A DNA stretch of 64,000 nucleotides from NCBI GenBank assembly GCA_034437655.1, contig DAOTTU010000044.1:132093-196092 (forward strand). The letters run 5' to 3'. This document shows, in pieces, positions 1 to 64,000 of the stretch (the first letter of the stretch is position 1; each line of letters opens with the position of its first letter). Below the pieces are notes generated by a model. That model was not told where the DNA came from. It saw only the letters and a list, made by a program, of their open reading frames with translations, and did no database searches. Source of the DNA: Anaerolineae bacterium. Its GTDB lineage: Bacteria; Chloroflexota; Anaerolineae; Aggregatilineales; J027. A program made the translations under genes and the position numbers.

Positions 1-110
1 GCGGGGTTTGTAATATTGAACAGCCAAGCTCTGAGGTGCGTCGTATTCAAGATGGTGACGATATTGTGCAGTGTGTTGGGTGTGGTCGTATCATCATCGC
101 ATACATTTAA
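1..110 (+). CDS. 3' end of an unidentified CDS entering from upstream (fragment)
   Basis: Frame 3 is open from the window edge to TAA at 108-110. The tail reads ...DDIVQCVGCGRIIIAYI, a CxxC zinc-ribbon-like half motif. No start lies in the window and the product cannot be assigned. Confidence 0.3.
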   Translation, partial: GVCNIEQPSSEVRRIQDGDDIVQCVGCGRIIIAYI

Positions 111-158
111 AACAACAATCCCCTCTATTGGTTGAGCCTACACAGGAGCTGTAATGCT

Positions 159-2789
159 ATGGGCGTTGATCCGCTTTCGTTTTTGCTAGGATTTGGCAGC
201 GCGTCCGGGTTGTCATATGCAGTTTATCGTAATCGTGAGCGTCTGAGCCGTGTACCAGCAGCGGTACCCTCGGCAGGGTCTATTGCCAATTTGCGCGATT
301 TGTTGCGGCAGTCTGCTGACAAGCGCTATACTATTGAGTTGACCAATTATCTACAAGGCAAACACCTCGGTGGTGAATTGGTTGATCTCACGACCATATT
401 GGTGGAACCTCGTTTACTTACGCTGGTGCCGGCCGCCCGAGAAATTGTAGATGAAAAAGCGACGCCAGCCACGTTCGAATACGTTGTGCCGCGCATCCCT
501 GAATTTCCTGAACTGGTGTCGGCCTACTATATGGAGAATTTGCCGCTTTCGGATATCGCCGCTGGTGACCCGCATGTCATGATCCTTGGCAAAGCTGGGA
601 TTGGCAAAAGCACGGCGCTGGCAACGCTTGCATTGATGGCGCTTGATGCCGTGCAATTTGAAACATTGCAAACGTTGACAGAACAGGCTCTCGCTGAATC
701 TTACAAAGACCTCGATGAAGCGGAACGTCAAGAACGACTTGCTGAACTCAACGATTTTCAGCGACGCATGGTCGAAAAGCTACGCGAAACCGAACAGGAC
801 ATCACCGAAGAAGCCAGGTTCGAACCACCGCCCCCCATGTCATCTTTCTTCCCCATTTATGTTGACATGAGCCTGCTTGACCTTGACTTGAACTTGTATG
901 GCATGAGCGTAGACCCGGCCGAACCTGTGATTCGCGCCTTTCAGCAGACGGTTTCTGTCGTAACAGCCCAAAGTGCGCCCCCGTTGATGTACCAGAAGTT
1001 GAGCGCGGGCAGGGCACTGGTATTGCTGGATGGCTTCGAAGACCTCACTGAAACTGACCAGAAGCGCATGTATCAATGGCTACGCAGCTTCCTCGAACAC
1101 TACGGGCATAATCGCATCGTCATGTCGGGGCCGCTACATGGTTTTCATTCGTTGGAATACCTTGGCTTTACGCCCGTTTATCTCAAACCCTGGGCCCCTG
1201 ACGAAAGCGAAGCCCTTGTCCAGAACTGGATGACCGCCTGGGATGCGCTCGCCAGTGGTGAGCTGTCCCCGCGTACCCGCGGAGACATAGACTTTTCTGC
1301 CATTACAGATGCGACGCGGGGAACCCTTGCGCAAGACATACGCCTGCGGCAGGCATTCGAACTCACATTAAAGACACTCGCCGGATTACAAGGCTACACG
1401 GCATACGACCTGCGGGGATGGTTCGCGCAATATGTCCAACTGATGTTGCCCGATAAGGAACACAGCGGCCCGATTCTGCGTGAAGTTGCAAATCTTATGC
1501 TAGAACGCGATACCGTCTTCCAACGGGAACAAATCACTGAGATCGTCACCAAGCAACTGACACCCAATGAAGAAGAACCACCGCTAGCCAACGTAGACCA
1601 ATTTTCACGACAGTTGCTTGATGGCGGGTTGTTCACCAAAGCGGCAGGCAACACAATGGTCTTTCGGCATCGACTGTTGCGCGACTACTTTGCGGCTGAA
1701 GCAATGATTCACGACATGACACCCCAGCGCATTGCCGAGTTCGGTGCTGAACGCCGCTGGGAATATGTCTTCCGTGTGGCGGCAGGACATGCAGACATCA
1801 CCGGGGCTGTAGGGACAAAGCTATCGTCCTTCACAGATATTTTGCTCTCAAATGTGCTGGCGGTTGCCAATTGGGTATCTTTTGCACCGCAAGATGCAAA
1901 ATGGCGCGAGGAAATTCTCAAGCGTATTACTGCCGTGTTGTTGGCCCCGGCACAATATCGCAGTTTGCGCGAGCGGGCGATGGCCGCACTCATTGCATCA
2001 CATGACCCGAATTTGATTCCGATCTTCAGACAGGCTGTTCGCAGCGGTGATGCAGCCGTGCGTCGGTTAGGGTGTCTTGGTCTGGGGGCACTGAATGCGG
2101 AAAACGCCATTGCTGACCTGCGACCAATGCTGGTTGACGATGAGCGCGATGTTCAAGTGGCCGCCGGCATGGCTCTGGGCGCGATTGGGACCGAAGCCGC
2201 CCTCGAAGTTATGGTGAAGGGGTTGCTTGAAGGTAGCGAAAGCCTGCGGCAGGTGGTCGCGCAGTCATTGGCAGGCATTTCGGTTGATGGGCACAACGTT
2301 TTGCGAGATGCCGCCGAGCATAACGACATCATGGTACGACGTGCGGCTGTGTTCGGGTTGGCGCGTATCCCGGCGAATTGGTCGTTGATTTTGCTGTATA
2401 ACATTATGATCAACGATGGGGAATGGTATGTGCGTACGGCGGCGGAAGATCAATTCATTATCGCACGTAACCCCGAGCGCGAGGGTCCACGGCGGCAACC
2501 GCACGCACACGAAATCCCGTGGTTGTTTAAGTGGGCGCAGAATGTTGGCGTAGAAGAAGTTACCCAACCAGAACAGGTACAAGACCTGCTGATACAAGTC
2601 CTGCGCGACAAACGTCCCCAATTACGAATGCTGGCTGCACAAACCATCGGGCGTATTGGGCTGGTTAAGGGCATCAAAGCATTGTATGCGATGCTCATGG
2701 ACGCTGAACCGAGGGTGCGCAGCGCTGCTTATGAATCCCTGAGTCTCTTGGAGATGCGTACTAATCAGGATTTGCCCGGTACGCTTTAA
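159..2789 (+). CDS. STAND (NACHT-like) P-loop NTPase with C-terminal HEAT-like repeats
   Basis: The ORF track gives 132-2789, but codon 132 is TTG and the first ATG is at 159. Walker A is ILGKAGIGKST and Walker B is ALVLLDGFEDL. The C-terminal third carries at least 6 PBS-lyase/HEAT-like repeats (AVRRLGCLGLGAL, VQVAAGMALGAIGT, VRRAAVFGLARI, LRMLAAQTIGRIG, VRSAAYESL). Confidence 0.8.
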   Translation: MGVDPLSFLLGFGSASGLSYAVYRNRERLSRVPAAVPSAGSIANLRDLLRQSADKRYTIELTNYLQGKHLGGELVDLTTILVEPRLLTLVPAAREIVDEKATPATFEYVVPRIPEFPELVSAYYMENLPLSDIAAGDPHVMILGKAGIGKSTALATLALMALDAVQFETLQTLTEQALAESYKDLDEAERQERLAELNDFQRRMVEKLRETEQDITEEARFEPPPPMSSFFPIYVDMSLLDLDLNLYGMSVDPAEPVIRAFQQTVSVVTAQSAPPLMYQKLSAGRALVLLDGFEDLTETDQKRMYQWLRSFLEHYGHNRIVMSGPLHGFHSLEYLGFTPVYLKPWAPDESEALVQNWMTAWDALASGELSPRTRGDIDFSAITDATRGTLAQDIRLRQAFELTLKTLAGLQGYTAYDLRGWFAQYVQLMLPDKEHSGPILREVANLMLERDTVFQREQITEIVTKQLTPNEEEPPLANVDQFSRQLLDGGLFTKAAGNTMVFRHRLLRDYFAAEAMIHDMTPQRIAEFGAERRWEYVFRVAAGHADITGAVGTKLSSFTDILLSNVLAVANWVSFAPQDAKWREEILKRITAVLLAPAQYRSLRERAMAALIASHDPNLIPIFRQAVRSGDAAVRRLGCLGLGALNAENAIADLRPMLVDDERDVQVAAGMALGAIGTEAALEVMVKGLLEGSESLRQVVAQSLAGISVDGHNVLRDAAEHNDIMVRRAAVFGLARIPANWSLILLYNIMINDGEWYVRTAAEDQFIIARNPEREGPRRQPHAHEIPWLFKWAQNVGVEEVTQPEQVQDLLIQVLRDKRPQLRMLAAQTIGRIGLVKGIKALYAMLMDAEPRVRSAAYESLSLLEMRTNQDLPGTL

Positions 2790-2878
2790 GCTGTACAGTG
2801 ACCGTTTTACTATTGTTGCTGCCTGGCGTGTTCGCACCCGGCCAGACATGGTACAATCAAAGCTCTGGAGGAAAACGA

Positions 2879-3352
2879 ATGTCGCGTGTAACCGACCCCA
2901 TTGCAAAACACCGCCGTGATGTTTGGTTGTACATGGTGTTGCCTGTTGTTGGTGTTGGCGCACTGATCCTGCTGATGCTGGTGGGGATGTTTACCCTGGC
3001 CGTTGCCGGCACATGGAGCGCCCAGCAAATTGAGACTGTTGCCAGCGTTTTGATGATTGTTTGCATTTTGACGCCGCTGGTCGTCATGATGTTGGGGCTT
3101 AATGCAGTCGTGGTCGTAGTTGCCGTTGGGGCGGGCAAAGTACCAGCGGTCTTGCAACCCTGGCTGGAAACAGGGCGGCAATATGTCGAAAAGGCAGCTA
3201 ACCTGGTGCAACGTGTGAGCAATACCTCGGCTCGACCGTTTATTGCCTTCACAGCACGCTGGACACGCTGGGAGAATTTTGTGCGCGGCATTTTTCGGAC
3301 GACACCATCACAAGCGAATTCCGCTGAAGAAAGGTCAACAGTAGATGAGTAA
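2879..3352 (+). CDS. hypothetical polytopic membrane protein
   Basis: Start chosen at ATG 2879, preceded by GGAGG (2867-2871), rather than the track start 2798. There are three long hydrophobic segments (LYMVLPVVGVGALILLMLVGMFTLAVAG, VASVLMIVCILTPLVVMMLGLNAVVVVVAVG). No family recognised. Confidence 0.6.
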   Translation: MSRVTDPIAKHRRDVWLYMVLPVVGVGALILLMLVGMFTLAVAGTWSAQQIETVASVLMIVCILTPLVVMMLGLNAVVVVVAVGAGKVPAVLQPWLETGRQYVEKAANLVQRVSNTSARPFIAFTARWTRWENFVRGIFRTTPSQANSAEERSTVDE

Positions 3353-3575
3353 GCGTAACGACAACTGGAAGACGCAAACGTATATTCGTGGTAGCCTCAT
3401 CGGGTTAATTGTAGGCATCATTGCGTCGTATCTGTACACACGTGCGGCCGAAGAACACCAGTTGATGGACGGCAAAAATGAATTGACACCGATTGGAGCC
3501 TCTGACATGGTTAAAATCAGTCTTTCAATTCTGGCCCTTGTACGTCAAATTACTGAGCTAGGTAGCTCAAAATAG
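3345..3575 (+). CDS. small single-pass membrane protein, hypothetical
   Basis: The ATG overlaps the upstream stop by 8 nt (ATGAGTAA), indicating translational coupling. It has one TM segment (GSLIGLIVGIIASYLY). Confidence 0.5.
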   Translation: MSKRNDNWKTQTYIRGSLIGLIVGIIASYLYTRAAEEHQLMDGKNELTPIGASDMVKISLSILALVRQITELGSSK

Positions 3576-3616
3576 GGACGCAACGCGTCCTTAGATAGCC
3601 TTGCAGGGCGCATCCT

Positions 3617-4762
3617 ATGTGGCGCTTATACTGGGCTGGCCGCCTGATTGTTTTGTTTATAGTGGTCGGTGTATGGGCGCTACCAATGCCACAGTTTCGC
3701 TTGCTTTCTCCAGATGCGCCGACTCGTACTGTCACCCTCGACCCACCGCAGACCGTCCAAACCAATGACCCCCGTTTGTGTGTGCATACCCGTCTCACCG
3801 ATGAAGTTGAAGAATGGAAAATCCAGGAAACGCTACGCATGGTGCGTGAAATGGGGGCTCCTACAATTGTTGAGTTTTTCCCGTGGGCATATGTCGAACG
3901 CGACGAAGGTGTTTATGACTGGTCTCACCCCGACCGCATCATCAAGCACATTGAAAACCAGGGACTAGAAGTCATTGCGCGGTTGGGGTTGGTGCCGCCG
4001 TGGGTTAATGAAGACAGTACCGACGTTATTGCAACGCTGAATTTGCTGCCACGTGAGGACTTTGATTTATTCGCTGAATTCGTAGGCGCGTTTGCTGAGC
4101 GCTATGCCGGCCGTGTCAATTACATCACTGTCTGGAACGAACCCAACCTCGACTTTGAGTGGGGCAACCGTCCTACCGACCCCGAAGCCTATGTTGAACT
4201 CTTGCGCCTGAGTTACGAAGCCGCCAAAGCCGCTAACCCGGACATGATTGTGTTAAATGGTGCGCTAGCCCCCACCAACGCCAGCCCAGATGCGAATGGT
4301 GGTGCCTGGAATGACCTTGACTTCTGGCGGCGTATGTATGAAGCGGGTGTCGCGGATTATTTCGACGCGGTGGCTTTTCATAATTACCCTTTCGCTGAGC
4401 CGCCACAGGCTGAACCATCGTCTGACGTTCTCAATTTCCGGCGTATGGAATTGTGGCTGGATATCATGGCTGACTATGACGACGGTGACAAGCATATCTA
4501 TATCACCGAAACAGGCTGGAACGACCACCCACGCTTTCGAGACGCCGTTTCACCTGCGGAACGGATTAACTACACACTGGATATGTACCGCTATACAGCC
4601 GAAAACTATCCGAACGTACAGGCCGTGTGCATCTGGAAATTCAGGCTCCCGGCCCCCACCAACCGCTACCCGGATTATTTCACGTTGGTCACGCCCGAAT
4701 TTGAACCCAAGCCCATCTACAACGCACTGCAAGCCTATGCACACGGCACGGAGGACGAGTAA
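3617..4762 (+). CDS. glycoside hydrolase, clan GH-A (GH5/cellulase-like TIM barrel), N-terminal signal anchor
   Basis: The acid/base motif is VWNEPN and the nucleophile motif is YITETGW. There is an N-terminal hydrophobic segment. The exact GH family was not determined. Confidence 0.7.
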   Translation: MWRLYWAGRLIVLFIVVGVWALPMPQFRLLSPDAPTRTVTLDPPQTVQTNDPRLCVHTRLTDEVEEWKIQETLRMVREMGAPTIVEFFPWAYVERDEGVYDWSHPDRIIKHIENQGLEVIARLGLVPPWVNEDSTDVIATLNLLPREDFDLFAEFVGAFAERYAGRVNYITVWNEPNLDFEWGNRPTDPEAYVELLRLSYEAAKAANPDMIVLNGALAPTNASPDANGGAWNDLDFWRRMYEAGVADYFDAVAFHNYPFAEPPQAEPSSDVLNFRRMELWLDIMADYDDGDKHIYITETGWNDHPRFRDAVSPAERINYTLDMYRYTAENYPNVQAVCIWKFRLPAPTNRYPDYFTLVTPEFEPKPIYNALQAYAHGTEDE

Positions 4763-5568
4763 TGCTACACTCGCGCCAATTATTAATCTGGGGTGCTGCT
4801 GTGGTCATCATCGGTTCGCTGTTGCTGGTGGTTGTGGCGCTTGGTGGTGAAGGTACAGCCGCTGAGGATACGACCTGGGAGCATATTCAAACCCAACAAG
4901 TGCTTGTTGTTGGCATAGACATTGCGTTTCCCCCCTTCGGGCTTGTGGAAGACAACCAGATACAGGGCATTGACGCTGACCTGGCGCGGGCACTGGTGGA
5001 AGAACTTGGCATGGCAGTGCGCTTCGTGCCGGTGAATTTCGATGGTATGTGGGATACCTTGCGGACGGGGCAGGTAGACATTCTCATTGCAGCGGTGCGC
5101 CCGGACCCCAATCAAGTAGCCGTTGTACGCTATACCTCACCATATTTTGATGCAGGGTATGTGTTAGTTGGGCGCGGCCAGCTACCGCTCAGTTTGACAG
5201 CTATACCGGATGACACAACGCTTGCGGTTATCCCTGGTTCGCACGGAGATTTGACTGTGCGGGAGATATTGGAAACTGAACAAGCCACTTTTCAAATTGA
5301 ACGGTTGGCGGCTGTCAATGATGTAACAGCGGCTGTGGCTTCGGGAGAGGTTGAACTGGCGCTGCTAGATGCAGTCAGTGCGTTTGACGCCCAGCGACGA
5401 CACCCACTTTTGCAGGTCGCCACTGAGCGTTTTTCTCATGATCCGCACGTTATCGCGGTTCGTCGTTCAGACTGGAAGCTCCACCATGAAATAGAGGCGA
5501 TACTGTATCGCTGGCGGCGTGACGGCACGCTGGACGAAATCCTGGCGCGGTGGTTGTCGCCCGATTAG
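4762..5568 (+). CDS. ABC transporter substrate-binding protein, family 3 (polar amino-acid type)
   Basis: The start overlaps the previous stop (TAATG). It has a signal anchor, then VVGIDIAFPPFG ... VDILIAAV ... YFDAGYVLV, as in SBP_bac_3 proteins. Confidence 0.7.
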   Translation: MLHSRQLLIWGAAVVIIGSLLLVVVALGGEGTAAEDTTWEHIQTQQVLVVGIDIAFPPFGLVEDNQIQGIDADLARALVEELGMAVRFVPVNFDGMWDTLRTGQVDILIAAVRPDPNQVAVVRYTSPYFDAGYVLVGRGQLPLSLTAIPDDTTLAVIPGSHGDLTVREILETEQATFQIERLAAVNDVTAAVASGEVELALLDAVSAFDAQRRHPLLQVATERFSHDPHVIAVRRSDWKLHHEIEAILYRWRRDGTLDEILARWLSPD

Positions 5569-6581
5569 CTTTGCAGGTCACCAACAGCTTCTAGCAGTAA
5601 CTGTTCAGCGGTGCGGTCAAGTTCACATTGGTCGATTGGCTGCCATGTCCAGTCTTCTGGCAGATGTTGTATCGGCTGCTCGGGTTGCAGGATGTAAATA
5701 TGGTTGCGCAGAATCGTTCCATCAGGCCGACGCGCATTTTCCATCATCTGGGGTGCTTCGAAGCTAATGTCTACAATACGCTTGTCAGCATTGGCGCGGG
5801 TCGGTAGGAAATCGACGGTAAAGTGTCGGCCAAGGAAATCGCGCAGCGCGGCAAACGGCATCTGGTCGGTGGTGACGTCGACATAGGGTAATGCATCATT
5901 GTGACGTAGAAGGTGTCCGCGTTGCGGGATGATAACCGTAGCCCGACAATGCAACATGTCTGGCGACCAACCGAGCGTATTCAATCCAGTCCCACGATGC
6001 GTCTTAGCACGTTCCCGGTCAATAATTTCGCGGGTGCGGGTAACGCTTTCGTCCAGTTCGCCATCACGGTTCACAATGACATAATCGTAGTGATTCCTGA
6101 AGTCCATCTCGAATTCGGCACGTCGCATCCGGGTGCGTAGTTCAAGCTCTGTTTTGACGTCATCTCGTTCACGCAAACGGCGTTCGATGGTAGCCATGTC
6201 GGGCGGCTCAATGAAAATCAGCATGATGTAATCGCCAAATTCTTCTTTGAGCGCCATTGCTCCCAATACATCGACATCGGCAACTGCGATCTTACCAGAA
6301 CGGATAAGGGTCTGCACAGTGGCCCGTGGGACGCCATAAACGCCCTTGTCGTGGATAATCTGCCACTCAATTAATTCCTGGTTGATGATGCGCTGACGAA
6401 ACTCGTCTTCTGAAATGAATTCATGTTCACGGCCTTCGCGCTCATAGTCACGACGGGGGCGAGTGGTGGCGGTGGGTAACTGCTGGAGCTGCTCATCATT
6501 GTCGATAACGGCATGCATGATGGTGTTCTTTCCGGCACCGGATGGCCCCGAAAAGATAAATAGAAGCCCTTCTGCTTGCAT
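5565..6581 (-). CDS. gmk: guanylate kinase fused to a ~150-aa C-terminal domain of unknown function
   Basis: The N-terminal ~190 aa carry FSGPSGAGKNT (P-loop), TTRPRRDYEREGREHEFIS and EWQIIHDKGVYGV, which together form a guanylate kinase signature. Residues ~190-338 have no motif I recognise. The 3' end overlaps the convergent gene by 4 nt. Confidence 0.8.
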   Translation of the reverse strand: MQAEGLLFIFSGPSGAGKNTIMHAVIDNDEQLQQLPTATTRPRRDYEREGREHEFISEDEFRQRIINQELIEWQIIHDKGVYGVPRATVQTLIRSGKIAVADVDVLGAMALKEEFGDYIMLIFIEPPDMATIERRLRERDDVKTELELRTRMRRAEFEMDFRNHYDYVIVNRDGELDESVTRTREIIDRERAKTHRGTGLNTLGWSPDMLHCRATVIIPQRGHLLRHNDALPYVDVTTDQMPFAALRDFLGRHFTVDFLPTRANADKRIVDISFEAPQMMENARRPDGTILRNHIYILQPEQPIQHLPEDWTWQPIDQCELDRTAEQLLLEAVGDLQS

Positions 6582-6701
6582 CGCTTTTCCAGACTACTTG
6601 GCTAGGATCGGATTAAATCATTTTACCAGACGGATGACGAACAGGGCTTAAATTTCTTGTGAATATTGTCGCAACTTTTGCATTTAACGGACCATTGACG
6701 C

Positions 6702-7370
6702 TTACGGGTCGCCAGCGTCGTCAACTTGTTTCTGAAAACGTTCTTTTAACCATCCGGGCAAGAGTGAAAGGGCCGCTGCACGCGCCAGCAATATCTCGTC
6801 GTCGGGGTGGTGTACAAGATGAAACACATCGCGCACACTTACCGCGTCCGGGTCACTTTCTAATTGTGCAATGGGGTTGCCCGCCTCAATAAGTCCTTCT
6901 TCAAGCACGCGCAGATAGAAGCCGCACCGTTCTTCGGCTGCAAAGACCTTCGGAAAGCCTGAATCACCCATCTTAATGCCGAGTTTAAAGCATGGAATGC
7001 GCGGTTGTGTCACCTGGACAACAGCTTTGCCAATACGATACACATCACCGATGAACATATCATCTTCCAATAGACCGACGGTGGTCAAATTTTCGCCGAA
7101 CTGGCCGAAGGTGAAGTCTTCGCGACCAAGGTGCTGTTGCCAGAATGTGTAATGTTCATGCGGATAGCCATAGACCGCTTTGTGTTCGCCGCCATGATTA
7201 CGCAGGTCTGCTTGGCCGTCACCATCCAGGTTCAGTTTGCGAAGCATCACGGGGCCGCTGACGGGCGTCTTGAAGATACCTGTGCGTACTGTCTTGCCGT
7301 TGTGTTGGACCTCCTGCGGCATAGACACGCTGACAGCGAGGAGTTGTGTGGTAGTCATGGGCTGCTGCAC
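6702..7370 (-). CDS. MOSC domain-containing protein (YiiM-like)
   Basis: GENLTTVGLLEDDMFIGDVYRIGKAVVQVTQPRIPCFKLG is the characteristic MOSC core with the conserved Cys. Confidence 0.8.
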   Translation of the reverse strand: MQQPMTTTQLLAVSVSMPQEVQHNGKTVRTGIFKTPVSGPVMLRKLNLDGDGQADLRNHGGEHKAVYGYPHEHYTFWQQHLGREDFTFGQFGENLTTVGLLEDDMFIGDVYRIGKAVVQVTQPRIPCFKLGIKMGDSGFPKVFAAEERCGFYLRVLEEGLIEAGNPIAQLESDPDAVSVRDVFHLVHHPDDEILLARAAALSLLPGWLKERFQKQVDDAGDP

Positions 7371-7374
7371 TTTC

Positions 7375-7413
7375 TAAAAAAGGTGGATGTCACTGTTCAG
7401 TGTACACCCACCC
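7375..7413 (-). terminator. rho-independent terminator downstream of aspS
   Basis: The minus strand reads GGUGGGUGU-loop-ACAUCCACC followed by UUUUUU (plus-strand A run 7376-7381). It lies between the aspS stop and the MOSC start. Confidence 0.6.
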
Positions 7414-7420
7414 GGTGTTG

Positions 7421-9220
7421 CTATGCATCTTCTGTGTTTTCGGCCAGCGCAATATGTAGTTCTTCGACTTGTTCTGGGAAAACCACTGAAGGCGCACCGG
7501 CCATGAGGTCTGCGGCGTTGTTGTTTTTGGGGAAGGCGATCACTTCGCGGATATTAGGTTCGCCTGCCAGGATCATCACCAGACGGTCGAGCCCGGCTGC
7601 AATACCACCGTGCGGCGGGGTACCATACTCAAAGGCTTCGAGCATATGCCCGAACTTTTGCTGAGCGTCTTCGACATCTAGCCCGATGAGCCCAAAAATC
7701 TTCTCCTGTACATCGCGCTGATGAATACGAATGCTGCCGCCTGCGACTTCATAGCCGTTGCAGCCGAGGTCGTATTGTAAGCCACGGGCTTTGCCGGGGT
7801 CGGTTTCCAGTAGTGGAATGTCTTCTTCGTACGGAGAGGTGAACAGGTGGTGCGATGGATCCCAGCGTTCTTCATCGGGGTTCCATTCGAACAGCGGAAA
7901 GTCGATGATCCAGGTAAAGGCAATCTGATTGGGGTCGGCCAGTTCGAGTGTTTTGGCGAGGTAACGCCGCAATGCATCAACCACTTCGTAGACAACCATC
8001 CGCTCATCCGAAATAAATAGCAAGAGATCGCCCGGTTCTGCACCAACCGCGTCAAACAGCTCTAATTTCAAGTCGTTGGGGAAAAACTTGCCAATCGGCC
8101 CGCGAACTTCACCGTCTTCTTCGGTTGGGATAGCCATATATGCTAAACCTTTGGCACCGTTGGCTTTCGCGAGGTCTTCAAGTTCTTTATGCATCTTTTT
8201 GATCTGACTGTTGCTCTGCCCGCCCTGTTCCGGTACACGAATGCACTTAACGGGTTTGCCTGCTTCCACATTCCCGGTAAACACCGAGAAACCGCTGCGC
8301 CCGGCAATCTCAGAAACGTCCACTGCTTGCAGCTCATAGCGCAGGTCGGGTTTATCTGACCCATAGTTTTCCAACGCTTCATGGTGTGACATCCGCCGGA
8401 AGGGTTTTGTCACCAGTTCAAGGTCAGTGAGGTCGTCAACAATCGCGGTGAACATCTCCTCAATCAGGCTCAAGATGTCCTCGCGCTCGACGAAGCTGAG
8501 TTCCATATCCAGTTGGGTAAACTCTGGTTGGCGGTCGCCGCGCTGGTCTTCGTCACGGAAGCAGCGTGCAATCTGGAAATAGCGTTCATAGCCTGCAACC
8601 ATCAACATCTGTTTCAGTTGTTGGGGGCTCTGCGGCAACGCATAAAAATGCCCGGGATGCACACGGCTTGGCACCAGATAGTCGCGTGCGCCTTCGGGGG
8701 TAGTCTTGAACAAAATTGGCGTTTCGACTTCAACAAAGCCACGGTCGCTCAAATAGTTACGGATGAAGCGAATGACATTGTGGCGCAAAACGATGTTGCG
8801 TTGCATCCGCTGGCGGCGTAAATCTAGATAGCGGTATTTCATGCGCAGCGCTTCGTCGAGGGTTTCTTCTTCTTTGTTGATGTAAAAGGGTGGTACTTTG
8901 GCCTGATTCAGTACCTTCAGGCCCGTAACCTCGACCTCAATTTCGCCTGTCGAAAGATCAGGATTAATCATGTTTTCGGGGCGCTTGCGGACGATACCAG
9001 TGATCTGCAACACCCACTCGTTGCGGATGTCTTTGGCGTTGGTATGGACGTCTGGCGCACTTTCTTCATTGATGACGAGTTGCGCAATCCCATCGCGGTC
9101 ACGCAGGTCAATGAAGATCAATCCACCCTGGTCGCGGCGACGGTGTACCCACCCGGCCAGTGTGACTTCGTGTGTATCATGCTCGGCGCGTAGGGCCCCA
9201 CATGCGTGTGTTTTCAGCAT
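7421..9220 (-). CDS. aspS: aspartate--tRNA ligase
   Basis: Full-length bacterial-type AspRS features: WVHRRRDQGGLIFIDLRDRDG, FYALPQSPQQLKQ, RCFRDEDQRGDRQPEFTQLD, GGIAAGLDRLVM. Start set at ATG 9220, which has GAAGGAG 7 nt upstream. The track start 9235 is a TTG lying inside that RBS. Confidence 0.95.
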   Translation of the reverse strand: MLKTHACGALRAEHDTHEVTLAGWVHRRRDQGGLIFIDLRDRDGIAQLVINEESAPDVHTNAKDIRNEWVLQITGIVRKRPENMINPDLSTGEIEVEVTGLKVLNQAKVPPFYINKEEETLDEALRMKYRYLDLRRQRMQRNIVLRHNVIRFIRNYLSDRGFVEVETPILFKTTPEGARDYLVPSRVHPGHFYALPQSPQQLKQMLMVAGYERYFQIARCFRDEDQRGDRQPEFTQLDMELSFVEREDILSLIEEMFTAIVDDLTDLELVTKPFRRMSHHEALENYGSDKPDLRYELQAVDVSEIAGRSGFSVFTGNVEAGKPVKCIRVPEQGGQSNSQIKKMHKELEDLAKANGAKGLAYMAIPTEEDGEVRGPIGKFFPNDLKLELFDAVGAEPGDLLLFISDERMVVYEVVDALRRYLAKTLELADPNQIAFTWIIDFPLFEWNPDEERWDPSHHLFTSPYEEDIPLLETDPGKARGLQYDLGCNGYEVAGGSIRIHQRDVQEKIFGLIGLDVEDAQQKFGHMLEAFEYGTPPHGGIAAGLDRLVMILAGEPNIREVIAFPKNNNAADLMAGAPSVVFPEQVEELHIALAENTEDA

Positions 9221-9310
9221 AAGAATCTCCTTCAAGTACCGCTGCTAAAGCGGATAATGAACGCAGTGGAGCGTACCATGCTCGGTTGGTCGGTCGCAAG
9301 CACCAACCCA

Positions 9311-9341
9311 AATACAAAACGCCCGCTCATTGGCAGGCGTT
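9311..9341 (-). terminator. rho-independent terminator downstream of the 9369-10184 gene
   Basis: The minus strand reads AACGCC-12 nt loop-GGCGUU followed by UUUGUAUUU. Confidence 0.55.
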
Positions 9342-9368
9342 CCATGTTATGGGGTGTGGCAAATGTGT

Positions 9369-10184
9369 CTAGACAACATGTGGGCGTGGCTTGCCATTCA
9401 TCAACTGATCATCCACCCAGTCAGCGACCCACGGGTAACGGAAGCCACCACCGTTGAAGGCATTGAAGGCGGCGATAGTGCTGTAAACCGGCATCAGCAC
9501 GAAAAGAGTGAAGACCGCGAAGACCGACATGATGACCAGCAGTATAATGAACAGGATCAGGAACGGAATACCGATCAAGAAGACGCTGGCAACTGCCGAA
9601 ATCACCGTCAATGCAAACAGCGCCATTATCACGACGATACTACCCACGGTGCATACCGTCTGGAACGTAAACGCCTGTAGTGCATGAAAAGCGACATAGT
9701 CGGAACGTGTGCGGAACACAAGATAAATACCCAGCGGGATCATCAACCCAAAGATCACGCCTGGACCAGAACTAAGGGCTGCAATTAGCGTGACGATGGC
9801 GCTAGCATGTGCGGCGGCGGCCCACAAGTAGTCGTTGCTGCCAGTCATCTGTGGGGCGCGGCGATTGCTGTAGCGGTGGCGTGGCGGAACATCGAAGTTA
9901 CGCATCCGCTCCCACATGCTCGAATCATCGTTCTTGCGTTTTTGCTGCTGGTGCGGTAGGCGTGGCGCGTTGACGTAGTTAGCATTGGCATATTGTTGTT
10001 GCTGCTGTGGTGCTGCGCCAAAGTAACGTTCTTCGTATTCGCGCACAACGTCGTCGTCGGCATCGTAGGGGCGCTGTGATTGCTGCGGCTGGGCAGTAGA
10101 CGTTTGTTTCACTTTGACCGGAATTTCAATTGCGCCGTCAGTTTTGGGTTCATAGTCCCAATCGAGTCGGTTGTTGCTCGTCAT
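9369..10184 (-). CDS. membrane protein with Q/P-rich N-terminus and DUF4870-like 4-TM C-terminal domain
   Basis: The N-terminal ~120 aa are low complexity (QQQQQYANANY). The C-terminal half has four hydrophobic helices with the DYVAFHALQAF motif typical of the DUF4870 family. Confidence 0.6.
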   Translation of the reverse strand: MTSNNRLDWDYEPKTDGAIEIPVKVKQTSTAQPQQSQRPYDADDDVVREYEERYFGAAPQQQQQYANANYVNAPRLPHQQQKRKNDDSSMWERMRNFDVPPRHRYSNRRAPQMTGSNDYLWAAAAHASAIVTLIAALSSGPGVIFGLMIPLGIYLVFRTRSDYVAFHALQAFTFQTVCTVGSIVVIMALFALTVISAVASVFLIGIPFLILFIILLVIMSVFAVFTLFVLMPVYSTIAAFNAFNGGGFRYPWVADWVDDQLMNGKPRPHVV

Positions 10185-10343
10185 TTTAGTGCGTCCTTTC
10201 TTTGTGAGTGTTTGTTACTCACTTCTACGCGACGTCTTGCAGAAAGTTGCGCTATCCGTGAAATTTGGTCAGTAGTGAGTAGCAAAGTAGGGTGATTTAT
10301 CGCTTGTGCAGTGTATTCTGCTGTGAGGTCTCGTGGCTTGAAA

Positions 10344-10439
10344 CGGAGGTGCATGGGAGTCGAACCCACCGCAGCCTGCTCTGCACAGCCTGCCACCGAT
10401 TTTGAAGACCGGGCGCACCACCGGGCACGATGCACCTCC
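10344..10439 (-). tRNA. selC: tRNA-Sec (anticodon UCA)
   Basis: The 96-nt sequence is GGAGGTGCATCGTGCCCGGTGGTGCGCCCGGTCTTCAAAATCGG...GGTGGGTTCGACTCCCATGCACCTCCG. It folds by hand into an 8-bp acceptor stem (GGAGGTGC/GCACCTCC), a 6-bp D stem with 4-nt loop, an anticodon loop CU-UCA-AA, a long variable arm, a 5-bp T stem with TTCGACT loop, and a G discriminator. This is the 8/5 bacterial tRNA-Sec geometry. No CCA is encoded. Confidence 0.85.
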
Positions 10440-10728
10440 ACGCGCTAGACTAGCACTGTCTGTTTGAAGAATCCAGCCTGAGCCAATACACTATAGGATA
10501 GACACACATATGATCCGACTGATTTCGAACGGTGTTTCGTACAAGCATTGCAAAACCTGGGATTCTATGTGAAAAATAGCTGCTAATAGGGTATGGTATA
10601 TATATTTCATAAAATACAAGCCTGACAACCACCGCATTGTTCGAATTTAAAGTTTTCAGGTGGTGGTCAAATGATCGTTTTTCAACAATACCGCAAACGA
10701 AATAGCTCAAGTAGGACAGTAGCTTGCG

Positions 10729-11487
10729 ATGGGTGAATACTCCGTACGAGATTTATTTGAAGCATTTGTGTTCATGCGTCGGCAAGGCGCAACGCCAGAC
10801 TTCGCTTTGCAATATCTCAAAAAATTACGGCCGTCGATAAAGCAGTCTGAGCGCGATGATCTGGGCCGGCTGATTCGGCAATGGGAAAAAAGCGAAGGGC
10901 ACCACCACCCCCCGAACCCCGACGCCACAATTGACTTACCACCGCCGCCAGTGGTGTATGATGAAGCCCAGCCAGCGGCCGCTGAAGTCATCTGCCCCAA
11001 TTGCAACACGCCCAACCAACCTCGCGCTACGTACTGTTACGCATGTGGTACGCTGATCACACGGGTTGGAACCAAGCAGTTCACCGACAACCTTGAAGAA
11101 CCAGATGGCACTAAATTTGGGAATTTGTCCAGTCTGGTCTTTACGGTGCGTGGTTTTGAGGACAAGCCCTTACACATTGATCTGCAAAATGCGCAAGAGA
11201 TTATCGTTGGGCGTACTGCTCCAGACAGTGTTATTGTGCCAGACATTGACCTGACCAACCACGACGCGCAGGTAGCCGGCGTCTCGCGGGTTCATGCAAC
11301 GCTCAAACGTCAGGATAGCAACATCACTGTGGTGGATATGGGTAGTATGAACCATACCTATCTCAATGGCGAGCGTATCTTTCCACAGGAGGTGCGTATT
11401 TTGCGAGATGGTGATGAGCTACGTCTTGGCAAATTGGTTATGCGAGTTGCTTTCCAGCGTCAATTGCGCCGGATTCGACCAGATTAG
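10729..11487 (+). CDS. zinc-ribbon + FHA domain protein
   Basis: A zinc ribbon (CPNCNTPNQPRATYCYACG) is followed by a C-terminal FHA domain (IIVGRTAP...DIDL...VSRVHATLKRQD...VVDMGSMNHTYLNGERI). Confidence 0.75.
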   Translation: MGEYSVRDLFEAFVFMRRQGATPDFALQYLKKLRPSIKQSERDDLGRLIRQWEKSEGHHHPPNPDATIDLPPPPVVYDEAQPAAAEVICPNCNTPNQPRATYCYACGTLITRVGTKQFTDNLEEPDGTKFGNLSSLVFTVRGFEDKPLHIDLQNAQEIIVGRTAPDSVIVPDIDLTNHDAQVAGVSRVHATLKRQDSNITVVDMGSMNHTYLNGERIFPQEVRILRDGDELRLGKLVMRVAFQRQLRRIRPD

Positions 11488-11700
11488 CATACACCGCGCA
11501 TGGAATAGTAGCAGTCAATAAAGGCACTAATCACTTCTTCATAGCACCTTCACGTCATGTTTACGGTGGAAGGTTTAAATGACAATACGTTTCTGAAACG
11601 GTTGTGACGACAAACTTGGCTGCAAATAGCAGTCAATTGCTCAGAAATGTAACCATCGTGATTAAATTCTGCGCGTCTTTTAATTGCGACTTGTTCAATG

Positions 11701-11746
11701 AAAAAACCGTTGTAGGTCTTCCCCCCCTCCTACAGCGGTTTTTTAT
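11701..11746. terminator. bidirectional rho-independent terminator between convergent genes
   Basis: AAAAAA-CCGTTGTAGG-loop-CCTACAGCGG-TTTTTTATTT. The stem is 10 bp with one G.U pair. A and T runs flank it, so it can serve both the FHA gene (+) and the serA-like operon (-). Confidence 0.75.
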
Positions 11747-11762
11747 TTGCATGTGGCTGTGT

Positions 11763-12728
11763 CTAGCTCAATTGATCCAGCACAGCAGGGTTTACAACGT
11801 CACGATACTCCTGCTGCTGTAGCGCGTTCAAGACCTTTTCAGCCGCTTCAACAGCCACTGCTGTCTGCGCTTCGACAGTACTGGCCCCCAAATGCGGGGT
11901 GTCGATCACGCCTGACAGGCCAACCAGCGGATGTGAGGCTTCTGGCGGTTCTTTGACATAAACGTCCAGCGCTGCCCCCGCAACTTTCCCGCTCTGAATG
12001 GCCTTGGCGAGGTCAGCATCATGGATGAGCGCGCCGCGTGCGGCATTGATGATGCGTACGCCGTCTTTCATTTTGGCAATGTTGGCGGTGTTGATGAACT
12101 CACGGGTGTCATCGGTGACAACAGCGTGCAGGCTGATGTAATCGGCTCTGGCGAAAAGGTCATCCAGTTCGACCAACTCTACAGCGTGTTCTGCACCGAC
12201 TTCAGCAGGCACAAACGGATCGTGCGCGATGACCATCATCTCAAAGGCCCTGGCACGCTGCGCAACAGCACGCCCCACACGCCCAAACCCGACCAGGCCG
12301 AGGACTTTGCCGCGCAGTTCTGTCCCCATATATTGCTTACGGTCCCAGCGACCTTCGATCATGGACTGTTGCGCTTGCGGAATGTGGCGGGCAAGTGACA
12401 ACATCAAAGCCAGCGTGTGTTCGGCCGTCGCGATGGTGTTTCCCTGTGGTGCGTTCATGACGACGATGTTTTTAGCGGTCGCCGCGTCAAGGTCGATATT
12501 GTCCACCCCGACCCCGGCCCGCACGATAACCTTCAGTTTTGTTGCTAGTTCCAACAACTCGGCGTCCGCTTTGGTGCCACTGCGTACGATCATCGCATCA
12601 GCTTCACCAAGCACGGCTTTGACGTCATCACGCGACATTTTGCCCGGCGCATGCACGGTAATGCCTTCAACGTCGTTGAGAAGTGCCAGCCCATCTTTGT
12701 GCAAATTATCAGGAACCAGAATATGCAT
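11763..12728 (-). CDS. D-isomer-specific 2-hydroxyacid dehydrogenase (short D-3-phosphoglycerate dehydrogenase-like)
   Basis: NAD-binding motif GLVGFGRVGRAV. Catalytic region has NAARG and the H in DTPHLGAST. At 321 aa it has no ACT domain. It sits next to a class-V aminotransferase. Confidence 0.75.
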   Translation of the reverse strand: MHILVPDNLHKDGLALLNDVEGITVHAPGKMSRDDVKAVLGEADAMIVRSGTKADAELLELATKLKVIVRAGVGVDNIDLDAATAKNIVVMNAPQGNTIATAEHTLALMLSLARHIPQAQQSMIEGRWDRKQYMGTELRGKVLGLVGFGRVGRAVAQRARAFEMMVIAHDPFVPAEVGAEHAVELVELDDLFARADYISLHAVVTDDTREFINTANIAKMKDGVRIINAARGALIHDADLAKAIQSGKVAGAALDVYVKEPPEASHPLVGLSGVIDTPHLGASTVEAQTAVAVEAAEKVLNALQQQEYRDVVNPAVLDQLS

Positions 12729-12737
12729 TATCGGCTC

Positions 12738-13838
12738 CTAGCGTTGCGCAAGGTAATCGTCAAAAGCGGCGAACAGCATTTCCATGTGTTCGGGTTGGGT
12801 GTCGCCCATGTGCGCGATGCGGAATGTTTCATTCTTGATCTTGCCATAGCCGTTTGCGATCTCCATACCGCGCTCACGCAGGAAACCATTTAGCGCTTTG
12901 ATGTCCACCTCAAGCGTGTTTTTGAATACAGTCAGCGTCGGCGATTCGTAGCCTGTTTCTGGGTAAAGGGCAAACCCGTGGCTAAGCCCCCATTCACGAG
13001 TGCGTTCGGCCATCTGTTGATGACGGGCTTCGCGGTTTTCGAGCCCTTCAGCATGAATATCGCTCAATTGCTGGTCAGCGGCGTACATCAAGCTGATTGG
13101 TGGTGTCGCGGGGGTGTTGTTCTTCTTGTGATACTTTTCGAAGGTGAGCAGGTCAAAGTAGTAGCCCCGGTTAGTGACAGATTCGGCACGTTCCAGCACG
13201 GCTTCACTAATGGTCCCAAAGGCCATCCCCGGCGGCAAAGCGAGTGCTTTCTGGGTACTGGTCAGGCAAATATCAATGCCCCATTCGTCAACGTGGAGCG
13301 GAGCCCCAACATAAGCGCTGACGACATCGACCAGGAACAGCGTATCGGGGTATTGTTCGAGAATTTTGGCATATTCAGCCACCGGGTTCAAAACACCTGT
13401 GCTGGTTTCGTTGTAAACACAGGCAACCGCGTCATAGGTTTCTTTTTCAAGCGCTTCAGCCAGACGTTCGGGTGCAATGCCATTGCCCCAATCTTCAGCA
13501 ATGACATCAACCTGCTTGCCGTTGGCTTCACTGATTTTTGCCCAGCGTTCGCTAAACGCACCACTCGTCAGGTGCAGCACTTTTTTGTCAGCACGGATGC
13601 AATTGCGCGAAGCAGCTTCCCAGACACCACTACCAGACGAGGTGAAGACATACACGCGGTTTTCGGTACGGAAACTCTGTTGCAGCATGGGTTGCAAGCG
13701 TGCGTACAGGTCAGCAAAGGCGGCTGAACGATGCCCCACCATCGGTTGAGCCTGGGCTTGCAAAATTTCGGGGCGGACTTCAACAGGGCCCGGAATAAAC
13801 AAACGGGCGTGATCTGTTTTTACTACTTTGTCGTTCAT
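12738..13838 (-). CDS. class-V aminotransferase (serine-pyruvate / phosphoserine aminotransferase family)
   Basis: FIPGPVEV N-terminus, SSGSGVWEA, and the PLP-lysine motif TSTQKAL. Confidence 0.75.
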   Translation of the reverse strand: MNDKVVKTDHARLFIPGPVEVRPEILQAQAQPMVGHRSAAFADLYARLQPMLQQSFRTENRVYVFTSSGSGVWEAASRNCIRADKKVLHLTSGAFSERWAKISEANGKQVDVIAEDWGNGIAPERLAEALEKETYDAVACVYNETSTGVLNPVAEYAKILEQYPDTLFLVDVVSAYVGAPLHVDEWGIDICLTSTQKALALPPGMAFGTISEAVLERAESVTNRGYYFDLLTFEKYHKKNNTPATPPISLMYAADQQLSDIHAEGLENREARHQQMAERTREWGLSHGFALYPETGYESPTLTVFKNTLEVDIKALNGFLRERGMEIANGYGKIKNETFRIAHMGDTQPEHMEMLFAAFDDYLAQR

Positions 13839-13843
13839 AAATC

Positions 13844-14917
13844 CTATACTCCTTGGGTTTTAAGTGCTTGCTTTAGTGATTTAATAGGTGCGATGATCGC
13901 TGGATCAACGTCATAGAGCATTGCGGTATAGAAACTAAGGTAATCGCCAAACTGGATAGCGGCTAGCATCTGGTCGAGCAGGGTGTCGCCGGACGGTTCT
14001 ACGGTTTCGGACATAATACCGGCATCACGCATTAAGTCGGCTGTTAGTTGATGGCGCAGCCGTACACGTGGATGATCGTGCGCAGGCGATGTCAGGAAAA
14101 CAGCGGCCAGGTTTTGGATGGCGTTTGCGGGCTGTTCAATCCCTACAACGGCGTTGTGATTCATTTCAGGCAGTGTCTCGAAAATAGCCAGTGTGTTGGC
14201 GTTCTCGTTGAACTGGCCTTTCCAACGACGGGCAATGGGTTCAAAAGCACCTGCTCCAATAATCATGGGTACGGTGTTAGACAGGGCGTTTGCGAGGCGT
14301 TTGGCCGGGTTTTTGGCAAGCGGGACATCCGCTTTGAGGTGTGCCCGTTCTGACTTAAGCAGCTCGACAGCGGCCGTAATGCGCTCATCAAGCCCTTCAA
14401 CCCAACCCAGACGCCAGAACAACGCCAGCAGCAATGCCACCGACCACCCGATGGCAGCGCGGGGGTGCCCGATTTCGTCCGGGAACAACCACGCCGTTTG
14501 CCCATTTTGCTGAAGCTGGGCAGCAAGTTGACCACCTGTGGTAATGCCAAGCACCTGCGCGCCGCTCTGGGTAGCTTGCTGATACGCGGAAAGGGTCTCT
14601 TCTGTATTGCCAGAGTAACTGGAGACAATTACCAGCGTCGAGTCATCTAAAACCCAGCCCGGCAGGTTGTAGCCGCGATTGATGATGATGGGTAGCGACA
14701 TTTCTTCAGCGGCAAAGGCGGCCAGTACATCGCCCCCAATCGCCGAGCCGCCCATGCCACAGATGACCACTCGTGACACATGTGATAGGTCATCGGCTAG
14801 CGGCAATGACTGGGCATGACGCCAGGCATTTTCAAACTGTTCGGGCAAAGCATCAATGTGCCCCAGCATGTTACCAGAGTCAAGCGCTTGCATTCCTGCA
14901 AGATCATCAAGTTTCAT
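13844..14917 (-). CDS. bifunctional phosphoglucose/phosphomannose isomerase (SIS domains)
   Basis: VVICGMGGSAIGGD and VIVSSYSGNTEETL SIS motifs. Start moved to ATG 14917, which has AAAGGA upstream. Confidence 0.7.
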   Translation of the reverse strand: MKLDDLAGMQALDSGNMLGHIDALPEQFENAWRHAQSLPLADDLSHVSRVVICGMGGSAIGGDVLAAFAAEEMSLPIIINRGYNLPGWVLDDSTLVIVSSYSGNTEETLSAYQQATQSGAQVLGITTGGQLAAQLQQNGQTAWLFPDEIGHPRAAIGWSVALLLALFWRLGWVEGLDERITAAVELLKSERAHLKADVPLAKNPAKRLANALSNTVPMIIGAGAFEPIARRWKGQFNENANTLAIFETLPEMNHNAVVGIEQPANAIQNLAAVFLTSPAHDHPRVRLRHQLTADLMRDAGIMSETVEPSGDTLLDQMLAAIQFGDYLSFYTAMLYDVDPAIIAPIKSLKQALKTQGV

Positions 14918-15003
14918 CAACAACGTCCTTTGTTGTAGCGCGATTTTAACACGCAACGCTAGAGCGATAGTGGTCTATTCTACACAAGAATGATGTGCCA
15001 TGA

Positions 15004-15039
15004 ACAACAAAAAACCTACCGACACAATGTGCCAGCAGG
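15004..15039 (-). terminator. rho-independent terminator downstream of pdxT
   Basis: The minus strand reads CCUGCUGGCAC-AUU-GUGUCGGUAGG (11 bp including G.U pairs) followed by UUUUUUGUUGUU. Confidence 0.6.
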
Positions 15040-15067
15040 CTCAGATGGGTTGTAACATGTCCTGACT

Positions 15068-15649
15068 TCAAGACATCGCTTGCAGTACAAGCTGCACAAA
15101 ATAGGTGTGTAGGCGCGTATCTGGCGTCAGTTCGGGGTGAAAAGCAGTTGCCAACAGATGTTCTTGCTGCACGGCAACAATACCGCCATCGTCAAGGCTT
15201 GCCAGCACCTCGACCCCGGCGTCTGCATCAACGGCAGTCACCAGCGGCGCACGGATAAACACAGCGTGTAATGGCCCACCCGGCAGTCTGGCAAAGTCAA
15301 GGTCAGTCTCGAAGCTGTCAATCTGGCGGCCAAAGGCGTTGCGGTTGACAGTGATGTCCATCAGACCGAGCAGCGGTTGTTCGCGGCCGATGTCTTTGGC
15401 GAGAAAGATCATACCAGCACAGGTACCCCAGACGGGTTTCTGGCTGGCAAACGCACGCATCGGTTTAACCAATCCGTACTGAACCGCTAACTTCCCGATG
15501 GTTGTGCTTTCACCACCGGGAATAATCAGACCATGGAGCCCGTCAAGGTCTTCTGGTAGGCGTACTTCCACGGCTTCCACACCGATTTGCTGCAACATAT
15601 TGTGATGCTCGCGGAAATCACCCTGCAATGCCAGGACACCAATTCTCAT
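15068..15649 (-). CDS. pdxT: pyridoxal 5'-phosphate synthase, glutaminase subunit
   Basis: MRIGVLALQGDFREH..., GTCAGMIFLA (catalytic Cys), FHPELT. It lies immediately downstream of pdxS. Confidence 0.95.
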   Translation of the reverse strand: MRIGVLALQGDFREHHNMLQQIGVEAVEVRLPEDLDGLHGLIIPGGESTTIGKLAVQYGLVKPMRAFASQKPVWGTCAGMIFLAKDIGREQPLLGLMDITVNRNAFGRQIDSFETDLDFARLPGGPLHAVFIRAPLVTAVDADAGVEVLASLDDGGIVAVQQEHLLATAFHPELTPDTRLHTYFVQLVLQAMS

Positions 15650-15686
15650 AACAGATTACCGTCGCGTTTCGTCGTGGAAAAGGCTA

Positions 15687-16601
15687 CTACCAGCCACGGT
15701 CAGCGATTCGATCGCCAGCCGGCATGGTACTGACATTAATGCCGACCATAGCTTCGCCCAGTCCACTGCTGACACGGGCTAGAATGTCGGGGTCGTTGAA
15801 GTGGGTTGTTGCTTCAACAATGGCTTTGGCACGCTTGGCCGGGTCGCCACTCTTGAAGATACCACTGCCCACAAATACACCATCCACGCCAATCTGCATC
15901 ATTAATGCTGCGTCAGCCGGGGTCGCCACGCCACCAGCAGCAAAGTTGACCACAGGCAGCTTGCCCGTTTCCGCGACTTCTTTGACGAGGTGATAGGGCG
16001 CGCCGATATCCTTCGCATAGGTCATCAGCTCTTCAGCAGGCATATTTTCAAGCTGACGAATGGCACCGAGCATCGTGCGGGCATGGCGAACAGCCTCCAC
16101 GACATCACCTGTGCCAGCTTCACCCTTGGTGCGAATCATTGCAGCGCCTTCACCAATGCGGCGTAGTGCTTCACCGAGGTTGCGGGCCCCACACACAAAC
16201 GGTACTTTAAAGTCGTACTTGTTGATATGGAAGGCCTCGTCAGCAGGCGTCAGCACTTCGCTTTCATCCACATAGTCAACACCCAATGCCTGGAGAATTT
16301 GCGCTTCAACAAAGTGCCCAATGCGTGCTTTAGCCATAACCGGAATCGTCACGGCGTCCATGATTTCTGTGATGACTTCGGGATCAGACATCCGCGCAAC
16401 GCCACCGTGGGCGCGAATGTCAGCCGGGACACGTTCAAGCGCCATGACCGCAACTGCACCCGCATCTTCTGCGATTTTGGCTTGCTCAGCGTTAATGACG
16501 TCCATGATTACGCCACCCTTGAGCATCTGCGCCAGCCCACGCTTGACGGTATCGGTGCCTGTATTGGTGTTATTGTGGTTGCCGTTAGGTTGCATTGTCA
16601 T
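15687..16601 (-). CDS. pdxS: pyridoxal 5'-phosphate synthase, lyase subunit
   Basis: [38 protein letters not shown] and RTKGEAGTG are highly conserved PdxS/SNZ blocks. Confidence 0.95.
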
Positions 16602-16792
16602 AGTTCACTCCCTGTGAATTAGTTCCATCTTTTGCTGGTTATACAGTGCAATGGTGACTGTCTCAAAAGATATGAGTTTGTTGTCATAATGGGGAACGTT
16701 TTGTGTGCTGGTTTGTTGCATTTATTATAGCGAAAGGAACGCAATTTGATAGGTGAAGATTCTGTTTCAGTTTAAGTGAATTTAATTGGTGC

Positions 16793-16821
16793 TTGCCCTT
16801 TGCTTATCGAACCGATATAAT
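16793..16821 (+). promoter_or_regulatory. candidate sigma70-type promoter for the BMP-family gene
   Basis: TTGCCC (16793-16798), a 17-nt spacer, then TATAAT (16816-21), about 205 nt upstream of ATG 17027. Confidence 0.4.
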
Positions 16822-17026
16822 CTGCGGCGTTGTAGTGGTGAGTCATATTGGTAGCCGAAATGTGTGATCAAACCAGCAAACATCTTGCACAGCCAATACG
16901 ACGTCGCAGCGCACTGCGGGGTAATCATGTTTTGCCACCGTGTCGTGCTTTCCCTCTCTTTTCTTCGATGAAACGTTACCAAAATTTCTATCAAATATCA
17001 TTTCCATACAAGGAGCTTATGATTTC

Positions 17027-19021
17027 ATGAAGCGTATCCTTTCAAGCACCATGTTGGCCTTATTATGTGCCGTACTCGTCAGTGGCCTTGGGGCATCATT
17101 CGCCGCAGAAACACCAACAGATTCATCGTCAACCGACCGTCAAGGTGACCTCCGCATTGGTCTTGTGACCGACGTCGGACGTATTGACGACGGCAGTTTT
17201 AACCAGAGCGCCTGGGAAGGACTTTTGTTGTCAGAAGAAGCATTCGGTGCCGAAGTTGACTTTATCGAAACCGATGCACCAACTGACTACGCTAACAACA
17301 TTGCTGAATTTGCCGAAGATGACTTTGACATCATTGTGACTGTCGGCTTTGCCCTGCAAGAAGCAACCCTTAACGCTGCTGAAGCCTTCCCCGATGTTTA
17401 TTTCATTGGCGTTGACCAGTTCCAGACCGAGGATGTCGATAACGTTGTGGGTCTGGTTTTTGAAGAAGATAAATCCGGCTTCCTGGCTGGTGTTCTGGCC
17501 GCTGGCTTGACCGAAACCAACACCATTGCCGCCGTATTGGGTACCGACCAGGTGCCACCTGTTGTTGCCTTTAAGGAAGGCTATGAGTCTGGCGCAGCAT
17601 GGGCTGCTGACATTCTTGACAAAGATGTTAACTTCATCAGCACCTATCACCCCGGTGGGCTAGACACAGCTTTCACTGACCCACAATGGGGCGCTGCAAC
17701 CGCTGCACAAGCACTTGATCAGGGTGCAGACGTTGTTTTTGCAGCCGGTGGCCAGACAGGTAACGGTGGCTTGATCGAAGTTGCCAGCACTGTTGGCGAC
17801 AGCAACCCGCCCTACTGCATTGGTGTAGACACCGACCAGTGGTTGACTGTGCCAGAAGCACACCCTTGCCTCGTTTCCAGTGCTGCAAAGCTCATTGACG
17901 GTGGTATTCTTAGCCTCGTGACCGCTTTTGTCGATGGTAATGCACCCACGGGTAATTTCTTTGGTGAAGTTGGGCTGGCGAGCTTCCATGATTTCGAAGA
18001 TCAGGTACCGGGTGAAGTACTGCGTCTGATTCAGCGCGCAGAAAATGGCTTGCGCACCAATGCCGTACTGACCTGCTACAACACTGACTTGAGCGACCTT
18101 CGTGTTGGGCTGGTGACCGACGTCGGCCGCGTTGACGATGGCAGCTTCAACGAAAGCGCCTGGAACGGTCTACTGGCTGTAGAACGCTGTGGCGCTGAAG
18201 TTGACTTCATCGAAACTCAAGACCCCACCGACTACGCTGCCAACATTGCTGAATTTGCCGAAGATGATTACGACATCATCGTGACTGTTGGGTTCGCCCT
18301 GCAAGAAGCTACTAATGAAGCCGCACAGGCCTTCCCCGATGTTCGCTTCATCGGCGTTGACCAGTTCCAGCCCGAAATGCAGGAAGGTATCAGCGGGTTG
18401 ATCTTCCCTGAAGACCAGGCCGGGTTCCTTGCGGGTTATCTGGCTGCTGGCTTGAGTGAAAGCGGTACGATTGCGGCCGTACTGGGTACTGACCAGGTGC
18501 CACCCGTGGTCGCCTTCAAAGAAGGGTATGAACTCGGGGCACAGTTCTACAACCCGGACATTGAACTCATCAGCACCTATCATCCCGGTGGGCTAGACAC
18601 GGCCTTCACCGACCCGCAATGGGGTGCTGCAACCTCTCGCCAGGCACTTGACCAGGGCGCAGACGTCGTTTTTGCGGCTGGTGGTCAAACGGGCAATGGT
18701 GGCTTGATTGAGGTTGCTGGCGCTGTTGGTGATAGTAATCCGCCGTATTGTATCGGTGTGGACACTGACCAGTGGTTCACCGTACCCGAAGCGCACCCGT
18801 GCCTCGTTTCCAGCGCAACCAAGATCATTGACGGTGGTATTGCTAGCCTGGTGCTGCAATTTGCCAATGGCAATATCGAAGATGGTAACTTTGTGGGTGT
18901 TGTCGGCCTCGCGCCGTTCCATGACTTTGAAGATGTTGTGCCTGCCGAGTTGCAAGCTGAACTGACCCAACTGGCTGCTGACCTGGCCGCTGGTGTGGTG
19001 TCAACTGGCTACGCGCCCTAA
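17027..19021 (+). CDS. secreted tandem double BMP-family (PnrA/Med-like) substrate-binding protein
   Basis: Start at ATG 17027 with AAGGAG at 17010-15, giving a signal peptide MKRILSSTMLALLCAVLVSGLGASFA. Two consecutive full BMP domains follow (GLVTDVGR[IV]DDGSFN ... IVTVGFALQEA ... FIGVDQFQ ... AAGGQTGNGGLIEVA). Confidence 0.85.
   Translation: MKRILSSTMLALLCAVLVSGLGASFAAETPTDSSSTDRQGDLRIGLVTDVGRIDDGSFNQSAWEGLLLSEEAFGAEVDFIETDAPTDYANNIAEFAEDDFDIIVTVGFALQEATLNAAEAFPDVYFIGVDQFQTEDVDNVVGLVFEEDKSGFLAGVLAAGLTETNTIAAVLGTDQVPPVVAFKEGYESGAAWAADILDKDVNFISTYHPGGLDTAFTDPQWGAATAAQALDQGADVVFAAGGQTGNGGLIEVASTVGDSNPPYCIGVDTDQWLTVPEAHPCLVSSAAKLIDGGILSLVTAFVDGNAPTGNFFGEVGLASFHDFEDQVPGEVLRLIQRAENGLRTNAVLTCYNTDLSDLRVGLVTDVGRVDDGSFNESAWNGLLAVERCGAEVDFIETQDPTDYAANIAEFAEDDYDIIVTVGFALQEATNEAAQAFPDVRFIGVDQFQPEMQEGISGLIFPEDQAGFLAGYLAAGLSESGTIAAVLGTDQVPPVVAFKEGYELGAQFYNPDIELISTYHPGGLDTAFTDPQWGAATSRQALDQGADVVFAAGGQTGNGGLIEVAGAVGDSNPPYCIGVDTDQWFTVPEAHPCLVSSATKIIDGGIASLVLQFANGNIEDGNFVGVVGLAPFHDFEDVVPAELQAELTQLAADLAAGVVSTGYAP
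17147..19018 (+). repeat. in-gene tandem duplication (two ~0.94-kb copies: 17147-18094 and 18095-19018)
   Basis: The copies align end to end at the protein level, from DLRIGLVTDVGRIDDGSFNQSAWEGLL... to DLRVGLVTDVGRVDDGSFNESAWNGLL..., with long identical blocks such as DPQWGAAT, QALDQGADVVFAAGGQTGNGGLIEVA and DSNPPYCIGVDTDQW. The nucleotide similarity is obvious by eye. Confidence 0.85.
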
Positions 19022-19056
19022 AGCACTAACTCTAAAAATCCAATAGGTATCGCAAG

Positions 19057-19087
19057 CGGTACTGACCTGCGGGTTGGTACCGTTTTG
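19057..19087 (+). terminator. candidate rho-independent terminator after the BMP gene
   Basis: CGGTAC-14 nt loop-GTACCG followed by TTTT. The stem is short. Confidence 0.4.
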
Positions 19088-19092
19088 CATTG

Positions 19093-19635
19093 TCAGACTG
19101 TCATGTTTTCTTCAATAAACGGTTCTTGCAAGTATTCCAGCGCAAGCAGCTTGCGGCTCTCACCGAGATAGTATATCGCGACAAAATGGTCGGCGGTGAG
19201 TATGTCGTAGAGTGCTTTTTGCACGATGAAATCCTGATCCTGAACGCCGATAGTATAGTCAGTTTGATTGCGCACATGTAACCACAGTTTACCTTCTACG
19301 CTGTGGACGTTGTTCTGCGCCACGTCATTGCTCACGATGCGTTGCCGACTCCGCAGCATAAGGACAGCCCGCAAAAAGCCAATTGTCCAACTGAGGGCGA
19401 AGATACCACTCAGCATATAGACCAGATCATCCTGGAAGAGCAACGATAACACCAGCGGCAAAATGAGCGGGAATAGGTAGAGGCTAGCCAGGCCGCGCCA
19501 GAATGTCATCCGTTGCGCCTGGATACGCTCAGACTGGTTCAGCCCGACTTCACCCTTTCGGTTGGCGGCAAGGTCTTCAGGGGTCAGGCCCAGTAGCCAT
19601 TGAATTTGCTGATTTTTGGATTCAGATTCAAGCAT
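19093..19635 (-). CDS. hypothetical membrane protein
   Basis: 180-aa ORF with two central hydrophobic helices (LYLFPLILPLVLSLLF, LSGIFALSWTIGFLRAVLML). No recognised family. Confidence 0.55.
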   Translation of the reverse strand: MLESESKNQQIQWLLGLTPEDLAANRKGEVGLNQSERIQAQRMTFWRGLASLYLFPLILPLVLSLLFQDDLVYMLSGIFALSWTIGFLRAVLMLRSRQRIVSNDVAQNNVHSVEGKLWLHVRNQTDYTIGVQDQDFIVQKALYDILTADHFVAIYYLGESRKLLALEYLQEPFIEENMTV

Positions 19636-19723
19636 GGTTGCACTTTCAAAACGTTAGCAGGATGCAGAGTTCGTGTTAAAATTTGAAAAATGGTAATTGA
19701 CGAGTATTGACTGTTGAGGATAC

Positions 19724-20920
19724 ATGGCAACTGTAACGAACAAAACCACGTTTTTAGAAGAACAACTCGATGAACTCCGTGAGCAAGGACTATTTAACAC
19801 CATCCGCACCATTGAAAGCCCGATGGATGGGCGTATTGTGGTGGATGGTAAGCCCGTTATCAATTTCTGCGCTAACAACTATCTTGGCCTCGCGAACCAT
19901 CCACGCTTGTTGCAAGCTGCCAAGGATGCCATTGATGCATATGGCATTGGTCCCGGTGCAGTCCGTACGATTGCGGGGACAATGAACCTGCACACGCAAC
20001 TTGAAGAACGGTTGGCTGCGTTCAAAGGTGTAGAGGCAAGTATCACCCTGCAAAGTGGGTTCACGGCGAACCTTGCCACCATTCCGGCACTGGTTGGACG
20101 TGGCGATGTCATCTTTTCGGATGGGTTGAACCACGCCAGCATCATTGATGGCTGCCGCCTGAGCCGTGCGAAGATTATCGCCTACGAACACAACAATATT
20201 GCTGATCTGCGTGAAAAGATCGCCGCTGCGCGTGAAGCTGGCGAATATAGCCGTTATCTGATTGTGTCGGATGGCGTTTTCAGCATGGACGGTGATATTG
20301 CCGATCTCCCAGCGTTGTATGAAGTCGCACAGGAATTTGACGCGCTGCTGATGGTCGATGATGCGCATGGCGAAGGCGTACTTGGTCATGGTGGGCGTGG
20401 GATTGTGGACCATTTTGGGCTACACGGGAAAGTTGACATCGAAGTTGGCACGATGAGCAAAGCCTTTGGTGTTGTCGGCGGTATTGTGGCAGGCAAGCAG
20501 GTCATTATTGACTGGATTCGCCAGCGTGGGCGGCCATTCCTGTTTTCCAGCGCGATGACCGTGCCCGATGTGGCCGCATGTCTGGAAGCGGTCGATTTGC
20601 TCGAAAGCTCAACCGAACTGGTTGACCGCTTATGGGCGAATGGCGAACGCTTCAAGCAGGGGATGCAGGCGCTTGGCTTCGATACCGGACACACAACTAC
20701 GCCAATCATCCCGGTGATGCTCTACGATGAGAAAACCGCGCAGCAATTCAGCAAACGTCTATTTGAAGAAGGCGTCTTTGCAATGGCGATTGCCTACCCG
20801 ACGGTAGCACGTGGGGCTGCTCGTATCCGGGTGATGAACACCGCCGCCCATACCGACGCCGATATTGACGAAGCACTTGGTATCTTTGAGAAAGTTGGCC
20901 GTGAGCTTGAGGTCATTTAG
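19724..20920 (+). CDS. kbl: glycine C-acetyltransferase (2-amino-3-ketobutyrate CoA ligase)
   Basis: GAGGA RBS upstream. The blocks NFCANNYLGLANHP, FTANLATIPAL, DGLNHASIIDG, DDAHGEGVLG and GTMSKAFG (PLP lysine) fit the alpha-oxoamine synthase family, closest to Kbl. Confidence 0.85.
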   Translation: MATVTNKTTFLEEQLDELREQGLFNTIRTIESPMDGRIVVDGKPVINFCANNYLGLANHPRLLQAAKDAIDAYGIGPGAVRTIAGTMNLHTQLEERLAAFKGVEASITLQSGFTANLATIPALVGRGDVIFSDGLNHASIIDGCRLSRAKIIAYEHNNIADLREKIAAAREAGEYSRYLIVSDGVFSMDGDIADLPALYEVAQEFDALLMVDDAHGEGVLGHGGRGIVDHFGLHGKVDIEVGTMSKAFGVVGGIVAGKQVIIDWIRQRGRPFLFSSAMTVPDVAACLEAVDLLESSTELVDRLWANGERFKQGMQALGFDTGHTTTPIIPVMLYDEKTAQQFSKRLFEEGVFAMAIAYPTVARGAARIRVMNTAAHTDADIDEALGIFEKVGRELEVI

Positions 20921-21238
20921 ATGGGCCGTGATTTTGAGTTATATGATTTACGGGTGACAGTTGAAGAAATTCGCGGGCGGTCGGTGTGCGGCTTGCAGGT
21001 TGGGGATTATTTCGAAGTTACCGAAAGCAATCGGTTACGGATTCCGGCCGGCAAGCACTTTTGTATGTATGCGCTGAGTGCTGTACTACCCTTGTTGGCC
21101 GCCAAACAACGTGATCTTGCTGAAAATGATTGGCTGGCGCGGGATGCGCTGGTTGCGTGCCCTGACCCCGACGAAGGACTGATTATGCGGATTGAACGTA
21201 CCACTCGCCGCACGTTAGATAGCGACGAGTTAACCTGA
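20921..21238 (+). CDS. TIGR04076-family small Cys-containing protein
   Basis: ATG directly abuts the kbl stop. The blocks VTVEEIRGRSVCG..VGDYFEV, GKHFCMYALSAVLPLL and VACPDPDEGLIMRIER match my recollection of the TIGR04076 family pattern. Confidence 0.6.
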   Translation: MGRDFELYDLRVTVEEIRGRSVCGLQVGDYFEVTESNRLRIPAGKHFCMYALSAVLPLLAAKQRDLAENDWLARDALVACPDPDEGLIMRIERTTRRTLDSDELT

Positions 21239-22254
21239 TGCCGAAACTGAGTATTGCCTTTCAGACGGACAAAAGTGCCGCCGAGTATATCGCGCTGGCA
21301 CAACAGGTCAATCAGTATGACGTTGATGCAGTCACGGTCTATGCTGACTTGCCCTATCATCCGAGCTTCGGCCCGCTGATGCTGATGGCACCGCACATTG
21401 AACGCGCTCCTATTGGGGTTTCGGCGATTCCCGTCTCGCGGATGCACCCGGTTGACATTGCCGCGAATCTGGCTTTGCTGGCTGATGTCGCGCAGGCGGG
21501 AGTATATATCGGCGTGGGGCGTGGCGCATGGTTAAAAGATCACGGTTATATCGAGCGGCGGCCACCCCTCGCAGCGGTGCGCGAAGCGATTGACATTATC
21601 CGGCTGTTGTTGCGTGGCGAAACGGGTGGCTATCAGGGTGAGGCTTTCCAGCTTGCCGAACATGTGCGCGTCGGTTACCCTTTGCCCCCTGAGCCAGATA
21701 GTATCCCGGTGTTAGTCGGTACATGGGGGCCTAAACTGTCTGCGATTGCGGGCGAAATTGCGGATGAGGTTAAAATTGGCGGTTCGGCGAACGCGGATGT
21801 AGTGCCTGTGATGCAGGAATATATCGCGGTTGGTGAAGAGCGTGCCGGGCGTGCCCACGGGACAGCCGGCGTGGTGGTGGGCGCGGTATGTGTCTGTGAC
21901 CACGACCGTGAACTGGCCCGGGCAGCGGCGCGACGTTCGGTGGCGCTGTATTTGCCCGTTGTGGCGTCTTTAGACCCGACGGTGACTGTTGACCCGGAAC
22001 TGGTCCAAAAACTGCAAATTTGCGCCAATGCAGGCGACTGGGAGGGTGCGGCCGCGCTTATCTCAGACGAGATGCTTGAAAAGTTCGCCTTTGCGGGTAA
22101 TCCCGACGACATTATTCGCCAGACAGAATCACTTTTCGCGGCAAGCGCATCGCGGGTAGAGTTCGGCACGCCGCATGGCTTAAATTCTGCTGAAGGCTTG
22201 AGACTCCTCGGTGAAACTGTTATACCGGCCGTGAGAAGCAACTGGAAACCATAG
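21238..22254 (+). CDS. LLM-class (luciferase-like, likely F420/flavin-dependent) oxidoreductase
   Basis: The start overlaps the upstream stop (TGATG). The length, TIM-barrel pattern and similarity to Mer-like LLM proteins support the call (GVSAIPVSRMHPV, VLVGTWGPKLSAIAGEIADEVKIGG). Confidence 0.7.
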   Translation: MPKLSIAFQTDKSAAEYIALAQQVNQYDVDAVTVYADLPYHPSFGPLMLMAPHIERAPIGVSAIPVSRMHPVDIAANLALLADVAQAGVYIGVGRGAWLKDHGYIERRPPLAAVREAIDIIRLLLRGETGGYQGEAFQLAEHVRVGYPLPPEPDSIPVLVGTWGPKLSAIAGEIADEVKIGGSANADVVPVMQEYIAVGEERAGRAHGTAGVVVGAVCVCDHDRELARAAARRSVALYLPVVASLDPTVTVDPELVQKLQICANAGDWEGAAALISDEMLEKFAFAGNPDDIIRQTESLFAASASRVEFGTPHGLNSAEGLRLLGETVIPAVRSNWKP

Positions 22255-22272
22255 CCAAAAGGATTCCCTGAC

Positions 22273-22491
22273 ATGGCAGACAAAAAATCATTGATGTGGG
22301 CGCACAATGGCGAGACGCTGGGCGCAGAAATTGACTTCGACGCGCAAAAAATCTACTGGTTCGATGCAGTTGGTTGTGCCTGTAGCACCCATACGGATGT
22401 GCAGAGCTTTGCTGATTACCGCGAAAACGGCTCACGGCTGGGTGTACTGCCGCAAGATGTGCAGGCAACGCTCACCGAGGCAACACGCTAG
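22273..22491 (+). CDS. hypothetical small protein (72 aa)
   Basis: AAGGA RBS upstream and a strong terminator downstream. No family recognised. Confidence 0.45.
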   Translation: MADKKSLMWAHNGETLGAEIDFDAQKIYWFDAVGCACSTHTDVQSFADYRENGSRLGVLPQDVQATLTEATR

Positions 22492-22522
22492 TCCGCTCCA
22501 TCAATCGAAATATCATATAGAC

Positions 22523-22568
22523 GAAAAAACCGCCCCTGCGAACGATGCAGGCAGCGGTTCTTTTTTTG
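22523..22568. terminator. bidirectional rho-independent terminator
   Basis: AAAAAA-CCGCCCCTGC-GAACGA-TGCAGGCAGCGG-TTCTTTTTTTG, lying between the convergent 22273-22491 (+) gene and the giant gene (-). Confidence 0.75.
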
Positions 22569-22648
22569 TCCTGATTGGTTTCTCAGGGAGAACGGTCAGG
22601 TGGTAGCCGGGTGGCCACCACGAGACCGCATTGGGGGCAGGGAGAGGT

Positions 22649-25600
22649 TTACTCTCCGCCGCGACTGGCGTTTTCTTCAGCCGGGCTGTTCTGCGGGTGC
22701 TGGTCCAGCTCTTCAGCCGTGGTCAGACGGTTCGCTTCTTCGTCTACGATGATCGCATCTGCATCAATCGGCAGCGCGTTCGTCGAGAAGATGTTGGCGT
22801 CCAACCGCTCCTCGGTGCTATCCACGTCAGAGGTGAAGACGACTTCGGTGGATTCGCAGTACCAGGTCGGTGAGTAGTCTGGGATGTCGTTTTCCGTGAT
22901 CAGGCGGGTTACTTCACTCTCGAATTCGTAGGCGTAGATGTCGAGATCACCGTCCAGATTACTCTGGTAGGCGAAAATCTCATCATCGGGCGACCATACA
23001 GCGTTCGAAGCAAAGCCTGCCGGGTCGGAGACCATTTCCACGTTCTGGCCATCGCTGTCCATCACGTAGATCACGCTGCTGTCCGGCGAAGCGGTGCGGC
23101 GGAACAGGATGCGGTCACCCTCGTTGGAGTACATCGCATCACGGTCGTTGCCTTCACCGTCGCTGAGGCGCGTGGTGACCGGGAAGCCGTTTTCGTCTTC
23201 CGCGCTCAGGTCGAGTTCGTAGATCTGGAAGATACCAGCGCGGTCACGGTCGCTCTGGAACAGCAGCTTCGTGCCATCAGGATGCCAGAAGGCGTTGATG
23301 TCAGAAGCGGGGCTGTCGGTGAGCTGGCGTTCCATGCCAGTACGGACATCCAGCAAGTAGAGGTCGTATTGGCCATCGCGGGCAGATTCGTAGACGACGT
23401 AGTTACCACCGTCAGCGTCTGCGCCTGGTGACCAGACCGGGTCGATGTCCACGGCGACGTCGTTGTACGTCACCCGTTGGATGATGTTACCGCTGTTGAC
23501 GTTATCAACCGGCGCAACGTAGATTTCCCAGTTACCGTCACGGACGGAGGCAAAAGCGATCCATTGCCCGTCGGGTGAGCGGCTTGGTGCGAAGTCATGG
23601 ATGCGCGGTGTTTCGTCACCCTGCGACAGGTTCGGGTTGTCATCAGGGAACTCGTCATCACCGCCGAGGCGGAAAATTTCCCAGTTACCCGTAGTGTTGG
23701 TGTGGTAAATCAGCCAATCCGGGCAGGTTGCTTCACCGATGCTGAGCGGGGTCCATGGCGCGCGTGTCAACGGGGTGTCATCACAGCCAGCCGGGTCCAT
23801 GTCAACGATCGGGAAACCATACTCGTCAAAGATGATTTCGCCACAAACATCGGGCACTTCAGCAACCGGGGTCGCTGTCGTTGGGGTTTCGGGCACACAG
23901 TCGGCCACGGTTGTACGTGCGCTCGGGCCGCTGGCGAGTTGGATTTCAAGAGCGAAGGTGCCTTCTACGAACGGAACGAAGATCATTTCCTGCGCGTCTT
24001 CACCGAGAACAACACTGCCTTCGAGTACCTGAACATTGTCCTGGTTAAAGACCTGCCAGGAAACTTCGTCGTCACTCAGGGCCATGTCGCCGCCACGGTT
24101 GAAGATGGTGAAGGTTGCTGATGCATCGTCGTTGCAGAAGCCTGCGATTTCGATGTCCGCTTCTTCGAAGCAGATGGTTGTTACCGTTTCGCTGAATTCG
24201 AGGATTTCGAAGGTCAGCGTACCCGGGGTCACGGTCGTGGTAGAGAATTCTTCGCCGTTGTCCAGGCTGATAACGCCGGATTCGATGGTGCCAGTTTCAT
24301 CAGAGAGGGTGTAGGTCACGTCTTCGATGGTTGGGCCACCTGTGTTCACGACAGTGAAAGTGGCTTCACCCGTTTCTGGGACACAGACACCACTTGCGGT
24401 GAGGTCTGGCGGCCAGCAGGTGTCGCGTTCAATGTTGATACCCAGTTCGGGGATGCTGAACGTGAAGCTGCCTTCTTCGTTGCTGAGTGTGACGGTTTCG
24501 GTCGCACCCGGGGCAACGGTGATTTCGCCTTCAGCGGTGACACCCGTCTGGTAGACCACGCTCCAGACGTAGCTGGTCGGGTCAATGAACGGACCACCGT
24601 CGTTGGTGATTGAAATCACGGGTTCGGTTTCTTCACAGACAGCACTGGCGCTGACTTCCGGTGGGAAGCAGTTGTCGAACTCAATCGTTTGGTCGAGTAC
24701 ACCAGCGTCGGTTGAGTACGTCAGGCTGGCGGTTGCCGTGCCCTTGTCACTGTCGATCTGGAAGGTTTCTGTACCGGCCTGGTCGAGCTGGAAGTCGAAG
24801 CTGGCAGTTTCACCGGTCTGGTAAGTGACCTCAACTGTTTCGCTGGCAAGCATCGGGCCGCCGTTGTTGACGACGGTGATGATACCGGCGTTCAGTTCAG
24901 TGTCACAGACACCGCTCAATGCGAGTTCTGGTGGGAAGCAGTTGTCAATCGAAATTGACCGCTGTTCTTCAGAACCATCGTTGAGCGTGACGGTAACGTC
25001 GCCCTTATCGTTATCCAGTTCAAAGCGTGCGTTGCTGTCGGCGTCAAGCTGAATGCCTTCAATGGTCGCCGTGTCACCCGTTTCATATTCCACAGTCAGT
25101 GAAACTGGCGTGATGATGGGGCCGCCACTGTTGGTCAGTGTGACGACAGGTGTGTTGCCTTCGCAGACACCGTCGAGTGCAAGTTCCGGCGGGAAGCAGT
25201 TTTCGACATCAATGGTCTCTTCAAGGCTGTTGAGCGTCACCGATACGTTGCCCTGATCGTTATTCAAGGTGTAGGTTTCGGTTTCGCCTTCGTCCAGCAT
25301 GAAGGAGATCGTTGTGTCGTCACCGACTTCGTAGTCAATGTTCAGGGTTTCTTCGCTGAACATCGGGCCACCGTTGTTCGTGACTTCTGCGATAGGTGTG
25401 TTGCCTTCGCAGTAGGCATCAAACGTCAGGCTTGGCGGGTTACAGTTCTCAACGTCGATAATGGTTTCGGTTCCGGCGTGCATCACCGTAATCGCACCCT
25501 TATCATTGTCGAGGTCGAAGCGCTGGCTGCTTTCGGCACCGAGTTCGAAGGTGAATTCAATCGCGCCTTCGTCGTCCTGTGCGTAGTCAACCATCACCAC

Positions 25601-28600
25601 ATCTGGTTCGGCCATCGGACCACCGTCGTTGAACACTTCAACATAGGCTGCTGTACCATCACACTGCGCTTCAACGCGGAGTTCTGGCGGGTAGCAGTTG
25701 TCCGTTGTTGCAGAGGCTTCGATACCAAAGTCGGGCATTTCGAAGCTGACGGCACCGCCGAGGTTGCTGAATTCAAGGGTGACACTTTCACCAGCCGGGA
25801 CGCTGACCATACCAGATTCTGCTGGTAGATCGAACGCATAGGTGGCGTTCCACGGGTATTCAGCGGGGCTGTACATCGGGCCACCATCGTTGAAGACAGT
25901 GATTGCGGGTACAGGTGCGCCTTCATCCGTCAGGCATGTCGGTTCAGCACGGAGCACAGGCGGGTTACAGTCGGTAACGTCAAGCGTCTTGGTCAGGGCT
26001 GGGTCAAAGGCGCCAACCGTGACATTGCCTTGATCGTTGTTCAGGACGATCCGCTCAGTTTCGCCTTGATCCAGTTGGAAGTCGATAGTTGTGTCATCGC
26101 CGACTTCGTAGTCTACGGTGAGCACAATCGGGTCGAGCATCGGGCCACCCTGGCTGTTATCCAGCGTCAGGACGATGTCCGTGCCTTCTTCACAGACCAG
26201 GTTGAAGTCTGGTTGTGGTGGGAAGCAGTTTTCGATGCTGATTTCGTCGGTCACAGTGGTGACGTCATCGCGACCTTCGGCCGGGTATTGCAGCGTAATG
26301 GTAATGTCACCACGTTCGTTGCTTAAGCCGTCAATCGGGAATTCTTCACCAGCAGTCAGCGGCGGGAAGGTACCTTCAACCGGGTCACCGACCTCATACG
26401 TAATGGTGTAGCTACCGTCAAGGTGCGTTGGGCCATTGCTGTTGAGGATGCTGGCGACAGGTGTCGTGCCTTCGCAGACGCCTTCCAGAACGGGTTCTGG
26501 TGGGAAGCAGTTTTCAGCCGAGGCCGAAATTTCTGTCCCGTCGAAGCTAACTGTTACTGTGCCAAGCGTGTTGGTCAGATCCAGGACTTCGCTTTCGCCT
26601 TCACCAAGTTGGATTTCATTGCTGAAGTCTTGCTCACCGAACTGGTAGTCCACGGTGTAGGACAGTACATCGAGCATCGGGCCACCGAGGTTGTCGATGG
26701 AGCCAACAAGGTTTGTGCCTTCACATTGGACATTCAGCGAGACATTCGACTCGTTACAGTTTTCGAGGTCAATGCTGCTGCGTTGCCCTTCAAGGCTGAG
26801 CGAGACATTACCAAACTGGTCGCTGAGCTGGTCGGTCAAGGGGAATTCTTCACCCGGACCAAGCGCGGGGATGTCGATGGTTGTCGGATCACCAGCACTG
26901 TATTCAACGCTGACAGTCGTACCTTCGAGCATCTGACCACCGTTGTTGACCACAACCGCCGTTGGTGCGTCGTCAACACACTGACCTGTCAGTTGCAAGT
27001 CGGGTGGTTCGCAGTAGGGCACTGGAACAATGATTGGGTCGAACCCATCTTGTGCCAGGGTTAGCGTTGCGCCACCACGGTTAGCGTCGAGGTCGAAACT
27101 GGTTTCGCCACCTTCGCCAAGCGTGAAGGGCAGTTGCGCGGTTTCGCCGTCTTCGTAGAGTACGTCGATAACCTGTTCCTCAAGCATCGCGCCGCCGCTG
27201 TTGGTCACAGTGACTTCGACAAAGCTCTGACCTTCATCGACTTCAACACACTGATGTGTGATGTCGAGTGCTGGCGGGTTGCAGTAGGGCACAACCTGTG
27301 CTTCCTGCTCACCGTAAGAGACAGTCGCGCTACCCTTGTTCGGGTCGAGGTCGAAGGTCTGGCTGCCAGCGTCGTCGAATTGGAATTCGATCTGGCTGGT
27401 TTCGCCATTTTCGTACTCAACGTTGATGAACTCAGGTTCAAACATCGGGCCACCGCTATTGACGACTGTCACTACACCGAGATCACGTTCAGCATCGCAT
27501 TGTGCGGAGAACGTAATTTCAGGCGGGTTACAGCTCGTAACGTCGGCTGTACGTGTCAGCAGTTCAGATTCAATGCTGACGGTTACATCGCCAAGGTCAT
27601 TGGCAAGTGTGATAGTGTCGGTTTCACCAGCGTCCAGTTGGAAGGGCACGGTGTCGTTCGGGCCATTGGCATAGGTAACGTTGAGCGTCAGTTCCTCGAA
27701 CATCGGACCACCGTTGGTGTTGTCCAGTGTCAGGATGACGTCAGTACCGTCAACACATGCCAGGCTGAAGTCAGGTTGCGGCGGGAAGCAGTTTTCAATC
27801 GTGATTTCGTCGGACTGCTCGCCGTCGGGGTACGCCATTGTGATGGATACATCACCCAGGTCGTTACGTAGGTTCGGGATTGGGAAGTCTTCGCCAGCGT
27901 TGAGCGGGCCGAAGGAGGCTTCTACGTTGTCGTTCGCGGTACCTTCACTGTAGGTGACGGTGTAGGTGCCGGAAATCTGTGCAGGGCCGCCGTCGTTCAC
28001 GATGGAAGCGACCGGGCTGGTGCCTTCACAGACGCCGCTGAGCGTCAAATCTGGCGGGAAGCAGTTTTCGGTGCTAGCGGTCAGTTGCAGTTCAGCGATG
28101 CTAAGGGTCACATCACCGCGTTCGTTGCTGAAGTCGAGTACCTGGCGACCTTCCTCGAATTCAACCGTTCCGCTGACAGTCGTTTGACCGTTTGCATCCG
28201 GGTATTCGTAGGTGATCGTGTAGGTCAGGTCTTCAAGCAGCGGGCCGCCATTGTTGGTGATTTCACCGATAACGTTGGTGCCGTCACATTGGACGTTCAG
28301 CCCAATTTCGGACTCGTTACAGTTTTCGAGTGAAACCGTTGTTGGCGTTTCAGCAGCCGCAAACTCTGGATCAAGTACCAGGGTTAGCGCACCACGCGCA
28401 TTGCTGAGCTGGTCGCTGATGTCAACGCTGCCATCCGGGCCGAGTGGGTCAATGGTGATGGTCTGCGGGTTGCCGCCATCTTCGTATGTCACCGTAACGG
28501 TCGTGCTGTCGAGCATCTGGCCACCATTGTTGGTGATGGATGCTGTCGGGACCTGATTTTCGGTGTCACACTGACCAGTGATGACCAGGGCCGGTGGGTT

Positions 28601-31600
28601 GCAGTAGTCAATCGTAGCCGTGTTGATTTCAATGTTGACAGGAATTCGTTCCGTCGCCAATGAAACCGTTACTGCACCACGATTCTGTTCGAGGTTCAGC
28701 GTCAGTTCTTCACTGCTATCAAGACCAGTGATGCTGATCGGGGCACTCGTCTCGCCTGTGTCTTCATAGGTTACGGTGTAGGTCGCATCGAGATCATACA
28801 TCGCGCCACCGTTGTTGACGATGGTCGCAACTGGTGCGCCTTCTACACATTCCCCACTGATCGATAGGCTCGGCGGGTTGCCGCAGTTGGTGTTGGCTGT
28901 ATCGCTGAAGGTGTAGCTACCCGGGAAGTCACTGCCTGCTTCGGTGTAAGTCACTGTGATAGAGACGTCACCATAGAAGCCTTCAACAACAATGGGGTCA
29001 GTCGATTCACCTGTTGCCAGGCTGAATTCACCACTCGCAACCGGGTTTTCTTCGGCATTGAATGCATTCACTTCATACGTACCTGTGCCGAACATATCAC
29101 CGCTTGCTTCAGCCTCATTGCTGATGACGAAGCTGGCGACAGCATTGTTGTCACAGGTGCCTTCAACGCTCAGGAGTGGTTCTTCACAGCGTTCATTGTT
29201 GGTGCTGTTGCGTGAATGCTCGTAGCGTGTTCCATTTTCATCCAACACATACAGGATGTTCGGGGTTGCGCGTTCGCCCGTGTAGGTAACGCTCGTGCTA
29301 GCAGCAACTTCTTGAGGACCAAAGGTTGTTTGGCCAATCGAGTTGTTGACGACTTCAACCGTTACCGGGAAGGGGTTCGGGTTGCTGACACGGAACTCAT
29401 GTGTTTCTGAGGTTTCCCAGCAGATTGAGGTAATGGTTACCCGTTGGATACACGGACCAATCGCACTTGAGCTTGCTTCGTTGCCAAAGCCATCGTTAAC
29501 CGTGATGGTCAAGCTACGGTTAAGACCAAAGCTCACGAACGGTACATCAACCGTGGTCTGGTTGCCTTCAAAGCTGAATGCGTCGTTGCTGTCAACTGTG
29601 TTGCCACTTTCATCAGTCACGTTCCAGCTACCGTCGGTAATCGGCGTGTCGCTGGCGTTGGTGATGGTAAAGCGCACAAGGTTTTCGTTGGTCACACAAA
29701 CACCACTGGCACTCAGTTCGGGTGCGGTGAAGGTGTTGGTGATGGTTGCGCTAGCTTCGCCGCCAGCTTCTACCTCAACAGCGCCTTCGCCGGAAACGTC
29801 CCAGGCGGGGCCGGGGTCAGTTTCAGTGACGGTGTAGGTGCCGGGTTGCAGGTCATCAAGCGTCCGTGATTCACCATCGCTCAAGGTGATGGTTTCAGAG
29901 AAGCTGTCTGGACCTGTGATGTTGATCGTAAATTCGTCGTTCAGTTCGAACTCGTTGTCACCGAGATCAACGGACTTGGTGACTGTTAGTGAACCAGTCG
30001 GCGGAGCTTCACAGCGTGCGTCACCACCTGTGCTATCGGCGCGAATACGGCCGGTGCCGGGGTGGCCGGGGCGTTGTTCAGCCTGGAAGTAATAGGCTTC
30101 GTTTTCGCCCAGTTCACGCGAGAAGACCGTTGTTGATTCTCTGCCATTCAGGGCTGGTATGTTGCCTTCTGTGACGACGTTACCGCCTTCGTAGCCATCG
30201 GACCAGACCGTAAAGGGTGCTGTACCCTGCATTGGCGCTTCACCCGTGTTGCGAACACTGAATTCGACCAGATACTGATCCACGCCTGTGTCTTCGTTGG
30301 TTACGATGTTACAGACGTAAGTCACTTCCAGGCTGGAACGGTCCCAGCATTCACCGATAGTTGTGTCGCCGAAGATTTCATACGGCTGTGCCGTAATTTC
30401 GACGCCATTGAACAGCCCGGTGTAGGTTTGCGTGTGAGATTGTTCGCCCGTCAGTTGGACGGTATCAACTGGTGTGCCGTCACTTTCGGTGATGGTGATG
30501 ATGGCCGGCGCATCTTCAGGGATCGGACCACCAGTGTTGGTGATTTCGATAGAGACGCTGCCCGGTGGGCCTTGTTGCACACACTGCGCTTCGACAGACA
30601 GACGCGGTAGTTCTTCGTCAGTGAAGACACGAACGTTGACTGTGCGTTGCAGGGTGTAGGGCAGTTCACCGTCGGTCAGGTTCAACGTCACGGTGTAGGT
30701 TCCGGTTTCAGAGTACACATAGCACTCGCTTGCGGAGCTGGTTTCGATAACATTGCCTTCACCGTCGGGGTCGCCAAAGTTCCAGCCTGTGATGGTGAAG
30801 TTACCGACCACTTCGGCTTCGTAGCAGACCTGTCCTTCGGGGAAGATTTCAGCACCGATAGAACCACTCGCGCTACGTGGTGAGAAAGCGCTGACCGTAC
30901 GACCAGCATCAGCAGTCAAGCCAGTAGAGTTTTCGATGTCCAGCGTAACGTTGTAGTCACCGGGTTGGGTGTATTCGGTGCAGATTTCAGCGGGGATGTT
31001 CGCATCTGTGTAGCTGAGCGAGTCACCGTTGCCGAAATCCCATGTCCATGAAACCAGTTGGTCTTGAATGGTGCTCAAGTCCGTAAAGCAGACACGCAGC
31101 GGGTTGTCTTCAGATGCCTGGCCCGTGCGTGGGTTGGGCGTGAAGTCCGCCTGAATGCTATTGCTTTCGACTACCTGAACATTAACCGAGGCACTCAGCG
31201 TCTGATCATTGTAGGTGATCGGCGCTTCTACTTGAATTTCGTAGTTGCCAGCTTCAGGGAAGGAAACGCTGAAGTTTGGACCACGGCTGGTTGTATCTGA
31301 GCCGACGACTGACCAGCGTGCCTGCGTGAGGTCAACGCTATTGCCAGTGGCTTCGATGTTGAACACTTCATTGCGCAGCGCGACATCTGAACCGATAACG
31401 GTGGCTTCGATGTTGGCACGTGCGACAACGGAGAACTCATCGGTATCCGTATCTTCAATACCAGGGATTGCACCTGTCAGTGTGACTGATTTCGGACCGG
31501 GGGTGTCCCAGCTTACGCAGAGTTCACCATTGTCGCTGCGGCTGGTGGTGGTTGCACCCGTTGTAATGGTGCCGCCAGCCAGATCCCAGTTCCAGGTGTA

Positions 31601-34600
31601 GGCTTCTTCTGGTCCACGAACGCGCGTAGTGTTATCCAGGCAGATTTCTTCGCCTGTAAGGACTGTTTGCGGTGTACCATCGAAACTAACGTCCAGGGAA
31701 TGCCCAGAGTAGATGCCGATTGAGGCTGGACATACGACGGAATCGTCTGCGCTGCTAACCGTGGCATTGAGTGTAAAGATACCAGCGGTGTTCCAGGCGA
31801 CCTGAATCTGTCGGCCACTACCGCTAATGGTACCATTACCACCTGTATCCCATGCGTATTCGACATTAGCTGGTTCAGCGTTGTCCCACACGATACGGTA
31901 GGTGTAGTTGTTGCCGGGGTTGGCGGGTGTACCTTCAAACCCGTCAGCGGCGTTGTCGTCAGCGTCGATGCGGAAGTCTTCACAGGTGAAGCTCTCGCCC
32001 GTGAATTCAACTTCGCGGGTGCCGCTCGAACAGTCGTCAATCAGATTGCCGTTACTATCGGTAACGACCACTGTGTAGCCCACTGCGTAGACTAAGCCAG
32101 CGTCATCAATGGACGATGCGTAGACGTAGTCATCGAAGTCGTTAGGGTTGGTACCTGTCGAGCTGTCATCAACCAGTACGGGGCCATCTTCGGTGATCTG
32201 GAACAGTTGCCAGGTCCAGGTGAAGGTCACGCCTTCGGCATCGAAGTCTAGCTCGTTGGCGCGTTCCGTCCATGTGACGGTGGTGCCAGGTGTAACCAGA
32301 CGATCGGTGCTACGGCGTGGTGGTTGGCAAACCAGTTCTTCGGGGAAACCAACGGTAATCGTAACCGTGTCCGCCGCGCAGTCCAGTACCTGTTCGCCCT
32401 CATCGGTGACCAGTACCTTGACATAAGTGACAGTGTATTCACCCGCGACGAGACCATCGAGGTTGAGCTGGTTGCTCTCAGTCGTGATCACAGTTTCGCG
32501 ATCATCACCTGCAGGGCGTGTAATCGTCCAGCGGTAGCGGATGTCGCCTTCAAGTTCGTATCCACCTGCGCTGCCGGCGGCTGTGATACGTGTACTCTCA
32601 CCGGGCAGTGCATTTCTGTTTGAAACATTATTGATCGGGCAGGTGACTTGACCGTAGCCAACGTCGATAGTTTGACCAACGCCGCCGCTACAGTCTGGTT
32701 CAATACCTGCAACTTCCGCGAGGGTAAAATCACCTACGTAAACATCAACGGTCAGCGTTTGTTCACCAGCCATCCAGGTGACCGTGTAGCTAGAGCCACC
32801 GAGAGAGGCGCTGCCATTTTCTGTCCAGACATAGGTCAGCGGTAAGCCAGCCGGGTTGTTGACGTTGGCGGTGTAAGTGACTTCTTGACCAGCGACGACA
32901 GTGGCGTCCCAACCATCAAAGCTACAACCCGAAATACCACCAACAACTTCAACCGTGATGGAGGGGTTACATTCGCGGCCAGAGGCGGTTTCAACCGTCG
33001 CACTGAGTGTGAATGTGCCTGTTTCATTGAACGTTACATCGGTAGTGCGGTTGCCGGAATTGGCAATCTCGACGCTGTCGTCACCAACGGTCCACATAAT
33101 GTTTGTGACGTCATCACCGTCAAGGCGATTAATCCGGAGTTGATATTCATGTGTCGTACCAACACCGACCGTTGTGGGACCGTTGGGTGTTGGGCAGACC
33201 AGGTCACGCCAATCGATAGTAAAGCTGCGTTCAGCTTCACATAAACCAGCAGTCGCTTCCAGTACAGCACCGTTTTCATCCAGTGCCTGAACGCTGATTG
33301 TGTAGCTGCCGGGGTCGGTGAAGTTCACACCGAGGCTGCTGCCGCTACCAGAGGCGTATTGTGTTGTGCTGCCGTCAAATGTGCGGTTCACGACCCAATT
33401 GTAACTGGTCGGGGTTGCACCTGTAACGTCAAAGCTAAAGTTGCGATTCTGGCCAACGCGACCGGGGTTGTTGCCGTTCAGTACGCAAACAACTTCCTCG
33501 TCAGACACGATGATCTGAACCGCTGTTGCTTCAGAGAAGCCACCGGGGCCAGTCGCCCGCAAGAAGACGTTGTAGTTGCCTGCAACATCGTAAGTGACCG
33601 TAACGGTTTCGCCTGTTTCGTCAAAACCATTGTCCGTATTGCCGTCTACTTCCCATTCCAGCAGCGTGTAGGTGCCTGTGGTCTGGTTGGTAAAGGTAAC
33701 TGTATCACCAACGGTGATTTGGGTTGCGCTGACATCAAATGCAGCGTCTGGTGCGGGGACACCCGAGAACAATGGGATTGTCTGGGTTGTGTTGGAGAAT
33801 TCACCGCCGGGGCCTTCAACGCGCAAGGTTGCGGAATAGCTGCCTTGAACGGGGAAGTCAACACAGGGGTTCGCGACGTCAGCGCTGGCGGGTACAGGTG
33901 GGCCACCTTCGCCGAGGTTAGCAAACGTCCATGTGTAAACCGAAACAGTACCAACGCTCTGGTCAAAGAAGCAAACCTGGTTGGGCGTGCCATCGTCGGC
34001 AAAAGCCGGGTCACTGAGTTCATAGCGGAAGTTGGCGGTAATGTCTTCACCGGGTTCTGCCACGATGATCTGTTGGGTTGCAGTACCTGTACCACCAGGC
34101 CCTTCAACATTCAAGGTAATGGTGTAGGTACCAACCGCAGTGAACGTTACATCGCCCGGGTTCTGACCGTCGGTGGTTGCTGCTGTACCGCCGCCATAGT
34201 TCCATGTCCATGTCTCAACTGGACCACCCGTATTTGTGCCTGCAACTGCTGTGGTAAATTCGCCGTTTTCGTCGAGTTCACCAACAACCGGGTTTGCAGT
34301 AATGCCGGGGATCGGTTTTTCAGCAATCTGAACAGCTTCAACAGAACCGGTGGCGTTAGAACTCCGCCCGTTCTCTGTTGTAACGATCAGCGAAACATCG
34401 TAAATGCCGGGTTCAGTCAGTTCAACCGGGGCAGGGTCGGCAACATCAAAGGTGATGTTGGTACCACCCGGTCCGGTGATCGTCCATGCCCACGACACAA
34501 TTGGGTCGCTTTCGTCGCTGGTGCTGCCGCTGTTGAAATCAACAGTCAATGGTGCTGCACCACGTGTTGGTTCTGCGATGATGCGCGCCACAACAGGGTC

Positions 34601-36316
34601 GAGCGCACCTTGATCTTCGCTGAAGCTCAAGCTACCCGTTGCTTGTAAGGTACGGTCGGCTGCATCGGTACAGTTCAGAATGATGCTGTGATCGCCGAAA
34701 CCGAACGTTTGTGGTGCCAACTCGCGGCTTGTGCTGGCCTGAGTACCATTCACCAGCCATTCGTATTCAGCAACATTGGTAGACAGATTTGTGAACGTGA
34801 CAACAAAATCTGGTGGGTTGCTATCGTCAATACTCATGTCGAAGCGGCACGTCATCGGCGCGACTTCTTCTTCTGTGACGGTAACGCCAGCAGCAGCCGT
34901 TGACGGGATGCCATTATCACCGCGCACAGTGAGTGTCACGGTGTAGGTACCGGCTTCACTGTAAATATGGGTCGGGTTCTGGGCATTGGAGCCATTCCCG
35001 TCGCCAAATTGCCACTGCCAGGAGACGATAGCGCTCTGTGGTGTGGATTGGTCGGTAAATTCAACAGTTCCGTCGGCTCTTACAAAAGCGTCAAAGGAAG
35101 CGTTCGCTTGAGGCAGTGCCTGCGCACCTGTAACCGCACCTTGTCCACCCTGCGCACCAACCGGGGCCCGCGTTGGGGCTGCTTCGGTGGGTTCCTCGGT
35201 CGGCTCTTCAGTAACGACTTCGGTGGGTTCCTCGGTCGGTTCTTCAGTGACAACTTCGGTGGGTTCCTCGGTCGGTTCTTCAGTGACAACTTCGGTGGGT
35301 TCCTCAGTCGGTTCTTCAGTGACGACTTCGGTGGGTTCCTCGGTCGGTTCTTCAGTAACGACTTCGGTGGGTTCCTCGGTCGGTTCTTCAGTAACGACTT
35401 CGGTAGGTTCCTCGGTCGGTTCTTCAGTAACGACTTCGGTGGGTTCCTCGGTCGGTTCTTCAGTGACGACTTCAGTGGGTTCCTCAGTCGGCTCTTCAGT
35501 GACGACCTCAGTGGGTTCGGGGGTTGGTTCTTCGGTTGGCTCTTCCGTTACTACGTCGGGAGCCGATGGTTCCTCGGTCGGTTCTTCAGTGACAACTTCG
35601 GTGGGTTCGGGGGTTGGTTCTTCAGTCACCACTTCCGTTGGCTCTGGTGTAGGTTCTTCAGTCTCTTGAGCGACTTCAGTCGGTTCATCAGTCGGCTCTT
35701 CAGTCGCAGGTGCAATTGGGCAACCCTGACCGTCTACGCCATTACCTTCGTCACCTTGTTGTGGGCAGACATCAACGTCGTCGTTGATACCGTCGGCGTC
35801 CTCATCGGGGTTACAGGGGTCACCAACGTTGTCATTGGCAATGTCGGGACAGGGATCAACATCGTTACCAATACCGTCGCCGTCATTGTCAAGAACGGGG
35901 CAGCCATCGGCTTGTAAACCGAAGCCCTGGTCACCCTGGTCGGGGCAGGCATCGGCATCATTACCAATACCGTCGCCGTCGTTGTCACGGACGGGACAGC
36001 CATCAGCCTGAAGGCCGAAGCCAAGGTCGCCCTCAGTTGGACAGACATCAGCGGTATCGTTGACACCATCGCTGTCCTCATCGGGGTTACAGGGGTCACC
36101 AACACTGTCGTTGGGAATATTCGGACACGGGTCATCACGATTGTTGATGCCATCATTGTCCGTATCCAGGACTTGTTGGGCCTCTGGAGTCGGAGTGTCT
36201 CCGGCGGTACCTATCAATGGTAAGTCATCACCAAAGATCAGGACACCACCAATCAACAGGACGCCAGCCACAATTAGGGCTGCTATCGTCTGTTGATTTA
36301 AGCGTCTTCCTCTCAT
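22649..36316 (-). CDS. giant (4555 aa) N-terminally membrane-anchored cell-surface repeat protein
   Basis: A single uninterrupted 13,668-nt ORF with AAGGAG 8 nt upstream of the ATG. The N-terminus is a basic stretch plus one TM helix (RRLNQQTIAALIVAGVLLIGGVLIFG). In order there follow TSP3-like DxDxDGxxDxxD repeats, a TEEPTE spacer, many PKD-type domains (W.W.FGDG...TYTVTL), an SdrD/Cna-B-like segment (SLTVTKSVD...PGTYTVTET), a Cys-bracketed module array, and PD40 repeats at the C-terminus. Confidence 0.9.
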   Translation of the reverse strand: MRGRRLNQQTIAALIVAGVLLIGGVLIFGDDLPLIGTAGDTPTPEAQQVLDTDNDGINNRDDPCPNIPNDSVGDPCNPDEDSDGVNDTADVCPTEGDLGFGLQADGCPVRDNDGDGIGNDADACPDQGDQGFGLQADGCPVLDNDGDGIGNDVDPCPDIANDNVGDPCNPDEDADGINDDVDVCPQQGDEGNGVDGQGCPIAPATEEPTDEPTEVAQETEEPTPEPTEVVTEEPTPEPTEVVTEEPTEEPSAPDVVTEEPTEEPTPEPTEVVTEEPTEEPTEVVTEEPTEEPTEVVTEEPTEEPTEVVTEEPTEEPTEVVTEEPTEEPTEVVTEEPTEEPTEVVTEEPTEEPTEVVTEEPTEEPTEVVTEEPTEEPTEAAPTRAPVGAQGGQGAVTGAQALPQANASFDAFVRADGTVEFTDQSTPQSAIVSWQWQFGDGNGSNAQNPTHIYSEAGTYTVTLTVRGDNGIPSTAAAGVTVTEEEVAPMTCRFDMSIDDSNPPDFVVTFTNLSTNVAEYEWLVNGTQASTSRELAPQTFGFGDHSIILNCTDAADRTLQATGSLSFSEDQGALDPVVARIIAEPTRGAAPLTVDFNSGSTSDESDPIVSWAWTITGPGGTNITFDVADPAPVELTEPGIYDVSLIVTTENGRSSNATGSVEAVQIAEKPIPGITANPVVGELDENGEFTTAVAGTNTGGPVETWTWNYGGGTAATTDGQNPGDVTFTAVGTYTITLNVEGPGGTGTATQQIIVAEPGEDITANFRYELSDPAFADDGTPNQVCFFDQSVGTVSVYTWTFANLGEGGPPVPASADVANPCVDFPVQGSYSATLRVEGPGGEFSNTTQTIPLFSGVPAPDAAFDVSATQITVGDTVTFTNQTTGTYTLLEWEVDGNTDNGFDETGETVTVTYDVAGNYNVFLRATGPGGFSEATAVQIIVSDEEVVCVLNGNNPGRVGQNRNFSFDVTGATPTSYNWVVNRTFDGSTTQYASGSGSSLGVNFTDPGSYTISVQALDENGAVLEATAGLCEAERSFTIDWRDLVCPTPNGPTTVGVGTTHEYQLRINRLDGDDVTNIMWTVGDDSVEIANSGNRTTDVTFNETGTFTLSATVETASGRECNPSITVEVVGGISGCSFDGWDATVVAGQEVTYTANVNNPAGLPLTYVWTENGSASLGGSSYTVTWMAGEQTLTVDVYVGDFTLAEVAGIEPDCSGGVGQTIDVGYGQVTCPINNVSNRNALPGESTRITAAGSAGGYELEGDIRYRWTITRPAGDDRETVITTESNQLNLDGLVAGEYTVTYVKVLVTDEGEQVLDCAADTVTITVGFPEELVCQPPRRSTDRLVTPGTTVTWTERANELDFDAEGVTFTWTWQLFQITEDGPVLVDDSSTGTNPNDFDDYVYASSIDDAGLVYAVGYTVVVTDSNGNLIDDCSSGTREVEFTGESFTCEDFRIDADDNAADGFEGTPANPGNNYTYRIVWDNAEPANVEYAWDTGGNGTISGSGRQIQVAWNTAGIFTLNATVSSADDSVVCPASIGIYSGHSLDVSFDGTPQTVLTGEEICLDNTTRVRGPEEAYTWNWDLAGGTITTGATTTSRSDNGELCVSWDTPGPKSVTLTGAIPGIEDTDTDEFSVVARANIEATVIGSDVALRNEVFNIEATGNSVDLTQARWSVVGSDTTSRGPNFSVSFPEAGNYEIQVEAPITYNDQTLSASVNVQVVESNSIQADFTPNPRTGQASEDNPLRVCFTDLSTIQDQLVSWTWDFGNGDSLSYTDANIPAEICTEYTQPGDYNVTLDIENSTGLTADAGRTVSAFSPRSASGSIGAEIFPEGQVCYEAEVVGNFTITGWNFGDPDGEGNVIETSSASECYVYSETGTYTVTLNLTDGELPYTLQRTVNVRVFTDEELPRLSVEAQCVQQGPPGSVSIEITNTGGPIPEDAPAIITITESDGTPVDTVQLTGEQSHTQTYTGLFNGVEITAQPYEIFGDTTIGECWDRSSLEVTYVCNIVTNEDTGVDQYLVEFSVRNTGEAPMQGTAPFTVWSDGYEGGNVVTEGNIPALNGRESTTVFSRELGENEAYYFQAEQRPGHPGTGRIRADSTGGDARCEAPPTGSLTVTKSVDLGDNEFELNDEFTINITGPDSFSETITLSDGESRTLDDLQPGTYTVTETDPGPAWDVSGEGAVEVEAGGEASATITNTFTAPELSASGVCVTNENLVRFTITNASDTPITDGSWNVTDESGNTVDSNDAFSFEGNQTTVDVPFVSFGLNRSLTITVNDGFGNEASSSAIGPCIQRVTITSICWETSETHEFRVSNPNPFPVTVEVVNNSIGQTTFGPQEVAASTSVTYTGERATPNILYVLDENGTRYEHSRNSTNNERCEEPLLSVEGTCDNNAVASFVISNEAEASGDMFGTGTYEVNAFNAEENPVASGEFSLATGESTDPIVVEGFYGDVSITVTYTEAGSDFPGSYTFSDTANTNCGNPPSLSISGECVEGAPVATIVNNGGAMYDLDATYTVTYEDTGETSAPISITGLDSSEELTLNLEQNRGAVTVSLATERIPVNIEINTATIDYCNPPALVITGQCDTENQVPTASITNNGGQMLDSTTVTVTYEDGGNPQTITIDPLGPDGSVDISDQLSNARGALTLVLDPEFAAAETPTTVSLENCNESEIGLNVQCDGTNVIGEITNNGGPLLEDLTYTITYEYPDANGQTTVSGTVEFEEGRQVLDFSNERGDVTLSIAELQLTASTENCFPPDLTLSGVCEGTSPVASIVNDGGPAQISGTYTVTYSEGTANDNVEASFGPLNAGEDFPIPNLRNDLGDVSITMAYPDGEQSDEITIENCFPPQPDFSLACVDGTDVILTLDNTNGGPMFEELTLNVTYANGPNDTVPFQLDAGETDTITLANDLGDVTVSIESELLTRTADVTSCNPPEITFSAQCDAERDLGVVTVVNSGGPMFEPEFINVEYENGETSQIEFQFDDAGSQTFDLDPNKGSATVSYGEQEAQVVPYCNPPALDITHQCVEVDEGQSFVEVTVTNSGGAMLEEQVIDVLYEDGETAQLPFTLGEGGETSFDLDANRGGATLTLAQDGFDPIIVPVPYCEPPDLQLTGQCVDDAPTAVVVNNGGQMLEGTTVSVEYSAGDPTTIDIPALGPGEEFPLTDQLSDQFGNVSLSLEGQRSSIDLENCNESNVSLNVQCEGTNLVGSIDNLGGPMLDVLSYTVDYQFGEQDFSNEIQLGEGESEVLDLTNTLGTVTVSFDGTEISASAENCFPPEPVLEGVCEGTTPVASILNSNGPTHLDGSYTITYEVGDPVEGTFPPLTAGEEFPIDGLSNERGDITITLQYPAEGRDDVTTVTDEISIENCFPPQPDFNLVCEEGTDIVLTLDNSQGGPMLDPIVLTVDYEVGDDTTIDFQLDQGETERIVLNNDQGNVTVGAFDPALTKTLDVTDCNPPVLRAEPTCLTDEGAPVPAITVFNDGGPMYSPAEYPWNATYAFDLPAESGMVSVPAGESVTLEFSNLGGAVSFEMPDFGIEASATTDNCYPPELRVEAQCDGTAAYVEVFNDGGPMAEPDVVMVDYAQDDEGAIEFTFELGAESSQRFDLDNDKGAITVMHAGTETIIDVENCNPPSLTFDAYCEGNTPIAEVTNNGGPMFSEETLNIDYEVGDDTTISFMLDEGETETYTLNNDQGNVSVTLNSLEETIDVENCFPPELALDGVCEGNTPVVTLTNSGGPIITPVSLTVEYETGDTATIEGIQLDADSNARFELDNDKGDVTVTLNDGSEEQRSISIDNCFPPELALSGVCDTELNAGIITVVNNGGPMLASETVEVTYQTGETASFDFQLDQAGTETFQIDSDKGTATASLTYSTDAGVLDQTIEFDNCFPPEVSASAVCEETEPVISITNDGGPFIDPTSYVWSVVYQTGVTAEGEITVAPGATETVTLSNEEGSFTFSIPELGINIERDTCWPPDLTASGVCVPETGEATFTVVNTGGPTIEDVTYTLSDETGTIESGVISLDNGEEFSTTTVTPGTLTFEILEFSETVTTICFEEADIEIAGFCNDDASATFTIFNRGGDMALSDDEVSWQVFNQDNVQVLEGSVVLGEDAQEMIFVPFVEGTFALEIQLASGPSARTTVADCVPETPTTATPVAEVPDVCGEIIFDEYGFPIVDMDPAGCDDTPLTRAPWTPLSIGEATCPDWLIYHTNTTGNWEIFRLGGDDEFPDDNPNLSQGDETPRIHDFAPSRSPDGQWIAFASVRDGNWEIYVAPVDNVNSGNIIQRVTYNDVAVDIDPVWSPGADADGGNYVVYESARDGQYDLYLLDVRTGMERQLTDSPASDINAFWHPDGTKLLFQSDRDRAGIFQIYELDLSAEDENGFPVTTRLSDGEGNDRDAMYSNEGDRILFRRTASPDSSVIYVMDSDGQNVEMVSDPAGFASNAVWSPDDEIFAYQSNLDGDLDIYAYEFESEVTRLITENDIPDYSPTWYCESTEVVFTSDVDSTEERLDANIFSTNALPIDADAIIVDEEANRLTTAEELDQHPQNSPAEENASRGGE
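22700..23715 (-). other. C-terminal TolB-like PD40 beta-propeller region of the giant protein
   Basis: Repeated blocks SPDGQWIAFASVRDGNWEIYV, PVWSP...YVVYESARDGQYDLYLLD, FWHPDGTKLLFQSDRDR..FQIYELD, GDRILFRR...SVIYVMD and AVWSPDDEIFAYQSNLDGDLDIYAY. Boundaries are approximate. Confidence 0.7.
23900..28900 (-). repeat. array of ~19 tandem ~85-100-aa Cys-bracketed modules (consensus N-C-[FNYW]-P-P-x-L-x(3)-G-x-C ... N-x-G-G-P-M ... V-x-Y)
   Basis: The module boundary motif recurs about every 260-290 nt. On the plus strand it appears as ...GG[CT]GGGAAGCAGTT..., for example near 24415, 24665, 24935, 25195, 25440, 25690, 25965, 26220, 26505, 26760, 27010, 27280, 27530, 27785, 28060, 28320, 28600 and 28880. 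Boundaries are approximate. Confidence 0.75.
30620..35110 (-). other. PKD / Ig-like domain region of the giant protein
   Basis: At least 12 recurrences of the PKD signature pattern (F.D.S...I.SW.W.FGDG....NP.H.Y...G.Y.V.L.V). Boundaries are approximate. Confidence 0.6.
35174..35707 (-). repeat. 36-bp (12-aa VVTEEPTEEPTE) coding tandem repeat / acidic Pro-Thr-Glu spacer
   Basis: There are nine near-perfect 36-bp units at 35183-35506, flanked by degenerate units up to 35707. The plus-strand unit is CTTCGGTGGGTTCCTCGGTCGGTTCTTCAGTGACAA or similar. Confidence 0.9.
35717..36166 (-). other. thrombospondin type-3-like Ca-binding repeat region (5 DxDxDGxxDxxDxCP units, with an internal duplication)
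   Basis: DTDNDGINNRDDPCP, DEDSDGVNDTADVCP, DNDGDGIGNDADACP, DNDGDGIGNDVDPCP and DEDADGINDDVDVCP. The block GFGLQADGCPV.DNDGDGIGND occurs twice. Confidence 0.7.
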
Positions 36317-36789
36317 ACAAAGCGCTCCTTAAAAAATGAACTGAATGGGATGAAATGCAGAAACAGTTGCCTGACTGGCGTTACGTTCACAGTACTTGTG
36401 TCGCAGCGTCAGGGCAAAAAGTGTTGGATGAATATTGTAGATATAGTGGTGAGAATGATTGATTTTCAATATGCCGCGTAATGTTACTAAAGGTCCCATA
36501 GTGAATCATCTGTTTCTAGCAATGTTTCCAATGGGTAGTATACGCCGAAGCGTGGAATGTGCAAATTTACATGCCATCAAATTTATAAGGTTTGAGAATT
36601 GGTTTGCGTCTTAACAGGTTTTGGCCCGGCTTAGAGAACACGGTAATGATTCTATAGCGCGGGGAAAGTGGCAGTAGCAAAACCTTCAGTGCAGCGTGGC
36701 AAGATACTCCCAGGTTGAAATACACCTGACAGTAACTATTGGTTTTACGTAAATACGTTCTTATGTTACATGTGCGCCTGGGCTTACGC

Positions 36790-36818
36790 TTGCCTGCCAA
36801 CCATGACTACGCTACAAT
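36790..36818 (+). promoter_or_regulatory. candidate sigma70-type promoter of the T-box leader
   Basis: TTGCCT (36790-95), a 17-nt spacer, then TACAAT (36813-18), about 35 nt upstream of Stem I. Confidence 0.45.
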
Positions 36819-36852
36819 GTCAAAACTACAAAATAGTCATAAATCTGACTGA

Positions 36853-37124
36853 TGCGAAGACGAAAACGCGATTGTTCAAGTGCGGCATTGTTAGCGACCC
36901 GGGGATGGTGTAAGCCCGGGGATGTCATGAACAATTATCCTTTCTGAGTACCGACTTGAACCCATGCTACGTGCTGTGGTGTGACAGTAGATGTCGGCGG
37001 AAGCTGCCCGTTATCGTAGCCAAACCGAGCGCTACAGTATTATGCTGTAGAACAAGGGTGGTACCGCGAGAAATCGACACTCTCGTCCCTTAATTATATT
37101 TGAGGGCGGGAGTTTTTTGTTTGC
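36853..37124 (+). promoter_or_regulatory. T-box riboswitch leader (transcription-attenuation type), probable Ile (AUC) specifier
   Basis: Stem I spans 36853-36950. It has a K-turn (UGC-GAA-GA / GA-GUA), an AG bulge AGCGA (36893-97), and a distal hairpin CCCGGG-GAUGGUGUAAG-CCCGGG. The F-box CCGUUA is at 37008-13 and Stem III CUACAG/CUGUAG at 37032-50. The T-box sequence AAGGGUGGUACCGCGAG is at 37054-70. CGAGA (37067-71) can pair with UCUCG (37081-85) to form the antiterminator, alternative to the terminator. Confidence 0.85.
37080..37124 (+). terminator. T-box leader intrinsic terminator
   Basis: CTCTCG(T)CCCT-loop-AGGGCGGGAG forms 10 bp with a 1-nt bulge, followed by TTTTTTGTTT. Confidence 0.8.
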
Positions 37125-37212
37125 GTATCACATCACATATAAAGCTGTATAGGATCAAAGCAGCACATTATCTGGTTAGCCTGGATACAATGACAAAGGA
37201 TAGTAGACCGTA

Positions 37213-37698
37213 ATGGGAGACCCCCACGCTTTTGCCGTTCGAAGCGCTACACAACAAGATCAAGACGCACTCGTGCAACTCTGGCTCGAAGTCATGGAAG
37301 AACGTGCAGTGATGGATGTTCGCGTTCGTCTGGCTGAAGATGCACAGGCTCATTGGGGCCGGCAACTACAGGCGTGGATCACTGCTCCCCGCGCTGAAAT
37401 TCTGGTTGCAGATAAGGCGTCTAAACTCATTGGCTACGCTATCGCCCTGATTGAAGAACGTCCCCTGTACTATTATCAACAACGCGTCGGTGTCATCGTT
37501 GACATGGGGGTTGACGGGCACGCGCATCAAGGTGGCGTTGGTACGGCATTGCTCGAAAACATCAAACCCTGGTTCAAATCACAAGGGGTTGATTTGATTG
37601 AGGCACCGATCATGCAGCTCCATCCGATGGCACAGGCCTTCTGGCGTGCAAAAGGTGCTGTCGAAGTGATGACCACGTTCTGGTATCGGTTGAAATGA
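37213..37698 (+). CDS. GNAT-family N-acetyltransferase
   Basis: 161 aa with the acetyl-CoA binding motif HQGGVGTALL (Q/R-x-x-G-x-G/A) and typical GNAT beta4-alpha3 spacing. It is the first gene after the T-box terminator. Confidence 0.8.
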   Translation: MGDPHAFAVRSATQQDQDALVQLWLEVMEERAVMDVRVRLAEDAQAHWGRQLQAWITAPRAEILVADKASKLIGYAIALIEERPLYYYQQRVGVIVDMGVDGHAHQGGVGTALLENIKPWFKSQGVDLIEAPIMQLHPMAQAFWRAKGAVEVMTTFWYRLK

Positions 37699-38705
37699 GA
37701 CTACTACGCGATATTCGATTCTGGCTCGGGACAGACCGCATCAATATTATTCTCGGCGCACTGCTAGCGACTGGTATCGGGAGTATCGTACTCGGGCTTG
37801 TTGCCGACGGTGGCTGGGTAACGACTGTTCAAAGCCTGTTGGCGATTACCTTTATTGCGGTCGCTGTTGTGGTGATCGGCTCACGGATGGGCCCGGCCGG
37901 GCGGCGGCGCTTGTTTTTCACGCTCGGGCCGTCTTTGGGCTTAGCCGTGTTGGCATTCGTGCTGCCTGCTAACTTTTTTCCGTTTGTACTGGGTGGAGCC
38001 TTTGGCTGGATTCTGGCAGCGCAGTTTTTTATGCAAGAACCAACCCTGATGGAATACCGCGAGGCTGTACGCCACATGCGCAAGCAAGAATACAAAGAAG
38101 CGATCAAGGTCTTGAACGGTCTGGTGAAAGACGAGCCAGGCAACCTTGAGCATCTTGATTTCCGCGCACGGTTGTTCCAACTGAACGGCAATACAAAAAA
38201 CGCCATGACGGACTTCGAAAAAATGATGGAAGTTGCCCCCGATGATCCACGTGCATACACAGGAATGTCTGGTATCTATGTACGTAAAGGTGATTTTGCG
38301 ACGGCACGCGAGTACAGCGAAAAAGCCTTTCTGCGCGAACCAAATGACCCCGCCGCACCACATGATCTCGCCATGATTGAAGATCGGCTTGGGAATAGTG
38401 AGGCTGTTGTTGATTACATCGAAGAAGCCAAAAAACTTGGGTTGCGGGAGCAACGTCTGTTGCTGTTGGCCCATTTGTGGCAAGCCCGCGCTTATCATCG
38501 ACTTGGTGAGCTGGAAGATGCTGACGCTGCACTTGCCCAGATGAAACGCTATCGTCAGGGGCTCAGCGAGTGGCAACGTATATTAGAAGATACGCAGGCG
38601 AAGACAGTCCGCAAGATCTACGAATATGACATCAGCGTTGCCCAGCGGGCTTTTGACTTCAAACTCGATAGTGCTGACAAGTTATTCGAAAGTGAAACCT
38701 CGTGA
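37695..38705 (+). CDS. membrane protein with 4 N-terminal TM helices and C-terminal TPR repeats
   Basis: 4-nt overlap with the GNAT stop (ATGA). The TPR-like repeats run from YKEAIKVLNGLVKDEPGN through AMTDFEKMMEVAPDDPRAY to ATAREYSEKAFLREPNDP. Confidence 0.7.
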   Translation: MRLLRDIRFWLGTDRINIILGALLATGIGSIVLGLVADGGWVTTVQSLLAITFIAVAVVVIGSRMGPAGRRRLFFTLGPSLGLAVLAFVLPANFFPFVLGGAFGWILAAQFFMQEPTLMEYREAVRHMRKQEYKEAIKVLNGLVKDEPGNLEHLDFRARLFQLNGNTKNAMTDFEKMMEVAPDDPRAYTGMSGIYVRKGDFATAREYSEKAFLREPNDPAAPHDLAMIEDRLGNSEAVVDYIEEAKKLGLREQRLLLLAHLWQARAYHRLGELEDADAALAQMKRYRQGLSEWQRILEDTQAKTVRKIYEYDISVAQRAFDFKLDSADKLFESETS

Positions 38706-39502
38706 TTTTGCACGATCCTCGTCTACGGGCGGCGTTTATTGCCACAATCGTTCTTAGCGGGCTGATTGTGTTGGTGACGCAGGTCGTCGGTGAAGAAAAC
38801 AGTTTCCCGATAGTGGTGTCGCTCATCGTCTTTATGTCGCTGTTGCAGATGGGCTTGCTGTTTTTGTGGAATGGTGACACTGCCAGCGGTCCATTGTTGG
38901 CCGCACGTCGCTATTATATCGACGGTCGCTTCGAGGCTGCCGCCGAAGTACTAGAAAATACCGAGCTTGATACTGCCAGTGCCGAGGTGCTGTCACTTTT
39001 AGGCAACACTTACCGTCAATTGAAGCGGCTTGACGAATCTGAAAAGTTGTTGCGCACGGCGGTTGAACGTTTTCCAGAAGACAAGCTGGCACTGTATGGC
39101 CTGGGCAAGACACTCCTGGTTCGTGGACACTATGACGAAGCTGCTGTGATGATCGAACGGGCGTTGGCCCATGACGGCCGCAAAAACATTCTGGTTGAAC
39201 TGACGCAGGCGTTGCACTATGCCGAGCGGGATACAACTGAGGTTGTCCGCCGTGCCAATCAAGCGGCGCGTGTATTGAATTTGGAACAATATCGAACATT
39301 ATTTGTCAATTATGTACTGTACAATCTGGCCGACGATAATCAAGACGTTGCAGCACACATCATCCGTAACAATCGCGAAGGGCTGGCATACTGGCAATCA
39401 GAAGCACGTCGCTTTGCTGATCAAGACTACGGGCGTCGTGTGGCTGGCGATGTCATGGAGATTAAAGCAATCCTAGAAGAGGACACTTCTAACCATGAGT
39501 GA
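38702..39502 (+). CDS. membrane protein with 2 N-terminal TM helices and TPR repeats
   Basis: 4-nt overlap with the upstream gene (GTGA). The TPR-like repeats include LLGNTYRQLKRLDESEKLLRTAVERFPED and ALYGLGKTLLVRGHYDEAAVMIERAL. Confidence 0.65.
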   Translation: MILHDPRLRAAFIATIVLSGLIVLVTQVVGEENSFPIVVSLIVFMSLLQMGLLFLWNGDTASGPLLAARRYYIDGRFEAAAEVLENTELDTASAEVLSLLGNTYRQLKRLDESEKLLRTAVERFPEDKLALYGLGKTLLVRGHYDEAAVMIERALAHDGRKNILVELTQALHYAERDTTEVVRRANQAARVLNLEQYRTLFVNYVLYNLADDNQDVAAHIIRNNREGLAYWQSEARRFADQDYGRRVAGDVMEIKAILEEDTSNHE

Positions 39503-40001
39503 TGCACAACGGCCAATCGAAATTGACGCACGAGATACACAGGGCTGTCTGGATAGCTGGGTGGTCCGTATTGTTGGCGGGGTTATATTGATAGGGCTCT
39601 TAGTGACCCTGATCGGCTTTGTGGCGTACAGCGATACACGCAATGATCGCAGCCAACCAATCGATATTGAGCATTACCCGGGCATTGAGATGGTCTCTGA
39701 ACGGGTGATTTCAAATGGCATTTCTGTTGAAGAACATGTCGGTTACTACGAAAACATGAGTTCTACCTTGCTGACAGACATCGAAGCCTACTATCAGCGC
39801 CAGCTTGACACCTGTTTCCGGCTTTCGGAAGACCTGAGCGACCCGGCCGCCTTCCATACCATTATTTGTGAAATTGACCGCTCACACGATTGGCTGGGAT
39901 TTACACAGGTTGCACGCCTCGAAATCCGTCCAGAGCGCGACAACAGCGGCGATTGGACAGGTGAATTGGTCGTTAAAGTTGATCAAGTCTGGGAAGGATG
40001 A
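39495..40001 (+). CDS. hypothetical TM-anchored protein (paralog of next gene)
   Basis: 8-nt overlap with the upstream gene. One TM helix (VVRIVGGVILIGLLVTLIGFVAY) is followed by a ~110-aa domain. Confidence 0.6.
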   Translation: MSDAQRPIEIDARDTQGCLDSWVVRIVGGVILIGLLVTLIGFVAYSDTRNDRSQPIDIEHYPGIEMVSERVISNGISVEEHVGYYENMSSTLLTDIEAYYQRQLDTCFRLSEDLSDPAAFHTIICEIDRSHDWLGFTQVARLEIRPERDNSGDWTGELVVKVDQVWEG

Positions 40002-40567
40002 GTCTACATATGGCAGATACACCGACTCAGCAGCAGCCGATGGACGCGCCCTTACCCACTGACGCAGCCGATGCCAACCAAGATGGTGTTAGCACTGGTG
40101 CTGAAGGGCGTGGCGGTTGTTTGCCATATATTCCGCCGTGGGTTGCCATTGCATTTGGTGCGGTGGCCCTACTCGCAGCGGGAATCATCATTAGCCGCAT
40201 CGGTGGGCCGCTTGCAGACTTGATCTTGAGCGAGGCGCCAGAAATACCCGTGCCGAATGACGTACGCCTGCTGTCTGAACAAGAGGATACCAGCTATGCA
40301 CGCCATGAATGGTTGTACACGACAGACCAATCTGGCTGTGAGGTTGCCCGTTTTTATCTTGATCAAGGCGCAACATGCCGCTTTCAGCCTTTTGTGTGTA
40401 ATGAGGCTTTCGAACAGAATGATCTGTCTGAGGTGAATTTCTTCAATGTCGCGACCTGCACACGTTCGGAGACAGATAACGTTACCGGGTCAAGCTGGCA
40501 GGTATTGATCAGTAGTGGTCACCGTGAAGACGGCCGCACACGCTTTCGGATTTACTTGTTCGAGTAG
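39998..40567 (+). CDS. hypothetical TM-anchored protein (paralog of previous gene)
   Basis: 4-nt overlap (ATGA). One TM helix (WVAIAFGAVALLAAGIIISRI) is followed by a ~110-aa Cys-containing domain. Its FYLDQGATCRF aligns with YYQRQLDTCFRL of the previous protein. Confidence 0.6.
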   Translation: MSLHMADTPTQQQPMDAPLPTDAADANQDGVSTGAEGRGGCLPYIPPWVAIAFGAVALLAAGIIISRIGGPLADLILSEAPEIPVPNDVRLLSEQEDTSYARHEWLYTTDQSGCEVARFYLDQGATCRFQPFVCNEAFEQNDLSEVNFFNVATCTRSETDNVTGSSWQVLISSGHREDGRTRFRIYLFE

Positions 40568-40736
40568 AGGAAATAGGACGTCAAGTTGTGCTTAGTGGAT
40601 TTAGTACAGTTAGTACAGGAGGTGTCGCCGTGACGCTGACAGGATTTCAACTGTTGGCTGAGCGGGGGATTATTTGCCTGAAGTCATCCCGCCCGGTCAA
40701 ATACCTGTGATTTTATAACGCTCTGAAGGAGAACAC

Positions 40737-43700
40737 ATGTTTAAACCCGTTTCGTCAAAAGTAGAAATCCCTGCATTAGAAGCCGAAATCCTTGACTATT
40801 GGCGCAACCATGACATTTTCAAGCGCACGATGGACGAGCGCAAAGATGGCAAACAGTTTGTCTTTTACGAAGGGCCACCGACTGCCAATGGTCGCCCCGG
40901 TAGCCACCATGTATTGTCGCGTGCCTTCAAGGATATCTTCCCCCGCTATCGCACCATGACGGGGCATTATGTCCTGCGCAAAGGTGGGTGGGACACACAC
41001 GGACTCCCGGTTGAAATCGAAGTTGAGAAACAGCTTGGCATCAAAGAAAAGTCTGAAATCGAAGCCTATGGTGTCGCTGAGTTCAACCGAAAGTGTCGCG
41101 AGAGCGTGTTTACCTACATCGAAGAATGGAACCGCCTGACAGAACGTATCGCCTTCTGGGTAGACCTGGACGAAGCCTATGCCACGCTCACCAATGACTA
41201 CATCGAGAGTGTGTGGTGGTTGCTGCAACAGCTCTGGGACAAAGGCTTGTTGTATCAGGGCTATAAGGTTGTGCCTTATTCGCCCACGTCAGGAACAGCG
41301 CTGTCTAGCCATGAGGTTGCGCTTGGCTACCAGGAAATTGACGACCCCAGCATCTATGTGCGCTTTAAGGCCAAAGACGAAGAGAATGCATATTTCCTTG
41401 GCTGGACGACGACACCGTGGACACTGCCAACCAACATTTGCCTGACGGTTGGTGAAAACATCGACTACGTTAAGTTGAAAGGCCGTGTGTCAGCAGAGGC
41501 ACCAGAAGAAATAATTTACATTGCGAAAGCACTGGCAGATTCGGTGCTGGGGGCAGTTGTCAAAGAAGATGGTGGCTATGAAGTCGTTGCTGAAATGCGC
41601 GGGAGCGACCTGGTCGGCCGTCACTATGAACCGCTGTTCAACTACTTTAACGTGGACGAAAGCAAAGCTTTCTTCATCACGACCGGGGATTATGTCAGCG
41701 TGGCAGATGGTACGGGTATCGTCCATACTGCGCCGGCCTTTGGTGTTGACGACATGGAAACTGCCAAGAAAAACAACCTGCCAGTCTTCGTCTCCGTGAA
41801 TCCAGATGGACGCTTTAAGGATGAAGTCGAGTTGGTAGCAGGGATGTGGTTTAAGGACGCTGACAAGGTCATCTCACGAGATTTGCGTGAACGGGGACTC
41901 GTCTTTCGCCTGACACAGTTTCGGCACAATTACCCGCATAACTGGCGCGACAAAACGCCGCTGATGTACCTGGCCCGCGATACCTGGTTCATTCGTACGA
42001 CTGAATACCGTGACCAGCTTGTAGACTTGAACCAGACCATCAACTGGGTGCCAGAACACTTCAAAGAGGGGCGCTTTGGCAACTGGTTGGCGGATGTGAA
42101 GGACTGGGCACTCGGCCGTGAACGCTATTGGGGAACGCCGCTCCCGGTCTGGGTGGCAGATGACCCCGAGGTGAATCACATGGTCTGCATCGGGAGTGTG
42201 GCCGAACTTGAAGACAAAACCGGCCGCGACCTCTCAGAATTCGACCTGCACCGCCCTTACGTTGATGACTTGACGTGGGAAGAAGAAGTAGATGGCAAGA
42301 CGGTCACCATGCGCCGTGTGCCAGAAGTCATTGACGTCTGGTTTGATAGTGGCGCTATGCCCGTCGCGCAGTGGGGCTACCCGGCACACAACCATGAAAT
42401 GTTTGAGGCACAATTTCCGGCCGACTACATCTGCGAAGCGGTAGACCAGACACGCGGCTGGTTCTATAGCTTGCACGCGATTGCGACAATGGTATTTGAC
42501 TCGGTTGCCTATAAAAACGTCATCTGTCTGGGGCATATCATGGCTGACGATGGCTCGAAGATGTCCAAGTCGAAGGGCAACACCGTTTCCCCGTGGGAAG
42601 TGTTAGACAAATATGGCGCGGATGCGATGCGCTGGTACATGTTTAGTGCCAGCCAACCCGGTGACCAGACCCGTTTTGGGTGGCGAGACATCGGCGCTGA
42701 GCGCGAAATCCCCGGCATTGCGGAAGTCTTGCGCAACTTCTACCTGACACTGTGGAATGTCTACAGCTTCTTTGTGAGCTATGCCAACATTGACGAGTTC
42801 GATCCCAACAGCGCCCCCGTACCTGTCGCAGAACGTGATTTGCTCGACCGTTGGGTGCTGAGCGAGTTACATACGCTGGTGCGAGACGTCACTGAGTCTT
42901 ATGAAACGTACGACGTCATTGGTGCCACCCGTCCAATTGAAGCATTTGTAGACGACCTCAGCAACTGGTATCTGCGGCGCTCACGGCGACGGTTCTGGCA
43001 AAATGACGACGTCCGCGACAATTTAGCTGCACACCAGACGCTCTATGAATGTCTATTGACGCTCTCAAAGTTGATGGCACCGGCTATGCCGTTTCTGTCC
43101 GAAGAATTGTTTCGTAACCTGACGCAAGATGATGTGCCGAGTGTGCATCTAGCCTTCTGGCCAGAATATGACGAGGCCGTGATTGACGAAAGCCTGAACC
43201 ATCAAATGGCGATGGTCAAACAGGTTGTTAGCCTTGGGCACGCCGCCCGCAACAAGGCCGAAATCCGTGTGCGCCAGCCGCTGCAAGAAGCTGCCTTTGG
43301 TGTGCCCTCCCAGGAAGACCCCGCCGCTATCTTGCAAATGCAGGACATGATCGCCGACGAACTTAATGTCAAAGAAGTGCGTGTGCTTGATCTCGCTGAC
43401 AGTTCTGGCATGGTTAACTATGCGCTGAAGCCCATTGACACACTCGGGCGCGAACTGCGTGGCGACTTCCCGCCGGTGCGTAAACTACTTGTGGGTGCGG
43501 AGGGTGAACAGGCGAAAACGTGGGGGCAAACGCTTTTACGTGGCGAGAATATCACCGTTGAAGCTAATGGTAAAACGTTTGAGCTGACGCCAGAGCAGGT
43601 CATCGTCAGCCAATCGGGGCGTGAAGGCTTTGCTGTGGCGGAAGACCGGGGCTACATGGCAGCGCTCACCACTGACCTCAGTGAAGAATTGGTGCAGGAG

Positions 43701-43952
43701 GGGTTAGCGCGTGAAATCGTTCGCCTCATCCAGACCATGCGCAAAGATGCTGACTATGATCTCAGCGACCGTATCGCCGTTTCTTTTGCGGCTGAGGGCA
43801 AGGTTGTGCAGGCGATGAACGCTTTTAAAGACTACATCATGAGCGAGACATTGGCCACTGACTGGCAAGCAACACCGATGGCTGATGCTGATCTTGAACA
43901 GACGACCGTCTATGATGGTGATAACCTGACCGTTGCAATCAAGCGCGTCTAA
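40737..43952 (+). CDS. ileS: isoleucine--tRNA ligase (long, type-2-like form, 1071 aa)
   Basis: GAAGGAG RBS. PPTANGRPGSHHVLSRAFKD (HIGH region), WDTHGLPVE, the CP1 editing region TTTPWTLPTN, GSKMSKSKGN (KMSKS), and a long C-terminal extension without the Zn-finger tail of type-1 enzymes. Confidence 0.95.
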   Translation: MFKPVSSKVEIPALEAEILDYWRNHDIFKRTMDERKDGKQFVFYEGPPTANGRPGSHHVLSRAFKDIFPRYRTMTGHYVLRKGGWDTHGLPVEIEVEKQLGIKEKSEIEAYGVAEFNRKCRESVFTYIEEWNRLTERIAFWVDLDEAYATLTNDYIESVWWLLQQLWDKGLLYQGYKVVPYSPTSGTALSSHEVALGYQEIDDPSIYVRFKAKDEENAYFLGWTTTPWTLPTNICLTVGENIDYVKLKGRVSAEAPEEIIYIAKALADSVLGAVVKEDGGYEVVAEMRGSDLVGRHYEPLFNYFNVDESKAFFITTGDYVSVADGTGIVHTAPAFGVDDMETAKKNNLPVFVSVNPDGRFKDEVELVAGMWFKDADKVISRDLRERGLVFRLTQFRHNYPHNWRDKTPLMYLARDTWFIRTTEYRDQLVDLNQTINWVPEHFKEGRFGNWLADVKDWALGRERYWGTPLPVWVADDPEVNHMVCIGSVAELEDKTGRDLSEFDLHRPYVDDLTWEEEVDGKTVTMRRVPEVIDVWFDSGAMPVAQWGYPAHNHEMFEAQFPADYICEAVDQTRGWFYSLHAIATMVFDSVAYKNVICLGHIMADDGSKMSKSKGNTVSPWEVLDKYGADAMRWYMFSASQPGDQTRFGWRDIGAEREIPGIAEVLRNFYLTLWNVYSFFVSYANIDEFDPNSAPVPVAERDLLDRWVLSELHTLVRDVTESYETYDVIGATRPIEAFVDDLSNWYLRRSRRRFWQNDDVRDNLAAHQTLYECLLTLSKLMAPAMPFLSEELFRNLTQDDVPSVHLAFWPEYDEAVIDESLNHQMAMVKQVVSLGHAARNKAEIRVRQPLQEAAFGVPSQEDPAAILQMQDMIADELNVKEVRVLDLADSSGMVNYALKPIDTLGRELRGDFPPVRKLLVGAEGEQAKTWGQTLLRGENITVEANGKTFELTPEQVIVSQSGREGFAVAEDRGYMAALTTDLSEELVQEGLAREIVRLIQTMRKDADYDLSDRIAVSFAAEGKVVQAMNAFKDYIMSETLATDWQATPMADADLEQTTVYDGDNLTVAIKRV

Positions 43953-43975
43953 TTCCACTGTCAGAAAATATGTTC

Positions 43976-44010
43976 AACCCGATGGCCATTGGCTGTCGGG
44001 TTTTTCTTTT
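43976..44010 (+). terminator. rho-independent terminator after ileS
   Basis: AACCCGA-13 nt loop-TCGGGTT followed by TTTCTTTT. Confidence 0.75.
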
Positions 44011-44094
44011 GTGACCCACACCTGCTGCTCAGTCAATACTTAAATAGACCAGTCATTATAATAATTGTGATCGGAGGTAATCACGTAATCACGT

Positions 44095-44679
44095 ATGACT
44101 GATGAATTGTCGCCACGCGAGCGCATTTTACAGACCACAGCCGAATTGCTTGAACGACAGGGCTATCATGCCACTGGTCTGAATCAGATTGTGAAAGAAA
44201 GCGCTTCTCCCAAGGGCTCACTCTATCACTATTTCCCTGATGGCAAGGAAGAGATTGCAGCATCAGCCATTGATGTGATGTCAACACAGCTTGCCGAGCG
44301 TTTGCGCACTGAAATGGCGTCCATCGAAGACCCGGCTGAGGCTGTACGAACCACAACATTGCGCATTGCCGACCACATCCAACAATCAGCGTGCCAACGT
44401 GGTGCGCAAACAGCCGCCGTTGTGCTGGAAACAGCCCATACCAGTGACCGGCTCCGCGAGGCTTGTGTGTTATCTTACGAAGCGCGGCGTGAAGTGTTCG
44501 AAGATAAGCTGCTGCAAGGCGGCTTTGAGGCTGAAAGAGCGAATCAACTGTCGGTGCTGATTATCTCGGCGATTGAAGGTGCCATTATCCTGACCCGTAC
44601 TTATCAAAGTATCGAGCCACTACAACACACTGCTGAACTACTATTCCGCACAATTAAAAACGAAACCCCAACCACCTAG
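44095..44679 (+). CDS. TetR/AcrR-family transcriptional regulator
   Basis: N-terminal HTH: RERILQTTAELLERQGYHATGLNQIVKESASPKGSLYHYFP. Confidence 0.85.
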   Translation: MTDELSPRERILQTTAELLERQGYHATGLNQIVKESASPKGSLYHYFPDGKEEIAASAIDVMSTQLAERLRTEMASIEDPAEAVRTTTLRIADHIQQSACQRGAQTAAVVLETAHTSDRLREACVLSYEARREVFEDKLLQGGFEAERANQLSVLIISAIEGAIILTRTYQSIEPLQHTAELLFRTIKNETPTT

Positions 44680-44729
44680 CATCATGTCCGATATCTGCTA
44701 TCTGCCACCAGATGGCCGGTATTTTATGC

Positions 44730-44753
44730 GTCTATATAGACTGGTCTAAAGAC
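44730..44753. promoter_or_regulatory. candidate TetR operator (interlocking GTCTA/TAGAC half-sites)
   Basis: GTCTA-TA-TAGAC-TG-GTCTA-AA-GAC lies immediately upstream of the ABC ATPase RBS. A related TAGAC-CA-GTCA site at 44045-44055 overlaps the -10-like TATAAT (44057-62) in front of the TetR gene. Confidence 0.45.
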
Positions 44754-44768
44754 TGAGGAGAGCAAGTT

Positions 44769-45716
44769 ATGAGCGATAGATCGCAAAAGCATGAAATTAT
44801 CGTTGAAGATGTCAAGAAATCTTATGGCGATGTCCAGGCGCTAAAAGGCGTTAGTGTGACTGCTCGGCCCGGGCAAATTCTTGGCTTGCTGGGGCCCAAC
44901 GGGGCAGGCAAGACCACGCTGGTACGTATCCTGACCACATTGCTACAGCCAGATAGCGGCCATGCGGAAGTTGCGGGGATTGATGTTTTCAAAGACCCGG
45001 GTGGTGTGCGCAGTGTCATTGGGTTAGCCGGACAGTATCCCGCCGTTGATGAACTGCTAACCGGGCGTGAGAATCTGGTCATGGTCGGCGAACTCTACCA
45101 GATGCGCCGCCGCGAAGCCAAAAACCGCGCCAATGAGCTACTGAAACAGTTCACGCTTGAAGACGCCGCCGACCGTACCATCAAAACTTATTCAGGTGGT
45201 ATGCGTCGTCGCCTTGACCTTGCTGCCAGTATCGTTGCCCGGCCACGTGTGTTGATCCTCGACGAGCCGACAACTGGGCTGGACCCACGCACCCGCCGCG
45301 ACATGTGGAGCGTCATTCGCGAACTCGTTTCCGATGGTACAACGCTCTTATTGACCACCCAGTACCTCGAAGAAGCCGACGTGCTGGCCGAAGACATTGT
45401 TGTTTTTGACAAAGGGGAAGTCATTGCTGAAGGTACACCTGACGAGCTGAAATCGAAGCTGGGCGCGGATATTCTGCAAATCCGCGTTGATAACGACGGC
45501 GACATCGCGCGTGTGAAGTCAATGCTGGCTTTTGTCAGTGATGAGGAACCGCAAGTCGATGAAGACAGTGGTTGGGTGCGTATCTCAGTGGATGAAGGCA
45601 CCAACAGCTTGATAAAAGCCGTGCGCAAGCTGGATGAAGAAAATATCAGTGTTGCCGACATCAGCATTCGCCGCCCCACACTCGACGAAGTATTCCTTGC
45701 TATCACTGCTGTGTAA
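44769..45716 (+). CDS. ABC transporter ATP-binding protein (DrrA/ABC-2 subfamily)
   Basis: GLLGPNGAGKTT (Walker A), YSGGMRRRLDLA (signature), VLILDEPTTGLD (Walker B). Confidence 0.9.
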   Translation: MSDRSQKHEIIVEDVKKSYGDVQALKGVSVTARPGQILGLLGPNGAGKTTLVRILTTLLQPDSGHAEVAGIDVFKDPGGVRSVIGLAGQYPAVDELLTGRENLVMVGELYQMRRREAKNRANELLKQFTLEDAADRTIKTYSGGMRRRLDLAASIVARPRVLILDEPTTGLDPRTRRDMWSVIRELVSDGTTLLLTTQYLEEADVLAEDIVVFDKGEVIAEGTPDELKSKLGADILQIRVDNDGDIARVKSMLAFVSDEEPQVDEDSGWVRISVDEGTNSLIKAVRKLDEENISVADISIRRPTLDEVFLAITAV

Positions 45717-45768
45717 ACCACCCGTATTGCTAATCTACGAAATGTAATGTTTAAAGGAGAGCAACACC

Positions 45769-46620
45769 ATGGCCGAGACTGCTATTTCACAACCACGGAC
45801 TACCACATCAAACGCGCCCAGTAGTCCATTCGAGGCGTTCATGAAAAACCTGCATGACGTTGGTGTCATGACCCGCCGCAACTTGTTGTACTATCTGCGT
45901 GTGCCGCAACTACTCGTCTTTTCATCCATCCAACCTGTCATGTTCCTGCTGCTGTTCACGTATGTCTTTGGTGGCTCGATTGAGAACACGCCGCTGCTGA
46001 TGAATACCGGTATCGACTACATTAACTACCTACTGCCCGGCATTCTGGTGCAGACGGTGCTTTTTGGTGGGCAGGCAACGGCTGTCGGGCTTTCGGAAGA
46101 CCTTAGCAAAGGCCTGATTGACCGTTTCCGCTCGTTACCGATGGCGCGGTCGGCCGTGTTAGCGGGACGTACCGTTGCTGACACTATCCGCCATGCACTG
46201 GTGATGACATTGATGATTGTTGTTGGTTTCTTCATTGGCTTCGAGTTCGCCAACGGGATTGTCCCGACGACGCTGGCTTTACTGCTGATTCTGGCTTTTG
46301 GGCACGCGGGTTCATGGATTTTTGCTTACATCGGGATGCTGGTCAAAGACCCGGAAACCGCGCAAGTTGCTGGCTTCGTCTGGATTTTCCCGCTGGTGTT
46401 TGCCAGTTCAATTTTTGTGCCAACCGATACCATGCCCGAACTGCTGCGCATCTTTGCCGAAAACCAACCCGTGTCGGTGATTACCATCGCCGCCCGTGAA
46501 CTGATGACTTTCGATGGCGATATTAGTTCTACTTTCTTCGAAGCAGTAGCATGGGTACTGGCTATCTGGGGCGTGTTTGCCGCACTGGCCATCCGTCAAT
46601 ATCGTCGTAGTGCCAACTAG
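45769..46620 (+). CDS. ABC-2 type transporter permease (DrrB-like)
   Basis: Six predicted TM helices, an ABC-2 family pattern, and position directly downstream of the ATPase. Confidence 0.8.
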   Translation: MAETAISQPRTTTSNAPSSPFEAFMKNLHDVGVMTRRNLLYYLRVPQLLVFSSIQPVMFLLLFTYVFGGSIENTPLLMNTGIDYINYLLPGILVQTVLFGGQATAVGLSEDLSKGLIDRFRSLPMARSAVLAGRTVADTIRHALVMTLMIVVGFFIGFEFANGIVPTTLALLLILAFGHAGSWIFAYIGMLVKDPETAQVAGFVWIFPLVFASSIFVPTDTMPELLRIFAENQPVSVITIAARELMTFDGDISSTFFEAVAWVLAIWGVFAALAIRQYRRSAN

Positions 46621-46655
46621 AACCAGATTCAATTAGACCGAGGAGAGATTTCAGG

Positions 46656-47099
46656 ATGTCTACACAATCTTCTACACTTCCACCGTCGGGCTCAATCACA
46701 TTGTCGCGGTTGGGCATAGCAACTATCGGTACGGCCGTTGTGGCCGCCATCTTGAATGCCATCATTTTCTTTATTGCTGATGCTGCTAGCGTGTGGGATG
46801 GCATTATTATCATGGAAGATACTGAGCAAGAAATGAACGTTGCTGCTATCGCGTCTTTAACAATTTTTGGGGTGCTGGGTGGTGGCATAGCATTATTTAC
46901 CCTGACCCGCATCTCTGCTGAAAATGGCGTGCAATGGTGGCGTTACCTGGCGATTGCGGTGCTTGTGCTTAGCTTTGGATCACCATTGACCGTTGCAGAT
47001 GCAGATGTGCCGTTTATCCTGACGTTGGAACTGACGCATATTGTCGCCGGGGTGCTGACCATCTGGGCGTTGCCAAAATTTAGCGCTGCTACTGAATAA
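46656..47099 (+). CDS. hypothetical 4-TM membrane protein
   Basis: GAGGAG RBS upstream and four hydrophobic helices. Possibly a DUF6069-like protein, but this is not certain. Confidence 0.55.
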   Translation: MSTQSSTLPPSGSITLSRLGIATIGTAVVAAILNAIIFFIADAASVWDGIIIMEDTEQEMNVAAIASLTIFGVLGGGIALFTLTRISAENGVQWWRYLAIAVLVLSFGSPLTVADADVPFILTLELTHIVAGVLTIWALPKFSAATE

Positions 47100-47164
47100 C
47101 GATTATCCCGCAACACAATACAGGATGCTATAATGCGAGGGAGATTGCTGTTTGGCAGTCTCCT

Positions 47165-47761
47165 TTGTTGAATCTCAGTGAGTTTTATAGGACTGTACTT
47201 TTGGAACATACGCCGCTTCGCCCGGTTCCCTGGTGGGTGTTGCTGCTCGTTGGGGCACTCACACTGGCGCTTGACCAGCTCACCAAGCAAATTGTTCTAA
47301 GTAATCTGGCATTTCGTGAGACATGGGTGCCAATTGCCGCGCTGGATGGCATTTTCGACTTTACCTACACGCGCAACACTGGAGCCGCATTTGGTATTGC
47401 TCAGGGATTCGGCAACGTATTTTTGATCATCGCTGTGATCGTGACGGGCATCATTATCTATTACTACCGTGACCTGCCTGATAAGGCGTGGCCCGTACGT
47501 GTAGCAATGGGGTTGATGCTCGGCGGAGCGCTCGGCAATGCCGTTGATCGCCTGCGTCTTGGTTATGTGGTGGACTTTTTTCATGTGCATGGCTTCCCGA
47601 TTTTCAACGTGGCCGACAGTGCGATTACCGTCGGGGTTACGTTATGGCTGATTACGGCCTGGTGGGTCGAAAGCCGTACGACCGACCAAACCGCAGAACC
47701 TGCCCCCGAAATTGTCAGCGATTCTACAGTACATCAACCATCCCAACGCGATGACGCTTAG
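47165..47761 (+). CDS. lspA: lipoprotein signal peptidase (signal peptidase II)
   Basis: DQLTKQIV, FDFTYTRNTGAAFG, GGALGNAVDRLRLGYVVDFF and FPIFNVADSAITVG are LspA motifs with both catalytic Asp residues. The start (TTG 47165) is uncertain because no ATG lies upstream of the first TM helix. Confidence 0.85.
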   Translation: MLNLSEFYRTVLLEHTPLRPVPWWVLLLVGALTLALDQLTKQIVLSNLAFRETWVPIAALDGIFDFTYTRNTGAAFGIAQGFGNVFLIIAVIVTGIIIYYYRDLPDKAWPVRVAMGLMLGGALGNAVDRLRLGYVVDFFHVHGFPIFNVADSAITVGVTLWLITAWWVESRTTDQTAEPAPEIVSDSTVHQPSQRDDA

Positions 47762-49131
47762 TTGAAAGACTTGTAGACATTGGCTCGGTCGAGTTCCGTC
47801 TTGGCTTCCAGTGGCAAGTCTACGTAAAAGATGCTGCCGGGTAAATTTTCGGCATCATGGCCCTGGCTTTCAACAAGAATGTGTCCACCATGGGCTTCAA
47901 TAACGGCCTTACAAATGGCAAGCCCTAGCCCCAGCCCACCACCGCGGAAGTCGGTTTTGCTTGTGGAATGCAACATGACATCTTCAGCCGAATAGAACCG
48001 TTCAAAAATACGCTGCTGCTCAATCGGGTCAATACCGATACCCGTATCCTGGACTGTAAATCGGATGTGGCGTTCATCAGGACTCTGTCCGTAGCCAATG
48101 GTTACCTGACCACCGTCGGGTGTGTATTTCACCGCATTGCCGACAAGGTTAATAAAGGCTAGCCGCAGGAGGTCAACGTCACCGACGAGTTGTGGCACCG
48201 TTTGTTTTTCCTGTGGACGATAAATGTTGATGGTAATGTTGCGTTGTTCAGCGACATCTTGAAAGGGGCGCAACGCACTGTCAATGAGCGATTCTATCGG
48301 CAATGGCAACATCGCCACCTCAACTTTCCCGGTCGCCAGCCGTGAGATCATCACAATCTCGTCAATAACCTTGCGCATCCGCTGAAAACCTTCAGTAACG
48401 GCTGTAAGGTAGTAAGCAATGTCTTCGTGGTTGTCACGTAAACCTCGCACTTGTGGCGAAATTTCCAGGACATTGAAGTAACCCATCACCACCGTGAGCG
48501 GGGTACGTACTTCATGCGCAACACGTTGAATGAAGTCGTCTTTGGCGTGGTCCAGTCGGCGGAGTTCGTTGTTTGTGCGTTCAGCATCGCGCAAACTACC
48601 GACGAGCTGTTCAACGAGGTCACGATTGTTGTGGCGTAGTTCTTCGTTAGTCGCCTCTAACTCGCGGATTTTATTCAGCAGATGGCCGACGGTCTCGCGG
48701 TCAACATAGGGTTTTTCGGTATCAATCTGTATATCAACCAGAAGGTCATCAGCTTCACCAAGATATTGCTCAATTTTGGTGTAGAGTTGCTCAACATTAA
48801 TTGGCTTGGTCAGATAGCTCGAAATTTCAGCAATACGCGCCATACCGAGATATTCATCACTGTCTTGCGAAGAGATTGCAATGATCGGGGTTCGGCGAAA
48901 GTCTCCTAATTCGCGTAAACGCATCGTGACCTCAAACCCACTAATGTCTGGTAAATCTAAATCAACGAGAATAAGATGCGGTTTGTGCGCAATTGCTTCA
49001 CGTATGCCATCCATTCCTGAGTGTGCAAGCACAACTTGATAGCCATGCGCCAACAAAATACGTTCAATCAGTGCGGCACTGTCTGGTTGATCTTCAATAT
49101 ATAGGACAATAGGCTTTTGAGATTCTGACAT
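47758..49131 (-). CDS. hybrid response-regulator receiver / histidine kinase
   Basis: N-terminal REC domain (IVLYIEDQPD...LILVDLDLPDISG...KP). A coiled-coil linker follows, then the HisKA H-box FIQRVAHEVRTPLT and the HATPase N/G boxes (NAVKYTP, DTGIGI, GGGLGLGLAI). Confidence 0.85.
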   Translation of the reverse strand: MSESQKPIVLYIEDQPDSAALIERILLAHGYQVVLAHSGMDGIREAIAHKPHLILVDLDLPDISGFEVTMRLRELGDFRRTPIIAISSQDSDEYLGMARIAEISSYLTKPINVEQLYTKIEQYLGEADDLLVDIQIDTEKPYVDRETVGHLLNKIRELEATNEELRHNNRDLVEQLVGSLRDAERTNNELRRLDHAKDDFIQRVAHEVRTPLTVVMGYFNVLEISPQVRGLRDNHEDIAYYLTAVTEGFQRMRKVIDEIVMISRLATGKVEVAMLPLPIESLIDSALRPFQDVAEQRNITINIYRPQEKQTVPQLVGDVDLLRLAFINLVGNAVKYTPDGGQVTIGYGQSPDERHIRFTVQDTGIGIDPIEQQRIFERFYSAEDVMLHSTSKTDFRGGGLGLGLAICKAVIEAHGGHILVESQGHDAENLPGSIFYVDLPLEAKTELDRANVYKSFN

Positions 49132-50728
49132 GGAAAAGACTACTCCAAAGATTGATCACGCTAACATTACTATAACCAAGTCTGTAGTCTCTGACGAACC
49201 TGAAAAAAAACTGGCCCAACTACCCCGGCGTTGGTTTATTGCTTTTCGCTTGCTATTCGTTTTTGTGGCTTTGTCGCTGATGGTGGGCGATGGCCGAGAT
49301 GAGTCGCGGCGAGGTCGCATCTGGGCACAGGTGGCGGGCTATGAGTTTAACTATATTGCCTGGGAACTGGATGCGTTGTTACACAAAGCCAGACAGGCCT
49401 TCTTCGGCTTTGACACCTACGCCTCTGAAATAGATGAGAAAACACTGGTGATTGACTATCTGGTACTCACCGGGGAAGCCTTTGCGCTTGAAAACCAGCT
49501 AGAGACACTTCATGCATCTAATTCCGCTGCTGAAGAAACGAGTGAAACTCTCCAGACTTTGCAGCGCAATCTGAATGCGATCAACGCTGAACGCCGACGC
49601 TTGCAGCCATTGGTTGAGCCGATCATTGAACGCCATGTAGCCACTGTGCTACGCGAGGAAGGCTTCGGCACGCTTGGGCAGATTTTACCACCCGTGTCAT
49701 TTCGCTTTGTCGAAACGCCGGATGTGTTGATTGTCTCGCCACGTGATGTGATTCGGCAGGACTTCGCCATTTCCCTGCGTGGGCTCAGCATTGAGGAGCG
49801 CGAACAACTTGAACAAAGCGTTGAAGCTGCCTCTCCCGGCGATGCTGCCTATATAACTGGTGTCGGCGGCGTTGGTATCTGGCCAGCAATGGTCATCGAA
49901 ACACGCTGGGCTGCCATTGCCTATGAGATTGTCGCGCATGAATGGTCACACCATTATCTATTTGCGTTTCCATCGGGGCAGCAGTATCTCGTACGCCCTG
50001 AAACACGCTTTATCAACGAAACAGTGGCGACAGTGTTTGGTAACGCAATGGCACTCAAAATCCTCGAACACTTCTATGCAGATGAAGTCGCAGCAGGGCG
50101 CATCTGGGTACCAGATTATCCGACCTTGCAAGACTTTCTGCCCAATAACGGCCGTCAGTGGACTCAGCCTGATACACCGCTGGGGGTTCGAACATCCAGT
50201 GCGACATTCTTAACGCAAATTGGTCGCGATGATGCGGCACAAACGGTGCTGGACACCATCCAGCGGACTGATCCACAAGCCTATCAGGACATGCTCAATA
50301 ACCCGGACTTATTGACCTTCTCCCGTCAGGCCGATGGCGTCGAAATTAACCGCACTCGCATTACTGCCGATTACCTGCTGCGCCTGGGACGCATTGATGC
50401 GGCGGATGCGTTGATGGAAAGTCGCCGTCAGTGGCTCGGAATGCGGGTTCTTAACCAGGCATGGTTTGCCTTCAATGGTGGGTATCAAGCTGCACCGACG
50501 TCAGGAGCCGGGGTGGTTGTCGAGCAGGTGGTTGTGGATGTGATTGATCCGGCTTATCTCGGTGATCCTATCGGTCCGGCAGTGCATGAAATTGCAGCCC
50601 TTGCGCCAAATTTGGAGGCGTTTCTGGTAGCGGTGCGCAACGTGACGACCCGCGATGAGTTGTTGCAGGCGCTGGTTGATGCACGTCAACGGTGGGGTGA
50701 AGTTGAACTGATTCAAGCGGAGCAGTGA
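49130..50728 (+). CDS. TM-anchored hypothetical protein with HExxH motif (putative metallopeptidase-like)
   Basis: One TM helix (WFIAFRLLFVFVALSLMV) and an IVAHEWSHHY motif (HExxH). No further family assignment. The ATG shares 2 nt with the start codon of the divergent gene. Confidence 0.6.
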   Translation: MEKTTPKIDHANITITKSVVSDEPEKKLAQLPRRWFIAFRLLFVFVALSLMVGDGRDESRRGRIWAQVAGYEFNYIAWELDALLHKARQAFFGFDTYASEIDEKTLVIDYLVLTGEAFALENQLETLHASNSAAEETSETLQTLQRNLNAINAERRRLQPLVEPIIERHVATVLREEGFGTLGQILPPVSFRFVETPDVLIVSPRDVIRQDFAISLRGLSIEEREQLEQSVEAASPGDAAYITGVGGVGIWPAMVIETRWAAIAYEIVAHEWSHHYLFAFPSGQQYLVRPETRFINETVATVFGNAMALKILEHFYADEVAAGRIWVPDYPTLQDFLPNNGRQWTQPDTPLGVRTSSATFLTQIGRDDAAQTVLDTIQRTDPQAYQDMLNNPDLLTFSRQADGVEINRTRITADYLLRLGRIDAADALMESRRQWLGMRVLNQAWFAFNGGYQAAPTSGAGVVVEQVVVDVIDPAYLGDPIGPAVHEIAALAPNLEAFLVAVRNVTTRDELLQALVDARQRWGEVELIQAEQ

Positions 50729-50734
50729 TCTCGT

Positions 50735-51148
50735 CTACATGGCGCCAAGCTGCTGCATCAATGTCATGGTGTCCGACAACCGCCAGATTTCGACTATTTT
50801 GCCATCCTGAATGCGGTTAATTTCCAGACCGCCGAACTGTACCTGCTTCCCTGTTGCCTCCATATCCATAAAAGGAGCCTGATGCGTGGCCCTGATCGTC
50901 CAGTACGCCGCGACTTCATCCCCTTCAGCGACGAGGCGCTCGACGGTCAGCACGGTATCAGGAAAGGCAGCGACCCAACTTGCGCACGACTGCGGCTCGA
51001 ATTCTTGGCTCTGCAACTGATTCGTAGCGCTGATATGGGTTATAGCGTCGTCAGCAAGCAGTCTCTTGAGTGTATCGGTATCGCCGCGTTGCCAGGCATC
51101 CAGAAATTGATGGACAGTTGCTTTATTGGCTTCAGTGTTCATGTACAC
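50735..51148 (-). CDS. SnoaL-like / ester cyclase (NTF2-fold) protein
   Basis: 137 aa. The pattern NKATVHQFLDAWQRGD...V..G.D.VA..W....TH.G.F.G...TGK......G..I.R...GKIVE is typical of ester cyclases. Confidence 0.7.
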   Translation of the reverse strand: MYMNTEANKATVHQFLDAWQRGDTDTLKRLLADDAITHISATNQLQSQEFEPQSCASWVAAFPDTVLTVERLVAEGDEVAAYWTIRATHQAPFMDMEATGKQVQFGGLEINRIQDGKIVEIWRLSDTMTLMQQLGAM

Positions 51149-51217
51149 ATCTTTCGCTCTGTATAGAAATTTTGTTCTGTATTCTATCTGAATTGTACAT
51201 GATACGAGAGGGGCGTG

Positions 51218-52381
51218 CTAGCCTTGTTCTGACATTTGCCAATCACGCAACAAGGCGGCAATCAAGGCAGCGCGGCGCGGCATACTGCGCAGCAACACTT
51301 GTTCGTGCAAGGCATGCATCCCCTGTCCTTCGGGGCCAAGTCCATCTAAGGTGGGCACCCCCAGACTCGCTGTGAAATTGCCATCTGACACACCACCAGA
51401 AAACGTCTCGCTCATCGGTAACCCGAGCGCATCTGCGATTTGTTTGGCCTGTTTATAGGTGGCAATCATGGTGGCATTGCGTTCTAGCGGCGGGCGATCA
51501 ATATTCCCCGAGACATTGAGTTTCGCGCCAAGCACGGCCGGTTCCAGTGCTTTAATCGCCTGATCAATGCGTTCACCTTCTTCAGCATGGCTAAAGCGCA
51601 CATCTACGAACAATTCCGCTTCAGGGGGCACCACATTGGTGGAAATACCGCCAGAACTTTGCGTCACGGTGACAGACGTTCCATTAGGCAGATCATTCAA
51701 CTCGTTCAGCCGCAATGCCTGATGCGCGCTGTCAATAACGGCATTCACGCCAGATTCGGGTGCATTCCCGGCATGAGAAGCAACACCTTCGGAGCGAACG
51801 AGATAGCGTGCAAAGCCCTTGCGCATGGTTTTGATCGCTTCATATTCACCAGCGGGTTCGGGCACCATCACCAGGCCGACCTGTCTGGCAAGTTCTTGAA
51901 TCAAGTCGCGGCTGTGTACGCTGGCACGTTCCTCGTCGGTGGTCAACAGTAACCAGATGGGTCGATCTGGCATTTCGTCGCGTTCTTGCAAGGCACGTAC
52001 AGCCTCAATTGCCAGCATCACCCCGGCTTTCATGTCCAGTGCGCCGGGACCATGAAAATGCGACTCTGTAATTTTGATGGGGATACTTTCTGCAAGGGTT
52101 CCTTCTGGCCAAACAGTATCCAGATGCCCGACCATCATAATCGGCGGTGCATCGCTACTGGCATTCCACTTTGCGAGCCGGATGTCACCGACTGCTTCAC
52201 GCGGGAACACATCAATTTCAGCATGCATAGTGTCAAGAACGCTGTGCAAGTGTTGCCCGAGCTTATCAACCAGCGTTTTGTCCCGGGTAGGGGTTTCATA
52301 TTCCACTAAGACCTTGAGTTTTTCAATCAGGTCGGTGGAACGGTCTTTGAAATACGGTAAAAGGTCTTTGGTGGTGTGCAT
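51218..52381 (-). CDS. M20-family metallopeptidase (carboxypeptidase G2-like)
   Basis: MMVGHLDTVWPEG, GPGALDMKAG and TTDEERAS (DEE metal ligands). Start set at the first ATG (52381). The track start 52399 is a TTG. Confidence 0.8.
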   Translation of the reverse strand: MHTTKDLLPYFKDRSTDLIEKLKVLVEYETPTRDKTLVDKLGQHLHSVLDTMHAEIDVFPREAVGDIRLAKWNASSDAPPIMMVGHLDTVWPEGTLAESIPIKITESHFHGPGALDMKAGVMLAIEAVRALQERDEMPDRPIWLLLTTDEERASVHSRDLIQELARQVGLVMVPEPAGEYEAIKTMRKGFARYLVRSEGVASHAGNAPESGVNAVIDSAHQALRLNELNDLPNGTSVTVTQSSGGISTNVVPPEAELFVDVRFSHAEEGERIDQAIKALEPAVLGAKLNVSGNIDRPPLERNATMIATYKQAKQIADALGLPMSETFSGGVSDGNFTASLGVPTLDGLGPEGQGMHALHEQVLLRSMPRRAALIAALLRDWQMSEQG

Positions 52382-52425
52382 ATTAAATCTGATTACCAAT
52401 ACGATTATCTGACAGTCGCTATATC

Positions 52426-53136
52426 TTACTCGTTTTGTGCCTCATCATCAGGTGCATTGTCTGGGAGGGTCGTATCATCCTCGGTTACACCGTTGTTGGT
52501 GTCATCAGTGGGTGCAGGTGTCCGCTCGGGCTCAGTGTCGTCGGATGGTAACTCAACGGAGAGCGGCGGCGAAATTTGCTCAATGCGCTCAATACACCCG
52601 AGGAAGAAAATAATGCTCTCACCATCCGGGTCAAGGAAAAAGGTGGCTTCATAATCCAGTTCCTCACCCTGATACAGCATCACGCCTTCGAAGCCGACGG
52701 TATTGGTGGTTTCGCCTTCAAAGATCATGGTATTCTGGTCAAGTTCGAACATTACTTCGCCCGGGTAGCGTTCCTGAAAACGTTGTGTGAACGCTTCTGC
52801 CTGCGAACCCTGGCAAACAACGTTGAAGTCAGCGGCGTCGTCAAGGTCCAGTGGGCTTTCACCAGAAGCCATCTGAATCCACATTAAGGCGGGGATAGCT
52901 TCGCGGCTGGTGTACATAATACCAAACAAGCATCCACATACAATAATGATCGCCGTGGTGACGCACCCACAGCCGAGGAAAAGCGTACGACGGGTATTGT
53001 TGCGCTTCTGTGGAATTTCTTGCGGCATCTGGTTGCCAAGCCCAAAGTCATACTGGTCTGGCGAACCCTGCGCAAAGTTATAGTTGCCCTGATCATATGA
53101 CGATTGTTGGCGCGGTTGTTCTGGAAATTGGCTCAT
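52426..53136 (-). CDS. hypothetical TM-anchored protein, paralog of 53144-53602
   Basis: Start moved to ATG 53136 to avoid a 50-nt overlap. One TM helix is followed by an extracytoplasmic domain ending in FFLGCIERIEQISPP and an acidic tail. Confidence 0.6.
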   Translation of the reverse strand: MSQFPEQPRQQSSYDQGNYNFAQGSPDQYDFGLGNQMPQEIPQKRNNTRRTLFLGCGCVTTAIIIVCGCLFGIMYTSREAIPALMWIQMASGESPLDLDDAADFNVVCQGSQAEAFTQRFQERYPGEVMFELDQNTMIFEGETTNTVGFEGVMLYQGEELDYEATFFLDPDGESIIFFLGCIERIEQISPPLSVELPSDDTEPERTPAPTDDTNNGVTEDDTTLPDNAPDDEAQNE

Positions 53137-53143
53137 GGTTGGA

Positions 53144-53602
53144 TTATCTACCCCAGAATTGTTGTGGAATCGTGTCTGGTTGAATTTGCTCAATGCGGTC
53201 GATACAGCCGAGTAAGCCTAGAAACCCGTTTCCGTCACCATCTCCGAGATGAAAGACGGCTTCAAAATCTTGTGTGTCATCTTCAAAAACAATATCGCCT
53301 ACAAAACGAACGTGGTCGTCTTCTTGTTCAAACTCTGACAAATTGATGTCAATGCGTGCGCCTGTACCATAACGATTGTTAAACGCAACGTTGAAGCGCC
53401 GCGCCTGGGCAGCGTCTTCGCACAGCATTTCGTTCAAGTCAGCAGACGTGCTGTTAGCGTCTTGAATCCAGGCATACGCCGTCATGGCGTTGCGATACTG
53501 TGAGGCGACAAAAAAGAGCCCGGCGACACACAACAGTACAAATCCAATAACACCACCGACAACTAACCAGTTGCGATTTTGTTTATTTTGCGTCTCAGCC
53601 AT
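53144..53602 (-). CDS. hypothetical TM-anchored protein, paralog of 52426-53136
   Basis: One TM helix (WLVVGGVIGFVLLCVAGLFFV). Blocks shared with the neighbour are A..WIQ, C......A..F...F..RY and LGCIDRIEQIQP. Confidence 0.6.
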   Translation of the reverse strand: MAETQNKQNRNWLVVGGVIGFVLLCVAGLFFVASQYRNAMTAYAWIQDANSTSADLNEMLCEDAAQARRFNVAFNNRYGTGARIDINLSEFEQEDDHVRFVGDIVFEDDTQDFEAVFHLGDGDGNGFLGLLGCIDRIEQIQPDTIPQQFWGR

Positions 53603-53650
53603 TGATCACCGTTCCGACTTCGTAAGGCTAAACATCTATTACATCATTCC

Positions 53651-55105
53651 CTAAAACGGACATAAATCTACTACAGTATAGCTTGGGTTGGCATAGCCGT
53701 AAGCGTTTAAATTAGATAAAGCCTCCGGGCGTCCATTTGCCAATGCAATCACCGCCTGGCAGCCCGCACTCACGTTACCCCCCGCCGCCTGAAACGCATC
53801 GACAAACGTGGTGGCCAGCGCTGCATAGACTTCACCTGCTGAACCCGGTGGATTTTCATTTTGCAGTAATCGTAGCGTTGTGCCAACGCGCCCATCACCC
53901 AGACGCGCATAAATCGTCAAAATGCGATAGGTAGCAAAGGCTTGCAACATTGGTGTTTCGTTCGGGACAGCCGGCCATGGGAGCAGGTCTTCACTGTTGC
54001 GTACCTCGCGATAGGTGTCAAGCGCACTGGCAAACGATTGGCGGCGCAGCAGGTTGTCGGCGTCGTGTAGGGTGTGGATGCGGTAACGTGCATCTGACTC
54101 CTCACGGGTAGCGAGGATGTAGTCGCGCCCTGTCCAGTCCCACGTATCGACAATAGAACGTGTTGGGCCCGAAGAAACATTCGCGCCGGGCTCACTGAGT
54201 GCCGTGAGTTCAAGCACCCCGTCGCTATCAACATCAACAATCCCTAAACGCCCATTTTCAGCGATAATCGGTTGGTTGTTCAGCGGCTCAAAAACCCCGG
54301 TGATGGCGTTCCATGACAGGATAAAACCTTCGCGAGTACAACTTGTATTCGAGCATGACTGAATATCGAAGACGAGTTCGGCACGGTTGTCACCGTTCAT
54401 ATCGCCCACACGATGCAGCACAGGGAGCGCATAGCCCGGGCTGTACGGTGTGGCGTAAAGTAGTCGATAACGTCCGTTGTCGCAACCATAAACCAGAAGC
54501 TGACCCGCATTGCGGACCGCATCGGCGCTGTAGGTGAATGGGTTGAAAATATTGACGATGATTTCGGCAACATCATCCCCGGTGAGGTCAGTATCGGCCT
54601 GGATAACGCCACCGCTTGAGGTAATCGCACGTTCGGCTCCGAGCCCACCTTCCAGTACCAACGGAGAGCCACCATTACTCAAATACGCACCGATTGCTGC
54701 CGGAAATTCTGTGAAGTCATCTGGCGGTGAACCGAAGCTACGACCGCCGGGGAGTGGGCAGTCACTCGTACCAAAGCGAGGGGCATCTAAGGGGGCGGCA
54801 GCAGTCTCGGTTGCAGCGACCAGCGTTTGACTAATTGCTGTGGCAGTGCCAACGGGGCCAACGATTTGCCCGCTGTTGGCGATGCGCGTTGCAGCGTCGG
54901 TGTTACCGGCTGGTCCTGTCGGCGAAACCATCCATACCGAGATACGCCCGCCAAAAGTAGCAGTGCGTGGTGCCTGGAAGGTCTGTGTGGACAATGGACG
55001 CTCACCAATTTCTTCCAACGTGCTGCACGCCAATAAAATGAGCGCAAGCAAGAGAGTACTCATAAGCACGAAAGCGCGTTGAAACAATACCTTCGACGTA
55101 TCCAT
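53651..55105 (-). CDS. lipoprotein with FG-GAP/VCBS-like repeats
   Basis: Start moved to ATG 55105 because the track's N-terminal 50 aa are a read-through of tRNA-Pro. It has a lipobox-like signal (LLLALILLAC). The Ca-binding FG-GAP-like blocks are DLTGDDVAEIIVN, VGDMNGDNRAELVFD and VDVDSDGVLELT. Confidence 0.7.
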   Translation of the reverse strand: MDTSKVLFQRAFVLMSTLLLALILLACSTLEEIGERPLSTQTFQAPRTATFGGRISVWMVSPTGPAGNTDAATRIANSGQIVGPVGTATAISQTLVAATETAAAPLDAPRFGTSDCPLPGGRSFGSPPDDFTEFPAAIGAYLSNGGSPLVLEGGLGAERAITSSGGVIQADTDLTGDDVAEIIVNIFNPFTYSADAVRNAGQLLVYGCDNGRYRLLYATPYSPGYALPVLHRVGDMNGDNRAELVFDIQSCSNTSCTREGFILSWNAITGVFEPLNNQPIIAENGRLGIVDVDSDGVLELTALSEPGANVSSGPTRSIVDTWDWTGRDYILATREESDARYRIHTLHDADNLLRRQSFASALDTYREVRNSEDLLPWPAVPNETPMLQAFATYRILTIYARLGDGRVGTTLRLLQNENPPGSAGEVYAALATTFVDAFQAAGGNVSAGCQAVIALANGRPEALSNLNAYGYANPSYTVVDLCPF

Positions 55106-55176
55106 GCTGGGAAGTATAGCGGATTGGTTGATGAGATGCGAGAGAGGATCAAAGAAATGCAGGTGAAACAAAAGTG

Positions 55177-55249
55177 TCGGGGTACCCAGACTCGAACTGG
55201 GGACCTCTGCGTCCCAAACACAGCGCGCTACCAACTGCGCCATACCCCG
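55177..55249 (-). tRNA. tRNA-Pro (anticodon UGG)
   Basis: The 73-nt sequence CGGGGTATGGCGCAGTTGGTAGCGCGCTGTGTTTGGGACGCAGAGGTCCCCAGTTCGAGTCTGGGTACCCCGA forms a full cloverleaf with anticodon loop UU-UGG-GA. No CCA is encoded. Confidence 0.95.
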
Positions 55250-55509
55250 AAACACGTAAACAACATATTGATTTCTAGTGCGTGTACACCCGCCTTACCG
55301 TGTGGTCACCCGGTTTTGGAGCCTGAGGCTCCTAAAGAGGGGTTGCCTGCTTACCAATTGCTGTATTGGCATACGCCTTACATTGTCGGTAAAACTTAGC
55401 ACCCTAAAGATAGAGTGTTGGCCCAGAACGTGGGGTGGCATCACGTGTAAGGCAGGTAACTCTTTTGTAGCATGTAGTCCCCCGTCTTGTAAAGGGTAAA
55501 CCCCGCCAG

Positions 55510-56877
55510 CTAGCCCGAATCATCATTCGGCGGAATGAACGTGCGCTCCTCTGAAAGCCCCGGTTTGTCCAAAGAAGACTTGTGGCGATCTACTGCTGAT
55601 GTGCCACCCTGCTGTGGAGATTGCGGGGGCGGGGTTGTGTAACCAAATTGCTGCGGTGGTGTTGTGCTTATTTCACCGGTAGGCGTCGGGTAGCTGCCAG
55701 TCTGGCCCGGCATCACATAGTAGACTTGCTGCTGGGTGTTGGTGTTTGGGCCGCGTAACAATGCCGCTAGCAACAAGAACCCAAAGCCAATAAATGCAAT
55801 GATGCTAACCCAGACCAGGATAGGACCGGACAACGCCCCTAACGTCAAGCGCTGTAGCTCAAACACCAGTTCAACACCCGGATCGGTAGTGCCCGTAATG
55901 TCTCGCGCGCGTGGATTTTCTATAAGAAGCCCATAAATCCATGGGACCAGCGGCGCGAGGGTAAACGCACTTGTGCTAATGAGTGCCAAACTTGTCCACA
56001 AGAAGAACCCTTTTGCAGAACGGACGGTTATCACCACGATGAGTGCCATGAGCATCACAGGCGCTATCAAAATCACGGCAAGCGTCTGGTCAATGAAGAA
56101 AATAATCCGGCGCGTCTCGTGCATCCCGCGGTCAAACTCTGCCAGGTCACTTTCCTCCGACGTAAAACCTAAGTCTGTCAAATCGTCTGCGTCTGCAATT
56201 TGCTCACGCAGATTGAATTCATAGTCCGGTAGGTTCTCAATGTCTGCCGCGAGGGCTCGACGCCCACTATTGAACGTTGCATAGAGCATGTCAAGTTGAG
56301 CTTCGTTGGGCCGGCATTCGGGCAAAACAACGTTGCTACGCCCGACCAGTATATCTTCAATTAATTGGTTTTGTGCATCAGTACAGGCGTCAAGATCGCG
56401 CACCGACGCGAAGACATTCTCCGTCAGTTGCATACCTGTTTCACCCGTAATGGCATCATAAACTGGGCGTAGGTCTGCTTCAAAGCGCAACGTATCTGTC
56501 TCAAATTCGGTGTATGCAACGAGGGTTTGTAGATTTGTCGTCACCATTGTACGAACCCAGACTGGATCGATCAGCTCACTGATATAGCCTTGCCAGTCGG
56601 CGCGGTCAATCGCGATAATCGTCTGTGCGAAAATTTGGATATCCTGCGCACGTTCTGGTTCACCAGCCTGGCGTAGCAATTCGCTATGGAGTTGTCCGAT
56701 CCCCGGAATGACAAAAACTGCCATATCCTCGTACGCGTCGTCGTCTAGTGAGGCTGTATAGCTGTCAACATTGGTAATGACGCTGTTCCACAAAACAATA
56801 GTCCAGATGGAAAGCGGGGCAACCATGACAATAGTACTCAACAGCAAGCAGCCGATGGTTCTACCCAGGCACCGCAT
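55510..56877 (-). CDS. hypothetical polytopic membrane protein with Pro/Gln-rich C-terminal tail
   Basis: 455-aa ORF with one N-terminal TM helix, a ~240-aa soluble domain, 4-5 C-terminal TM helices and a PPQQ-rich tail. No family recognised. Confidence 0.6.
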   Translation of the reverse strand: MRCLGRTIGCLLLSTIVMVAPLSIWTIVLWNSVITNVDSYTASLDDDAYEDMAVFVIPGIGQLHSELLRQAGEPERAQDIQIFAQTIIAIDRADWQGYISELIDPVWVRTMVTTNLQTLVAYTEFETDTLRFEADLRPVYDAITGETGMQLTENVFASVRDLDACTDAQNQLIEDILVGRSNVVLPECRPNEAQLDMLYATFNSGRRALAADIENLPDYEFNLREQIADADDLTDLGFTSEESDLAEFDRGMHETRRIIFFIDQTLAVILIAPVMLMALIVVITVRSAKGFFLWTSLALISTSAFTLAPLVPWIYGLLIENPRARDITGTTDPGVELVFELQRLTLGALSGPILVWVSIIAFIGFGFLLLAALLRGPNTNTQQQVYYVMPGQTGSYPTPTGEISTTPPQQFGYTTPPPQSPQQGGTSAVDRHKSSLDKPGLSEERTFIPPNDDSG

Positions 56878-56916
56878 ACTACATTACTCCCAGAATGTGC
56901 TTATTCTAAAAAGGCA

Positions 56917-57885
56917 TCAGTCGTACTGTGCATCGTAGTTGCCGACCGTAGACACGACATGCACTGGGACAGCATTGAGCGTTTGTAAGATTGTCTGTGC
57001 TGTTGCATCTGCGGATTTGACGACCGCCAGCCCATGTACCTTGCCAGATTCAGGATGGACAGCAGTGCTGGTAATGGTGCCTGTTGTTTTGCCGGCCTGG
57101 TTCTGAAGGCTGTCACCAACGTTCAATGGTGTATCACTTTCGATTTGAACCAGCATGCGTGCCAGTTTGCCACGGCTTTCCATGCGAGCGATGATCTCTT
57201 GCCCGGTGTAGCAACCTTTATTGAAGCTCACCGCATTCCATAACCCAAGCTCAAGCGGAATATAAGCGTCAGTCAGTTCGTGCCCAACAGCGGGGAGCCC
57301 AGCTTCAATACGTAACAAGTCGTAGTCCTCGGCAGCGGCCTGTGGAATCTGCAAGGTGTTGAGATGGGCGTGTACTTCGGTCATGAAATCAGGCGGCCCC
57401 ATGACCCAGTAAGCAGGCGCATCGGCAATATCATCGACGCGGACCAGCCACGCACCAACGTCCATTGCGAATTGATAGTGGTCAAGCATCGCTGCGTCTG
57501 GCCACCACTGCGCAACGACTTCAGCGCTCTGTGGACCATAAATACCGATATGGTGCAACGAATCAGTTACGGACTTGATGTCGAGCTTGTCATTCCAGAA
57601 GATGTTGCGGCGCAAAAACGCCTCAAAACCTGCCCCCTGTTCAGCTTCTGTAATTACCATAACGGTTTCACCCCGATTGAGTACCAGTGTGTGATACAGA
57701 ATGCGTGCATTGGCATTCAAAAACAGGGTTGCTCGAGCGTGGCCTTCTGGTAGGTCAACAAGGCGATTGGTGGAAAGGCGGTTCATCAGGTCGAGCCGGT
57801 CGCGCTCGGTTAGCAAGAGGCGACCACGCGACGTGTGATCGAACCAGACAGCGTGCGACTGTGCAGCTTGGTAGATGCTTGTCAT
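56917..57885 (-). CDS. ygfZ: folate-binding YgfZ/GcvT-family protein
   Basis: The KGCYTGQEIIARMESRGK signature (K-G-C-Y-x-G-Q-E) and an aminomethyltransferase-like fold length. Confidence 0.75.
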   Translation of the reverse strand: MTSIYQAAQSHAVWFDHTSRGRLLLTERDRLDLMNRLSTNRLVDLPEGHARATLFLNANARILYHTLVLNRGETVMVITEAEQGAGFEAFLRRNIFWNDKLDIKSVTDSLHHIGIYGPQSAEVVAQWWPDAAMLDHYQFAMDVGAWLVRVDDIADAPAYWVMGPPDFMTEVHAHLNTLQIPQAAAEDYDLLRIEAGLPAVGHELTDAYIPLELGLWNAVSFNKGCYTGQEIIARMESRGKLARMLVQIESDTPLNVGDSLQNQAGKTTGTITSTAVHPESGKVHGLAVVKSADATAQTILQTLNAVPVHVVSTVGNYDAQYD

Positions 57886-58011
57886 TAGGTAGCAGAGTCC
57901 TTATCTTACTTCGCTTTACCCTCATTATAACGATGAGAGTGTCTGTTTAACAGTACGTGCAGCGAAGCCAAAGCGTTGCTACAATGCAGCAAAATCAGCA
58001 AGGAGACCATA

Positions 58012-58752
58012 ATGCGTTTTGATGTCTTGACCCTATTTCCAGACATGTTTGAAGGCCCCCTGACAGAAAGTATTCTCAAGCGTGCGCAAGAAGCCGGCCA
58101 GATCGAAATCTATCGGCACAACATTCGCGATTACGCGACCGACAAACACCACATTACTGATGATACGCCAGCGGGTGGCGGTGGGGGCATGGTGATGAAA
58201 GTTGATCCCATTGTTCGGGCTGTTGAAGATTTGCAGGCGACACCAGAAACCCCGGTTATTTTATTAACGCCACAGGGACGTGTTTTTAATCAGCATGTGG
58301 CATTTGAACTGGTACAGCACCCGCGCCTTGTGTTGGTTTGTGGCCGCTATGAAGGCGTAGATGAACGTGTGCGCGAACTTGTTATTACCGATGAAATTAG
58401 CATCGGTGACTATGTATTGACGGGTGGAGAGTTAGCCGCTATGGTGATGATTGATGCAATTGCCCGCTTGGTTCCGGGCGTGCTGGGTGCGCGGTGGGGT
58501 GCAGAAGAAGATTCTCATGCCACTGGACTCCTCGAGCATCCACACTACACCCGTCCTGCCATGTTCCGTGGTTTAACGATTCCTGATGTACTCACCAGTG
58601 GTAACCACCAGGCGGTCGCACACTGGCGTCGCTTGGAAAGCCTGCGCCGTACCTGGGAACGACGCCCAGATATGTTGCAACACATCCAGCTTTCACCGGA
58701 AGAACAGGCCTTTATCGCTGAACTGAACGCGACATCCCAACAGGATGACTGA
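58012..58752 (+). CDS. trmD: tRNA (guanine37-N1)-methyltransferase
   Basis: AAGGAG lies 6 nt upstream of ATG 58012. Motifs are [48 protein letters not shown] and HPHYTRP. Confidence 0.95.
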
Positions 58753-58830
58753 TTCTCAAAAACCCTGCATCTGTGTGGTCTGTAGCGTGCTATACTGATA
58801 GAACAAATTTGCTTTTTCCAGGGAAGCACA

Positions 58831-59625
58831 ATGGCACCAGAAGCAAAAGCCACACAACAATCAACATCAACTACCAAGCAGGATGAAGAAACGGCCACTT
58901 CTGGCGTCCGTGCAAAACGCGCTGAGCGCCAAAGCCCCCCGGTTTCAGGCCCGCGCCGTACAGGGTTGGCAAGGCTGCACCAGATTTTGCGCGATCCGAA
59001 AGCCTTCCGTGAATTCCGCGAAAATTTGCCCGCCTGGATAGATGAGGTCGGTGCTTTTGCCCTTATTTTACTGGGGTTACTAACGTTTTCAGCGTTGCTG
59101 AATCCTACCGGTGACATTGCCGCACCCATTGCAAGTGCCCTACGGATAGCGTTTGGTTTCGGGGCTTTCGTCATCGCAACAGCAATTGTGCTGCTCGGTG
59201 TAATTTTGTTGCTGGTACGTGTCGGCTTTGTAGTGAAGCTAAGCTGGTCGCGGGTGCTAGCATTTGAAGTCTTTTTCATGACGTTGCAAGCGTTGTTGCA
59301 TCTGTTAACGTTTGCTGACGAACCACGCGCACTGGCTCGTGAGGGTGAAGGTGGCGGCTATGTGGGGTGGGCCATCAGTAGCATCGCTGTTGGCTATGTA
59401 GGAGAAGGCACTGCGATGTTGATATTTGCTGGCATTGCATTATTCAGCCTGGGTGCTTTTTTTGGTATTCGACGGCGTGATATTCGTGCAGTTGTCTTGA
59501 GTTTCAGCGACTTGTTAGGCAGCCTTGCGAATTGGTTGCGCCCCAAACCGCTAGCCGGGACGTCGCACAAGCCCACTGACTATACACTGAATGCAACAGA
59601 CACCGTTGAAGATGAAACCCTTTGA
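58831..59625 (+). CDS. ftsK: FtsK N-terminal 4-TM membrane domain encoded as a separate ORF
   Basis: Basic N-terminus, then 4-5 TM helices with the FtsK_4TM-like GEGGGYVGWAIS loop. It ends at TGA 59623-25. Confidence 0.7.
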   Translation: MAPEAKATQQSTSTTKQDEETATSGVRAKRAERQSPPVSGPRRTGLARLHQILRDPKAFREFRENLPAWIDEVGAFALILLGLLTFSALLNPTGDIAAPIASALRIAFGFGAFVIATAIVLLGVILLLVRVGFVVKLSWSRVLAFEVFFMTLQALLHLLTFADEPRALAREGEGGGYVGWAISSIAVGYVGEGTAMLIFAGIALFSLGAFFGIRRRDIRAVVLSFSDLLGSLANWLRPKPLAGTSHKPTDYTLNATDTVEDETL

Positions 59626-59681
59626 CCGTCTTGACTAACCCAATACGCATCCATTTGATTACATAGGGGAGTAAGGAAACT

Positions 59682-61541
59682 GTGTCCAATAACGATTCTG
59701 ATGCGCAGCATGATGCCGCACTGCCATCAAATGGTGAGGTTGACGACAACGATGCCGATACCGCCAACCACGAGCAGCGTGCGCCTATTCCAATCAATAT
59801 TAATAGCCAGACAATCAATGCCTATATTCCCGGCACTGAACCAACCGACCCAGATGCCGATGACGATGAGGGGCAGACCATTATCATCAATGGCAAAGCA
59901 GTCCAAATGCCGGACTCGCTGAAATTGCCAAAGCGGCGTCGTACCAAAAATCAGCGTGGCAGCAAGATGCGAAGTGTGAACGGCCGCCGCGAGTTTATTA
60001 TTGAAGGCTTTAAAACCAAAACGAAAATCGGCCGCCGCAGCAAAACCTTGCCCGAACTGGATTTGTTGAACTATACCGAGCTGCAATTGCCATCGAATGA
60101 AGAAGTGAACCACCGCGCCCGCTTGATTGAGAATACAATGCTTGAATTCGACATTGACGCTGATGTAATTGATGTGCGTGTCGGGCCAACGATCACACAA
60201 TACGCCGTCTCCCCTATTAAAGAAGTCATTGACGAAGACGGTGAACGGCACATTATCCGTACTCGGGTTAATAAAATCGCCGGGTTGGCCAATGACCTTG
60301 CGCTGGCGCTTTCGACCAAAACGCTGCGCATTGAAGCACCGGTCCCGGGACATTCTTACGTGGGGATTGAGGTACCGAATGCCGAACCAAGTACGGTCTC
60401 GCTGCGCGCTATGTTAGAATCGGAAGAATACTACAATGAGCGCAAAAAGCCGCTGGCGGTCCCGCTTGGACGTGATGTGTCAGGCAACCCGGTTGTGATT
60501 GACCTGGCCGCGATGCCGCATATTTTGATGGCTGGCACAACGGGTTCAGGGAAGTCGGTGGGGCTGCGGTCAATGCTTACGGCGCTGGTGATGAGCAATA
60601 CGCCAGACACGATGCGGCTGATTGTGCTGGACCCCAAGCGCGTTGAGTTCACCCAGTTTAACGGCCTGCCGCATCTTATTGGCCCCGTTGAAACAGACCC
60701 GGAACGGATTATTGGCGTGTTGCGTTGGGCCACCCGTGAAATGGATCGGCGTTACCGATTGTTGGAACAAGAAAAAGCCCGCAATATTGAAGCCTACAAC
60801 GCCATTTTGGGGCGGCGACGTAAGTCTGAACATATGCCTTATGTGGTTATTGTTGTTGATGAGATCGGTGACCTGATGATGATCCGCCCTGAAGAAACTG
60901 AGCGTACACTGACGCGCCTGGCTCAGAAAGCACGGGCGGCGGGGATGCATATGGTGGTTGCAACCCAGCGCCCCAGCGTCGATGTCATTACCGGGCTTAT
61001 CAAAGCCAATTTCCCGGCGCGTATTTCCTACGCAGTCGCCAGCAGCACCGACTCGCGGGTGATTCTGGACTACACCGGGGCCGACGCCTTGATTGGACGC
61101 GGGGATATGCTCTTTTTAGGGCCAGACGCGGCCGGGCCAACACGGCTCCAGGGTGCCTTTGCCGACGACGATGAGATTGATCGTGTTGTGAATTACTGGC
61201 ACGAATGGCAACAGCAGCAGATTGAAGACGGAAAGCTCGAAGCGCCGGGAACACCACCCTGGGAACAAGCTGTCACACGCCTGGAATCGCTTACGGATGT
61301 TGACCCGTTGTTGGAAGAAGCGGTTGATCTGGTTGTCTCAGAAGGTCGCGCTTCGGCATCACTGATACAGCGTAAATTGGGCGTTGGTTACCCACGTGCA
61401 GCGCAGTTAATTGACTCATTGCATGAACTGAGTATTGTGGGTAGCCCAAAAGCGGGTGGTAAAACCCGTGAGGTGCTGGTTAAATCGGTGAATGATGCAC
61501 GTCGAATGATGCGGAATAACCGACGCAAGCAGCGCTACTAA
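59682..61541 (+). CDS. ftsK: FtsK/SpoIIIE DNA translocase motor (linker + alpha/beta/gamma domains)
   Basis: GTG start with GGGGAGTAAGG 6 nt upstream and an in-frame TAG at 59664. Walker A is MAGTTGSGKS and Walker B is VVIVVDEIGDLMM. The arginine-finger region is VATQRPSVDVITG and the gamma domain is ASASLIQRKLGVGYPRAAQLIDSL. Confidence 0.9.
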   Translation: MSNNDSDAQHDAALPSNGEVDDNDADTANHEQRAPIPININSQTINAYIPGTEPTDPDADDDEGQTIIINGKAVQMPDSLKLPKRRRTKNQRGSKMRSVNGRREFIIEGFKTKTKIGRRSKTLPELDLLNYTELQLPSNEEVNHRARLIENTMLEFDIDADVIDVRVGPTITQYAVSPIKEVIDEDGERHIIRTRVNKIAGLANDLALALSTKTLRIEAPVPGHSYVGIEVPNAEPSTVSLRAMLESEEYYNERKKPLAVPLGRDVSGNPVVIDLAAMPHILMAGTTGSGKSVGLRSMLTALVMSNTPDTMRLIVLDPKRVEFTQFNGLPHLIGPVETDPERIIGVLRWATREMDRRYRLLEQEKARNIEAYNAILGRRRKSEHMPYVVIVVDEIGDLMMIRPEETERTLTRLAQKARAAGMHMVVATQRPSVDVITGLIKANFPARISYAVASSTDSRVILDYTGADALIGRGDMLFLGPDAAGPTRLQGAFADDDEIDRVVNYWHEWQQQQIEDGKLEAPGTPPWEQAVTRLESLTDVDPLLEEAVDLVVSEGRASASLIQRKLGVGYPRAAQLIDSLHELSIVGSPKAGGKTREVLVKSVNDARRMMRNNRRKQRY

Positions 61542-61555
61542 AGGGATAATTGTCC

Positions 61556-63943
61556 ATGCTCGGAAACATCAAGAGATTTATGCAATTTGATCGCGCTATC
61601 CAGATTGAGGCTGAAAATGGAGACGCGCTCGTAGTTTATCTGGCACCGAACCTGGTGCAGGTCCGTTTTTCAGCCACTCGTGAATTTAAACAGGTACTCT
61701 CCTATGCGCTAGAACCGACTTTTGCGCCGCTCGTGGTTAACATGACCGTTAACGATACGCCCGAGTGGATTGACACACGTACTGAGGCGCTCATGGTCCA
61801 GGTTCATCGGGTGTCAGGTGCAATGCGTATTCGGCTGGCAAACGGACAAGACGTTAGCCTCGATACAGGGCAGGGGTTACACTTTACGCCAGAAGGCCAC
61901 CCCGCCTGGACACGTCAATTACCAGACGGTGAACATGCCCACGGACTAGGTGAACGCGCCACAGGGCTGAACTTACGTGGCAAACGCTACCAGCTATGGA
62001 ATTACGACTTTAAAAACTATCAACGTGGCAGTGACCCCCTCTATTACAGTATTCCCTTTTACCTTGGCGTTCATGCCGACTATACGCTGGGCGTCTTCTG
62101 GGACAATCCTGCCCGTGGGATAGTTGATATTGGGGCAACGCAGCCCGACCAGATGACGTTTAGCAGCGAGACTGGCGAACTCATTTTTTACGTTATCGCT
62201 GATCGTCAGGCTCCAAATGTACTGAAACGTTATTTTGAACTCACTGGTAATCCGTTAATGCCGCCGCTCTGGGCTTTTGGGTATCATCAATCTCGCTACG
62301 GGTATAATGACACCACGCGCTATCGAGAATTAATGCGTGAGTTTCGCACCCGCAAAATTCCCTGTGATGTGTTGCATTTCGACATCTCCTACATGGATGG
62401 CTATCGGGTGTTTACCTATGACAAAGACAAATTTGGCGATTTACCTGTCCTGTTGCGTCAATTCAAAGAGCGTGGCTTCCGTTCTATCGCGATTCTTGAC
62501 CCCGGTGTGAAAATTGACAAGCGCTATGCAGCCTATTCCAGTGGTGTTGAGCAAGATATATTCTTGAAAAAAAGCGACGGTAGTCACTACGAAGCCAGGG
62601 TCTGGGCGGGTGAATCTGTCTTTCCGGACTTCACTAAGCCCGAAGCGCGGCGCTGGTGGGGCAAGCAAGTTGCTAAATTTGTTGAAATGGGTATCGACGG
62701 CTTATGGAACGATATGAACGAGCCGACGATCTTTTTGGATTGGGAAAAGCCCGGTGAAATGCCACACGACCTGCCCTACCACTGGGACGGGCATGGCTCC
62801 ACCCAGCATGAAGGCGGGCAAAACGTCTATGGGATGCAAATGACGCGAGCAACGTATGAAGGCTTGCTGCGGGCTTATCCCGATCGGCGGCCATTTGTCC
62901 TAACCCGCTCAACTTATGCAGGTGGGCACCGTTATGCGGTCACCTGGACTGGCGACAACACATCTGACTGGGACCACCTGAAGCTGTCAATTGCAATGGC
63001 GCTTAATTCTGCCCTTTCAGGTATGATCTTCACCGGTCCAGATGTTGGCGGCTTTTTTGAAACGCCTGACCCTGAACTTTATAGCCGCTGGGTACAGCTT
63101 GCTTCCCTTTTTCCATTGTTTCGTACACATTCCATGCTGGAAACGCCGAATCAAGAACCGTGGAGCTTTGGCAAAGAAACGGAAGACATCGCCCGCAAGT
63201 TCATCAATCTACGTTATCAACTGCTCCCTTATCTCTATAGCGCCTATGCACAGGCGTCCACGCAAGGCTTGCCGATGTTACGGCCGACGTTTTTCCTTGA
63301 CCCCAACGACGAGCAGCTCCATAACCAGGACGATGCGTTCATGGTTGGCGATGCGCTATTTGTGGCACCAGTGCTGGAACCGGGTGTTTCCAAGCGTAGC
63401 GTTTATCTGCCACGTGGGGTCTGGTATGACTTCTGGACGAATCGTCTGATTGACGGTAAGCGTACCGTTGAAGTCGAAGCCCCACTTGACCATATGCCAA
63501 TCTATGCGCGGGCCGGGGCAGTGGTCCCGATGTGGGATGTCATGCAGTATGTGGGTGAAAAACGCGTCGAAGAATTGCAACTAAAAGTGTTTGCAGGCCC
63601 CGGAGAATCAGCGTTTTATGAAGATGCTGGCGAAGGACTTGGTTACCAGAATGGAGAATATCGCTGGTCGTACCTGACCTGTCTGTCTTTACCCGGGAGC
63701 GCTTTTGCCATCAATCGTCGGGTGGCGGGCAACTATACACCCGGTTATCGCAACATACGTCTCAACATTATCGGGCTACCGACTGAGCCAGATGTTGTGA
63801 AAGTTGATGATCTACCGGCCCCTATCTGGTTCTTTGAAAAAGGTGTCGTCGAAATTCTGACATCACCCTTCAGAACGATTGAATTGACGGGTAAACGCCG
63901 CGACCCATCCAGCACAGCCGATACCGTCGTTAGCCGCCGCTAG
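61556..63943 (+). CDS. glycoside hydrolase family 31 (alpha-glucosidase-like)
   Basis: GIDGLWNDMNEP (nucleophile Asp region), WTGDNTSDW and GPDVGGF. The first ATG is at 61556; the track start 61550 is a TTG. Confidence 0.85.
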   Translation: MLGNIKRFMQFDRAIQIEAENGDALVVYLAPNLVQVRFSATREFKQVLSYALEPTFAPLVVNMTVNDTPEWIDTRTEALMVQVHRVSGAMRIRLANGQDVSLDTGQGLHFTPEGHPAWTRQLPDGEHAHGLGERATGLNLRGKRYQLWNYDFKNYQRGSDPLYYSIPFYLGVHADYTLGVFWDNPARGIVDIGATQPDQMTFSSETGELIFYVIADRQAPNVLKRYFELTGNPLMPPLWAFGYHQSRYGYNDTTRYRELMREFRTRKIPCDVLHFDISYMDGYRVFTYDKDKFGDLPVLLRQFKERGFRSIAILDPGVKIDKRYAAYSSGVEQDIFLKKSDGSHYEARVWAGESVFPDFTKPEARRWWGKQVAKFVEMGIDGLWNDMNEPTIFLDWEKPGEMPHDLPYHWDGHGSTQHEGGQNVYGMQMTRATYEGLLRAYPDRRPFVLTRSTYAGGHRYAVTWTGDNTSDWDHLKLSIAMALNSALSGMIFTGPDVGGFFETPDPELYSRWVQLASLFPLFRTHSMLETPNQEPWSFGKETEDIARKFINLRYQLLPYLYSAYAQASTQGLPMLRPTFFLDPNDEQLHNQDDAFMVGDALFVAPVLEPGVSKRSVYLPRGVWYDFWTNRLIDGKRTVEVEAPLDHMPIYARAGAVVPMWDVMQYVGEKRVEELQLKVFAGPGESAFYEDAGEGLGYQNGEYRWSYLTCLSLPGSAFAINRRVAGNYTPGYRNIRLNIIGLPTEPDVVKVDDLPAPIWFFEKGVVEILTSPFRTIELTGKRRDPSSTADTVVSRR

Positions 63944-64000
63944 AGACCACATATCACACAGAACGCCCCACGAGAAGATGTTTTAGCATTATTGCCAAAA

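Follow-up and report, generated by a model that had tools for sequence, protein, structure and literature searches.

A predicted class I isoleucine T-box riboswitch as the probable leader of a GNAT-to-ileS operon in an Anaerolineae bacterium

The window analyzed here, a stretch of 64,000 nucleotides of genomic DNA from an Anaerolineae bacterium, harbors a predicted T-box leader followed by six genes in the same orientation, of which the first encodes a GNAT acetyltransferase and the last, ileS, a type 2 isoleucyl-tRNA synthetase (IleRS); two membrane TPR proteins and the single-pass proteins hyp4 and hyp5 are encoded between them (Table 1). The initial annotation had placed GNAT first and ileS five genes and 3.6 kb downstream, and this layout was borne out.

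Table 1. Coordinates of the leader elements, genes and associated features in the window
Feature	Position	Strand	Basis
Candidate sigma-70-type promoter TTGCCT-17-TACAAT	36790..36818	+	9/12 match
Predicted T-box leader RNA, Class I architecture, transcriptional type	36848..37118	+	RF00230 match, covariation
Stem I	36854..36949	+	model alignment, covariation
K-turn GAAGAC	36856-36861	+	sequence, model alignment
Stem I helix GAAA / UUUC	36862-65 / 36941-44	+	model alignment, covariation
Specifier loop 5' side ACGC, part of compact 4x4 internal loop	36866..36869	+	covariation
AG bulge AGCGA	36893-36897	+	sequence, model alignment
Distal loop GAUGGUGUAAG	36904-36914	+	sequence, model alignment
Specifier AUC (36937-36939), then C36940	36937..36940	+	aligned to codon slot of model
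Stem II domain with conserved GAA and AGUA	36951..36999	+	model alignment, conservation, covariation
F-box CCGUUA	37008..37013	+	model alignment, conservation
Stem III	37032..37050	+	model alignment; five pairs with compensatory changes
T-box sequence AAGGGUGGUACCGCGAG, holding UGGN bulge	37054-37070	+	sequence, model alignment
Antiterminator with T-box bulge UGGUACC (37059-37065)	37055..37090	+	-9.0 kcal/mol
Intrinsic terminator, 14 bp with one bulged U (37079-37113), then U6 to 37118	37079..37118	+	-19.6 kcal/mol
GNAT acetyltransferase, 161 aa, operon gene 1	37213..37698	+	PF00583, E = 9e-9
Membrane TPR protein 1, 336 aa, ~4 hydrophobic segments then TPR repeats	37695..38705	+	
Membrane TPR protein 2, 266 aa, 2 hydrophobic segments then TPR repeats	38702..39502	+	
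hyp4, single-pass membrane protein, small domain with conserved cysteines	39495..40001	+	
hyp5, paralog of hyp4	39998..40567	+	hhalign
ileS-proximal short-ORF leader, peptide MTLTGFQLLAERGIICLKSSRPVKYL	40618..40710	+	
SD-like GGAGGUG	40618-24	+	part of ileS-proximal leader
Hairpin P1, burying GUG start	40628-40665	+	covarying, well supported
Short ORF, GUG start and stop	40630; stop 40708-10	+	
Ile codons AUU AUU of short ORF	40669-74	+	
ileS, type 2 isoleucyl-tRNA synthetase, 1071 aa, last operon gene	40737..43952	+	TIGR00392, 944 bits
Operon terminator, 12-bp stem then U-rich tail	43976..44002	+	top-scoring terminator-like site

Four gene junctions overlap, and the only convincing terminator between the leader and the end of ileS is the one following ileS; the remaining terminator-like sites were weak, lay within coding sequence and occurred at chance frequency. 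The window IleRS contains tRNA-synt_1, Anticodon_1 and DUF5915 domains, and its closest match among species representatives (77%) is from a Chloroflexi MAG. Homologs of the GNAT protein are rare, with only 15 in 5.8 billion proteins. The paralogy of hyp4 and hyp5 has an hhalign probability of 99.4%; an AlphaFold2 model of hyp5 from a 5-sequence alignment reached a pLDDT of 68, and Foldseek against the PDB returned nothing better than E = 0.05 with a TM of 0.27. A link between GNAT and NF040702, the NCBIfam model of IleRS with a fused GNAT domain, was considered and rejected, as the GNAT protein does not match this model; only the synthetase part of the model matches the window IleRS. The idea that ileS is a self-resistance copy in an antibiotic gene cluster was likewise rejected, because the upstream ORF of 4555 aa encodes a PKD/PD40/TSP3 repeat surface protein, neither an NRPS nor a PKS.

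In a scan restricted to positions 36700-37250, the T-box family RF00230 matched the forward strand at 36848-37093 with 83.5 bits (E = 1.2e-18), covering model positions 1-219 of 219. Although significant, this score lies below the curated Rfam gathering cut-off of 93 bits for RF00230, which is why a whole-window Rfam scan at the gathering threshold reported nothing in the T-box region. Full-length significant matches were also obtained in 9 relatives, with scores of 70-93 bits, and the cut-off was attained by only one of the 10 T-boxes of this clade. In an alignment of 20 orthologous leaders, compensatory changes were observed in 38 of the 50 consensus pairs. As judged from the sequences, the element is a genuine isoleucine T-box riboswitch by family, structure and specifier. 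The full-length match agrees with the initial annotation of a complete T-box, and all of the parts named there were found in place by sequence and model alignment.

Within Stem I, AGCGA and GGUG were invariant in the orthologous leader alignment. The AGUA/GAA S-turn, which T-boxes usually but not universally have, is missing from the specifier loop, as the initial annotation had cautioned, and covarying pairs occur instead: G70-A71-U72 pairs with A34-U35-U36 beside the loop (alignment columns 26-28 with 101-103), each of the three pairs being Watson-Crick or G-U in 18-20 of the 20 sequences and represented by four or five standard pair types. This covariation points to a helix here in place of the usual S-turn.

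The proposed Ile specifier, AUC, occupies the slot used by the TBDB convention, bases 2-4 of the specifier bulge counted from its 3' end, and its A, U and C were invariant in all 20 orthologous leaders. The base on its 5' side varies among U, G and A, and the base on its 3' side, where a purine is typical, is C in 18 leaders and A in 2, so that the earlier caveat about a C after the codon was also correct. With the S-turn landmarks lacking and a pyrimidine following AUC, a single sequence leaves the register ambiguous, and a specifier shifted to UAU (Tyr), UCC (Ser) or AUU/UUA would imply that a tRNA other than tRNA-Ile(GAU) is sensed. The initial annotation had accordingly kept UAU and UCC open. 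However, AUC alone is invariant across the 20 leaders and its neighbors on both sides vary; the variable base before it excludes the UAU register, and the C or A after it excludes the UCC register. In addition, the three bases 5' of AUC are tied up in the covarying pairs, and the operon itself encodes IleRS, with which an invariant, codon-like AUC agrees. Another register is therefore extremely improbable, and the Ile assignment stands.

Further downstream, GAA and A-UA of the Stem II domain were invariant and its inner helix covaries. The antiterminator was paired in 99.5% of cells across the 20 leaders, compared with 47-71% when the partner strand was slid, and an A-U to G-C swap was found in five leaders. 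Three relatives carry UGGA instead of UGGU. An A73 discriminator is usual for bacterial tRNA-Ile, and UGGU would fit it; the window and 40 related loci contained no tRNA-Ile gene. The terminator re-uses the 3' strand of the antiterminator (-19.6 versus -9.0 kcal/mol), and the two are mutually exclusive. This exclusivity and the U6 tract had been recognized in the initial annotation, but the terminator helix, given there as 10 bp, is in fact 14 bp with one bulged U. In every orthologous leader, four to seven consecutive U come after a terminator helix. Since both the antiterminator and the terminator with its U tract are conserved, the predicted mode of control is transcription attenuation; a translational T-box acting through SD sequestration was rejected, as the U-tract terminator occurs in every leader. 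The 19-nt distance to the called start in locus L001 is probably due to an over-extended gene call.

The candidate promoter proposed earlier is, with a 9/12 match, at chance level for a single sequence. Nevertheless, an equivalent promoter (TTGATT/TTGCCT-17-TAnAAT, at least 9/12) lies 10-35 nt 5' of Stem I in 16 of the 20 orthologous leaders, and two further leaders have an 8/12 match. The extended motif CTACGCTA(C/G)AAT is common to the window promoter and several orthologous leaders.

The gene order is also conserved. At 17 related Anaerolineae-type loci we observed a T-box, GNAT, TPR, TPR, one or two paralogous single-pass proteins and ileS, and this order is kept down to a GNAT identity of 37%. 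Shorter arrangements exist as well: the same AUC-C T-box lies 30 nt before ileS in L036, a T-box is followed by TPR, TPR and ileS without GNAT in L015, and one gene separates the T-box from ileS in L039. As the T-box is found directly on ileS in L036 and before TPR-TPR-ileS in L015, and as a convincing terminator follows only ileS, these observations argue for an ileS operon leader. Thus, the T-box presumably precedes GNAT because GNAT heads a conserved six-gene operon ending in ileS. The initial annotation had found the position of the T-box in front of GNAT unusual; the T-box does precede this gene, but it has probably not been recruited to an unrelated target, and what is seen here is an ordinary T-box mechanism in an unusual gene arrangement. 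In a second group, with IleRS identities of 53-57% and no T-box, genes for a second GNAT and for a full-length AlaXM-type aminoacyl-tRNA editing protein are also part of the cluster.

The spacer between hyp5 and ileS, 170 nt in length, contains a strongly conserved block, in which we recognized a short-ORF leader as an undescribed candidate regulatory element. The arrangement of GGAGGUG (a strong SD), 5 nt and then GUG or AUG was found at 34 distinct loci, always 106-178 nt before ileS. At each of five different distances (24, 33, 36, 39 and 51 nt), an invariant AUU falls in the reading frame of the short ORF. Ile accounts for 13% of the residues of the sORFs and for 2.2% of those in the two alternative frames. 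In the six loci of the L012 clade, however, AUU falls outside the frame, and in some sORFs Ile is encoded only once. In our reading of the folds of the window and of L003, a second hairpin overlaps P1; in Group B, where the spacer is kept and the T-box is absent, P2 covaries and abuts the ileS SD. Neither a U-tract terminator nor a clear SD-sequestering helix was seen in the ileS-proximal leader, and a permissive Rfam scan of 40400-40900 detected no second T-box directly before ileS. The NAUU of the spacer was rejected as a mimic of the tRNA-Ile anticodon, since all four bases occur at N. Most GNAT-block genomes have both leaders, whereas twenty relatives have only the short-ORF leader and five only the T-box. 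The short-ORF leader may be a second Ile sensor. Only tentatively do we extend this to a scenario in which ileS is served by two Ile sensors, a tRNA-sensing T-box and a ribosome-sensing leader peptide, whose lineage distribution records a takeover, with the GNAT/TPR/AlaXM set as a partner of IleRS.

This spacer also bears on the target of the T-box, which might govern the GNAT-to-hyp5 module only, with ileS as a separate unit driven from the spacer. The spacer is long, and its conserved block could hold a non-consensus promoter or modulate ileS independently; a similar spacer precedes ileS in the Group B relatives that lack the T-box. However, no promoter-like site was found on the + strand of the spacer, and no positionally conserved promoter was found before ileS in 23 relatives, although the same scan detects one before most T-boxes, so that an internal sigma-70 promoter is supported by neither the window nor the relatives. 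Moreover, no terminator was found after hyp5, the gap between hyp5 and ileS is just 13 nt in L005, ileS itself directly follows the same T-box in L036, and ileS is the only gene for which an Ile specifier makes obvious sense. A separate ileS unit is thus unlikely.

A different question is whether the five upstream genes form a functional module with IleRS, such as a membrane-associated acetyltransferase/TPR complex with Ile, Ile-tRNA or translation quality control as its target, which would be the reason for their Ile-tRNA control. Such a module is suggested by GNAT, TPR and TPR still adjoining ileS at IleRS identities of 53-57% even without a T-box, by the editing protein and second GNAT in the cluster of the second group, and by the genomic context of GNAT homologs, which lay within this operon in all eight cases examined. 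On the other hand, the sole match of GNAT among solved structures is BH1408, a protein of unknown function, and hyp5 has no recognizable fold. In addition, ileS occurs without the module in L036 and L039, GNAT is absent from L015, and the order may have been conserved by inherited synteny within one class. We regard the module as conceivable but doubtful.

Taken together, we consider it highly probable that positions 36848-37118 encode a transcription-attenuating T-box of Class I for tRNA-Ile(GAU) that serves as the leader of a single GNAT-to-ileS operon. The family match, the structure, its covariation and the conservation of specifier and gene order were computed here; where transcription starts, that the leader binds tRNA and responds to its charging, and that the genes are transcribed together is inferred, as follows. 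Transcription would probably start at ~36825 from the candidate promoter, and Stem I would offer AUC to the tRNA anticodon. With uncharged tRNA, the NCCA end is predicted to pair with UGGU (37059-62) and to stabilize the antiterminator, allowing read-through; with charged tRNA, the more stable terminator and U6 would form and transcription would stop at ~37118. Read-through would yield one operon (37213-43952) ending at the terminator behind ileS, and the five genes before ileS may be co-regulated passengers or partners.

Under the published definition of Class I T-boxes (PMC10482949), the element resembles transcriptional T-boxes of the Bacillus subtilis tyrS type in its long Stem I with K-turn, internal specifier loop, AG bulge and distal loop, in its Stem II domain with GAA/AGUA, F-box and Stem III, and in its UGGN-bulge antiterminator competing with an intrinsic terminator. 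It differs from them in its score below the Rfam cut-off and in the three covarying pairs that replace the S-turn and give a 4x4 loop, and the codon is followed by C, not by a purine, in 18 of the 20 leaders of its clade. The absence of the canonical signature has a parallel in streptococcal glyQ T-boxes, in which the specifier-loop GAA / S-turn signature is missing (PMC11404447); however, those T-boxes keep the purine after the codon and belong to another specificity and another lineage, whereas a covarying helix replaces the S-turn here.

Ile T-boxes on ileS have been documented in Chloroflexi (Dehalococcoides; PMC2494555), and our literature search found no T-box report for Anaerolineae-type Chloroflexota. 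The ileS T-boxes of Dehalococcoides, Deinococcus and Firmicutes likewise use an Ile specifier to control isoleucyl-tRNA synthetase, but here the leader is separated from ileS by five unrelated genes spanning 3.5 kb. In actinobacteria, ileS is regulated by translational T-boxes of Class III/IV with an AUC specifier (PMC1262725, PMC10482949); these have a short Stem I without distal platform, a specifier in the apical loop and a sequestered SD, whereas the window element has a full Stem I and a U-tract terminator. Synthetases as later genes of T-box operons are also known, for example cysS and asnS as second genes (PMC2494555). As in those operons, a non-aaRS gene comes first and the cognate synthetase further down, but their intervening gene usually belongs to the same amino-acid pathway, and the five genes here have no evident isoleucine link.

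The short-ORF leader can be compared with leader-peptide attenuators on aaRS genes (PMC1262725). Like pheM-pheST of gamma-proteobacteria and trpS/leuS of Streptomyces, it is an SD-bearing short ORF before a synthetase gene, with in-frame codons for the cognate amino acid as candidate regulatory codons. It differs in that most sORFs have one to four Ile codons (seven in L020), in that it lacks a U-tract terminator and has its start codon inside a hairpin, in the out-of-frame AUU of one clade, and in the presence of a T-box in the same operon.

These results have consequences for the annotation and study of this clade. At the cut-off of 93, Rfam-based pipelines will miss its T-boxes and hence the regulation of an essential synthetase, and a TBDB-like tool looking 500 nt downstream would assign the window T-box to GNAT. 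The clade provides natural variants without a specifier-loop S-turn and with a pyrimidine after the codon, which are useful for testing how T-boxes present the specifier to the tRNA. The proposed Ile-tRNA control of five genes of unknown function makes Ile limitation a concrete condition under which to study them. If the short-ORF leader senses Ile by ribosome stalling, RNA-based and ribosome-based sensing could be compared for the same signal and the same gene.

The leader in front of the GNAT acetyltransferase gene was matched along its full length by the Rfam T-box model RF00230 (36848-37093, forward strand, 83.5 bits, E = 1.2e-18, model positions 1-219 of 219) in a scan limited to 36700-37250, bearing out the T-box proposed in the initial annotation. 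The curated gathering cut-off for this family is 93 bits; because the leader scores below it, the whole-window scan at gathering thresholds returned no T-box, matching only tRNA-Sec, one tRNA and 6S RNA. Within the clade (the window and the related loci L001-L008 and L039), T-box scores range from 70 to 93 bits and one of the ten attains the gathering score. Thus, default Rfam annotation would overlook the T-boxes of this clade, as their scores are mostly under the cut-off.

The K-turn, AG bulge (AGCGA), distal loop, F-box, Stem III, T-box sequence and antiterminator were all found where they had been placed. The terminator was also correctly located, but its helix is longer than the 10 bp first proposed, with a predicted energy of -19.6 kcal/mol versus -9.0 kcal/mol for the antiterminator. 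In the alignment of 20 orthologous leaders (representing nearer 10-12 independent lineages, with L001 and L009 near-identical, as are L012, L013, L014 and L022), the RNAalifold consensus comprised Stem I, Stem II, Stem III and the terminator, with compensatory changes in 38 of the 50 consensus pairs. When tested explicitly in these leaders, the antiterminator showed 99.5% pairing, versus 47-71% for slid partners. A promoter (TTGATT/TTGCCT-17-TAnAAT, at least 9 of 12 matches) lies 10-35 nt 5' of Stem I in 16 of the 20, and two further leaders match at 8 of 12 positions. In L001 (7946-7960), L006 (7918-7932) and L009 (about 6541), the T-box bulge is UGGA, not UGGU, which would mean either that the discriminator base is U or that the bulge is mismatched to A73, the usual discriminator of tRNA-Ile. 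No tRNA-Ile gene was found in the window or in 40 related loci.

The Ile (AUC) specifier suggested earlier was upheld by this alignment. A, U and C at 36937-36939, where the triplet had been located, are invariant, while the two bases 5' of them vary and the base 3' is mostly C (18 leaders), with A in the other two. As AUC is invariant and its flanks are variable, AUC is the specifier, and the registers UAU, UCC, AUU and UUA are excluded; AUC also occupies the slot assigned to the specifier by the TBDB convention. The absence of the AGUA/GAA S-turn, remarked on previously together with the C after the codon, was likewise evident: the AGUA-slot positions pair with the three nucleotides 5' of AUC, and between 18 and 20 of the 20 leaders have a Watson-Crick or G-U combination at each of the three pairs, with four or five standard pair types. 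In the region 36866-36872 with 36934-36940, the S-turn positions therefore form a covarying helix, leaving a compact 4x4 loop (ACGC/AUCC) without an S-turn. The mostly pyrimidine post-codon base is a further deviation from the canonical layout. Streptococcal glyQ T-boxes are likewise reported to lack the GAA signature, but they retain a purine after the codon in all cases examined (PMC11404447).

Features of the window
Feature	Position	Strand	Remarks
tRNA-Sec gene	10344-10439	-	
Repeat-protein ORF, 4555 aa	22649-36316	-	PKD, PD40, TSP3, PT domains
Leader terminator	37079-37113, then U tract to 37118		14 bp, one bulged U
GNAT	37213-37698	+	operon gene 1
TPR protein	37695-38705	+	about 4 hydrophobic segments
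TPR protein	38702-39502	+	2 hydrophobic segments
hyp4	39495-40001	+	single-pass membrane protein
hyp5	39998-40567	+	single-pass membrane protein
SD-like GGAGGUG	40618-24	+	
Hairpin P1	40628-65	+	-17.7 kcal/mol, z = -3.15; GUG in 5' arm
GUG start	40630	+	5 nt after SD-like GGAGGUG
sORF, 26 codons	40630, stop 40708-10	+	MTLTGFQLLAERGIICLKSSRPVKYL
AUU AUU	40669-74	+	
ileS, type 2	40737-43952	+	TIGR00392, 944 bits
Terminator after ileS	43976-44002		just 3' of stop
tRNA-Pro gene	55176-55249	-	
6S RNA gene	55283-55461	-	

GNAT is indeed the first gene behind the T-box, as initially noted. All four junctions among the first five genes overlap; the 170-nt gap between hyp5 and ileS contains neither a promoter-like site nor a second T-box, and the terminator after ileS is the only convincing one beyond the leader. 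The paralogous hyp4 and hyp5 (hhalign probability 99.4%) had no Pfam or NCBIfam match and no recognized fold. Invariant cysteines are present in this pair (39495-40567), and hyp5 belongs to a very narrow family, with four relatives in 5.8 billion proteins. Neither a solved-structure search with GNAT nor a predicted structure and fold search with hyp5 allowed a function to be assigned to the module. Elsewhere in the window, the ORF divergent to the operon probably encodes a surface protein, and 34 nt separate the 3' end of the 6S RNA gene from the tRNA-Pro gene downstream of it, both being on the minus strand. Behind ileS, the window encodes a TetR regulator and a DrrA-like ABC ATPase (44095-45716), unlike L002-L005, where lspA (Peptidase_A8) comes next; the ileS-lspA pairing is also found in E. 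coli.

Homologs of the GNAT numbered 15 in 5.8 billion proteins, the named ones from Chloroflexota MAGs. In all eight contexts fetched, a 450-780-nt non-coding stretch carrying a full-length T-box (70-93 bits) precedes GNAT, TPR, TPR and one or two hyp genes, with ileS next whenever the contig reaches far enough; in L005, hyp5 and the ileS start are 13 nt apart. A wider survey (genome search with IleRS, then nhmmer and tblastn) yielded the order T-box, GNAT, TPR, TPR, hyp, (hyp), ileS in the window and 17 distinct related loci; nine of these 17 were recovered by the genome search and have IleRS identities of 69-78%. The leader is followed by TPR, TPR and ileS in L015, by one 248-aa gene and ileS in L039, and by ileS itself, 30 nt downstream, in L036. 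Judging from these three gene orders, the T-box is the leader of ileS. GNAT heads a conserved operon, a structure that explains the seemingly odd placement. Chloroflexi are already known to carry Ile T-boxes in front of ileS, and T-box operons can have an aaRS as a later gene (PMC2494555).

More distant relatives, 21 genomes of Anaerolineae/Phototrophicaceae (IleRS identity 53-57%), have no T-box and a longer cluster in the order GNAT, GNAT, AlaXM-type editing protein, DUF, two or three TPR proteins and ileS; GNAT and TPR thus stay with ileS at this identity. In L026 (4679-9781) and across L017-L040, the alanyl-tRNA editing protein is full-length and the TPR proteins are membrane proteins. The editing protein in these clusters hints at a link between the module and translation. 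Poribacteria and Rhodothermales loci display none of the features above.

The hyp5-ileS spacer harbors a further conserved element, the sORF leader (40618-40710), whose SD is strong. Its hairpin P1 had z of -2 or below in 10 of 12 lineages tested (lowest -5.2), L023 (-0.80) and L025 (-1.33) not differing from shuffles; among 20 sequences, 8 of 13 pairs showed compensatory changes, and none of 500 shuffles matched the covariation score. In L019, the start is AUG and its P1 partner base changes from C to U. The start codon and the invariant AUU are 24, 33, 36, 39 or 51 nt apart depending on lineage, all multiples of 3, and an Arg codon precedes the AUU, with Arg-x-Ile in frame, in all but one clade (L012, L013, L014, L022, L037 and L041), where the spacing is 38 nt and the AUU is out of frame. 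In that clade (about 9839-9990), base pairing is possible between the SD-like GGAAGGUGUC and GACACCUUCU, which lies immediately 5' of the RBS of ileS; this long-range helix was not seen in other lineages. Of the sORF residues, 13% are Ile, versus 2.2% in the other two frames; among the operon proteins its share is 4-6% in five of six and 9.5% in hyp4.

By nhmmer, the sORF leader occurs in Chloroflexota only, once per locus, 106-178 nt 5' of ileS. It is carried by 34 loci, 14 with and 20 without the T-box; five loci have the T-box without it, and one has neither. The relatives lacking the T-box (Group B) show a second covarying hairpin, from within the sORF to just 5' of the ileS SD. No Rfam family matched the sORF leader and a literature search found no report of it, so that, as far as could be found, it appears undescribed. 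Leader-peptide attenuation has precedents at pheST, trpS and leuS (PMC1262725), and the most attractive reading of the element is a candidate ribosome-stalling Ile sensor; this is unproven, as it has no terminator with a U tract and no clear SD-sequestering helix, and the frame is lost in one clade.

Taken together, the observation is confirmed and its original interpretation supported. The T-box is of the standard Class I transcriptional type (classes as defined in PMC10482949), a known kind of element with minor structural departures. It would bind and sense uncharged tRNA-Ile(GAU), respond to the charging state and govern read-through into a six-gene, presumably co-transcribed operon ending in ileS. 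Follow-up is best directed at the sORF leader before ileS and at the conserved GNAT/TPR module.
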